64,000 nucleotides of DNA from Strigamia acuminata (lineage: Eukaryota): NCBI GenBank assembly GCA_949358305.1, contig OX442314.1, positions 14,136,001 to 14,200,000 on the forward strand, given 5' to 3'. The position numbers were made by a program, and so were the translations under genes. Under the pieces are notes generated by a model. It was not told where the DNA came from, ran no database searches, and saw only the letters and a program-made list of their open reading frames with translations. Below are positions 1 to 64,000 of the stretch, piece by piece. The stretch's first letter is position 1, and each line of letters opens with the position of its first letter.

Positions 1-479
1 GTTATAACAAGTAAACCAAAAAAACTACGTTTTTGAAAAAGGCTTTTATGCTGTATCCCTGAGAAATTTGAATCCAAATGACAAATCGTTTTTTAGCAAA
101 TAAAAAAAAAATGTAGCTTAGATCAAAAAGTTATTAGCACCATTTGAAAGAGCGGCAAATTCTGCACAGGAAACATATTTTTAATTTTTTAAACCGTTCA
201 TTTTTCATATTTTTTGTTTTTATGGTCAAATTCAAATTTCGTACTAAATTGACCATGCGGTCGCCGGCTACGATCGCCAAATTCGTACTTTTTTTTTACC
301 GAATCGAAAAAAAAAATACAGGCTTGTGCAGAATGCAATTTCCAATCAAATGAGCGTGGTTTCAGGATTTTTAAATCCTTTTTTAGTGCCGAAAACATCA
401 AAATTCGTATCGGGCGAACATTATGGCATCCATTAAAAAACACGGGTTCCGCCAGGTGGCGCCCCGGTGTGCTCACAGT

Positions 480-740
480 GGCGAGGAGGAATATTTTCGA
501 CCCGGATTCTTTGCGACCGGGATTCTTTTCGACTCGAGGTAAAGTGCGCTTTTTTTCGACTGGGATTATTTTCGACCAGGAAAATTTTCGACCAGGAAAA
601 TTTTCGACTAGGAATTTTTTCGACTCAAACAGGATAATTTTCGACCAGGAAAATTTTCGACCAGGATTCATCTCGACCAGGATTTTTTTCGACCGGACAT
701 TTTTCGACTTCACCAATGGTTGGGGGTTTATATACCCCAA
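480..740 (+). repeat. Array of degenerate ~15-20 bp TTTTCGACCAGGA units; possible arm of a foldback/Mutator-like element
   Basis: Many tandem TTCGAC(C/T) units. The outer end GGCGAGGAGGAATATTTTCGAC resembles the reverse complement of 8226-8247. Confidence 0.7.
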
Positions 741-967
741 ATAATGTCACGCATTATATAACTGACGATGTCAGTATACAATACGTGACAATGACACGTA
801 TTGCATACATGACAGGAGTAATGTGTATTGTTCAATCCAACACTATATTTTTTAATGGAAATTGCTGGAATTGTGTTTCTTGAATAAGCATTTTTTAGAA
901 GCAAATAATCTACTTTTGCAGCCTTCTTTATAGCATTTACTCACTAAAAGTTTATTTCTAATTGCAG

Positions 968-1153
968 ATTGTATTGTGCAATCCGATCTGTTTAATCGGT
1001 TACACTATCGCATCATGGAATTTCTTTAACGAGCGGATACACGAAGAAGAATTCATTCTTTTAAATTTTTTTGGTCAAGATTACGTGAAATATCAGAAGA
1101 ACGTGCCTACTGGATTATCTTTTATATCGGGATTCAGGGTAGAGTACCAATAA
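968..1153 (+). CDS. ICMT: Last coding exon of isoprenylcysteine carboxyl methyltransferase (upstream exons not seen in window)
   Basis: Acceptor TTGCAG at 962-967. Translation IVLCNPICLIGYTIASWNFFNERIHEEEFILLNFFGQDYVKYQKNVPTG matches the ICMT C-terminus (RIxxEE, FG..Y..Y...VPTG). AATAAA follows. Confidence 0.85.
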   Translation: MVLCNPICLIGYTIASWNFFNERIHEEEFILLNFFGQDYVKYQKNVPTGLSFISGFRVEYQ

Positions 1154-1663
1154 GCGGACAAAAATCTTTATTTTCAATTCAATTTTTTTTTTTAATAAAC
1201 AAACAAATAAATAAAAACTGTGTAAATTAATTTCAAACTTTAATTTCATCATTGGAGTCGCAAACAAGCAGAATCAAACCTATTTTTCTACTTTTTCTTT
1301 CGACAAATGAAAAAACATCGGATTCGATTAAATTCGTGTGAAAATGCTTTTATTTCTCATTATTATAAAATTAAACTACTGTAAAATATTCTAAAAACAG
1401 TGCTGCCACAAGGCAGATGTAATTTACAAAATAATGTACAAAAATATTTTTTTTCCATTGACATTTACATTTTTCTAAATAAATAAAGAGCACCACTAAT
1501 AATAAAATTAAAAATGTTCTATAGCTGCTAAATAAACTAAGTTTGTTTAGATCGACAATATCAAAAATATAATGTGTTGTTTTTTCTTTTTGATATTGCT
1601 AATAAACGTTGTGATACGATGCTGTGAATATTACAGGATAATACTTGTTTTTGTTTTTTTTAT

Positions 1664-1740
1664 ACGGATGGGATTCGTAGGATTCGGATAGATTCTGGGG
1701 ATTCGGATGGGATTCGGAGGGGATTCGATGGGACTTGGAA
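1664..1740 (+). repeat. Short GGATTCGGAT/GGGATTC tandem repeat
   Basis: Visible ~13 bp degenerate repeat units. Confidence 0.6.
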
Positions 1741-3003
1741 AGATGCATATTATCATCACATCATTATCTTTAAAACTGAATAATAAATATGAAATTTACC
1801 GGCAGTTTTGATCAAGTTATGTAATAAAACACTCCAAAATTCAGAAAATAACACGAAAGCAAAACCTAATTCCAGCCAATAGTAAACAATATTAAAAATA
1901 CAAAAAATAAACCAAAGATATTGCTAAATTTTAATAACTGTTATGCTGGGGCATCACGTTGAAATAAAGGAGAGGTTTTTAAAGTGGAAAACAAAACACA
2001 CGTCTTTACTCGTGGGTAAAATACAAGCAAGTGAGGAGTAATACAAAATTGTCATGGTAACGCTTTTACAACAATGTAACAGTATGATATAGCAATAACA
2101 CGTTCTTCAACAATGAACTCAACATTACATTAACATAACTTAACAATAACCAAAGTTAAAAAATTAAATTAAAAGCGAGGGGCGCAGGTGGGTGCAGGTC
2201 AAGCGCGCACGTGAGCGCGCAGGTCAAGGCGAGTGAAAAATTCGACGGAAAATTTGAGGGAAAATTCAATTACCGAGTCATTTAGACTTGTCAATTATTC
2301 CAGTTTTGGAAAACAAAATTATTATATTGTCTCTTGAATTAGTGACTTTTTTGATTTCTATTCAAAATTCAAATTTTAAAAGAAAAAAATATTTCCAGAA
2401 AATTAAAATTAAATTAAATTAAAATTAAATTAAATTTAATTAATTTAAATCCCACGAAATGCATGTTTGAAACAGAAACTTGATAAAGTTTACCACCAAA
2501 AACTTTTTCAACAACTTCCATAAAATGAAAATAAAACAACAAATGAAACAGGTGTAAATCAGCTGAATGAAGACCTCTTTATCAGGTCACATCAAGGCCT
2601 GGGTTATTATGAGGAAGTGAGAAGCCTTGGAATCAAACATCATGACATATTCATGGCAGTGCATTTAACCAAAAAATCATTTATCAAACATACCGGTAAT
2701 GTGGAATTAAACTTTTAAGAAAAAAAAAATCTTTTTATAATTTGTCTCATCACCTTTATGCCACAGGAAAAAAGCTAATTTCATGGTTATGTAAAGCGAG
2801 GAACGTCGTATCTTTCTTTCTTTCTCTCTTTCTTTTATATTTTCCATTTATTTTTCTTGCATTTCCCTTCAAACACCTGTCGGGTTGACTTTGCCTAAAG
2901 GAGACTGGTGTCTCTTTACTGAATATTGGAGGAGGAACACCTGCTGCCATTTATATCACACCTCTCAAGGGTAAAGACACTTCCGGCCCCTCTTCACACA
3001 GGT

Positions 3004-3016
3004 CACACACACACAC

Positions 3017-3066
<50 letters not shown>
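3004..3066 (+). repeat. (CA)n microsatellite
   Basis: About 30 CA units with a short interruption. Confidence 0.95.
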
Positions 3067-3068
<2 letters not shown>

Positions 3069-3547
3069 TAAACTCTCCGACTTGCGCCACAAATTGAATT
3101 GTCAAAGTTTCATGTTTCATATTAATTTTTTTGAAGAATATTCGTCCTAGGAGTCATAAATTTCTGTGATTTTATTAGATTCACACAGGTGCAAACATTT
3201 CCCCCACCATTCCGCATAATTTCCTATAATAGAATTTCCAAATTGGTTTCTAACAAAAAAAAAACTTCTAAACGTCATTTTTATTTGATTTATATTTATG
3301 TATTGGAGCATTTTACGCTAATCTGTTTGGCATTAAAAATTAAAAACGAATTAAAACACCGATAGTTTATTTGCTTCCATTTTGACCACCAAAGTGAATC
3401 TCATTTCATGCTCAATAAATTATGCATGGTTTCTTTTTTTAAACCAATATAAAATAGAATGGTAAAATACTGTTAAAATTTAGCGAAGAATTATCCATCG
3501 CTCCGTTGCTTAGCGACCACGTGTTTCGCAGCGAAGTCGCCCATCGG

Positions 3548-3638
3548 AATAATTTGACGCGCTATCTTTGAAATTGTTGGAAAACATGCGAAAAAACATT
3601 GTTTTCCAACAATTTCAAAGACAGCGCGTCAAATTATT
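3548..3638. repeat. 39-bp inverted repeat (hairpin) with 13-nt loop
   Basis: AATAATTTGACGCGCTATCTTTGAAATTGTTGGAAAACA (3548-3586) pairs with 3600-3638 with a single mismatch. Confidence 0.9.
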
Positions 3639-4501
3639 GTTTTCAAAACAATATCACCTTCGTTAAAATCTGATTATTTGATGAAATAAGACTTATTTTA
3701 CTTGCAAAAACTTATACATTAATTTATTGCCGTTTGTATTTGCCGTTATACAGAAGAAAATAACTGCACCAGAGCGAATAAATATTACATGTTTTTTTTA
3801 AGTACGGATCGACTTCCATTTAGCCACAAAATGCATTAAAGTTTTCGATCCAAAGTGCTCCGACTTACTAATTCTTGCAATTCCTCGCAAAAAACTTTAT
3901 TTTATTTTAATTAAACTAGAATTAGCTATTTCACCGTGTCGCCATCTATCGCCAGAATAAAAAGCTCAAAAACGAGCTCGAAATTCAAATTTAGTAAACT
4001 ATAATTTACTACAAACGGTTATAAAACAACGAGGAAAAATATTATGCTCTCTCCTGAGACTAAATTGGGCTAAATATTGCATGGTTTTATTCATTTGATT
4101 TAATTTAATTGTCGTCTGCACCGACGATTTTTCAATTTGCCCCTGACCTCTCCATTTTGCACTTGCATTTTTGCTAATTTCAAACATTTTTTTCCTCTGA
4201 TTGAGCCACAAAAGTAAATGTCATTCCTTGTAAGAACACACAACTTGAGTTTGATGTGTTTTTTGAGTTGTGCAATGCACCCAAGCCTTTCTGTGCCCCC
4301 TAAGTTTTGTGTTTTCTTCACTGAAAAACAAAGGGGTGAAAAATGGGTCAAAGTCACTGGCTAAATGTAGGGTGAGTGACCGAGTGACGCGATAAGAATT
4401 GGAGAGGAGTGCCAATCACGTGCCAAACCTTGGACCAAGGCCAAACATCATAAGTGAGAGAGCGACATTGCTAAAACCCGTGTACCTGTGTAAAATTGAC
4501 A

Positions 4502-6221
4502 ATGGCTTCACAAGATATGGATCCTGATGTTGCAAAGACTTTATTTCGCGAAGGTGTGACATTAATATTTTTAGATGTACCACCAAAAACTGAATTTGGA
4601 ATAGATCACAATACTTAGAATGTGGAAACCGATATCAAAGGTGTCAAGATGATTCCTCTGGGCATTCATTTTGTATATTACAGGTAATTTCGAAGTTAAA
4701 AATTTGGATTTGGATTTTGCAATGACTAATGACCACAATTTATTTTCTTTATTTCAGTGCAGTTAGTCGGGACAACCAAATGGCACCCAGAACTGGATTT
4801 TTTCATTAATTCAATAAAGGAGAAATAGTTGTTACAAAATGGGATAAATATCTCGAAGGTTATTTTAACCTTCCCATAGCCATGGTAGGTCAAAAAAATT
4901 ACAGAAGTGCAAAAATCACTGTAATTCTTTTTTTCCTGAAAATTAATTAATGAGGTTAACTTTTATTCCTCAAAAACATTTTTTTCTTATTTTATAATGT
5001 CTAAATACAAATAGTTTTTCAATAATTAATAAGATAATTTAATATTTATAATATAAAACACCCTTAATGGGAGCGCCGTACACCACTTTGCCATCTGTTT
5101 GCACTAGGTGGCGTATTAAAATTAGTCCTAAAACATGTGCTTTTACCAGGAAAAATGCGATTGCACCAGGAAAAATGTGATTGTGCACATGTGCAGAAGG
5201 ATTTTTAAAAGAAGGCAGAAATGACCGACCTTAGCTAGCAATGGTGGAAACTAGGCTTGGCTATGGGAAGGTTAATTAACGTTTAAATTGGTCTGTAACC
5301 TGAATTGTGTATCGTTCAATATAGATATCAAAGATGAAGTCACTTCAGATGAAGAAATAGACAGGCTTAAAGAGAATTTAAGGGAGCTTGACAAACATTT
5401 AGGCGCTTATCCATACGACAACTGGAAAAAATGGATTTTCCAGACCTACTACATGACTGGTAAGGAAAAAAATTTCGTATTTTGTAAAATATTTTATACA
5501 AAACTTATTCTCTTAGACACAGTTTTAGAACGGGTGCAGCCATTAAACAAAAAAATTTCGTCAGTTTCCCATTTAATAACTGATGAGAGTGAATCGTCAA
5601 CAAGAACAAATAAGAGACCAAAACTAGATGATTTTCTTCCGAAAATGTGTCAAAAACCCGGAACGGAAATTCGTTTTTCCAAATTTCCTGAAAAAAGTAA
5701 GAAGAAAAAAAAGACAATTTTGATTTTAAAAAAGTAACTTAAATGTTTTGTGAAATCACAAAACAGTTTAGATTTGACCTATACTTTAGATCAAATGCTC
5801 AAATCGTATACAGATCCTGAAGACATTCTCGGAGAACTTCAAATGGCTTTTATTTGTTTTATTTTAGGACAGGTGTACGACGCATTTGAAGAATGGAAAC
5901 ATTTAATCCACTTGCTGTGCTCGTGCGACAATGCTCTTACGAAATACGCAGATTTATATTCAAAATTCATTTTTGTACTTCATCACCAACTTCAGGAAAT
6001 TCCTCGCGATTTCTTTGTAGATATTGTCAGTCGTGAAAACTTCCTCGTCAACACATTGCATTCTTTCTTCTCCAATTTGAACGGGAACCAACAAGTACCG
6101 CACGAAATTGTAGAAAAGGGTAGAAGGTTTAAAAAAATATTTAACGAAAACATTCAAGTGGGATTTTGATAGGGAAGATGATGATGAAGCGCCTGTTGTT
6201 GTTGAAACTGAAGAAATGTGA
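4502..6221 (+). pseudogene. AAR2: AAR2 (U5 snRNP assembly factor) unprocessed pseudogene
   Basis: Exons 4502-4683, 4758-4858, 5325-5459, 5517-5697 and ~5752-6221 translate MASQDMDPDVAKTLFREG..TEFGIDHNT*..KGVKMIPLGIHFVYYS..APRTGFFH*..LGAYPY..ELQMAFICFILGQVYDAFEEWK..EIPRDFFVDI..APVVVE. Lesions: in-frame TAG 4616-4618 at a conserved Trp, TAA 4807-4809, a deletion/frameshift near 5750-5765, and a +1 shift in an A-run near 6131-6137. Confidence 0.9.
4869..5271. mobile_element. piggyBac-type MITE in AAR2 intron 2
   Basis: 14-bp TIR CCTTCCCATAGCCA/TGGCTATGGGAAGG, flanked by TTAA at 4865-4868 and 5272-5275. Confidence 0.85.
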
Positions 6222-6417
6222 TTCGTGTGAATAAATAAAAATATTTGGTCAAAGTAATTTTTTTTGGAATTTTTTATTTATTAATAAAAATGATGACATT
6301 GCAATTCGATTGACGAGTTTCAAAATTATCAACATCCGAAGTTAAACTCTAAACCTTCAAAGAAATTTCATTAAAAATCATGCTAATTAGACATTTTCTT
6401 TAATTATTTCACTTTAT

Positions 6418-7448
6418 TTACAACATCGTCTGCAATTTAACCCGTAGTTTTTCTACTTTTGTCTGCTGCAATCAATGAATTCGATGGATCCTAATTAATC
6501 CTGAATTTTCACCCGAAGCCACTAATAAATGCGATCCGAAGTTTGGACTCCAAGCCACCTGAAATTAGGATTAAAATTAGATTAAAATTAGATTAAAATA
6601 ATATTAATTTTTAATCTCCACTCACTTTATTAATGGATGCAATTTCAAACGAACGAAGATCAGATGAGGTCATTGTATTTGCGTGAGTTAATCGCGTAAT
6701 TTCGTCCTGGGGTATTAAATTATTTGATATCTAATAAAAAATACAATTAAAATGCATGAAATCGCTAAGAAGTAATAGAATACTCGAGAGGTAACAGAAG
6801 TAAATAAACTAAAGTACCATAAAATATTCATTTACTTCCACCAATTCAATAAAACGAGTCTCTAGATTTTTACCGGTACGTTATCCATAAAAACTATTCC
6901 GTAATCCGTGACCGCGTCTCTTTATAAGACTCAGATGTCTTCTCTGGCGTTCGTTTGGCTGGATCGCAAGAATCGGCCGTCGATTGATCACTTCGAACAT
7001 CTTGAGCTGAATTATCTGCTGAATTTTTCGACGAATTTGTCTCTATTTTGTCACCCAGATCGGACTCTAGCGTCTTTAGATTGCAAACATTTGTTCTATA
7101 AATTGGCTGCAATTAAAAAAAATATACATTTTAATTTCAATCAATATTAACTAGAAATATATTCCTTACGAATCGTTTTCTCGATATCCTTTTCTAATTA
7201 CCAACGCCGTGCAGAAGTTGGGTCAAAACTGTGCCCACTACTTCACCATTCGAATCGCAAGTAGCCGTACAATTTAGCCAATCATTAACGGACACTTGCT
7301 ACAAAGAAAAAATGTAAACATAAATTTCAATAATAATTTAACAAGTAAGGATAAAATTACCCAAATGGAGCAGTTATGTGCTGCTATACATCACGAGCCA
7401 TTACCGAAATAGCCCTTCTCCACAAACCTTAGATTCGTTCGCCATAAA
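6418..7448 (-). pseudogene. GTF3C2: 3' fragment of a TFIIIC subunit 2 (GTF3C2-like WD40) gene, decayed
   Basis: Five minus-strand exons (7448-7361, 7298-7170, 7106-~6879, ~6730-6626, ~6558-6418) read EKGYFGNGS*CIAAHNCSIW|QVSVNDWLNCTATCDSNGEVVGTVL..*KRISRKRF|PIYRTN..|..EIASINK|VAWSPNFGSHLLVASGENSGLIRIH. This parallels the GTF3C2 C-terminus as I recall it (SDWLG..AGD.SGE, RRFPIYK, HKVRFSPN..SGGQSGLVRIH). Stops at 7391-7393 and 7194-7196; frameshift near 6915. Confidence 0.75.
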
Positions 7449-7546
7449 CTAAAAACAAAATTTTGGTTCAAATATGTACCGATGAAAGAAAATATAAAAA
7501 TGAATAAATTTGACACGTTACAAGTCCATTTATAAAAGTAAACTAC

Positions 7547-8247
7547 CTAAATTTCGACCAAGTCGAAAGGAATCCTGGTCGAAGTGAATCCCGGTCGAGA
7601 TAAATCCTGGTCGCAAAGAATCCTAGTCGATAAAATTCCAGGTCGCAATCCAACCGGTCGAAAAGAATCCTGGTCGCAAACAATCCTGATCGGAAATAGA
7701 CCTGTGCGCCGAGCGCAATTTTTCGGCGGCGGCTTGATTCGGCTGGTCGCCACGAGGTGGCGGCGGCTCGAACCCGGCTCGTTCGCAGGGGTCGGCGGCT
7801 GGCGGCTCAGCCGATCCAATACGGTATCGGCGGCGGCTAGCCGGCTGATCGGCTAAACCGAAATTTTCGGTGTAAAATCAACAAAAAAACCAAAAAACTC
7901 CCCAAAAAAAAAATTAAAAAAAATTAACAAGAAAAAAATAAAAACTTGCGATAAAATCATCTGAAAAAAAAAAAAAAAAAAAAAAAAAAATTCAGCCGTT
8001 CGACGCCGGCAAATCAGCAGCGGCGGCGGCTTGTAATTAGTTGTAAATTGTCGCCACACGGCGGCGGCGGCTGGGGTCCAGCCGACCAGCCGCCGAGCCG
8101 AGTCAGCTCAGCCGACTCGGCGCACAGGCCTAATCGGAAACAATCCTGGTCGCAAACAATCCGGTCGAGAAAAATCCGGTCGCAAAAAATCCGGTCGAAA
8201 AAAAACGCGGTCGAAAGGAATCCGAGTCGAAAATATTCTACCCTGCC
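7547..8247 (-). repeat. Inverted copy of the GGTCGAAA repeat array seen at 480-740, interrupted by a hAT MITE
   Basis: Tandem TCCTGGTCG(A/C)AA units. It ends GTCGAAAATATTCTACCCTGCC, reverse-complement-similar to 480-501. Confidence 0.7.
7697..8132. mobile_element. hAT-type MITE nested in the repeat array
   Basis: 17-bp TIR TAG(A/G)CCTGTGCGCCGAG. Perfect 8-bp TSD ATCGGAAA at 7689-7696 and 8133-8140. Confidence 0.9.
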
Positions 8248-8957
8248 CTTACAGTTTGCCGTAAATCAGAGTTGTCAGCATTGGTATTTCCAGTCCACAG
8301 CTCTGAAAAATGAGTCTTTTTTTTATTTATTTTTTTCATAATGTGTGGAATGACCTGTTCTAGGGCGCTACGAAGCCCAACTTTTAATTTTTTGTTACGC
8401 TGAATTGATTTTTGGAAAAAACACCCAAAATTAGACAAACCGGAAGTTGAAACAGACAGACAAACATTCAAGGTAAGTTAAATAAAAGCCTTTAAAAAAG
8501 GCGTACAGCCTTTTAGGTTTGATTTAATGAAATAACTTGTTTTTATCTTAAGAATAAAACTTTTCTCGCTCCCAAATAGGCAAGCAACAGGAAGACATTC
8601 CGATTATTTTAGCCGATGTGAGCGATGCGGCGATGCCAGTTCTCTCGGCGGAATATGCAACAGAGCGATAATTCTCCTCAACTGCGCCGGACCCGTAAGT
8701 GTGAATCAAATACTTCTATAATGCGAATTTTGATATTGCATTTTTGCGACAGTATCGATTTTTTGACGAATCTATTGTGAAGGCATGCGTTGAAAACAAA
8801 ACTCATCATATTGACATCAGCGGTGAGCCCCAAGTAAATATTTTTAATTTTTATATATTTTTGTGGATAAAATTTCTAATGTTTTGCTTCTAGTTCTTAG
8901 AGAGAATACAGTTAGAGTATCACCAGCTCGCCAAAGATGCAGGTGTATATATATATA

Positions 8958-10201
8958 CAGGGTGGAAGAAAAGTCTGTTCCCCTCAAATATTTCCTCAGC
9001 AATTGCATCTAGGCCAACTTTGATGAAGCGATCATATAGGAAGTTGGGTGAGAGCAATCCAATGATGTCATCAAATTTGACTTTGAAGGCCATTTTCAAG
9101 GTTATTCACTTGCTAACTTCTAAACGAATCAGGTTAAAGCAAAAAAGTCAATTACAAAGTTGTAGAGCACCATCAAATTAGTACTATCCAACTTATCTTA
9201 GTCATCTTAAGTTAAATGTTTTCTTTTTAAAAAGGAGACAAATCAGAAAAAAAATTAGCAAAGGGAAATTTTTTAATCCTCGGAGGCATAAGGATAAAAT
9301 GTGCCGTTCTGGTTAAGCCATTACGGATTTATGGACAATTTTTAAGTCAATTGGTTAAAGGGCCATTTAGTTTGTTTTTAGTTCGGAACTAATTTTATTG
9401 AGGACGAATGTCTAAACAATAAAAATAAATAGATTTGAGCCATCTGGAGGTGGTTTTAATCATTACTGGTAAATGCGAAAAGCTGTTCACTGAAGCGCTG
9501 TTTACAAATGCAGCAAAGCCAGCTTAAAAGTTATGCTGGAGTTTTAAGGGGCAGAAAATTTCCAAGTTGAATATTTAATTAAATAAATGATGAATCATTA
9601 CAAATTTCACCTGAGATTTACTTTATTATCAGATAAACAGTCACAAATTTTCAGCAAAAAAAATTCATATGAAAAAAAAATTTTCCATTTAAGAAAAAGC
9701 TTGTCCATAAATCCGTATAGCCAAGGGTTAATCTTGTGATAAAATAATTATTGAGGCATTAAAAAAAGCAGTGGTTTTTTTTGTTTACTTGCATAATGAT
9801 GCACATTTGAATACGTTTATTTAAGTAATTCAGTATTTTTGTGATAGAAATTTAAGTTTTGTCACAATGGCTGGCTTTATTTCAGCTGATTTGTCTCCCT
9901 TTTAAAAGAAAACATTTAACCTTGGACGGTGTTTGTCCAAGATTTAACTTAAGATGACTAAGATAAGGTGGACAGTACTAATTTGATGGTGCTCTACAAC
10001 TTTGTAATTGAATTTTTTGCTCTAACCTGATTGGTTTAGAAGTTAGCAACTGAATAACCTTGCAAATGGCCTTCAAGGTCAAATTTGATGACATCATTGG
10101 ATTGCTCTCACCCAACTTCCTATAGGATCGCTTCATCAAAGTTGGCCTGGATGCAATTGCTGAGGAAATATTTGAGGGGAACAGACTTTTCTTCCACCCT
10201 G
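8958..10201. mobile_element. Non-autonomous Tc1/mariner-type element with ~290-bp TIRs
   Basis: Begins CAGGGTGGAAGAAAAGTCTG and ends CAGACTTTTCTTCCACCCTG, with TA on both sides. Arms ~8958-9250 and ~9885-10201 are near-identical inverted copies. No transposase ORF. Confidence 0.9.
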
Positions 10202-10248
10202 TATATAATTGGTTCCTGTGGCTTCGATAGCATTCCTTGTGAAATGGG

Positions 10249-10435
10249 CAGTGGCGGATCTAGCACCCGGCTATCGGGGTTTGAGCCCCGGGCCCCCAAA
10301 TTCTAGGGGGCCCCCGAGACTCTGGGCCACGTACTTAAAAAAAAAAAAAAAAAGAAAGGTCGCGAAAAAATTTTGAGAAAGGGGCCCCGAAAAAACCTCA
10401 AGCCCCGGGCCCCCGAAAAGCTAGATCCGCCCCTG
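10249..10435. mobile_element. 187-bp hAT-type MITE
   Basis: TIR CAG(T/G)GGCGGATCTAGC. Perfect 8-bp TSD GAAATGGG at 10241-10248 and 10436-10443. Confidence 0.92.
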
Positions 10436-11547
10436 GAAATGGGTATTCAATACCTTCGCCAGAAATTTCCAGGTTTGGACAATTTTTATGCTTAAAAATT
10501 CGAGTTAATATTATTTTTTACATTTACCAAGGGTGGTCCGACCAAACAAGACGTAATTAAACTACAAAAACACTATACGAGTGAATAAGTCGTTTAAATC
10601 AGTGCAAATGACCTCTTTTGTATTTTAAATTTGTTTTACACTCGTTTAAATGACTGATAATATACCGAGTATATTTATTTTTGTTTTTCTAATCGTAATT
10701 TACTTTTAGATCAAAGAAGCGTCGTTTACATCTACTATTATTGGAACTGGTTATGAAGATAAATTAGATAACCCAACTGATGATCATGCAACTCCCCTGA
10801 ATGCTAAACTTGTTGTGAAAGTTAAAGGACCCGGTGATAAAAATTAAATTAGAAAATTAGACGTATGTGGAAAAACTTACTTAATGTCTAAATTTGGAAG
10901 CTGGATTAGTGACTACACCAATCTGCATGATTCAAGCTGGAATGGTTTTGTTGGATTCGATGGATAACCTGCCAAGAAAGTAAGTGCAGAAATATAATTT
11001 ATTTTTACGATTTCAACTTCATTTCTTTTTTTCTCTTGTCCTTTCCTTCAGGGGTGGTGTTTATATGCCAGGTAGTGCGTTTGTTAATACCACAATTATT
11101 AATAGATTATCTGCAAATGGTTTGGATTTCGTTTGTGGAAATCATCTCAAGTTAGACGGAGCAAAATGATACAATAATTTATTTATTTAATCCGCTAAAT
11201 GTGCACGTTTATTCTTATACAAAAGCTTTACGGTTTCTAAAACTTCGCTATACGACGCTTTTCTAATTGTAAACGACAAAATTAAATCAAAATTTGTTAA
11301 CAAATTCTATATTTATGTATGCAAGAAATTATAAAATTTACTAAAACGTGAATTTTTATTTTTATTTTTGAATATTACAAGAATAAACAGCTTGATCAAT
11401 AACCGCATTTAATTTAATTATAGTCACACAGGCGTAACAACCAACCACTACCCCTGTCCTGCGGGGGCCCACAGCTGAAAGAAAAAAAACAAGAAACAAT
11501 TTGATTCGTTGTTACGCCGAATGAACAACACAAGAAACAGATTTAAT

Positions 11548-11878
11548 TAGAGTTGCACCGAATACCAATAAAGCCGAATACCGAATATTAAAAAAAGAGC
11601 AATTTTTCGGGTTGAAAAAGCAATTTTCGTACAAAGAATGTAGTCTCCATGCCAAAATGCAATTTTTACCTAAAATATTCAATTCTCACTTAAAATCCAA
11701 AGTTATCTGATAAAATTCATTTTATAATGTGTAAATTATCCGCATCCTAAAGATGTGAAACTTAAATTAAAAATTTTTATTATTATTATACAAGTATATT
11801 CAGCCGAATATCAGGTTGATATTCAGATTGGTATTCGGTGTTTAGCCGAAAACAAATCGAATATTTGGTGCAACCCTA
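11548..11878. mobile_element. hAT-type MITE
   Basis: TIR TAG(A/G)GTTGCACC with subterminal CCGAATA repeats. 8-bp TSD GATTTAAT/GATTTTAT (1 mismatch). Confidence 0.8.
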
Positions 11879-13407
11879 GATTTTATTCACAAAAATCCTC
11901 CAAACAGATTTAGTCTCGAATAGTTGCCTCTCTCTAATAACCGCATAATTGAACGAGTAGTTTATTTGAGTCAAAACTTGAAACTACAGCTGCAAAAACA
12001 AGTTTAAGCGTATGTTTTCTTTTGGTGACTAACGCGACTTTGAATAATACTGTCGTTTGTAGTTGAATGTTATTTCATCTGGTTTGGTCACGACCTTATA
12101 TGGAAAGATAATGATTAGAACCGCCCATTTCCATTTGCCGATGAATCTATTTCGGTGCAGGTCGTGATACTGGGAGGGGGTGGTATCGGTCCAAATAAAA
12201 CGTGTTGTAGGAGTACCTCAATAACCCTCGGGCTTAAAAAGTTGATGGAGCTACATCGCGATTTGTAATGATATTGTATGGCAATGTCTTTCTGCAACCT
12301 GCTGTTATAAAATAGTATTTTCACTGGAGGTTTTTGCACTATCCAGTCGTGATTGAACGAGTCATTACGGACATTTAATGGCGAAAAAAAACAACTTTTC
12401 CTGTCCGGCAAATTGCAAAACAGCTTAATCTAGGCCCATGACCTTATGGGGGTGTTAATTCTAATTTATTACGTCACAAGCACGGACGGCCGGGGGAAAT
12501 ATGCGTTATAACCCCATAATCTGCGGAACGAAAGTGTGGGACTGAGCTAAAAAGGAAGTGCTGGATGTGAGAAGAGTTAAAGAGTTGGAGTAAATAAGCA
12601 AGGATCGCATCACGTAAGTCGGGTAGAGTTGGTTCTGGATTGTAATTTGTTTGTTTTTGCTGAATTAAGAGTTATTCCACGAGTTAGAATATTTTTTTTT
12701 TACGTTTGAGTGCCAATTTGGACGTGGTTGGCGCCAATCGGACGTGAAATGTGATTTAACTACCGTAATAGTGGTGGTTTATCGTATTGATCTAAATGCT
12801 AGCGCCGGTATACTAAACGAGACCAATGACTTGCAGGTCGGCCGTTCAGGTTTCGCTATTCATTTGTGCGGAAAGTTTTCCTTTTCTGACAATATTGGAG
12901 GTCGGAGATCAATGGCCTTGAAGCATAGTGGGCGGATTTGAGAGTTAAATTATGGGTGACTAGGGTTACATCAATTCAAATAACGTTTGGGAATTGGTAA
13001 GTCATCCAAAATGGGAAAAGCTGAAGAAAGAAAGAAAGAAAAGAAGTTTTTTTTTTCTTCTTTGCTTTAATCGAGCGATTCGCATAGCGAACTGTAAGTG
13101 CGTGACTTTCTCTTTCTTCCTCTCTGTCTCTCTATTTTTCTTCTCGTTGTACTTCTCATGACAGTCGAAGTGGGATTTACGTGAAGCAAAAAAGGTTGGA
13201 GAGTTTGGACAAAAAAACAAATCGTTTTTCATTCTCTGACAGAATCGACAGTTGTGCTCGAGTGAGGTCTGAACACGGAGGTAATGAAGTGATCCTTTAC
13301 TTGGCCTTAAGGTAAGGTGACGCTTGCACTTCTAGACGTTGGTGGTGGTGGTCTCGCAATTTATTTTTAATTTGTTGTTTGCAGTTTGCACGTTTCGCAA
13401 TGCCAAA

Positions 13408-14427
13408 ATGCAATTATTATGCAAATGGAGACGTGGACTGAATGGAGCAATATTTTTCCTAGTGTTATTCGCTTTCCTAACGGGTACATTGTACGTTTGG
13501 AAGCGCCTACCCCAACGAAGCAATTCACACTTTCGACTCATTAATCATCTCCAACCCGACCATTTACCCGTGCCGCCTTCTTCGCATCTCGTTGATCTGC
13601 GCAACTTCACATTCGCTTTGCTCAGTGACATATGCGATTACCAAGACGTTTATCTTCTCACACTCGTCCATTCCACACCCACGCACGTCAAGGAACGCAA
13701 GGCCATCCGGTCAACGTGGGGCGCAGTAAATCAAGTTTCAGGGCGCTCTATCCGAACGGTTTTTTTAGCCGGCAAAAGCACGTCGGAACAAATACAGCAC
13801 CAACTGCAAATCGAAAGTTCCATTTATAAAGACATTGTGCAAGGAAATTTCATCGACAGTTATGCTAATCTTACGTATAAAAATGTTATGGGATTAAAGT
13901 GGGCCCGAACGTATTGCAATTCTTCGCGTTTTATACTCAAAGTGGACGAAGATGCCTATGTGGACATTGTGCAGTTCGTTAGGTTTATGTTGACTGTGTA
14001 CGGAGATAATGCGATGAGAGTTCTTATGTGCCATGTGTTTCCCGAAGGTACGCCTGCGCTCCGCCAGGGCAAGTGGACTGTTCCGGTGGTCGAATATCCG
14101 TATTCGAGATACCCGAGGTATTGCGCGGGTCTGGCGTATGTGCTCAGCTTCGATGTGGTTACGGATTTAGTGATTGCGTCTGAACGGGTCCCGTTTTTCT
14201 GGATTGATGATGTTTATGTTACGGGTTTGTTGGCTGAAGCTGTGAGTTTGAGACATCTGTCTATGAATTTTCGAATCACGCTTGATGCGACGCCATTAAA
14301 GAGGTGGCTGAGGGAGGAAACGTTACACCAATGTCGGTTTTTTATTGGGAATTTAGGAGATGTAATAGACTGGCCTAAAATGTTGAGGAATTTGTGGTTC
14401 AAGACAGTTGTTGTTCATCAGAAATAA
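13408..14427 (+). CDS. Beta-1,3-galactosyltransferase family protein (GT31, B3GALT5-like), type II membrane protein, single coding exon
   Basis: N-terminal TM segment; motifs RKAIRSTWG, DIVQGNFIDSYANLTYK, KVDED, YPRYCAGLAYV, IDDVYVTG. ATG at 13408 follows an acceptor at ~13384. Confidence 0.92.
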   Translation: MQLLCKWRRGLNGAIFFLVLFAFLTGTLYVWKRLPQRSNSHFRLINHLQPDHLPVPPSSHLVDLRNFTFALLSDICDYQDVYLLTLVHSTPTHVKERKAIRSTWGAVNQVSGRSIRTVFLAGKSTSEQIQHQLQIESSIYKDIVQGNFIDSYANLTYKNVMGLKWARTYCNSSRFILKVDEDAYVDIVQFVRFMLTVYGDNAMRVLMCHVFPEGTPALRQGKWTVPVVEYPYSRYPRYCAGLAYVLSFDVVTDLVIASERVPFFWIDDVYVTGLLAEAVSLRHLSMNFRITLDATPLKRWLREETLHQCRFFIGNLGDVIDWPKMLRNLWFKTVVVHQK

Positions 14428-14789
14428 AAGAGAAAATGTTTGTAAATGCGTTTTGTGGTTAGTTATTTTCTACACAATGTACTCGGTGATTGGTTTCAAC
14501 TGTGCAGAACGACTAATTGCTTCGTTTAAAAAAGTTAATTAGTATTCAGGTGTGAGGTCATCAAAGGTCGTTTTTCGTTGTCTGTAGTTCAATACGACAG
14601 GAAACATGGTGGTTAATTAACTTTTTTAGATAATGCAATTAGTTGTTAATTCTGTGGTGTTCGTTTCTTTGAACTCAATAGGTCAAAAGGAATTTTCATG
14701 CAAACATTAACAAGTGAAGTAACACCGGACACACGAAGTGCCAAAGATAAAATCAAATGTCGAGTAAAAGAGGGCCCTTAGAAAAAAAA

Positions 14790-15110
14790 ATTTATAAATA
14801 ATTTTACAAAATTTGAGAAATTTTACCGAATTTACAATTTTTTTTAGAAATTTTACCGAATTTTCAAATTTTTTAGAAATCTTACAGAATGTGCAAATTT
14901 TTTAGAAGTTTTACGGATTTTTGCAAAAATTTTAGTAATTTTATGGATTTTTGCAAAAATTTTAGAAATTTTACGGAATTTTGCAAAAATTTTAGAAATT
15001 TTTGCGAATTTTACAAAATTCTTAGAAGTTTTACCGAATTTTATAAGTGAGAAATTTTACCGAATTTTATGAGTGAGAAATTTTTAAGAATTTTCCAAAA
15101 CTTTAAAATT
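14790..15110 (+). repeat. AT-rich minisatellite, ~30-31 bp unit (AGAAATTTTACCGAATTTT..)
   Basis: About 10 degenerate tandem copies. Confidence 0.8.
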
Positions 15111-15160
15111 ATTTAACATCGCAAAAAAATAAAAAATTGAAATTGTTTAACTATTACCAA

Positions 15161-15400
15161 GGGGCCGTCCATAAATTACGTAACGCAAATTTTGGCCATT
15201 TTAGACCCCCTGGCCGTAACAAATTCCCAAACCTCTACCCCCCTAATTACGTAATAAAACTGAATTTACCCCCCCAAAATTTTCAAAAGTCAATCTCAAA
15301 AACCCTTATATTTTCAATTTTTAAACAATTTTTTTCATGGACCGTACTAATGATCCGTAACAAAATTTGAAACCCCCCCTCCCCCCCTTGGAGCGTTATA
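15161..15400. mobile_element. Probable truncated PIF/Harbinger-type MITE
   Basis: Starts GGGGCCGTCCATAAATTACGTAACG with C-runs, resembling ends of common Harbinger MITEs. The matching end is not found. Confidence 0.45.
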
Positions 15401-15862
15401 GGTAGAGACCGGATAAATGCATACAAATAATTTTTTCCTCATCGCACATTTGACACCTATAACTTACAGGTGTCAAATGTGCGATGAGGAAATTTTAGAT
15501 GAAATTTATTAAAATGTGTCTCACTCGATAAGCTTTGACATTGGGGGCCCAGTTCATGTGCCCCCAACGCTCCAAAACAGCTTTTGATGAGTAATACTGC
15601 AAACACCATCTGGCAATTATAACATGGGCTAAAAATAATTGTCATAGCTAATATCATAAAAAATAAAAATTAATTAATTAATTATTTATTTTTTTATTTA
15701 TTTTTCAATAAGAAGCTCAACCCATTTTCCAATGTGTCAACTTTTGATTGGTGATCAGGTTGAATGAGAAAAAAGATATATATACACCGTATGCATTTAT
15801 ACATTGCAGTCATCCTAAACTTGAAATTACAAAATAACTATATTCATTTTCAGTTTTCTGAC

Positions 15863-17848
15863 ATGTTGCTGAGTATTTTCGTAGGTATTGCTGTTTTGTC
15901 CTCATTTATTACGGCAGAGGTAAACTGAACGTGGTTTAAACTTTTAAACTGTAAAACTCAAACGAATAATACAATCAATATATAATTTCCTTTCAGGATT
16001 GCTTCGATGCAGACAAGTTAAATGAAAAGGTTGTATTTTTTTACTTGCACTTCAACATGATCAATTAAATTATCGTTAAAAAATATTTCAGGATTATTCA
16101 GTCTACAAGCGATGCTTTGACATTTACAGACATTTCTTTCGAACGCACGTATTTTTCAAAGCTTCCTCAAAGGATGGAAAAGTACATAGAATTTTACTTT
16201 TTACGAGAAGGTTCCGGTGCAATCTGCACAGAATCTAAATCTACTATAGATGGTGCACCTGCCTAGGTCACATCAGTTTCGGTTTATTGTATGGGTATTG
16301 CGAACTCCAACCACCGCGGTTGTTAACACAACTGCCCGCTTCCTGTTTTTCCGATTTTTCTACTTTTTTCAGATAAGTTATACAGTATTCCCTTAAAACT
16401 GTCGTGACTCAGACAGGTGAGTAATCTACTGCGGTGACTCAGGGCCGGCTCAAGATTGGATCGAGCGGGGCGCACCGGGCGCATTAATTTGCCCAAAATC
16501 GATTTGTAACTGGTGCTGTAGTGGTGTGAGTGGCGGTCGGTCGCCTAATGGTCAGGGGAGGACCATGGGCATTTGGACACCATTCACGATTATACAAAAC
16601 ACAGAGACACACAGTTTAGGATTGATATTCTTTATTGCCATGGTTGTCTAGGGGTTAGTGTGTCGTCATGTTATCGCCTTGGATGTTGAGTTGCCTTTCA
16701 GCAACCCAACCCAGACCAACCGCTGACCACGTGGCCGAAGGCCACATGGGCAGCGTGGTCGGTTAATCAAATACCACGCCGTGCCTCGCAGCACGGCCCA
16801 ACGGGTCGGCTCAAGTCCCTTCAGACTTGAGGGCGACCTCGCCAGTTATTGGTATTGCCATCGCGATCGTAATCGCCATCGTCACCTACAAATAGCAACG
16901 CAACCAGTCACTCTCGTGGCTGGTGTTGTTCTGTCCCTCGTGGTCAGTCCGGACCTCGTAGGGACCTTGCAGAATCCTCTGTCCTGATTGGCTACAACGA
17001 TTGGCTCCGACGGGAGCTGCTGAGGATCCTCTCGTTACTGTTGCCAGTGCCGACTGGCGGTGGCCAGTTGGTCACAGTGGGTGGAAGGTATAAGCGGGTG
17101 TATGCCGTACACTTCAGCTTCATGCCAGTATACGCTGTTAACTTTCGATTTTTATCAGTTTTAAATTTTAAAAAAAAATCAAATTTGATTTAATTTTAAG
17201 AATTTTATCATTTTCTAAAATTTTATTAGATTTGAACTAAATTCTCTAAAATTTTATCAGATTTGTACAAGCGTTTAATTATACATATGTAATTGTTTCA
17301 GGAATGTGACTACAACCAATCGATGTTTTTTCTTTGTTTTTATAGCCAATTGCACATAAACGTATGACATGGCCAAGGTTTCAATAATTTATGTTTGTCT
17401 CAAGCTTTCTTTCATTTTTATGTGCAGATTGGAAAGACTATTAAACACAAAAGCTTCGTAAGCCATTTGCAAAGCTTTTCAACCCTAACTGTGAGTATTA
17501 GATTTTATGTATGTTTTACAATTGCTGATAGATAACTTATTCACACCAGCGGAAGGAACTTGACATGAAATTGTCCAACTGTAAAGGAGTTCTTCCTCGC
17601 GAAGAAAAAGCAGATGTAACTTAATTTATAAAATAACTTTTGAAACTTTTAAAAACTTCTAAACTTTTTAAAACTTTTTTAAAACTTTTTTTAAACTTTT
17701 TTTTTAAACTTTTAAAATCTAGCTTACCGCTTACTTCAATTGCCTTCAAGAGCAGTGTCCAGAGATAGCACAAATTACGTATTACTTTGTAAATTCAGCA
17801 GAGGGAATTTGCAGCAGTAGTAAATTGGCGACTGATCCTGATGAGTGA
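15863..17848 (+). CDS. 153-aa secreted cysteine-rich protein, odorant-binding-protein-like; 7 exons
   Basis: Exons 15863-15919, 15997-16029, 16092-16148, 17302-17361, 17428-17490, 17550-17615 and 17723-17848 are all GT-AG and all phase 0, and join into one open frame. Exon 1 is a signal peptide (MLLSIFVGIAVLSSFITAE). There are 8 Cys, and AATAAA lies at ~17909. Confidence 0.75.
16400..17130. mobile_element. GC-rich LTR-like remnant within intron 3 of the secreted-protein gene
   Basis: GC-rich island in an AT-rich intron, with a minus-strand AATAAA near 16631 and a PBS-like TGGTGCTG at ~16511. No coding homology recognised. Confidence 0.3.
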
Positions 17849-19743
17849 TGATGCATGTATTAAGTCATAAGTTGTGATGGTCAGTGGTCACTAAAATATC
17901 CCCTGTGAAAATAAATGTTGTAAAATGAAAAAATAAAACTATAAATAATTATGAGTAAATATTTGTGTTTTCCTAAGAATATAATTTATTAGTTAGAATG
18001 CAAATAACTGATTAGTTTGTGGAAATAAAATAGATTACATCAGATTTGGATGCTAAATGCTCAAATAATACATTAAAAATATACAATTTGTCTGTTTGGA
18101 ATGTAATAAGTGTTGTGACGTGAATAATTAATGAGGGGTAATAATATTAATATTAACACACATTAAGGGGTAGTTGGGAGGCTGCGCTGCAAGGCTTCTT
18201 GCAAATCAAGTCTCTGAAATGGGGGTTTTGGAGTGGTCACTCCTACTTCTGGAATGTGTGACAAGTAGCTTTAGGCCTAAAAGGAGGGTGAAGCAGCATT
18301 CTCTCAACAGTCTTTCTATCTCCAAGCATTCACCCCCATTGCCATCTCTTGCCATGCATTCCAGTTACCTTGATGCATTCTATCCCCACTCAATCTCTCG
18401 CCCTACTGCAGACACTCATTATCTCGCTAATGGCTTCGTGCGTACCCCTTTCGCCGAATTTTGTTTTTCATTTTCTGAAAAATGGGAATTCCCGTTTCGC
18501 CGAAAATGAAAAGAGAGAGTAATCGATCGATTATAAAAAAAAGTTCCATTTTTTCAAAGTTTCGGTTTTTTTCTAACCAATTTCCACACATTGTCACCAT
18601 TTGTACACAAATTTACCGGTAATGGAATTTAAAAAAAGCTGCGCAGTGAAGTTATAGAAGTTTAATTTGAAAAAGAAATTATAACCACCACATTTTTTAA
18701 TCTTTCCTGCCCATCTATTTTTATTGTGGTCTCTCGATCCAAACAATTGGAAAAGATGCTAATGGAATATTCTTAAAAAAATTATAGGTTTTTATTCATC
18801 GATTTCATTTGATTTAATTTGACTATTTTTAAGTATCTCGTTGAATTTTACTAGACATACAAAACTATGGCCGCAGTGAAACAAGCGTCTGAAATGTTTC
18901 TCAATCATAATAATATCATAAAAAATATAAATTAATTAATTATTATTATTATTATTATTATTATTTTTTATTACGAAATACGTATTGTAATGGTAATTAT
19001 ATATGTTCTAAATATCATCAAGATATATTCGTGATATCATTTTGCTGTTTTTGTTTCTTAAAGTTTAAATTTAAGTATAGGCAGGCAAATATTCAGAGAC
19101 GAAAACCCGACTTACTTATGGAACAAGAAAAACGTTTGGGACGGGGAAGGGGATTGAAATAAAGTTGATGTTTGATGAAAGTCTTGTTTTTGTTTCTCGA
19201 GATTGTGGATTCCTCTATTTTTTTTGCATTTTATCAAAAAATTCAACTAATACCCTGCCGGGGTGTTTGGTAAACATAATTGTAATTTACTTCTAAGGCT
19301 TGTCCGGCTTTAACAAATTAATAGATTACTTTATGCTTGTGAAAATTGATTTTTATTGTGTTATACACTTTAGAATGGATTTATTGATATTTTTTAATGT
19401 TTTTTTATTACTATTTTATAATATTTTACTCCGTAAATTTTAATTTGCTTCTGAGCATGCGCAGTCTATTTGTTTTTACCTTGGACGAACACAAATGGAC
19501 TGGCAACTCCATTCTCTCTCAGTAATCTTCGGCTTAACAGGAGATGGCGCTACTAGTCGGGTTACGTCACTTCCGGTTCTACTAACGGGTTGCGCGGTCA
19601 GGTTCGAATGCTCTGCAAGAAAAAATTTGTTAATTTTATCGTTTTTATCCCCTTTTCCAAGGATTGTTTTTATTCGAACCACTTTATAACATTTTATCTT
19701 TTTTGTAGTTATAAAGTTGTGCATGTATTCACATTTTAAAGTC

Positions 19744-22700
19744 ATGAATTACCCAACTATCAATGATACTGAAGAAGACCACGCGGAAGGCCAGTCGGGC
19801 CTAACGGACCAGACGGACCACACGGTCGTAGTGACCGAGAAATCACCGCCACCTTCACCAGGAAGGATGAATAAACGAATAGATGTGCTGACCAACAGCA
19901 TAGCGGATTTGCATACCTTGATACGTTCCTTGGTCCCTGCCCAAACCGCCCAAACTGGTCAAACTGCGAGAACGGCCGTCGTTCAAACGCAAATCATCAA
20001 TACTCCCGCGGGCGGACCAGGTGTTGTACCAGTCTCGCTTACCGCTATCGGGTCGGCAACGTTGCCAAACCCTGGGACCGTTAACTCCCTTGTTAATGGA
20101 GTCGGAACAAGTGTTCCGGCCCCTGTCGGCCAACCGGTCACAGCAAATCCCACGAGTGGATTTGCCGATGTTTCCATTCTCTTGGGCGACGAAACGACGT
20201 TCGGTGAAGCTTGGCCAACGGAATTGGAGGCCCTGGTCAGTAAGTCATTGTTCCATACTACTACGGAGTATAGGGACAAACTTGTCGAGAAGTTGGTAAT
20301 TCCGGAGAATGCCAAGTATCTGGAGCCGCCGAAGATGGACGGAACTTTCTTCTCTGACCTTCAACCGTGGGTAAAGTCCAGGGATACAACCACGCTGAAA
20401 TTGCAACGTTCCATCTTGAAAACGTACATTCCCTTGGCCTCGGCCTTGAAGGACATCGTGTCCGGGAAAATGGACCCCAACACTTTGAAAGCACAAATTG
20501 CCGAAGCAATGACGCTTCTAGGGGCAATGAATACTGCGGCTACGCTACGGAGACGCACGGACTTCGCCGATTCGCTAGCCCCGAAATACAAACAATTCGC
20601 GAAAGGGAAAGTCGTTTTCCCTTTCGACCTCTTTGGCCCCGATTTACCCAAACAGCTAAAGGAGTACGACGAAATGAAAAGAATGACGAATAAAGCTACT
20701 GTTGACAAAACCGAATCCAGAAAGGACAAGGAAAGAAACTTTCGTCGGTACACGCCTTACAACCGGTACGACTCCAATAAGCGCTCGGATAATTCCAGGA
20801 ATTTTGATTTCAAAAAATCTAATTGTACGAACGCTGTGTGTTCCAAATATGTAACTCCGTTATCTAATACCGATTTCTGTTGCAGATCGGGGGAAGAGCC
20901 AGCGCGGACGGCAACAGAAGAAATAACGTTTCCTGATATTCCTGTCAATATTGTAAGAAATAAAAAATTAATTTCGGAAAAAATGCATCTATCATTTGAA
21001 CCAGGTATTTTAAAGAATTACCTGCCGGCCTGGCGTAAAATTACCAAAAATCCATTTATTTTATCTTCCCTGTCGGGAATTGAATTTGATTTGATCTGTG
21101 ATCAACCCACGCAAGCGAAAAGAACAGAATATAAAATGTCAGCCTCTGAAACCCTTGCTATTTCTCAAGCGGTTGATAAACTCTGCCATCAAGGCATAAT
21201 TAAACCAGTACAACATGTCGAGGGCGAATATTTGAGCCCCATTTTCGCTGTGCCAAAACCTGACGGGACTGTAAGAATTATTCTTAATTTAAAGAAATTT
21301 AATGAGAGCTTAGAGTATCTCCATTTTAAGATGGCCTCTCTGAAAGACGCCATTAATCTCCTAAAGCAGGGCCAATACATGTTCAAAATTGATCTCACTA
21401 ACGCGTTTTACCTTTTACCTATACGGGCCGATTACAAAAAGTTTGTTCGATTTTTATGGCAAGGCCAACTCTTCGAGTACCAGGTAATGCCAATGGGCCT
21501 GGCTAGCGCTCCTCGGACCTTTACTAAGGTCATGTGTCCGGTCTTCGCCGAACTACGGACTTGGGGTATCTGTGGGATCCCTTATCTAGATGACGGCATA
21601 TTCTTATGCGACAGTTTTAACGAGGCAGAAGTCGCTTGTAGCGACGTTATCGATTTCTTTCAGGGTTTAGGACTTTGTATAAACTGGGAAAAGTCTGAGT
21701 TTGCCCCCAAAACCAGAATGGAATTTCTGGGTTTAACCTTGGACTCTAGAAAAATGGAAGTTTCTCTTCCAGATAGGAAAATTAAAAAGATCACTAAATT
21801 AGCTTCACAGCTCCTTGCACTGGAATATTTTACTATCCAAGAATTGGCCGTTTTTATTGGAAATCTGGTCTCCGCCGAACCGGCACTTTTCCATGGCTTC
21901 TGGAATATAAAGCCATTAGAATCTTTTAAAACCGGCCAACTATTTTTACACAATCATAACTATAGCACCTTGGTGCAAAATTACCCTGATGTTACAGCCG
22001 AATTGTCTAGGTGGACTAACCCCATTTACTTTTTGCCTAAAAAATTGATCCGCAGCGACCCAGACTCCGAAGTCTTTACCGACGCTTCTAATAAAGGTTG
22101 GGGAGCTAGTTGGGGGTCCCAAGAAGCAAATGGTCAATGGACTCTTGATGAGAGCTCGCTGCATATCAATGTAAAAGAACTTTTAGCATTATGGTTTGCT
22201 TGGAAGGTTTTCGCACCTTTCAACGGTAAAAAACACATTTTATTTCACTCAGATAGCTCCACGGTCGTGAGTGTTTTTCGCAACCAAGGCAGCAAGGTCC
22301 AACTACTACACCATTATGGTCGTTTAGTTTGGGAAGATGCCCAAAGACTGGACATTGACTTCTCCGTGGTACACATTCCGGGCAAAGACAATACCGTGGC
22401 CGATTATTTGTCGCGTAATTTCATTACTACCGACGGCGAATGGAGCTTATCAATTCTTATGTTTAAATTACTTACTAATCATTTTGGCCTACCCGAAATA
22501 GACCTTTTCGCGACGAGACTAAATAACAAATTACCAAAATTTATGTCTTGGGGCCCCGACCCCTCCGCCTTCAAAATAGATGCATTTTCTCACTGTTGGA
22601 AAAAATTTTATACTTATGCTTTTCCCCCTTTCTGCCTCATCTCCAGAATTTTACAGAAAGTTCGCCGCGATCAATCGACGCTCCTGCTCATTGTTCCAAA

Positions 22701-23031
22701 ATGGACGACCCAAGCGTGGTTCGCCCCCTTGCTGGAATGCTTGATAGCCGTCCCGGTATCATTCCCAGCCAAGAACCATCTGTCGTTGGAACACCAGCCG
22801 AATGCAGAGTTCCCCTTGCAAGCCCTGCAGCTCCTTGGCTGCAAAATCTCTGGAGAGATCGCCAAACAGAAGGCTTTTCGCGAGACGCTGCCGAGTTGTT
22901 CACGGCCGGGTGGCGACCGGCCACTATCTCAACGTATTCGGCAGGAGTTAAGAGGTGGACAGAATTTTGTGGTGAAGGGACACCTCATCCCGATCCGCTC
23001 CCTCTCAACCTCGAACCGCCCCTTGGATTAG
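19744..23031 (+). CDS. DIRS Gag-Pol: Gag-like N-terminus fused in frame to reverse transcriptase, RNase H and the DIRS methyltransferase-like domain
   Basis: RT motifs SPIFAVPKPDG..RIILNLK, KIDLTNAFY, MPMGLASAP, YLDD, FLG. RNase H motifs TDASNKGWG, INVKELLA, SDS, HIPGKDNTVADYLSR. MT-like motifs DLFATRLN..DAF..YAFPPF. Confidence 0.95.
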   Translation: MNYPTINDTEEDHAEGQSGLTDQTDHTVVVTEKSPPPSPGRMNKRIDVLTNSIADLHTLIRSLVPAQTAQTGQTARTAVVQTQIINTPAGGPGVVPVSLTAIGSATLPNPGTVNSLVNGVGTSVPAPVGQPVTANPTSGFADVSILLGDETTFGEAWPTELEALVSKSLFHTTTEYRDKLVEKLVIPENAKYLEPPKMDGTFFSDLQPWVKSRDTTTLKLQRSILKTYIPLASALKDIVSGKMDPNTLKAQIAEAMTLLGAMNTAATLRRRTDFADSLAPKYKQFAKGKVVFPFDLFGPDLPKQLKEYDEMKRMTNKATVDKTESRKDKERNFRRYTPYNRYDSNKRSDNSRNFDFKKSNCTNAVCSKYVTPLSNTDFCCRSGEEPARTATEEITFPDIPVNIVRNKKLISEKMHLSFEPGILKNYLPAWRKITKNPFILSSLSGIEFDLICDQPTQAKRTEYKMSASETLAISQAVDKLCHQGIIKPVQHVEGEYLSPIFAVPKPDGTVRIILNLKKFNESLEYLHFKMASLKDAINLLKQGQYMFKIDLTNAFYLLPIRADYKKFVRFLWQGQLFEYQVMPMGLASAPRTFTKVMCPVFAELRTWGICGIPYLDDGIFLCDSFNEAEVACSDVIDFFQGLGLCINWEKSEFAPKTRMEFLGLTLDSRKMEVSLPDRKIKKITKLASQLLALEYFTIQELAVFIGNLVSAEPALFHGFWNIKPLESFKTGQLFLHNHNYSTLVQNYPDVTAELSRWTNPIYFLPKKLIRSDPDSEVFTDASNKGWGASWGSQEANGQWTLDESSLHINVKELLALWFAWKVFAPFNGKKHILFHSDSSTVVSVFRNQGSKVQLLHHYGRLVWEDAQRLDIDFSVVHIPGKDNTVADYLSRNFITTDGEWSLSILMFKLLTNHFGLPEIDLFATRLNNKLPKFMSWGPDPSAFKIDAFSHCWKKFYTYAFPPFCLISRILQKVRRDQSTLLLIVPKWTTQAWFAPLLECLIAVPVSFPAKNHLSLEHQPNAEFPLQALQLLGCKISGEIAKQKAFRETLPSCSRPGGDRPLSQRIRQELRGGQNFVVKGHLIPIRSLSTSNRPLD

Positions 23032-23849
23032 CGGTCGCAAAGACCGCTAACTTTATCGCTGATAGGTTCCAAAAAGGCCTAGCCGCTTCTACGATCACGG
23101 GGAATTTGGCTGCAGTCACTGCAGCGGGCCTCATCTCTCCCTTGGTCAGGGATGACGAAAGAATTGTTCGCATGTTAAAAGGAGTTTCAAATTTGCGACC
23201 CAATCTGCCACGATACGCGGCAACTTGGGACATGGGTTTAGCTCTTAACGAACTACGCAAGCTTTGGCCACACGACAACTTAGATTGGAGATGTCTGCAA
23301 GAAAAGACACTAATTTTGCTTGCTTTAACCACGGCAGCTAGAGTAAGCTCGCTGCAACAATTAAAAACCTCGGAAATGACTATGTCAACTGACGCCGTAA
23401 TTTTCAATTCTAAAACTATGCACAAGGACTCTCGTGCCGGCCACCATACGGTTTACCGGGTTGCCCCATTTTTACAAGAACGGGCTATTTGCCCTTTTAA
23501 GGCGTTGCACGATTTTCTGCAGAAAACAATTGATTTACGCAAGGGAAATTACCTTTTCCTAAAGCTCCAACCTCCTCATGCTGCGCCTACCAAGGACACC
23601 TTAAGGCGCTGGATAAAAAATTTTTTAAAGAAAATTGGTGTTGGACAAGAATTCGGAGCGCACTCGACGCGCTCCGCAGCCACCAGTGCTGCCGTTAATA
23701 CGATTCACGTGCAAGAAATTTTATCTGTTGCGGGCTGGACGTCCGAACAGACATTTGCCAGGTTTTACAACAAAACCATTGTAGATCAAAATGCTTTTCA
23801 AAACTCGGTCTTAAATAGACCAGTGCCAAATAATTTGTCTAAAAAATAA
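22701..23849 (+). CDS. DIRS tyrosine recombinase (overlaps the pol 3' end in another frame)
   Basis: Catalytic set R (TTAARVSSL), K, HSTR, GW, and Y (FARFY). First ATG at 22701; frame open from 22548. Confidence 0.93.
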   Translation: MDDPSVVRPLAGMLDSRPGIIPSQEPSVVGTPAECRVPLASPAAPWLQNLWRDRQTEGFSRDAAELFTAGWRPATISTYSAGVKRWTEFCGEGTPHPDPLPLNLEPPLGLAVAKTANFIADRFQKGLAASTITGNLAAVTAAGLISPLVRDDERIVRMLKGVSNLRPNLPRYAATWDMGLALNELRKLWPHDNLDWRCLQEKTLILLALTTAARVSSLQQLKTSEMTMSTDAVIFNSKTMHKDSRAGHHTVYRVAPFLQERAICPFKALHDFLQKTIDLRKGNYLFLKLQPPHAAPTKDTLRRWIKNFLKKIGVGQEFGAHSTRSAATSAAVNTIHVQEILSVAGWTSEQTFARFYNKTIVDQNAFQNSVLNRPVPNNLSKK

Positions 23850-24487
23850 ATAAATTGTCTAGTAACTAAAAATTACCATTTCAAAATAAAAAACTGTAAA
23901 ATATATATTTTCGTTTCAAATATTTTACCTAACTATCCTGAGAAAAGACTATCTCTCAATTCTCCTGTTAAGCCGAAGATTACTGAGAGAGAATGTAATC
24001 TCGGCAGAACGAGTGAAGCGAAGCGAAGCGGAGCGAGCGAGTGAATGCCGAGAGCATTCTCTCGATGTAATCGTAGGTTTCACAGGACCCACCAACCTCC
24101 CTGAACACCACACCTCCGAGATTCACAAATAAATTATAATTTAGAAAGAGTTATATCATAAACTCGCCTACCGTCATCGCGTTGCTCCTGATGATGACTC
24201 CATTTTGTTTTTTCCTTCACTTCCTCTTTTCTACAGGATATACTTTTAAGACTGACGTAACCCGACTAGTAGCGCCATCTCCTGTGAAACCTACGATTAC
24301 ATCGAGAGAATGCTCTCGGCATTCACTCGCTCGCTCCGCTTCGCTTCGCTTCACTCGTTCTGCCGAGATTACATTGTCAGTGCACGTGAGAGGGTCCGGG
24401 CACACTTCAGCGCCACCACGTGACAACTTTTGACCCTAGTTTTTACGTAAGTTGTTCGAACGAAGTCGTTCATAAACTAGTCGCTTC

Positions 24488-24499
24488 TTTTGGCGGGAA
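24488..24499 (+). promoter_or_regulatory. E2F-type site upstream of POLA2
   Basis: TTTTGGCGGGAA lies 39 bp before the ATG of a replication gene. Confidence 0.55.
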
Positions 24500-24537
24500 T
24501 GAATACTTTGTAGAAATCGTGTGGAACACTCGAAGAA

Positions 24538-27156
24538 ATGTCTGTTGTTGATAAATTAATTCAAGAATTGCGAAAGGAATGTACATTTTTAGCAGTCAAC
24601 CAACTTGCCGATGACTTAGTTGACAGAAGTGAGTTTTCAGATCTAAAATCGTAAAATTCATAAAATATTTGTTTACTTATTTACTAACCTTTTTTCAACG
24701 AAGTATGTCAACTCTGCCTGGAAAACCGAATAACGGCCGAAGAATTCGTGTCTACATGGATCGCTTTTGTCTCAACAAAAGGCTTATCCAACTCGGAACC
24801 AACTCTAGAATTACTAGAACAACTTAATAAAGACCAAGTAATACGTGTACTAACCATTACAATTTTATAAAATATTCATTTTTCTTGTGTTTACAGGGAT
24901 TAAGGAAACAAAACAACGAAAAAGCCAATCCCAAACAGGGCAGTTTAAATTTCCACGATGAAACGTATGATGAAAATATTTAAAAATTGACAACATTTTC
25001 GTAATTACTTTTAATTCTTATTGGTAATCAGCATGGATGAGGATACCGAAGAACTCTTGGAAGCTTACGGCACTCCAATCATGAAAGCACAGGCATTAAA
25101 ACGGCAAATTACACCAGTCGCAGGCTTAAATAAAAGACGGCTTGGGCAGAAACAAAGTCCTTTGCTTTTTTCACCGAATAGTTCTTCCCCCGAAACGTAA
25201 TGTCAACTTGATTATTTGTTAAAACTTAAATATTGATTGTATTTTTTTTTTACTCCAGCATTACTTCGCCCGGCAACAAGTATACTTTAAGAACTAATTC
25301 CGGTGACGTGTTGCTGTCGTTTGGCAATGCTTCAGAAGTCAAATGGGAAAACAGTAGAACGGAATTTCCAGTTATTGTGCATCCTTACGACGAAGCTTCC
25401 ACTCTGACGAAAAAATATCGATATTTATACGAAAAATTGCCCGAAAAAGCTCAGATTCATAATCAATGGCTTGAAGACATGGGTTTACAGTTGCATAAAC
25501 TTCATGATTTAGCGTACGCTTTGCCAGCAGATTTACGGATAACTGTAAGTCGATAGCATTAATTAATTAATCAATTAATTAAATATTTTCAATTTTTATG
25601 TTTTTAGATGAAGCACACTATATTAGGTAGAGTGTGGACCGATGGACTAGGAAAATTAAATATCAATCAATTAGTTGTGGAAACTCCTGTTCATGAGGGA
25701 AAATCGTCTCGTATTTCAATAGATGTGAGCAATTTACCAAAATTTTCGATTTTTCCTGGTCAGGTATGTTTTAAAACAATTTGGAGAAATATCAAAAAAA
25801 AATTTTAAAGGCTGGTTTTTATATTCTTTTTATAGTTAATAGCAATCGAAGGTGTTAATTCTCAAGAGAAATTCTTAGCTGAGAAAATTTACGACGGTAT
25901 TTTGTTGCCTTTCTCACAATTTATTCCGAGTAATAAGGAGAGTCAAGGTAAAGTCATGTTTGGAAGTGTGAAACAAGTAATAAGATTTTTGCTTTTATTT
26001 TTAAAGAAGCGTTACACATCGTGGTGGCTGCTGGTCCGTACACCACGGCTGATGAATCGACGTACAATGCACTGATGGATTTGCTAAATTATCTTGAGAA
26101 ACACCAACCTCATGCTTGCGTTTTAATCGGTCCGTTTGTAGATAGCAAAAGCAATGTGCTTTCAAAACATTTCGCCATGCAGGTTCGAGTTTAAATGAGA
26201 TTGAAATGTGAAATTTGTATTTAGTTTAACGATTTTTATTTTTAGGATTCTGAGTTATGCAGTTACGATGACGTGTTTCAATCCTTAATTAAAATGATTA
26301 CCAGTAAAATAGACAGGTAACGATGAATGTCGATTAAAAATTAGTGTAAATTACAGTGTTGAATTTGTTTTTACAGTTCCAAAACGCAGTTAGTAATTAT
26401 TCCATCGCTCAGAGATTTACATCATAACCATTTCGTGTTTCCCACTGCGCCGTTCAGTCATCCGGAATTGGTACGCAAAGGAAATGAAATGTTCATTTCG
26501 TTTTATAACTAATTTTATTTTTGCAGAAAGGTGTTCATTTTATGCCGGATCCGTGTGTATTGGATATCAACGGTGTTGTCATTGGGATAACTTCGACCGA
26601 TATTTTATTTCATCTTGGCAAGGAAGAATTATCGTCGTAAGAAAAAGACTCGATTAACTCTTGTATTATGGTTAATATATTTCATTTATTTATTGTATAG
26701 TGTTGGATCAACAGACCGTTTTGGCCGTCTCGCAAGTCACATTTTGAAACAACAAAGGTACAGATTGTAAACAAAATTAGCAATTTTGTTCTTTTAAAAT
26801 AAAATTGATTTCATTGTAGTTTTTATCCACTCTGCCCACCTCACGAGGATGTAAATATCGATTACCAACATTTGGATTTGCATGGAGGTTTGCCGGTTAC
26901 ACCAGACGTTTTGATTTTACCGTCGGATTTCAAACATTTTATTAAGGTAAATCTTACTATTTCCACACCCTGCTTAAAATATAAAAATCGACACATTTTC
27001 TTACAGAATTTGGACGGTTGTTGCTGCATTAATCCAGAACGCCTTGTAAAGGGTATCTGTGGAGGAACGTTTGCAAGAATTCAGATAGAAGCGCACACAC
27101 GGAACCAGAATTCATCCATTATAGAATCTATCGCGGCACAAATAATTAAAATATAA
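24538..27156 (+). CDS. POLA2: DNA polymerase alpha subunit B, multi-exon
   Basis: Spliced exons give FSIFPGQVIAIEG, HIVVAAGPYTT, VLIGPFVD, IPSLRDLHH..VFPTAPF, DPCVLDINGVVIGITSTDILFHLG, FYPL, PDVLILPSDFKHFIK, CINPERLVKG..GGTFAR. Confidence 0.93.
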
Positions 27157-27275
27157 TGTCTGAAATTTTTTTGTTATTAAAGGATATAACTTAGAGAAAA
27201 ATATTTTCTATTTTTGTAATTCTTTACTAAATGATCGATGTATGTATACAAATGAATATAGATTTTCTTTTTCTT

Positions 27276-28790
<1,515 letters not shown>

Positions 28791-29286
28791 TACGAGAATA
28801 GAATTAAACAAACAACTGAAAACAAGAAATCTGCTCTTGTGTATTTGTAGCGCGCGCCACAAAGTGCTTGGCGGACTCGAACTAATACCGCATAATAACC
28901 AAAATGATGTCATAACACAAACTGGCATCATTATGACATCATTTTGTATTAAGTCACAATACTACAGTATTTTTTTAAATTTTAATTCTTATTTAACACT
29001 AAATAATACTAATTATATCAAAAGTTGTTACAGTTTACTTAAGGCGGTAAAATAATTTTTAAACCAATCGTATTTCAGTATTTCATCCAAGCAGTCCTGC
29101 ACATCCGTTTGCCTATGGTGACCACGTGAGATAAATACGAATACAATACGACACAATACGAAGGTAAATGCAGTTTGTCACGCAGCTGATACATTATTTG
29201 TGATTTGCTAATTCGTTTCTTATTTTATTTATAGACGGAAGTCAACAATTGTTGCTTGGTAAAATTCTCCGACCTTTAATTTTGCA

Positions 29287-31332
29287 ATGTCAAACAACAG
29301 CGAAATGTATGAATCCTGTATTGCCGGTTTACAATACGCCAAATCAGATACAGAAAAATTCGCCGCTCTGCTATTAGTAACTAAAATAGTCAAAGCTGAA
29401 GACTGCGATCGCGACAGCCGCCGAAAGATTTTCGATGCAATCGGATTTAATTTTGTTGAACGATTACTTAATACCAACGACGTGCCCGAAGGATGTCCAG
29501 TTTACATTTTCAAAGCAATTGGTTTGACTTTACTGTCATGTTTTTGCATGGAACCCGATATAATTTCCAACGAAAACGTGCGTTCCAAACTACCAGATTT
29601 GATGGATTTAATTCTAACTGCCGGTCAAAGCCGCGCGGAGCAAGAGATGATCAATGACGCATTGATTTGCATATCAAGCGTTATTACTTTGAACATTAAC
29701 GATCCGAAAATCTGCAAGGAAGTCGTACCAAATTTAGTTAAAATAATCATCAACGAGAAACACGGATGTATAAAATGTGTGGATTTGATTTGCGATTTAA
29801 ATCTACACTTGGGCAGCGTTTGCTGGCAGAATCGTGTCGATTCGTTCGACATTTTAATGAATTTTTATTCCGGAAAATTCGTTAATGACTACAGTGAAGA
29901 AAAATTTACATTATGCAAAAGAATCACAGCTTTGACAGCGAATTGCCCGTACAGAACCGCGAGCGACCAACCGTGGTGCCACGAAATTAGAAAAGGATTG
30001 TGCGAAATCTTTTGCAGCAAAGTCGCGTTACCACAACTCCACCCTGCTCTGATGCTGACCACGGCCATGATTGAACGGTTCGGCGTCGACTGGGCTTTCG
30101 TTGAAAACAACAAATTTTTTCTCATTTTTGCCCAGCTCACTTGCATAGAAGTGCGCATGACGGTGGAAGACCGGAACTTAGAACAAGTGATCGAAGTCGG
30201 GCCACTTCTTACGTCCTGTTTCGTCTCATTGGAGAACATCATCGCCGTCCTCATCAACAAAGTTGAGGAAATCGAGTACAATCAGAGACAGCAACTCCAC
30301 GCGGCACTCACCGCAACGATGAACGGCGTTTTGTATTTTCTTAGCAACGAATCGAAGAAAATGGACTCGCTCGCCAGTTTACCCGCGATGGAAAAACAAG
30401 TGATTTTTTCCTGCGTGCGAGTGGTCGGCGCTTGGTTGGCGGAAGAGACTTCGGCGTTGAGAGACGACGTGTATGCGATTCTGCCTTTCATTATCCATGT
30501 TGCAGTATTTGACTTTGAGAATTGCAATGACGGTTTGAATATTCTCAGGTTTCTACTGCCAGGACTGTGCCATCTTACAGCCGAGGATAAACCGAGAAAT
30601 ATTCTAATTGGACTTAAATTCCACGAGATTTTACTCGATTATATGCTTCAAGCGTGGAAATTATTTAAGATTTCTCCGGGAGATGGCGATGAGCGCAAGG
30701 ATTCGTTGGTTACGACGTGCGGAATTTTCATGAACATAATCGTGCTGGATGCGCGTTTGGTGGCGAATGTTAAAACGTTTCAGAAATTGCTGCGTTTTGT
30801 ATTCAGCGCGTTGCCAGAACTGGAAAACGAGGCTCAGCACTTGATTCTAATTGGGAATTTAACGCTGATTGGACTTATGCTGCTTCGCCATTACGCTAAT
30901 GAGGTGAAGCCATGCGACGATTCGATTGATTTGTTTTTGTCCAGCTGCATTAAATTCTTGGCTGGGGCTCATAATGTAGAAGATTCGAGTGGTTGTGATG
31001 GCGTGGTGGTCGCGAAGGAATACAGGGGTGTTTGGGATGAGATTGGGGAAGTTTGGTATTTGGGAATGCGAGCGCTCTCTGCGGTTTTAAAGGAGTTGCC
31101 TTGGATTGGAAAGGTTGTTTTGGATAGTGGTTGGATTGATGTGATTGTACAAATATTGAGGAGAATTAAAGCTGGAACCATTGATGGGAGTACCGTGAAT
31201 GAGTTGGAATATTTTTTGTGTTGTTTAGTACCAACTGATGTGTGTATTCAACAGATTTTAGTGAAAGAAGGGGGAAGGGAGTTTTGCATTACACATGGAA
31301 TGAAGGAATTAGAAAAGTTATTGACCAAGTAA
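29287..31332 (+). CDS. NCDN: Neurochondrin homologue, copy 1 (intronless, 681 aa)
   Basis: AKSDTEKFAALLLVTK..IFDAIGFNFVERLL, CIEVRM, VRVVGAWLAEETSALR, LRFLLPGLCHLTAED. Confidence 0.9.
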   Translation: MSNNSEMYESCIAGLQYAKSDTEKFAALLLVTKIVKAEDCDRDSRRKIFDAIGFNFVERLLNTNDVPEGCPVYIFKAIGLTLLSCFCMEPDIISNENVRSKLPDLMDLILTAGQSRAEQEMINDALICISSVITLNINDPKICKEVVPNLVKIIINEKHGCIKCVDLICDLNLHLGSVCWQNRVDSFDILMNFYSGKFVNDYSEEKFTLCKRITALTANCPYRTASDQPWCHEIRKGLCEIFCSKVALPQLHPALMLTTAMIERFGVDWAFVENNKFFLIFAQLTCIEVRMTVEDRNLEQVIEVGPLLTSCFVSLENIIAVLINKVEEIEYNQRQQLHAALTATMNGVLYFLSNESKKMDSLASLPAMEKQVIFSCVRVVGAWLAEETSALRDDVYAILPFIIHVAVFDFENCNDGLNILRFLLPGLCHLTAEDKPRNILIGLKFHEILLDYMLQAWKLFKISPGDGDERKDSLVTTCGIFMNIIVLDARLVANVKTFQKLLRFVFSALPELENEAQHLILIGNLTLIGLMLLRHYANEVKPCDDSIDLFLSSCIKFLAGAHNVEDSSGCDGVVVAKEYRGVWDEIGEVWYLGMRALSAVLKELPWIGKVVLDSGWIDVIVQILRRIKAGTIDGSTVNELEYFLCCLVPTDVCIQQILVKEGGREFCITHGMKELEKLLTK

Positions 31333-31922
31333 AATTTTATTTTTATAGATTTTTGGTCGTTTTGTATTTTGTTTGTAATGATCATCACATTTTTTTTCTT
31401 CCGTTTTGTATGTTGCAATAAAGGTTGAATTTTGATACATTATATAAAGCTTCTAATTTAGTTATCAAATCAAGGTGTAACTCGGGCATGCGCAAACGGC
31501 GCGGAAGTAAAAAATAAAAGTAATAAAACTTATGACGTCAAACGGCACGTGCGCCGATTGAACTCAAAATAAAACACGTTTGAACCAGAACAACGAATTG
31601 AATTTATTATTTCCTCCGATTTCTGAATGAGTAAATCAAAATTCTTACCATTCTTACGACATCGATAGAGATAAATTTTAACCAATCACATTATTCCTTA
31701 CCCCACGTCTCGGTGTGGAAAATTCCAAATTCTATACCACAGTATAGAGAAGAGACAGTAGGGCAATGTGTGGTAATCCCTGGCCTGTAGTTGCATCTGC
31801 GCATGCGTCTAACGCCACCTGGCGGCCATCTAGTATCAACCTCGAGTTTTGTATTGTGCACATGTAGTATTTTTATTTCGTGTTTCCAAAAAACATAATA
31901 AAAACATTATTTGCAACTTATA

Positions 31923-34900
31923 ATGAAACTAAACGGTGGGAGATATTGTGGGGCACTTCATTGCAATAATAATGCAATAAGAAATCCAACGTTATCATTT
32001 TTTAGATTTCCTAAAAATCCAGACAGGTAAATATTATCCAAAACTTGTTCAAACACCATTAAATTTTTAATTTTTTATCGTAATTTGTGAAAAAATCGAG
32101 ATAAATCGTTAAAAATATTGTATTTTCGCACAAAATCATTACTTATCGTTAGAAAATACATTAATTTGTCACAAAATTGCAATAAATAGTTAGAATTTAT
32201 CGTAATTTTTCACAACATATATCGTAATTTGTCAAAATCACATTATTTATCGTTAGAAAATACCGTAATTTGTCAAACAATTGCGATAAATTGTTGACGA
32301 ATATTGTAATTTGTCAAAATCATCATATATCGTCGAGAAATCGTAATTTCAAACAAAATCGAAGTAAATTGTGATAAAATGTTGTAATTTCACACAAAAT
32401 CGAAGTAAATTGTGATAAAATGTTGTAATTTCACACAAAATCGCAGTAAATTGTGATAAAATGTTGTAATTTTACAGAAAATCGCAGTAATTTTTGATAA
32501 AATGTTGTAATTTCACTCAAAATCGAAGTAAATTGTGATAAAATGTTGTTATTTCTTTGCATTACATTTTTTAATTACATTTTTAAAATTAAATAGAAGT
32601 AAACGATGGTTAATAAACACGCGCCGCTCAGATCTGGATGGAGAAACGACAGATTATTTATATAAAAATATATGCTTGTGCAGCCAACATTTCACTGACA
32701 GTATGTTCATGAATGTCACGGAACGAAATTCTCTAGTATGGAATGCTATACCAACAGAATTTAGTGTTCCAAACAAGCCAAAAGCTCTTGAAAATAAAAG
32801 GAAAACCAAATCTTCACTTGGTTTGAGAACAGGTATATCTTTTGGTTAAATAATTTTGGTTAAATAATAATTCCTTTAAATTTATAAAAACTACAGCTGA
32901 TAATGAAAATCAAAGTCAAACCCAAAAAAGAAAAAGAATTGTCAAAACTGACCCAATCAAGAAATTTAAAGAAAACAAGATTCCTTTCATCAACAGTAAT
33001 TATTTAAACAAACAATCTGACATTTGCTTAATTAAATATAATGATTTCTCCAGGCCCTCCATTGGAAAGTAGTAATTATTCTGACATCACTGCAAACAAT
33101 TCCATTGATTGTTATGTCAGTGATGACAGTGATGACACTACGAATCAGACGAAATCAGCCGCAACAGAAGTTCAAAGTTGCAAACAATACACGCCAAGAA
33201 AAAAGAAACTGCAGATGCAAATAACCAATTTACGCCGAAAACTTAAACGCTCTGAAGATTCTAAACAAAGGCTGTCATCTACAACAAAACCAGTGTCAAC
33301 AAATGATGCCTTAAAAGTTCTTGAAAACAAGCTAACTCCTCTGCAGTATGAACTTTTAAGAGCGCAAGTCAAAACAAGCAATGAAACATCAACATCCAGA
33401 AAACATTGGTGCCCAATAATGAAAAGTTTTTCTTTAGGTTTAAATTATAAGGGTGCAGGTGCTTACAGGTATGTAAAAAATTATATTCGCTTGCCATCTA
33501 AAAGAAGTCTTCATAACTTTTTACCTCAACAAATCCTAGATTGTGGATTGTGTGAGATAGTAATAAACTCTTTGCAAAAACCTAAACCAAACGAATCTAT
33601 ACTCTGCTCACTGTGTATAGATGAAATGAGTTTAAAAGAACATTTATTCTACTGCAGTAAGAGAGATATAGTAGTAGGCTTTGAGGATAATGGTATTGTA
33701 AATGGGCACAAAAAAGCTAACTCAGCATTAGTTGTAATGTGCCAAGGTTTATTAAAGAAATTTAAGCAGCCTGTTGCATATTCTCTATGCAATGCATGTA
33801 CTAAAACAGAGAATGTTATAGCAATAATTAATAAGTGTGTCCATTCTCTTGACAAGGTTGGGTATTGTGTGGTGGCAGTGATTACGGATCAAGGCCCTAA
33901 TTTCTTATCAATGGCTAATGAATTAGGAGTAACAACAGAAAAACCATATTTCTTTATTAATTCAAAAAAAATATTTTATATGTACGACCCCCCCCATCTC
34001 TTGAAAAGTATTAGAAATAATTTTATGAAATATACAGTGCATTTTGAGGGAAAGACTGCTTCATGGGATATAATTAAATCTGTGTATTTGGAGGACAAAA
34101 AAAGAAATTTTCGCCTTATGCCTCGAGTCACTGAAAAACACATCAATGTAACAAATTTTGGAAAAATGAAAGTTAAACTGGCTAGTCAAATTTTTAGTCA
34201 CTCTGTTGCTGCAGCAATTGAAACGGAAGTGGCTAAAGGTTTTTTACCTGCTAAGGCATTAGAAACAGCTGATTTTGTTGGGAGAATGGACAAATTGTTT
34301 GATTGCTTTAACAGCAGTAACATAAGTTCAAATAAACGTTTCAGACGAGCTATTGGTGGGAAAAATGGGCAAATTGAGGATTTTATAAAACGGGGATTGT
34401 TATGGATGGGTTCTCTTCAGTTCAGAGACACAAAAACAAATAAAAATGCAAAAAGTATAAAATGTGTACGTGGATGGCTCACAACAATGAATGCTTTGCT
34501 TCAGTTAAAAAAGTATTTAGGAGAAGAACCAAACAATGTTACTTTTTTGTTTACACGAAGGCTTAACCAAGATTCTCTTGAAAATTTTTTCGGCATAATT
34601 CGAAGTAAGGGGGGATTTAATGACAGACCTACACCCATACAATTTCAACGTAGCTTTCGTCAAGTTTGTATGAACAACATGTTACAACCTGGTATTAATG
34701 GAAATTGTCTTGATTTTTGTGAGGATTTAGCCACAGATTTAACTACATTAAACAATGTTGACTCGTCTTTGGATTCAGGAAATAAAATTCACTTGCTTTC
34801 AATGACATCAAATATGAACACATCTGAATATATTTTTCCGGAATTAAAAGTTGAGTCGCCATTTCTTAATGAAAAGGAATCTTTCTTTTATTTTAGTGGA

Positions 34901-35323
34901 TATTGCTTGAAAAAAATTTTATTAGAACATGAGTGTAATCAATGTCAAATTGAGCTAAATGGGACTAGGGAATTGGACATGCCAGAAAAGTTATTCTGTT
35001 TTTTTAAGGCATATGATAATAGTGTTGATACATTTGCTAATTTAAAAATTCCTTCTAATTTATTTGTAGAATTTTTAATGGAATGGGAAAAAATTTTTTC
35101 GCTGTTGTTTGGTTTGCATGGCAACAAACCAAATATTAAAAAGTGTATAACTTATAAACTTAAAGAAGTCCCTTGTACATTCAGTTGCACTGATTTTCCA
35201 ATATTTAAATTATGTGAATATTTTTTGAAAGTGAGAATTTACTACACCATCAAATTTCATAATAATAGCCATAATATTAAAAAACCAACTAATTCAAAAT
35301 TAAGCAAATTAATTCATGCTTAA
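31923..35323 (+). CDS. THAP-domain P-element transposase, 4 exons, ~902 aa
   Basis: Exons 31923-32026, 32597-32832, 32897-32995 and 33054-35323 join in frame. THAP C2CH (CGALHC..FFRFP..W..LCSQHF..AIPT); catalytic IDEM, TDQG, DPPHLLKSIRNN, KMKVKLASQIFS, QDSLENFFG. Confidence 0.92.
32060..32550 (+). repeat. ~42-bp minisatellite in transposase intron 1
   Basis: Repeats of AAATCG(A/C)AGTAAATTGTGATAAAATGTTGTAATTTCACACA, degenerating towards the 5' side. Confidence 0.85.
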
Positions 35324-36620
35324 ATTATTCACAACAAATTAAATCCTGATTGAATTTTTTAATTTAGCAAATGTAAGATTATTCTAATATTTAATATATT
35401 GATTTTTAATAAGTTTTTAATCCGTGATTGGAATTAAGTTTGAGTTTTTAATGTTAATTTTTTTAGAAATGGATAAGTCTAGTGAACTTTTTGTTGCGAG
35501 ACTTGCAGTTTCTGCCTGTTTATTGCCTGTAGATACAGTGAAGCAGAGGAATTTTGAGTTCTAGTACAAAATGTTGAATCACGCCGCTTCAGCAGTCTAA
35601 AAAGAAGTTGCTAAATGATGGAATCTACCAATTCTTGATCCCAACTTATCTAATTTGTCTGCTAGAAAAAACAAATTTTGGGGATAGCAAATCCAACTCT
35701 CTACCTCCTCGTGGTTATCTCTGGTGAAAACAAAATGAGAGCAATGGTACTTTAAAATGATTTAATAATAAAATGGTGAATTGAAATAATTACAACACAT
35801 GGTGCTCGTCATTCGTAATTTGCAAAGATGTGTATTTTTGCAAATTGATTTAAAAGAAGAGAAAAATAAGTAAAATTGAATTTAGAATGTACTTAAAACA
35901 TTCCTATGAAGCATAAAAACAAAGATTTCACATCGTTGAATGATCAACTCGTTGAACTTGTTCGGTGTGTATTTTTCTGGGACGTACAACGGTGTTTTTC
36001 CGGTTCGTTTAGCCGGCGATCAAACAATCGATTACGATTTTTCTTTGGTTGGGATTCGCACTCACGGTTCATTCAACTCGTACACTTCGTTCGGGAATGT
36101 ACGGTCGATTCGCAGTGTCATCGTCGTCGTTTCCTTCAACTGCATGCGTGCTGTGACGCGGGTGCAACGGTGATCATGCCGGGAATTTACGGACGATTCG
36201 CAATGAGTCTTCGTCGTCTTCGTCTTCGTCTTCGTCGCTGCTGTGGCAGGATTTTAAAATTTTAACTATTTTCATCAGTTTTCATTTTTAAATTAAGAAA
36301 TCAGTGTGCTTTTTTCTTTCTTTTCATAACTGTTCCATTCTGTGAAAAGAAATGGAATTTTCAAGGAGAAATCCAATGGTGTTCTAATTAACTGTACTCG
36401 ACCACCACTAGAGGCGCAACACTATTTCTTGACATTTTATGACGTTTCGTGACGTCAGCTACATGCCACCAACATCAAAGGAACCGCGCAACGTTGCCCT
36501 ACTGTCTCTTCTCTATACTGTGTTCTATACGAGTGCGTCAATATGACGTCACGTTTCAGATGTATACTACAAACCCGCCGCCCGAACCCGAACTCAGCAC
36601 TATCTTACTTTCTCGACACG

Positions 36621-39600
36621 ATGGAGGGTGGATACAGCATGGAAAAGTTGCAGTCGATTTCAGCTATTATTTTCGACCTTGATAATACTTTAATAGACAC
36701 TCGCGGAGCCGATAGAAAAGCTGTAGATAAGGTAGTTAGCTAATTTGTATGGTTATCTTGTTTTATTTCTAGGCGGAACCGTTAAGTGCGTGCTCTCTCT
36801 ATCGCGCACTCACTTCCTCCTATAGTCGCCCAACTCGAACTGAAACTAGGTCTTGACCTCCATATTTTTTGTCAAAGACATTTATTTATTGTGAATTGTA
36901 TAAGAAAAATGGAAAATAATAATGCCGAACTGTGTGGAGCGTGTATCGCTGCTTTACAATGCGCCAAATCGGACACTGAGAAATTCGCGTCGCTTTTATT
37001 AGTCACGAAACTGGTGAAATCTCAAGATTGCGATGGCGAAAGCCGGAGAAAGATATTTGATGCAATCGGGTTTGTTTTCGTCAACCGATTGCTCAACACC
37101 ACCGACGTGCCGGACGGTTGCCCCGTCTATATTTATAAAGCGATTGGCTTAACTTTATTTTCGTGTTTCTGTACGGAACCCGATTTAATTTCGCACGACG
37201 AAATGCGCTCGAAAGTGTCCGATTTGACGCAACTAATTCTAACTTGCGGTGAGAGCAACGATGAGCAAGTGATGATCAATGACGCAATGATTTGTCTGTC
37301 AAGTGTTGTCAAAATGCACGTTAATGACGTAACGATTTGTAAAGAATTGATTCCGAATTTGGTTGAGATTGTTGTCAATGAGATGTACGGGTGTGAAAAA
37401 TGTATCGATTTGATTGGTCGTTTAATTCAAAACATGGGTAGTGCAGTCTGGGACGAGTGTGTCGATTCGTTCGACGTTTTGATGAGTTTTTATGCCGCAA
37501 AATTTGTAAACGAGAACGGTGAAGTGAAGTTTGTATTGTGTCAAAAAATGGCCGGTTACGTGTTGAGTTGCCCGTACAGAAACGTTAGTGACAAAACGTG
37601 GTCCCGAGACATCCAGCAAGGACTCAGTGACATTTTATTCAGCAAAGTTTCGTTGCCGCAAATGGATCCCGCATTGAAGCTCATCTCGGTTATGATGGAG
37701 AAATTCGGCATTCGCTGGGCGTTGAGCGACAACAACAAGTTCTTCCTCATCTTCGCGCACTTGACGTGCATCGAAGTACGCATGATAGTCGAAGACCGAT
37801 GCCTGGAACAAGTGATTGAAGACCGCTCGCTCCTCGTCGCGTGTTTCATCTCCTTGGAAAACATACTCGCCTTCCTCGTCAATAACGATCACGAAATCGA
37901 TTGCAATCAAAGACAACAACTTTATTCGGCGCTCAACTCGGCCATGAACGGCGTACTGCATTTTCTCACTTGCGAATCGAGGAAAATCGACAATGTGGAC
38001 AATTTAGCGACGATTAAAAAACAAGTGATTTTCTCTTGCGTCAGAGTGATCGGCGCGTGGCTGGCAGAGGAGGTATCCGCTTTAAGAGACGATGTTTATG
38101 CAATTTTGCCCTTCCTACTCCAAGTTGCAGCTCACTCATCAGCCAAAATAACGACTAGTCACGACAAACACGTGGAGAATGACGCTTTCGACATTTTTAG
38201 ATTTCTACTGCCAGGAATGTGTCATCTGACGGCGGAGGACGAACCGAGAAAACTGTTGATCGCGCTCAAATTCCACGAGACTTTACACAACTACATGCTC
38301 AACACGTGGAAGTTATTCACGTCGTCTAAAGGCGACGAAAAAATAAATATGTATAAGGATTGTTTGGTTACGACGTGCGGGATTTTCATGAACGTAATCG
38401 TGTTGGACGCGAGTTTGGTGGCGAGTGATAAAATGTTTCACAAATTGCTACGTTTTGTGTTCGGCGCGCTGCCGGAGCTGGAAAACAAGCCGCGGCATTT
38501 GATTCTGATTGGCAATTTGTCGGTGATCGGACTGCTGCTGTTGCGCCATTACGCGAGCAAAGTGAAGTCGTGCGAAAGCTCCATCTACATGTACCTGTCG
38601 AGCAGCATCAAATTCTTGTGGGATGCGCACAACATCGAGGATTCGAGGGACTATAACAGCATTGTCATCTCGCAGCAATACAGACGCGTTTGGAACCAGG
38701 TTATGGAACTTTGGTTTTTGGGAATGCAAGCGCTGGCCACGCTGCTGAAGGAGTTGCCGTGGATCGGACAGTTTGTTTTGGAGAGCGGCTGGATTAGTGT
38801 GATTTTACAGACTTTGAGGAAAATCGAGGCTGGCGCCATCGATGCGAGTACTAAGAGTGCGTACGAGCATTTTCTGTGTTGTTTGGTACCGACGCAAAAG
38901 TGTATTCAGCAGATTATTGTCAAAGAGGGGGGTATTGAGGTGTGCACTACCCATCAGATGAAAGAATTGGAGTGTTTATTACGGAATTAAGTGATATTTA
39001 TTGTTTATGTTGTTGTTTTGTTGTTTATTTATTATACGATTACGATTGTTAATTTTTCTATTTTTTATGCATCAGATTTTTATTGTGTAAATGAATTAAT
39101 GAAGTTTTTTTTCTTTTTTTTTTGTAAAATTTGTAAAGGTGTGATGAGGAAAAAGTAAAAAGGAAGTAGGAAGAAATTTGAATGAATTTATTTTCATAGT
39201 CATTGATATTTTCCCCCGTTATACAATTTGTTTAATGATTGATATAATACTAATATTGTAGATTTTTAAAAAAAAATGGTTGGAGAAGTGAAAACCGTGG
39301 ACAAGGTTTGAGTTTTTTTGCTTTTTTTTAAAAAAAAAATTTAAATTTAATAGATTTCTTTATTATTTATTTATATATGTATTTTTTTTGTAGATATTTT
39401 TGAAGCGAATTTGTATTTGTATTTGTAAAATATTGTATTACTCTCATGTGTTGAACACTAATGCCATATTTCCAGATTCAACGTTATTTGTGTGACCAGG
39501 GAGTCGCCGAATCTTGTGCATCAGAGACTGTTGAGGAATATCTTAAATGTTTTCGGGCAAATCCGCAAAATCCTAATCCAAATCGGCCCGATTTAGACCC

Positions 39601-40201
39601 ATGGCGTAGACTACTATGGGCCTACGCTCTGGGTCCGGAATGGGACTATCTTTTGGAGAAGGTCTATCCTATATGGAAGAAGACCCGATTCGAGAATCTT
39701 CTGTTTTCCGATAAAATCAAAAGCATGCTCAAGACACTGCATAGGAAATACAAACTGGTCCTCATTACGAACGGCCCGAGCAAAGCGCAGTGGGAGAAGA
39801 TCCAGAAATTGAATGCTCGCGATTATTTCGATCTGGTGTTGGTGAGTGGCGACCACGAAGTCGAGAAACCCGATCCGGCTATTTTTCAAATGGCTTTTGA
39901 AGCGTTGAACATCACGGCTGAAGAATGCATCATGGTAGGCGACACGCTTTCGACGGATATTCAAGGTGGGTTTAATGCCGGTGTTGCGGCGACTGTGTGG
40001 ATTCCCATTCAGGATAGCGAGAGACCGAAGCCTAGGCCAGATTACAAGATCGAGAAGGTTCTTCATTTGCCCGCGCTGCTTTCGTCCACTTGTACGGCAG
40101 ATGCGGCTCGATTGACGTCCATTGTGGCGGTCAAACCGGATGTCCTAGCAAGAAAAGCGTCGATCGATGGGAGAAGATTTTCAAACACTAACTCTAGCTG
40201 A
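36621..40201 (+). CDS. NANP: N-acylneuraminate-9-phosphatase (HAD family), 2 exons (36621-36731, 39476-40201), ~278 aa
   Basis: Exon 1 has HAD motif I AIIFDLDNTLIDTRGA. A phase-0 GT..CAG intron follows. Exon 2 has LITNGPSKAQWEKI, EKPDPAIF, MVGDTLSTDIQGG. Confidence 0.9.
36909..38990 (+). CDS. NCDN: Neurochondrin homologue, copy 2 (intronless), nested in NANP intron 1 on the same strand
   Basis: Colinear paralogue of 29287-31332 with the same motifs. ATG at 36909 aligns with the copy 1 start. Confidence 0.9.
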   Translation: MENNNAELCGACIAALQCAKSDTEKFASLLLVTKLVKSQDCDGESRRKIFDAIGFVFVNRLLNTTDVPDGCPVYIYKAIGLTLFSCFCTEPDLISHDEMRSKVSDLTQLILTCGESNDEQVMINDAMICLSSVVKMHVNDVTICKELIPNLVEIVVNEMYGCEKCIDLIGRLIQNMGSAVWDECVDSFDVLMSFYAAKFVNENGEVKFVLCQKMAGYVLSCPYRNVSDKTWSRDIQQGLSDILFSKVSLPQMDPALKLISVMMEKFGIRWALSDNNKFFLIFAHLTCIEVRMIVEDRCLEQVIEDRSLLVACFISLENILAFLVNNDHEIDCNQRQQLYSALNSAMNGVLHFLTCESRKIDNVDNLATIKKQVIFSCVRVIGAWLAEEVSALRDDVYAILPFLLQVAAHSSAKITTSHDKHVENDAFDIFRFLLPGMCHLTAEDEPRKLLIALKFHETLHNYMLNTWKLFTSSKGDEKINMYKDCLVTTCGIFMNVIVLDASLVASDKMFHKLLRFVFGALPELENKPRHLILIGNLSVIGLLLLRHYASKVKSCESSIYMYLSSSIKFLWDAHNIEDSRDYNSIVISQQYRRVWNQVMELWFLGMQALATLLKELPWIGQFVLESGWISVILQTLRKIEAGAIDASTKSAYEHFLCCLVPTQKCIQQIIVKEGGIEVCTTHQMKELECLLRN

Positions 40202-41286
40202 TTTTTGCTGCTTTTTTAGTTCGTTTTGATTAGTTTTTGTTTTTTTTGTTTTTTTTTCCGTTCGGTTTTGGCTCGTTTGTTTGGTTTGCTTAAAATAGAC
40301 AAAAAACTGGTAGTAGTTGGCAGTTGTAGATTTTTACTAATTTTAGACTATTTTGTTGGTTGTTTTGGTTAAAGTTGATTATTTTTCTGATTGTTTTGTG
40401 AAAATCAAGTAGATTTAATGGGATTTGGGCTTTGGTTCTTGCGAAATGTGATTACAAAATGTTGTGCCTTTGCTTTTTCATATGGGAAATAATCAATGTA
40501 TACTAATTGAATTTGAGATTGTGGATTTTTTTTGGGGAGGTTTTTATGTTTTTTTTTTCCTCTTTTTTCTTCCAACTGGATATTACCAGTTGAGGTAGCA
40601 TTTTCCGATAGCCATGCTATCATTAATTCAGTTATATAAAGTGATCTACTCGATCATGTAATATATTTTTGAAACACTAAGTGATCCTTTAACAAGTGCA
40701 GTGATAAACAGTGGAAATTGTTTGGCAATTTGTAACTGTATACAGTTTTGTACTGAAATTTATATATTTTACCTACGAAGCTGTAAAAAAAGTCATGTGA
40801 ATCATAATTTATGACATTTTCTTGTTTTTTTGTTTATTTGTACAGTAATTTATTTATTTCTTTTGTTGACTTTTTTCTTGGGTTGGACAGTGTCATAGTT
40901 ATGACGTAATGCACTTCTTTGAGTATTTTTTTTTTGGATATGTTCTATTTTTGTAGCTAAAATTACTTTGGTTGGGGTTTGGTGTAGTCCTGAATTAATG
41001 ACCTATTTTTTGTTTCCTTAAATTTATAGGTTGTGTATATATATTGTACATTCAAATAAGACATTTTTTGTAGTTTTAATAGTGATTTCTGTATAAAAAA
41101 AATAATAACAATAATAATAATTATTTTTTTTTACATTCTGATTTTTCTTTCCTTGAAAATTAATACACTCGAACTCAGGGGAAGCGCGATTGTTTGAAAT
41201 GTTCCAATGTTTTAAAAATGAATGTGAAGCAATAAAAAATTGCCTATTTTTGTCCCTTATCGTAGTAAATTCATTTACAACTTCGC

Positions 41287-42966
41287 TTATAATCTCGAAT
41301 AGTAGGACTTTGGTACAACGAGATCAGCTGTGATGTCCTTCGCAGACCGGCATCCTAGAAACGGAGATTTATGCAATAAAATGTAATTTAAAACGAATAA
41401 TTTTACCTGACAACAACATGCTCCGTTCCAGCTCGGTTTTAAGCAGCAACAGAACATCCTCTATCCCTTCTTGGCCCTTGAAAAATATTTATTTTTAGTC
41501 ATTCCAATAATTTACACGTTAAATTTCTTGTAAAAGCCACATTTTCTTTTTTCTGCTACAGTAGTTTATTACGTACTTTGCACGCTAGACCCCAAATAAC
41601 GGGTCTTCCAACGAAAACAATACGAGCACCAAGTGCAAGGGCTTTGAAAACATCTGTTCCTGTTCTGACGCCGCCATCTAAATACACTTCGCATCTATTT
41701 CCAACGGCTTTTACTATTTCTGGAAGGACTTCTATCTAAAAAATTTATTTATCTCAAGACTCGAAGTGTATCGGAGCAAATTATGGAAAATATTGTTCCG
41801 GTTTGTGCTGATTTTTTTGTGGTTATAATTTTGTAATTGTACAAATTATTAAATTTTTTTTAAATTTTGAATTGGGTGTTCCGGTTAGCGAAATTTCCCA
41901 TTTCGTGCCCTGATAACTCAAGATTGCGTAATTTATTTTAAGAATTATTTAACAAACCGAAGCTGGTACTCCGTCCAATTGTCTGCCGCCGTGGTTCGAC
42001 ACAATAATTCCATTAACTCCGTGATTAAGAGCCAGAAGTGCATCTTCAGCTGTGAGAAAAGTTTGTTATGAAAATGTCGATTGAGAGGCGATAAATAATT
42101 AAAAATTCAAATCAATCACCCGTAAGAATTCCCTTAACAATCACTGGAAGTGATGTTATACTTTTCACCCAGGTTATGTCACTCCAAGTGATAATCGTCA
42201 CGTAATTACTGATCCCAGAACCGTGGGGATCACTGTTAAAGTTTGCAAATTTTAAATGCGGAGGTAAAAGAAAATTATATTTTATTTCTCCTCTTCTTTT
42301 CCCAAATACGGGAGTATCGGCAGTAATGACGATGGCTTTAAACCCATTTTTCTCAGCTCTTTGAATGATTTCTTCGGTTATTTTTCGATCTTTATAAATG
42401 TATAACTGGAACCAACGAAAGGAGTTATTTCCTGGTACTGTACTTGCAATTTCTTCGATACTTGTTGTAGCTATGGTACTTAGAATCATCAGCGTACCCA
42501 ATTTGGCTGCAGCTGTTAAATTTTGGATTATTTTTTTATTTTTTGTGTTCTTAAAGGGTCGGATTGATTTATTTTTAATACCACGTGCCGTAGCCTTTTC
42601 GCCATCAGGGTGCGCCAAGCATTGCATCGCCGTTGGAGCGATTCCAATCGGAAAATTTATCGCTTGTCCTTGAACTGTAGTTTCTAAGTTACATCCAGAA
42701 ACATTTCTAAGCATACGTGGTCGGAGGTAGAGTCTGCGAGGAAAATCAATTATTATTATTAAAATATTTATTTTTTACGTATCATGATTTATGTGATCAC
42801 AAAGATGATTGATTAGATAATTATTATTTTTGTTGATATACCTTTTAAAAGCTTCCACATTTTCTTTCAAAGTAATTTCTTCATCCGCTCCATTTCGATA
42901 GTATTCGTACACGGATTTTGGTAAGCGAGTTTGGGCGAATGATTCAAATTCATCGATGGAAATCAT
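41287..42966 (-). CDS. HAO1: Peroxisomal 2-hydroxyacid oxidase (glycolate oxidase family), ~7 exons
   Basis: [91 protein letters not shown]. Ends YYSRL* (PTS1). Confidence 0.92.
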
Positions 42967-43372
42967 GGCTTTCTATTAGTACAATAGTTGTAAATACATT
43001 GCAGCGTATAAATGACCCTCCTGAAATGAGCTCGGTGTAATCGTCGTCCTTGGACGGTTTATCCCGGTTTTAACTTGCGAAGTGTTTTATACTAAAATAA
43101 TTTAATGTAAAATTACAGCGCTTTGTAAATTAAAATAGAAATATCCCAAAATACGTTAAAAATACAAAAAAATCTTTTATTTAAAGAAACAAAAACAACC
43201 AACTTTAATTAGTATCTGTCGCCAATAGATGGAAGCAGTGTCTTTAAAATTTTTATTAACTAAAAAAATACTAATAATAATTGTGATAGGTTAAAAATTC
43301 ATTTCGAACGGAAAAATATATATATTTTAGAAAAAATAAAAACTTCACAAAATTTTTCTTTCAAAATTCCAC

Positions 43373-44840
43373 TCAAGACTTTCTATACAACTGATAGATG
43401 GCGCCAGTGGAATCGTCCGAAATCAACAAACTGCCGTCGAGCATAACCGCTGTGTCAACGGGTCTTCCCCATCGTATTTTTTTATCCGGATCCATTATCC
43501 ATCCCGATACGAGCTCATACGCATCTCCCGGTCTATCCTTCACCCAAGGATAAAACATCACTTTATGACCACTATACGACTGGCGGTTCCAACTGCCATG
43601 CAGTGCCACGACCGCGCCGTTCTTGAAGTACCCAGGCACATTGTCACCACTCCAAAAGGTAAGTCCCAATGGAGCACTATGTGGTTCCAATCCTTTATCC
43701 ACTTTACGAAAAGTGTCGCATTTAACCACACTTTCGTTCGGGTTGTTGTCAACATCCGCAACATACTCCAAGTCGTTCATGGAATCCGAAACTACGGGGT
43801 TGCAGTAGGGCCAACCATAATTAACTCCTTCGACAATCCGACAGAACTCTTCGGGTGGATTATTGTCGACATAGTCGGGAACGACTTTGCCGTAATTACC
43901 AGAATAGTCGTTGTACGGATATTTGATGTCGTCGCGTTGATTGACCACGACCCACAAGTCGTCAGTTCCAGGCACAAACGCCAAACCTTCAGCATTGCGA
44001 ACACCTTCACAAACGAGTCTTTTGTCACCTCCAGTTAAAGGATACCCGTATATAGCGCCTCGTTTTGGATCCTCGCGTAAATCGTGCGGATCTGCATTCG
44101 TTGCACTACCGATCGACACGTACAATGTGTTGTTGCCAATTGCAATGTTCTTCAGTGGATGTCGAAAGCCATTAAATGTCGGAAGATTATTCGCAATTAC
44201 CTTGAAATCAAACATTATTTTCAATTTTGTATATTTTTATAATAGTTTTGCAATAAAATGACTTTACCTGAGGTGAGGCGATCTTTGTGTCTCCATCTTC
44301 GTACCGATATCTTGCAACTCGAGTCGCTTCCGACACATAAATGTATTTATCTCCATTTAGCTCCGTGTGCAACACCATATCGTGCGGTTTGTCCAGTCCA
44401 GTAGCAAAAGTCAAGCGTAGGGCTTGTTTATCGGTCGAAACCGGCGGTTTGAGAAGACTGATGGTTTTGCTTTTGGGCTGTGACACGAGCACGTCGCCAT
44501 TAGGCAGGGCGAGCAAGAAGCGAGCATTGGGAGCACGACCGTACACTCTTATACCGAATCCTTTGGGAACAAGAAGATTGCGACCTTCTGTAAATGGTTG
44601 TATGGAGTGTAGGCTAGCAGGTACTTCTAAATCCATCCATTCTAAAGGTGGTAAACTCTTTTGATCGGATGAAACATCTTTCGTTTGCGAGTAAATCACT
44701 GCCAGGATGATAGCTACGGTCACTACAACAACTGCCATGGTAAGAATTATGACGTAGAAAACCAGATTACGTCGACCGGAAAGCGAGTGATAACCTCCGA
44801 AGGTTCGGCTTCCAGTGCCATCGGTGCTTGTACGTGGCAT
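43373..44840 (-). CDS. PQQ-dependent sugar/L-sorbosone dehydrogenase-family beta-propeller, copy A; N-terminal membrane anchor; exons 44840-44268 and 44200-43373 (~466 aa)
   Basis: ARFLLALPNGDVLVSQP, PHDM, LYVSIGS.TN, GVRNAEGLAF, NQRD, PPEEF, NYGWPYC, HSAPLGLTF, ALHGSWNR..SGHKV, WGRPVD..DGSLLISDD..GAIY. One 67-nt phase-0 GT-AG intron. Confidence 0.88.
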
Positions 44841-45400
44841 TTCTGCTAAAGCGAAAAATTATGTAAATTGCTTGTTTGTACAATATGCGTTTGTTGTGAA
44901 ATGCAATAAGGAAACGGACGGAATTGTGATTTTCTGGATCAAGTGATGTAATAGTATCAATAATGATGTGTCAATATGTCGATAATAATCTATGCCCTTG
45001 AAAAAAATATTTTTTTTGGTGTTTTTGTGTTTAATATTTGTTTTGTTACGAGGTAATTAGATTGATTTGATGTGAGAGATAAAAATATATGATTAAAAAT
45101 TATTTACTGATGTTATCGCTGGCGATTCCTTCTTCTCATAACCTGAATTTAAGAAGTAAGTTCATGTGCAGTCATTAATTATGGAAGACTAGAGTTTCAA
45201 GGTGAAGTTTCCGCACGCATGCGTTCTTGGAATTTGTTTTTGCTTGGGATATGTATAATAAATTATACATAAATATATACCTTTGGAAATTATTTTTTCA
45301 GTTTTGTGTTTCCAAGTTTTTTAATTTTTTTTAAAAAATCACACAGGAAATAAATTTTTATTTTATTTTTATTTTATTTTTATTTCTGGCAATTCTATTA

Positions 45401-46769
45401 CTATTTCGTAGCTTTTTGATACAATTGATAGATGGCGCCAGTAAAATCATCAGAAATTAAAATGCTCCCATCTTGTAAAACTGCCGTATCAACCGGTCTC
45501 CCCCAACGTATTTTCTTAACCGGATCATCCACCCATCCCGACACAAGGTCGTAAAAATCACCCGGTTTACCATTAACCCACGGATAAAAGACCACTTTAT
45601 GACCACTATACGAACGACGATTCCAACTGCCATGCAGGGCAACGAGCGCTCCATTCCGGAAGTACTCGGGCACATTGTGGCCTGTCCAAAAGGTGAGTCC
45701 TAAAGGAGCGCTGTGGGGTTCCAATCCCTTTTCCGCCAGTCGAAAACTCGAACATGCAACGACGCTTTCGTTGGGATTGTTATCAAAATCATCGACGTAT
45801 TGCAACTCGTCCATCCACTCGGTCAAAGCATAAGGGTTGCAGTAAGGCCAAGCGTAGTTTTGTCCTTCTTCCACCTTTCCGAATTCCTCGACTGGATTAT
45901 CGTCCACATACGGTGCAATCACTTGACCGTAATAACGAGAATCGTAGACGTAAGGATACTTGACGTCGTCACGTTGATTATTTACCATCCATAACTCGTC
46001 AGTGCCCGGTGCAAATGCCAGACCTTCTGCATTGCGAATGCCCTCTGACACGAGTCGCCTTTCGCCGCCTATTAGGTTGTAACCGTAAATAGCGCCTCGT
46101 TTTGGATCCTCTTTTAAATCCTGTGGGTCAGCATTGGTGGAACTGGCTATAGACACGTACAACGTATCGTTTCCTATCGCAATGTTCTTTAAATCGTGCT
46201 GGTAATTAACATCAGATGGGAGATTATCTATTAGAATCTATTCGAAATAAAATAAAAATTTAAATTAAAAGAAAATAAAGAATGGACAATATTACTTCCG
46301 GTGAACCGATGCTGAAGTTCCTGTTGGTGTCAGTGTAACGAAATCTCACAATTCTATTAGTTTCGGCTACGTAAATATAGTCATCATCATTTTCGTCCTT
46401 GAAAAATATCATGTCATGTGGGAGGTTAAGATTGGTGGCAAATTTCAAAATGGTTGCTGTTTGGGCTGGTGAAGTGGGAGGCTGTAGAAGACTAATGGAT
46501 GACAGTTGTGGTTGAGACACTAGGACATCACCGTTGGGTAAGACGAGCAGAAAGCGCGCGTTGGGAACAACTGCGTATACTCTGATCCCATATCCCGTAG
46601 GAACGAACAGCTGACGAGGTCTCGTAAATGGATATGTGATGTTCAGGACGACGGGTACTTCTAAATCCACTTTTTCTAACTCCGGTAGAGCAGGATAGTC
46701 GGTTGAAACTTGGGTTGGATAAATGACTGTCGCTGCTACGATTGTCATTAGAAAAATCACTCGTTCCAT
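45401..46769 (-). CDS. PQQ-dependent sugar/sorbosone dehydrogenase-family protein, copy B; signal peptide; exons 46769-46296 and 46237-45401 (~436 aa)
   Basis: Same motifs as copy A. 58-nt phase-0 intron at the homologous position (SPE|ILIDNLP). Confidence 0.88.
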
Positions 46770-48110
46770 GTTGACTATCTGACACATAACAGACGTGATA
46801 GATTAAGTTGGGTTGTAGTTGTAGTGAAAAGCGAAGCGCTTGTACTGCCATCTGATATTTTTGGGTCTGAACTATGATGGAATTAATTCCTGTGAAGAGC
46901 AGCTGTTAAGTTTCATCCGAAAAAAAAAAAGAAAATAAATAGAAAAATAGATAAGGAATATGGGGATGAATACTAAACAATGTCGTCGTGCCGTCGTAAT
47001 TTATTTTCGTAACTTTGAGTGATTGGCTTTACCGTGATATTGTTAAAAATAAAAATCTCCAAAAATGTGTAGAAATTTAGTTTACCCAGATTAAAATTAC
47101 CGACAACAATGTTCTTTCACACTCGTTGTGAGATTACCAATTAGAGCCTAACATAAAATGAATTTGGATAATTTAAATATCTAGGCTCTAGGGTATTAAA
47201 AGAAGAAAATATTATCAATATTTTGCTCCAATGAACCGATGGTGGAGTTCACTTGCACGTAAATATAATTATTACTAACTTACAATACGATATGTAATTA
47301 AATTGTGACGAGAATAATTAATGACAGGTGCAATGGGTTAAAACAAACATATAATAAGGGGAAGCACGGGAGGCTGCGATTAAGAGCCACGGCTCTTATT
47401 CAAAACTGTCATTTTTGTCAGCAATTACAATTTCGGTTTTTCGTTTGTTATATTTGTTTAATGTAACATACGAAGACTGAACGTCACGAACGAAGCGTAC
47501 GTTCATCATTCGTGAGGTTAAATACAGAAACAATACCGTACTTTTGCAAAAATACGGTATTCTTGATGTCTCAGCCGCGGCTACTATTTGAGGGCGGCTA
47601 CAATTCGAGGGCGACTCTTAATCGGTAACACTGTTTTTGCACCTAAACTAAATTGTTGTATGTTTCATTAAAATTTAGGTTTCAAATTGTGTAAATCATA
47701 TTTTTGAAATAGTAATTGTGATTGATAAAATTCTTGAAGTGGTTGATAAGGAATTTATGCAGTTATTACTAATAACTGCATTCAAATTCATTGGTGGAAA
47801 TCATGTCTTTCTGTTAGTACAATACTTGCAATTATGGCAGCACATAACTGCCCCTCCCTTAAAAAATAAAAACATTCGTATTATTTTAAAACCGTGCGAA
47901 TCGCACTGTGGTAACCATGTTTTTTTTTTTGTTTTTTTTTTTCAAAAACAGCATTCTTCAACTCAAAAACGACATCTTTCATCCTGAAAATGTCACTTGC
48001 ACAGTTTTCAGCTCAATAAATTTTTTTTCAAGTTTTGTGTTTCCAAGTTTTTAAATTTTTTAAAAATTCATAAGGGAAATAAAACTATTTCTTGAATGGC
48101 AATTTTGTTA

Positions 48111-49473
48111 CTATTTTGTAGCTTTTTGATACAATTGATAGATGGCGCCAGTAAAATCATCAGAAATTAAAATGCTTCCATCTTGTAAAACTGCCGTATC
48201 AACCGGTCTCCCCCAACGAATTTTCTTAACCGGATCATCCACCCATCCCGACACAAGATCGTAAAAATCACCCGGTTTACCATTAACCCACGGATAAAAG
48301 ACCACTTTATGACCACTATACGAGCGACGATTCCAACTGCCATGCAGGGCAACGAGCGCTCCATTCCGGAAGTACTCGGGCACATTGTGACCTGTCCAAA
48401 AGGTGAGTCCTAAAGGAGCGCCGTGGGGTTCCATTCCCTTTTCCGCCAGTCGAAAACTCGAACATGCAACGACGCTTTCGTTGGGATTGTTATCAAAATC
48501 ATCTACGTATTGCAACTCGTCCATCGACTCGGTCAAAGCATAAGGGTTGCAGTAAGGCCAAGCGTAGTTTTTTCCTTCTTCCACTTTTCCGAATTCCTCG
48601 ACTGGATTATCGTCCACATACGGAGCAATCACTTGACCGTAATAATGAGAGTCGTCGACGTAAGGATACTTGACGTCGTCACGTTGATTAATTACCATCC
48701 ACAACTCGTCAGTGCCCGGTGCAAATGCCAGACCTTCTGCATTGCGAATGCCCTCTGACACGAGTCTCCTGTTGCCGCCTATTAAATTATAACCGTAAAT
48801 AGCGCCTCGTTTTGGATCCTTTTTTAAATCCTGCGGATCAGCATTGGTAGAACTGCCAATAGACACGTACAATGTATTGTTTCCTATGGCAATGTTTTTT
48901 AAATCGTGGCCATTTCCATCCGATGGAAGATTATCAATTAGAACCTGATTCGAAATTAAATTTAAAAAAATAAAAAATAATAAACTGAATGGACAATATT
49001 ACTTCCGGTGAACCGATGCTGAAGTTCCTGTCCGTGTAAGTGTAACGAAATCTCACAATTCGATCAGTCTCGGCCACGTAAATATAGTCATCATCATTTT
49101 CGTCCTTGAAAAAGATCATGTCGTGTGGTTGCTTAAGATTAGTGGCAAATTTCAATATGGTCGCTGGTTGGGCCGAGGAAATGGGAGTCTGCAGAAGACT
49201 GATGGATGATAGTTGTGGCTGAGACACTAGGACATCACCGTTGGGTAGGGCGAGCAGAAAGCGCGCGTTGGGAACAAGTGCGTATACTCTGATCCCATAT
49301 CCCGTGGGAACGAACAGCTGTCGAGATTTTGTAAATGTGGTGTTCACTTTCAGGACGACGGGTACTTCTAAATCCACTTTTTCTAAGTCTGGTAGAGCAG
49401 CATTGTCGGATAAAACTTGGGTTGGACAAATGACTGCTGCCACGATTGTTATTAGAAAAATAACTCTTTCCAT
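48111..49473 (-). CDS. PQQ-dependent sugar/sorbosone dehydrogenase-family protein, copy C; signal peptide; exons 49473-49003 and 48944-48111 (~434 aa)
   Basis: Recent duplicate of copy B including flanks. 58-nt phase-0 intron (SPE|VLIDNLP). Confidence 0.88.
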
Positions 49474-50194
49474 GGTGACGATCTGACATACAACAGACTT
49501 GATAGATTAAGTTGGGCTGTAATTATAGTGAAAAGTGTAGCGCTTGTACTGCCATCTGATATTTTTGGGTCAGAACTATGATAAAATTAACTCCTGTGAA
49601 GAGCAGCTGTTAGTTTTATTTGAAAAACAAAATAAAACAAATAGAAAGAGTATTGGGATGAACGATGAATATTAAACAAAGTCGACGTGCTCTCGGAAGT
49701 TATTGTAATTTTGAGTGATTGGTTTTATTAATATTGTGACGTCGAATTTAATGTTAAAAATGAATACATACTCTAACTTATATCCAAAAATATACATTAA
49801 TTTTGTTTCTACAGATTAAAATTTGTGGAATTGGCAATGGAAAACGTATTATTTTCCGACAACAATGTTCTTTCACACTCGTTGGAAGATTACCATTAGA
49901 TTCTAACAATAAAATGAATGTAGGTAATTTAAATACCCATTAAAAGAAGATTACTTTATCAATATTCTGTTCCGGTGAACCGATGGTGGAGTTTCCATGC
50001 GTGTAAGCATAATGATATCACGAGTCTGTTGATTTAAGCTGTGTAGATTAAATATAATTATTACTAAGTTGTGTAATTGGTAGCAATTGCTATCAATAAT
50101 TTGAAATATTTTGAATTTTAAGATTCAAAGTATTTGTTGATTTAAAGACAGCAATTGCCGTATTCATGTTATTAAATGTTGCATTGGTATACAT

Positions 50195-50531
50195 CAGGGG
50201 TCGGCAAGTAATTTTAAGTGGGGTCCGGCGGATACTATTGAAAATTTTTATCGTGGTCCAGAAAAAAAACACTTAAAAACCTTACTAAAAACCTAAGAAA
50301 ACGGAAAAAAAACACTTAAAAACCAAATAAACCCCCCAATAAACACACACAACCCAAAAAATACCAACAAAACCTAAAAAGCTAAAAAAAAACAGGAAAA
50401 ACAAGGGAAAAAAAAAACACCAAAAAACCAAAGAAACAGAGGGGAAAACGTCGCTAAAACGTCACCGCGGTCCAAGTTTCGACCTTCCGCGGTCCGGATA
50501 CGAACCGCGGTCCGCCTGTTGCCGACCGCTG
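50195..50531. mobile_element. hAT-type MITE
   Basis: TIR CAG(G/C)GGTCGGCAA with subterminal GCGGTCC repeats. Perfect 8-bp TSD GTATACAT (50187-50194 / 50532-50539). Confidence 0.9.
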
Positions 50532-51152
50532 GTATACATCATTAAAATTCATGATTCAAATTGTTGTGTAATCTTATTTTTGAAATAGCAATTGACAGAA
50601 ATCTTGAAGTGGTAGATAAGGAATTGATGCAATTATTAGTTTGATTGTTCCAAGCAAAATGCTTGGCCAGATTGCTGCATGTTTTAGTAATGTTTTTAAT
50701 TGTTATATTTTGTAGTGAATGGTTTGATAAACAAAATGCTTTGTTACATTACAGCAATGTTTTGAATGAATGATTTCATCTATTCTGATCGATTTTTTCT
50801 CCCACTAATCAGCAAACCAAGACACATTTGCACACAATAAGATTTTTGGCATCTGGGCATAACACACCCATAACACACAAAAAAGTTTGAATGTTATAAA
50901 ACGAAAAACAAATCTAAATGCAAAATTTAAATGCAAAATTTAATCTCAACGTCAGTTTGTGGCATCAACTGTGCTACACTGAATAAAGTCACCCAAACAC
51001 GAAGGTTAGACAATCCCGCACCTTGTAATAAATAAATACGAAAGCAAAATACCAAAAAAAAAAAGAAAAAAAAATGTAACAATATTTCGTATACAAAAAC
51101 ATTAGGAATCCATATTTGTACGTAGTAAATTTTCAAGAATCAATCGGCAATT

Positions 51153-53336
51153 TCAATTCTCATAACCCAATCCTATTTTCTGGTTTAGGTATTCATTACA
51201 TCGGACACACTTCAACAGCAAGTCGGCTAAATCATACTTTGAAATCAGCCGCCCAGGACTACTACCAACGTTCACTTGGTACACCCCCTTACCAGGATCA
51301 TCTAATTTAAAAAAAAATGTCAAAATTAAAACAGATCACAACAAATGCTTCGCAAAAAAAATTACTCAATATATGCGGAGGACAAACAGCGGTCCAATCG
51401 AGGCCACAACTCTCGAGCACTTCCGCTTGACGTTTATGATCGGCAGTGATTTCAAAGTATACCTGAGGAATTTTACTTGGCTCGTAAAATAGAAATGCTA
51501 AATTCAAACACAAACATCTATTATTTAATGTAATAAAAATAAAATACATTTATTTACCTGAAATGCAAACGGAAATTCTTTTTACGCCGCATTCTTGCAT
51601 CGCATTTATTATATTGCTCGTTCCCTTCGACAACACAGTCGTAGGTCCTGCAAAAAATCATTTTAACTTAAAACTAGCCACCATTTTGTCATTTTGAGCA
51701 AGTTTTTGAATTTACAAAACATCCAGAGGCAGAAAAACTCAGATTTTGTTGACAAAATCACTAAATTACCTAAATCTGTTCTCGTTCCCAACGTTACAAT
51801 AACGCCATCTTTCCCCTCAACGGCGCGCTTCACGTCGTCTTCATTGACAACGTCTCCGAGAATTACATGCACTTTTCCCTTAAATTCTTCCGGAATGGTT
51901 TTCTCGTTCCTCACAAAAATCGTCACATCAAGATCTAAAACGAAAAAAAATTTACAAAAATTAAAACTAAATAAAACAAACATCAAAAACGAGTAAATGA
52001 CAAATAACATCAAAAATTACAAATTAAAGCCTTTATTTCTTTTATTGACCACACCGGATCAAGTATACAATCTTTTCCCAGCTACATTACTCGCAACCAC
52101 TCATTCCCCACGATAATGCGGCGTTCTTTTCTCCTTAAACGCTTGCAACCCTTCAATCCTGTCCTTAGTTGGCAACACTTGCGCATAACAAATCGTTTCA
52201 ATCATTTTACCGGTCGAAATATCAACATCAACGCCCCTATTAATAGCTAGCTTAGCCATTCTCAATGCTACCGGTCCATTGCTTACAATTTCTTCAGCAA
52301 TTGCTAATGCTTTTTGATACGCCGCATCTCCGTCGTTATTTTGCTGCACCACATGATTGACCAGTCCGATTTTCTGCGCCTCCTCGCCATCGACGGTTCG
52401 ACCGGTAAATATCAACTCTTTCGCAAGTGGTGGGCTGATAATACGAGGCAAGTGCTGGGTGCCACCAGCGCCAGGAATAATGGCCAATTTGGCCTCAACT
52501 AATCCCATTTTGACAGTTTTAGCTGAGACGCGCATGTCACAAGCAAGTGCCATTTCAAAGCCACCGCCCAGCGCGTAGCCGTCGAGAGCCGCAATTGTGG
52601 GAAAAGGAAGATTGTAGATTTCGTTCATCATGTTCTGTAGTTGCGATACGAAATGGGAAACTTCGTCCGGGGCCATCCCGATACGTTCCTTCAAGTCGGC
52701 GCCGGCGCAGAACATTCCCGGCGTCAGGCTTCGTAGCAGGCAAACTCGCACGTTTTTCTCGAATTGTAAAGTGTTCAAATGTTCGCGGAATATTTTGACG
52801 AAGTTTTTTCCCAATGAATTTTTCGCCACTGGACGATTCATGGCAATCACGGCGATGCCCGTGTGTTTGTCCGACAAGTATTGCAATTTTACTTCGTCCT
52901 GGGCCTCATTGGTCGCGTTGTTACGTCTTGGTGGAGCCAGACATTGCTTTAGGACGTTTGATTTTGAAATTCCTTGACTTCTTAAGCGGATTACGGAAAA
53001 CATGTCTATAAAAAAGTTGAATGACACGGAGAAATACCGTGAAAATTGTAACGCGCGATGTAAATGGATAATCAAAAAATGGCCTGTTGCGCACTCTCGT
53101 GGCCGCTTGTAGAATTAGAAATAGCAACACGTAGACCGCATGCATTACTAATAGAACGTCTTGTCTGTTTTGCATTCAAACTTTCTTAACATTAATTTCG
53201 GTCACAATTCCGGAAAAGTTGCGGAGTTTGACGAAATTAAAATTAATTTACCATTCTGGAGTGCAAGTTCCGTCACAGCTATGCCAGTATTGCCAGTTGC
53301 TCCAAATATTGCAATTTTCTTGACGCATCCTGCCAT
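51153..53336 (-). CDS. BLVRB: Flavin reductase (NADPH)/biliverdin reductase B, 5 exons
   Basis: Exon 1 (53336-53252) MAGCVKKIAIFGATGNTG. Exon 2 from 51934 DVTIFVRN..GDVVN..VIVTLGTRTDLG. Later exons PTTVLSKGT, AFLFYEPSKIP..ITADH, WTAVCPPHI, ISKYDLAD..GYEN*. Confidence 0.9.
52101..53003 (-). CDS. AUH: Methylglutaconyl-CoA hydratase (crotonase family), intronless, nested in BLVRB intron 1 on the same strand
   Basis: Arg/Ser-rich mitochondrial-type N-terminus; FCAGADLKER, PTIAALDGYALGGGFEMALACD, AIIPGAGGTQ, PTKDRIEGL.AFKEKR.P.Y.GE*. Confidence 0.88.
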   Translation of the reverse strand: MFSVIRLRSQGISKSNVLKQCLAPPRRNNATNEAQDEVKLQYLSDKHTGIAVIAMNRPVAKNSLGKNFVKIFREHLNTLQFEKNVRVCLLRSLTPGMFCAGADLKERIGMAPDEVSHFVSQLQNMMNEIYNLPFPTIAALDGYALGGGFEMALACDMRVSAKTVKMGLVEAKLAIIPGAGGTQHLPRIISPPLAKELIFTGRTVDGEEAQKIGLVNHVVQQNNDGDAAYQKALAIAEEIVSNGPVALRMAKLAINRGVDVDISTGKMIETICYAQVLPTKDRIEGLQAFKEKRTPHYRGE

Positions 53337-53562
53337 GTTTGTTTATCACTTAATTCAACCAGGGAAACTCGCTACGAGGCTATGTCGTTCGCCGTGGTAG
53401 AGACTATATACTCTCAAAAGCAACAGCACTCTGCGCAAGACAGGAAAAGGTAACGAATCAGTCGCACAAGTGCAAATTCCTATTATAATTGGCAAAAAAT
53501 TATATAAATGGATAAGTTAACGAAGAATTTCCCCAATCTAGTTGACGTAGAAGACATGTAGA
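53337..53562. promoter_or_regulatory. Probable bidirectional promoter between BLVRB/AUH and MAP4K
   Basis: Divergent start codons are only 226 bp apart. Confidence 0.6.
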
Positions 53563-60516
<6,954 letters not shown>

Positions 60517-61957
60517 AACGATGAAAGGATTAAGTTTTCTGTGGTCTGTGTTACCATTATTATCTCTGCATGTAATTTTTTTTTTAAAAATTTGTTTTAT
60601 ATATATTTTTTGTTTTCTTCTCACGAATTATGATGTGTGAACTTGTTGAAACAGAACAATTTTACATTTAATAGTCTTAACCATGGAAACAATTTTTGTT
60701 GACTGAGCCATTCCCACCAAGATTCAGTATTTACGAACGTTAAAATATAGAAGAAACTGAAACTAAAAACGCAAAAGAGAAAAGAAAAGAAAACAGTATT
60801 GAAATGATGCCATGTTTTATTTGGAATGCGCCGGATTATTAAACACTTGTAAAATATTAAACAGGTTGTTAAACAATCTGTTTTTAAATATATATGCAAT
60901 ATTGAGTTGTTTACACGCTCAGCCTTGCTTTAATTGGGAACTTTGAAAAATTTTGTACTGTATGCTATTTGTCACTGTTGTCAGGATCTCAGATTTGAGC
61001 ATTTAATTTCGTTATTTTTATTTAATGTTATTATTTAAAAAAAAATAGAATCCATATCGGAGCTGCTATATATTGGCGCTCAGTTAAATCATTGTGAATA
61101 ATCATGCAAATAATAGTGAAATATCGCTTGTGATTGATATTAATGGTGTTTGAAAAATAGCTTTAATAAGTGAAGAGTTTATTTTGTAATGAGCAATGTT
61201 GGAATATTGTGCACGATTATTTCATTTTAATCTCCACACGTAAATAAAAAGAAACAGAAAAGATTTAAAACAATACAATAGTGTAAATATTCAATAACCG
61301 ATAATAATTCTAATGATTGTCATTTTAAATTTCTGCCTATTCACTGTTGGGTATTTATATACGTTTCTGTGATTGATAAAGATGGAATAGGAACGGAGAC
61401 AAAAAAATTTGTACATATATATATATACACAAATATATATATCCTTACACATAACTGTATATCTATATGTGAAAGGATTGATTTGCTGATGTTTTTGAGT
61501 GACAATTTTTAAACATTGGCATTGATTCATTGTTCGTTCTGAGTTTTTCATTAATTAAAGTGAAGTAAATAAGGTGCAACTTCTGATAAAAGCGAGGAAT
61601 TGTTGTCTAATAAGTGATGATGTCCCTGGTTACATGCAAATTTGCTTTTTGGTATCGTAGTATTCTGCTTTCGTTTTAAGGAAAGTATGAAGCTATAATT
61701 TTTTTTTGATTATTTTATTTTTTAAAGAATGTATGTCAGATTTTTTAATGTTTACTTTTTTTGGTTAATTTTTGTCGCTGGCCAGGAACAATAGCTCCGT
61801 CTCATATCGAAACTGTTTCTATAGACATGGCTTTGAAATTTGTAAATTACGACTGTAATAAAAATTTTAAAATGTGGTTTTATTGAATTTCAAAGATGTT
61901 TGGAAATGTGTGAATGATTTTATTTACATCACTTAAGCGACATAAGAGAAACAAACC

Positions 61958-62193
61958 ACTTCCGGAAATTCGTTAACCGGCGCGGTCAACCAAGGTAAAT
62001 TTCTAGCAATAATAAGTAAAGATTTATCTTCTTTTTGGTGTCAGTATTAAATATACCGTTTGTTAACAGCATTTATTTATTTATTTTTTATTTTTTAGAC
62101 TCGGAGATGTTGCCATTTGTATAAAAAGACGACGATTTTCAAAACCAACGACGACCGGCCTGGACAACAAAGAAAATGGCGACAGGGATAAAT
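61958..62193 (+). other. Probable 5' exons of an unidentified + strand gene continuing beyond the window
   Basis: ETS-like CACTTCCGG at ~61958; donor AAG|GTAAAT at 61995; acceptor TTTTTTAG at 62098; exon 62099-62193 containing AAAATGGCG (MATGIN) and ending in a GTAAGT donor. Confidence 0.5.
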
Positions 62194-62320
62194 GTAAGTA
62201 AACAAAATTCGCCAATTTTATTTTTTTTAATTTAAATTACATTATGGTGTACACAATCTACATTTTTAATTGATTTGATTTGTAAAAAAAAATGCAAGTT
62301 TAACTATTTTTTTTTCTGAC

Positions 62321-64000
62321 TTATTTCAACGTAATTTTAAATCTATTACACATTTTGAAGTATTCTCTAAAATGCAATTTACTCGTAAACGAATCATCAT
62401 CTTTGCTCCCGCAAACATCGTGTTCAATTGACAACACCGATGTATCGATAACTTGTTGCCGTAAAACAATAGGCCACATGCTCAAATGGGCGCAACAAAT
62501 AGAAAACGATTTCAATTTACCACTTTTTACACATTGCAACAAATCAGCAAAAACTGATCGTAATTCGGCCAAATCATCGTCAGTCGCATTCCCAACGAAC
62601 AGAGTAATATTTTGAAAATTACATTTGTTTTTCTCCAGAATATATTCCTTGATCTTGTTACAAAACGAGGCCACAGACTGAACGTTGCATTGAACCGCCC
62701 AAATAATGAAATCATTAATGGACAGTGACAAAATGCTTTCCTGAATTTCATCGATTCCCCAATACTGCTTATTGCTCCTTTTCTGCAGGTAAATCGCTAG
62801 GGTTCGCAGGTTTTGAAACGAAGACAAATTATGCCAGACTTGCGGCTTAAGCGCACTGTCGTCCACTTTCAAAACGATTTCTTGAACCGATTCGTATCCT
62901 GCCCACTCCCGCGGTTCGATTTTGTGCAACGTACACAGCAGACGAGTGGTGCAGCTCAATACTTTCATTGTTATCGATGTTAATGCCGTGGCTGTCTCAG
63001 GATTCGAGTCATCAATGTCCAAGTAATGTAGATTCCATTGTTTATCCGACTGCATCAGTTTGACGTTGTGAAGAACGAGACACTTCTCTTGGTGAGGCGC
63101 GAACAACTCCATGTCGAATTCCAAGTTTTCTTTGGTGTTGTTCTCGAAATGGAAAAACGTTAGGCGCGAAATGTGGTCCAAGATTTTTTTGACATTTTCC
63201 ACCGTGGACGAGTCCCTGAATACCAGTTGTAATTTCTCCATTTTGTTTTCCTCGGCTTGCAAGCTGGAAATGATTTTCTCGCCGGCCATTGAATCTTCGT
63301 CTTTGAACTCGCAAATTAAGTTTTGGATGTTTTCCAACCGACAGTCGTTGAAATGTTGCAAATTGGTCAATTTGAATGTATGTTTTTCGATCGTTGGTAT
63401 CGACGTTAAGGAATTAAAAACCTTATTCGCTTCTTCCGTGTCGTTGATGGCGTCGCATTTGCTCAGTAGATTTCGAATATTTAAATTCTGCAGTGCGTCA
63501 ATACAGGTTTGGCCGTTTGCGTTGATTTCCAATACCGGGATGGGTGTATCCGAAGGTAATTTCATGTTAGAATTAATATAATGAATGTACTCGATTCGTC
63601 CGCTTTCGATCCCCAGTTTGATCAATTCTTCGTGTTTTGACGACAGGTAAAACGGCATCAAACTTGAATCTTCCGACTGATGTACATCGTTAGGCAAGAA
63701 ATTCTTATAACTTTCGATCGTTCCGTCCTTTAATCGGCTTTCAAACATCATATTCCATACGAGTATTTCCTGCGATGAGTACACGCTAGCGAAAGGCGCC
63801 ATTTGCACGAAGAAATCCTCGGCCTTATCTTCTAAAAGTCCAATTAAAAATGGTAAAACCAACGACGAATGTCCGTTTTCGACCACAATCGTGTTGATGT
63901 ATTCCATAAAATCCTTATCAAACGAGTATTGGTTCCCTTTGAACTCGGCCACCAATCGAAATGCGACCAGAAATTCCATTAACGACCCGTGGAATATTTC
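62321..64000 (-). CDS. 3' part of an intronless NACHT/NLR-like protein (winged-helix/HD2 region plus Leu-rich C-terminus); 5' end outside window
   Basis: Frame is open to the window edge: EIFHGSLMEFLVAFRL resembles the NACHT winged-helix motif FxHxSxQEFLAA. PFLIGLL is HD2-like, and LxxLxL patterns follow. Confidence 0.55.
   Translation of the reverse strand, partial: EIFHGSLMEFLVAFRLVAEFKGNQYSFDKDFMEYINTIVVENGHSSLVLPFLIGLLEDKAEDFFVQMAPFASVYSSQEILVWNMMFESRLKDGTIESYKNFLPNDVHQSEDSSLMPFYLSSKHEELIKLGIESGRIEYIHYINSNMKLPSDTPIPVLEINANGQTCIDALQNLNIRNLLSKCDAINDTEEANKVFNSLTSIPTIEKHTFKLTNLQHFNDCRLENIQNLICEFKDEDSMAGEKIISSLQAEENKMEKLQLVFRDSSTVENVKKILDHISRLTFFHFENNTKENLEFDMELFAPHQEKCLVLHNVKLMQSDKQWNLHYLDIDDSNPETATALTSITMKVLSCTTRLLCTLHKIEPREWAGYESVQEIVLKVDDSALKPQVWHNLSSFQNLRTLAIYLQKRSNKQYWGIDEIQESILSLSINDFIIWAVQCNVQSVASFCNKIKEYILEKNKCNFQNITLFVGNATDDDLAELRSVFADLLQCVKSGKLKSFSICCAHLSMWPIVLRQQVIDTSVLSIEHDVCGSKDDDSFTSKLHFREYFKMCNRFKITLK

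What the first reader, a model, noticed from the sequence alone, without database searches (positions are those of the whole stretch)
43373..49473. Tandem trio of bacterial-type PQQ-dependent dehydrogenase genes apparently domesticated in an animal genome
Seen: three intact paralogues with the full motif series of the sorbosone/soluble glucose dehydrogenase beta-propeller family (G.RNAEGLAF, NQRD, Y(G/A)WPYC, HSAPLGLTF, LHGSWNR, WGRPVD, ISDD..GAIY). They lie between ordinary animal genes (HAO, BLVRB), and each has one short phase-0 GT-AG intron at the same codon. Knowledge: this family is bacterial, with fungal AA12 pyranose dehydrogenases as the recognised eukaryotic relatives. It is not part of the standard animal gene set, and animals lack the PQQ biosynthetic pathway. 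Inference: one horizontal transfer, then intron gain, then two duplications. The products would be extracellular quinoproteins that scavenge PQQ from diet or microbes, or have switched function. The shared intron and the flanking genes argue against contamination.
Basis: partly seen in the sequence, partly recalled or inferred. Interest (0 to 1): 0.88.

Follow-up and report, generated by a model that had tools for sequence, protein, structure and literature searches.

The report
Bacteria-derived PQQ sugar dehydrogenases in centipede
Three intact, intron-bearing copies of a gene of bacterial type sit among ordinary animal genes in what is likely a soil centipede genome; they are predicted to encode exported sugar-oxidising enzymes that would need the bacterial cofactor PQQ, and this transfer into centipedes was already reported in 2022.

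Summary
There are three intact minus-strand genes (466, 436, 434 aa), each with one phase-0 GT-AG intron at the same aligned codon, between an FMN-dependent oxidase gene and a BLVRB-like gene. The host is likely a centipede near Strigamia maritima (neurochondrin 87% identical). Contamination is unlikely: one public contig spans the neighbouring host gene and gene 1 at host depth, and another contig's numbers fit a spliced gene 1 transcript.

The transfer is not new. So et al. 2022 (PMC9151784) report PQQ-type 'GDH' genes moved from bacteria into centipedes and label them with WP_189008864.1 and WP_146884959.1. These are the two best named bacterial hits here and the sister group in my trees.

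Added here: the fold and pocket are AA12-like rather than sGDH-like. All three copies keep 10 of 10 PQQ/Ca positions, while two UniRef relatives keep 6 and 5. Gene 1 looks membrane-anchored and genes 2 and 3 secreted. My searches found no test of activity, so whether an animal uses PQQ catalytically stays open and testable.

The parts
43373..44200 (-). g1 exon 2 (275 codons + stop); holds nine of the ten PQQ/Ca positions
   Evidence: AlphaFold model pLDDT 94, best PDB matches fungal AA12
44201..44267 (-). g1 intron, 67 nt, GT..AAG, phase 0
   Evidence: run X4 record 28 (1116 nt) fits only if about 67 nt are skipped here (my arithmetic on tables 3 and 8)
44268..44840 (-). g1 exon 1: short N-terminal tail, strongly hydrophobic segment from residue 31 (likely type II membrane anchor), first propeller blades with the Arg273 equivalent
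   Evidence: Kyte-Doolittle 19-residue mean 3.22
45401..46237 (-). g2 exon 2
46238..46295 (-). g2 intron, 58 nt, GT..TAG, phase 0
46296..46769 (-). g2 exon 1 with an N-terminal hydrophobic stretch (likely signal peptide; no signal-peptide predictor was available)
47377..47628 (.). high-copy repeat of about 250 nt between g2 and g3 (likely a non-autonomous DNA transposon)
   Evidence: depth 64,000-660,000 in the bin and loose ends at 47377 and 47628 in runs X1-X3; internal palindrome 47524-47569
47780..47857 (-). decayed copy of the 5' end of the neighbouring FMN oxidase (HAO-like) gene, 82% identical over 80 nt; lies at the junction of the g2/g3 duplication
   Evidence: self-BLASTN
48111..48944 (-). 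g3 exon 2
48945..49002 (-). g3 intron, 58 nt, GT..CAG, phase 0
   Evidence: not checked against reads
49003..49473 (-). g3 exon 1 with an N-terminal hydrophobic stretch (likely signal peptide)
45287..50016 (.). recent tandem duplication: 45287-47272 matches 48018-50016 at 85% over 2051 columns, upstream non-coding DNA included
41287..42966 (-). flanking host gene, multi-exon FMN-dependent oxidase (HAO-like); ends read by eye
51152..53336 (-). flanking host gene, multi-exon NAD(P)H-binding protein (BLVRB-like); ends read by eye

Best explanation
These are three host-encoded, intron-bearing copies of a six-bladed beta-propeller dehydrogenase gene, likely acquired once from a Deinococcus-related bacterium by an ancestral centipede and predicted to work as exported PQQ/Ca2+-dependent sugar dehydrogenases. 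Shown: gene structure, tandem duplication, purifying selection, nesting among bacterial sequences, and retention of every PQQ- and calcium-contact position of the fungal AA12 structure. Inferred: g1 is a type II membrane ectoenzyme and g2/g3 are secreted. The apoproteins would pick up PQQ from prey, soil or gut bacteria, because the animal is not known to make it (recalled; not testable without a genome). The His363 equivalent would act as base and a hydride would pass from C1 of a monosaccharide to PQQ, giving a lactone, as proposed for sGDH and AA12. These proteins have no cytochrome domain, so reduced PQQ would be re-oxidised by an outside acceptor or O2. The likeliest role is redox or antimicrobial chemistry in the gut lumen or gland secretions; the substrate is open and need not be glucose.
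For: Same family as the published centipede HGT: the supplement labels WP_189008864.1 and WP_146884959.1 are P0006 and P0005, the best named bacterial hits (59%). With a distant outgroup, the 12-row clade holding g1-g3 (SH-aLRT 97) is sister to that Deinococcus pair (98) inside the bacterial rows; an unrooted careful tree gives the 12-row clade 100/95. AlphaFold models of g1 exon 2 and of the full-length relative P0001 (pLDDT 94) match TrAA12 and CcPDH first (TM 0.70-0.73), ahead of sGDH/Asd (0.51-0.60). Positions R273, H363, R430, N431, D451, H539, H560, W563, N564 and R621 of CcPDH (PMC6881789 passages), mapped through the profile alignment to 6JT5, are kept 10 of 10 in g1, g2 and g3. dN/dS 0.13-0.22. 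Contig X1/3 spans 41773-45337 at depth 75 against 76-88 for neighbouring host contigs. In Thereuonema, GDH1 mRNA is highest in midgut and GDH3 in venom gland, leg and hindgut (PMC9151784 source data).
Against: No activity or PQQ binding was tested here, and my literature searches found no test for a centipede protein. Identity to the solved AA12 enzymes is only 18-22%, so substrate cannot be transferred. TrAA12 itself shows only weak activity, on L-fucose or D-arabinose (PMC6881810 abstract). A bacterial domain pair annotated as a PQQ sorbosone dehydrogenase neither bound PQQ nor oxidised glucose (PMC10916295 passage; relationship to this subfamily not checked). Two UniRef relatives that group with g1 have lost 4 and 5 of the 10 positions, so function does switch in this lineage. 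The trees hold no fungal AA12 row, and the outgroup and six in-clade rows are unnamed. Signal peptides rest on hydropathy only.
Confidence: 0.68

Rival explanations
1. Same origin, but the proteins act as PQQ- or sugar-binding proteins rather than turning-over enzymes, for example sequestering PQQ from gut bacteria or taking it up.
For: No electron-acceptor domain in any copy. Relatives P0008 and P0315 have lost catalytic or cofactor positions yet stay full length. PQQ supply in an animal is uncertain.
Against: The catalytic His and the Arg/Asn pair at the quinone oxygens are kept in all three copies and in most in-clade relatives; pure binding would not obviously need them. Single-domain TrAA12 is active, though weakly.
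Confidence: 0.17
2. The proteins use a different quinone or none and have a gland or venom role unrelated to PQQ.
For: GDH3 is highest in the venom gland of Thereuonema. A similarly annotated bacterial protein failed to bind PQQ.
Against: Retention of the two arginines and two histidines that hold the three PQQ carboxylates is hard to explain without PQQ. Which Thereuonema gene is the orthologue of g1-g3 is unknown.
Confidence: 0.11
3. Bacterial contamination or misassembly.
For: Best named hits are bacterial. No single listed contig spans the whole locus, and g3 is only partly covered. Run X1 might be related to the sample the window came from.
Against: Spliceosomal introns at the same site in all three copies; AT-rich intergenic DNA with host repeats; a decayed piece of the neighbouring host gene inside the array. 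Holders of one organism code in three studies. One contig joins host exons to g1. Related genes in named public data for the lineage.
Confidence: 0.02

Closest known systems
Centipede horizontally transferred 'GDH' (PQQ-sugar-dehydrogenase-like) genes, So et al. 2022, PMC9151784 (read: abstract, section 10, passages, supplement contents page, primer rows, Supp Fig 30 source data; the microsynteny sheets Data 8-9 were cut and a 3-page PDF was unreadable)
   Same: Same two Deinococcus reference proteins; same lineage; the paper also proposes PQQ use and reports expression in gut, venom gland and leg.
   Different: The paper counts two transfers. Here the two Deinococcus proteins are sisters (78% identical, 100/100) outside one clade that holds all candidate animal rows, which fits one transfer (I could not see the paper's gene lists). 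It likens the enzymes to glucose-oxidising sGDH; the pocket is AA12-type. Whether it describes this locus or this trio is unknown.
Fungal AA12 pyranose dehydrogenases CcPDH (6JT5/6JWF) and TrAA12 (6H7T) (PMC6881789 and PMC6881810, passages read)
   Same: Top structural matches; all ten CcPDH PQQ/Ca positions, including the HGSWN loop and the N-terminal Arg.
   Different: Only 18-22% identical; no AA8 cytochrome or CBM1; close full-length relatives score below the Pfam TrAA12 cut-off (14.8-22.3 bits against 30.9); nearest relatives are bacterial at 50-59%.
Uncharacterised bacterial 'PQQ-dependent sugar / glucose-arabinose / sorbosone dehydrogenase' subfamily (Deinococcus cellulosilyticus, D. 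roseus, Nostoc, Pontibacter, Verrucomicrobia)
   Same: Direct homologues over the full length, same motifs.
   Different: The window genes have an intron and N-glycosylation sequons (2, 4, 4), and g1 has a membrane anchor. The only assayed bacterial homologue I found cited is the 2-keto-D-glucose dehydrogenase of Pseudomonas aureofaciens (seen only as a citation; its sequence was not compared).
Acinetobacter sGDH and Asd/YliI aldose dehydrogenases; animal HHIP
   Same: Same propeller superfamily (Pfam GSDH).
   Different: Lower structural scores (sGDH/Asd TM 0.51-0.60; HHIP 0.32-0.48, 10-14% identity). HHIP shows that animals have the fold natively, but these genes are far closer to bacteria.

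Membership tests
Centipede HGT 'GDH' of So et al. 2022 | Best bacterial hits WP_189008864.1 / WP_146884959.1 | tested here: met
Centipede HGT 'GDH' of So et al. 2022 | Host is a centipede | tested here: met
   Neighbouring neurochondrin is 87% identical to Strigamia maritima T1IIF8 and 49% to Scolopendra; other named animals 27-36%. One gene only.
Centipede HGT 'GDH' of So et al. 2022 | Groups with other centipede copies inside bacteria | tested here: met
   The organism of UniRef T1JJG4, T1IYJ6 and T1INY7 was cut off in the output; S. maritima is inferred from the accession block and recall.
Centipede HGT 'GDH' of So et al. 2022 | Conserved microsynteny with the published loci | not testable with these tools
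   Supplementary Data 8-9 lie beyond the stored part of the file; no animal genomes are searchable
AA12 (CAZy) PQQ pyranose dehydrogenase | AA12-type propeller fold | tested here: met
   Foldseek top four hits are AA12 for the g1 exon 2 model and for P0001; no full-length window protein was folded
AA12 (CAZy) PQQ pyranose dehydrogenase | PQQ-binding, catalytic and Ca-ligand positions of CcPDH | tested here: met
   10 of 10 in g1, g2, g3; Ser449 (main-chain ligand) is Gln here
AA12 (CAZy) PQQ pyranose dehydrogenase | Pfam TrAA12 (PF22807) gathering score | tested here: not met
   0 of 8 full-length relatives and 0 of 2 g1 exons reach 30.9 bits. I therefore call the genes AA12-like, not AA12 members.
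AA12 (CAZy) PQQ pyranose dehydrogenase | PQQ-dependent sugar oxidation | not testable with these tools
   needs an assay
Pfam GSDH (PF07995) / sGDH-Asd | Pfam gathering score of 25 bits | tested here: inconclusive
   single exons score 19-22 bits; 4 of 8 full-length relatives pass
Pfam GSDH (PF07995) / sGDH-Asd | sGDH-type PQQ binding (Lys377, C-terminal Arg408) instead of the AA12 loop | tested here: not met
   the proteins carry the AA12-type HGSWN loop and N-terminal Arg; the sGDH residues themselves were not mapped one by one

The most novel reading that the evidence does not exclude
Centipedes run true quinoprotein enzymes: g1-g3 are catalytically active, PQQ/Ca-dependent sugar dehydrogenases in vivo. 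That would make them animal enzymes with PQQ as cofactor, and PQQ a scavenged vitamin-like factor for this lineage. One ancient transfer then split into a membrane-anchored form, secreted forms and cofactor-dead pseudoenzymes.
Probability: 0.5. Interest if true: 0.78.

Novelty: new member of a known kind. Interest (0 to 1): 0.36.

Why it matters
Whether any animal enzyme uses PQQ as a cofactor is an old open question; PMC6881810 (abstract) says its vitamin role was suggested but never proved, with fungi the shown eukaryotic users. The transfer into centipedes is published, but I found no biochemical test. This locus gives three compact single-intron genes with a complete AA12-type pocket and natural negative controls (relatives that lost the pocket), so the question can be tested directly by expression and assay. 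As a genomic discovery it is a further instance of a known event.

Tried and rejected
No whole genome is held for the window, so the search for pqq biosynthesis genes and further copies could not be run. No RNA holder is listed on record; run X4 is of unknown kind and I treat it as RNA-like only from its exon-only cover and record lengths. The joint row for the g1 intron is not among the 15 of 68 joints shown. Reads were laid on 36500-48900 only, so the g3 intron and the link from g3 to the BLVRB-like gene were not checked. An alternative g2 acceptor (97-nt intron) and an alternative g3 donor (112-nt intron) also keep the frame but delete residues that align with homologues; rejected. The scan of metagenome contigs gave 33 loci, best-segment identity 27-55%, none close to the centipede clade by identity; I did not read them. 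The scan of GTDB genomes with P0005 gave one Verrucomicrobiota locus and not the Deinococcus context; not followed up. Our earlier findings held nothing by sequence or words. The 2026 preprint 10.64898/2026.07.14.738520 (abstract and passages) concerns 8-bladed PQQ proteins, with four arthropod HGT candidates, and has no hit for centipede, Strigamia or AA12. PMC8069557 (passages) is unrelated. My Glu471 column was set on the second Glu of the motif; by eye the first is the equivalent, so I left it out of the count, as I did Asn448 (water-mediated; kept in g1-g3). Tree sets were subsets: 115 of 120 hits plus g1-g3 (five short rows dropped), 36 and 46 hand-picked rows; no AU test was run. The GC3 of g1-g3 (0.44-0.46) lies within the range of three neighbouring ORFs (0.39-0.58), which is uninformative.
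Full report
Observation. Reading the region and testing splice pairs gives three complete minus-strand genes of 466, 436 and 434 codons without internal stops. Each has one short AT-rich phase-0 intron (67, 58, 58 nt) at the same aligned position. g2 and g3 are 91% identical and g1 is 64-65% identical to them. g2 and g3 come from a recent duplication of about 2 kb that includes upstream non-coding DNA (85% over 2051 columns). A decayed 80-nt copy of the neighbouring oxidase gene's 5' end lies at the junction. That suggests (inference) that a larger unit was duplicated and then trimmed. The 3' half of g2/g3 is 97-98% identical against 88% for the 5' half, which may reflect gene conversion. dN/dS is 0.22 for g2/g3 and 0.13-0.18 for pairs with g1.

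Host and contiguity. The neighbours are neurochondrin, a HAD hydrolase, an FMN-dependent oxidase, an NAD(P)H-binding protein and an enoyl-CoA hydratase. Neurochondrin is 87% identical to Strigamia maritima T1IIF8, 49% to Scolopendra viridis and at most 36% to other named animals among 21 hits, so the host is likely a geophilomorph centipede close to, but not, S. maritima. Four public runs of one coded organism in three studies hold the stretch. In run X1 one contig covers 41773-45337, from oxidase exons through all of g1, at depth 75, against 76 and 88 for adjacent host contigs. Run X4 covers coding parts and not the intergenic bins. Its record 28 is 1116 nt long and aligns at 43219-44196; the same depth continues to about 44401. 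That fits 982 + 134 nt with the predicted 67-nt intron removed. This is my arithmetic on the tables: the joint itself is not among the rows shown and the run is not on record as RNA. No listed piece spans the whole array, and the g3 intron was outside the region laid.

Relatives. Exon 2 of g2 finds 4431 proteins among 5111 candidates. Of the 120 listed, the top four are unnamed short-contig proteins (58-63%), followed by Deinococcus cellulosilyticus and D. roseus (59%); every visible organism name is bacterial. Longer relatives (120 of 530 listed) and the 50% library (150 of 3487 listed) add UniRef T1IYJ6 and T1INY7 to T1JJG4. Their organism field was cut off; I take them as S. maritima from the accession block and from recall. 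None is a close orthologue of g1-g3 (T1JJG4 is 48-51% over the full length; T1IYJ6 is 64% over exon 2), so the counterpart of this locus is either unannotated or absent there. The collection does hold diverse animal proteins, so the lack of other named animals in the listed rows counts against a broad vertical family, within the limit of the rows shown. In a careful tree of 39 rows, g1-g3, the three UniRef entries and six unnamed rows form one side of a branch at 100/95. In a quick tree of 49 rows rooted on ten distant unnamed homologues, that clade (97) is sister to the two Deinococcus proteins (98) inside bacterial rows. The six unnamed rows may be other centipedes' transcripts, but that was not shown. 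No fungal AA12 row was available for the trees.

Prior report. So et al. 2022 (PMC9151784; section 10 read whole) report two bacterial-derived GDHs resembling PQQ-sugar dehydrogenases: one in the centipede ancestor and one shared by Lithobius, Rhysida and S. maritima. The supplement's contents page labels them WP_189008864.1 and WP_146884959.1, the accessions of P0006 and P0005. Their source data show GDH1 mainly in midgut (mean 3.1e-3, at most 1.8e-4 elsewhere) and GDH3 highest in venom gland, leg muscle and hindgut of Thereuonema. The microsynteny sheets, which also give intron status, were cut from the stored file, so I cannot say whether this locus is among theirs. Searches for centipede + PQQ (2 papers), Strigamia + HGT + dehydrogenase terms (6 papers) and broader terms (one listed each) showed no biochemical follow-up in the listings; most subscription papers are not in the library. 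Because the two reference proteins are sisters outside a single clade of candidate animal rows, one transfer followed by duplication is the simpler reading of my trees; this is inference without their gene lists.

Fold and pocket. Sequence searches of the PDB rank TrAA12 and CcPDH first (profile E 7e-14 and 3e-9) and sGDH last (4e-5). AlphaFold models of g1 exon 2 and of the full-length relative P0001 (pLDDT 94) match the AA12 structures at TM 0.70-0.73 and sGDH/Asd at 0.51-0.60. Takeda et al. (PMC6881789, passages) name the CcPDH residues that hold PQQ and calcium. Using the profile alignment to 6JT5 (chain index + 239 gives their numbering by my count), g1, g2 and g3 keep 10 of 10, as do T1IYJ6, the four top unnamed rows and both Deinococcus proteins. 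P0317 keeps 9, P0160 8, T1JJG4 6 and T1INY7 5. The last two share an internal hydrophobic anchor with g1 and group with it at moderate support (91/82), so a membrane-bound branch of the family seems to have produced pseudoenzymes while g1 stayed intact. Full-length relatives fall below the Pfam TrAA12 cut-off, so I call the genes AA12-like and not AA12 members.

Mechanism. By analogy with sGDH and AA12 (PMC6881810 passages), Ca2+ and the Arg430 equivalent would polarise the PQQ quinone, the His363 equivalent would take the C1 hydroxyl proton, and a hydride would move to PQQ, yielding a sugar lactone. Hydropathy suggests a type II anchor in g1 and signal peptides in g2 and g3; two cysteines are shared with the Deinococcus proteins and N-glycosylation sequons are present. 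With no cytochrome partner in the chain, reduced PQQ would be re-oxidised by an external acceptor or oxygen. A gut-lumen or gland role in redox or antimicrobial chemistry, fed by scavenged PQQ, is my best guess. All of this paragraph is inference. Against it stand the low identity to assayed enzymes, the weak activity of TrAA12, a bacterial look-alike that did not bind PQQ and the degenerate relatives.

Verdict. Interest rests on the untested chance that these are working PQQ enzymes in an animal.

Noticed in passing
window 52101-52980 within 51934-53250 (minus strand): An intronless enoyl-CoA hydratase (AUH-like) ORF lies on the same strand inside what appears to be the first intron of the BLVRB-like gene, whose first exon (KIAIFGATGNTG motif) is at about 53336-53251. 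Possibly a nested retrocopy.
   Followed up: partly
window 36909-38990 and 39461-40201: Neurochondrin and the HAD hydrolase read as single long ORFs without apparent introns; S. maritima has two adjacent-numbered neurochondrin entries, 87% and 66% identical to this one.
   Followed up: no
proteins P0008 (UniRef T1JJG4) and P0315 (T1INY7): Full-length, membrane-anchored family members that have lost 4 and 5 of 10 PQQ/Ca positions: likely pseudoenzymes derived from the transferred gene.
   Followed up: partly
protein P0159 (UniRef T1IYJ6): Intact catalytic domain behind a long His/Gln- and Ser/Thr-rich N-terminal region; could be a real extension or a gene-model error.
   Followed up: no
window 47377-47628: Very high-copy short repeat with an internal palindrome between g2 and g3, absent from the matching position upstream of g3.
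   Followed up: partly
window 42575-42515: The oxidase ORF reads through a short AT-rich in-frame stretch ([22 protein letters not shown]) that looks like an intron without a stop; splice sites not worked out.
   Followed up: no
run X4 record 31 on window 46294-46729: A contig with 39 differences and a 6-nt gap against g2 exon 1, at five times the depth of a second contig there; probably a g3 allele or a further paralogue.
   Followed up: no
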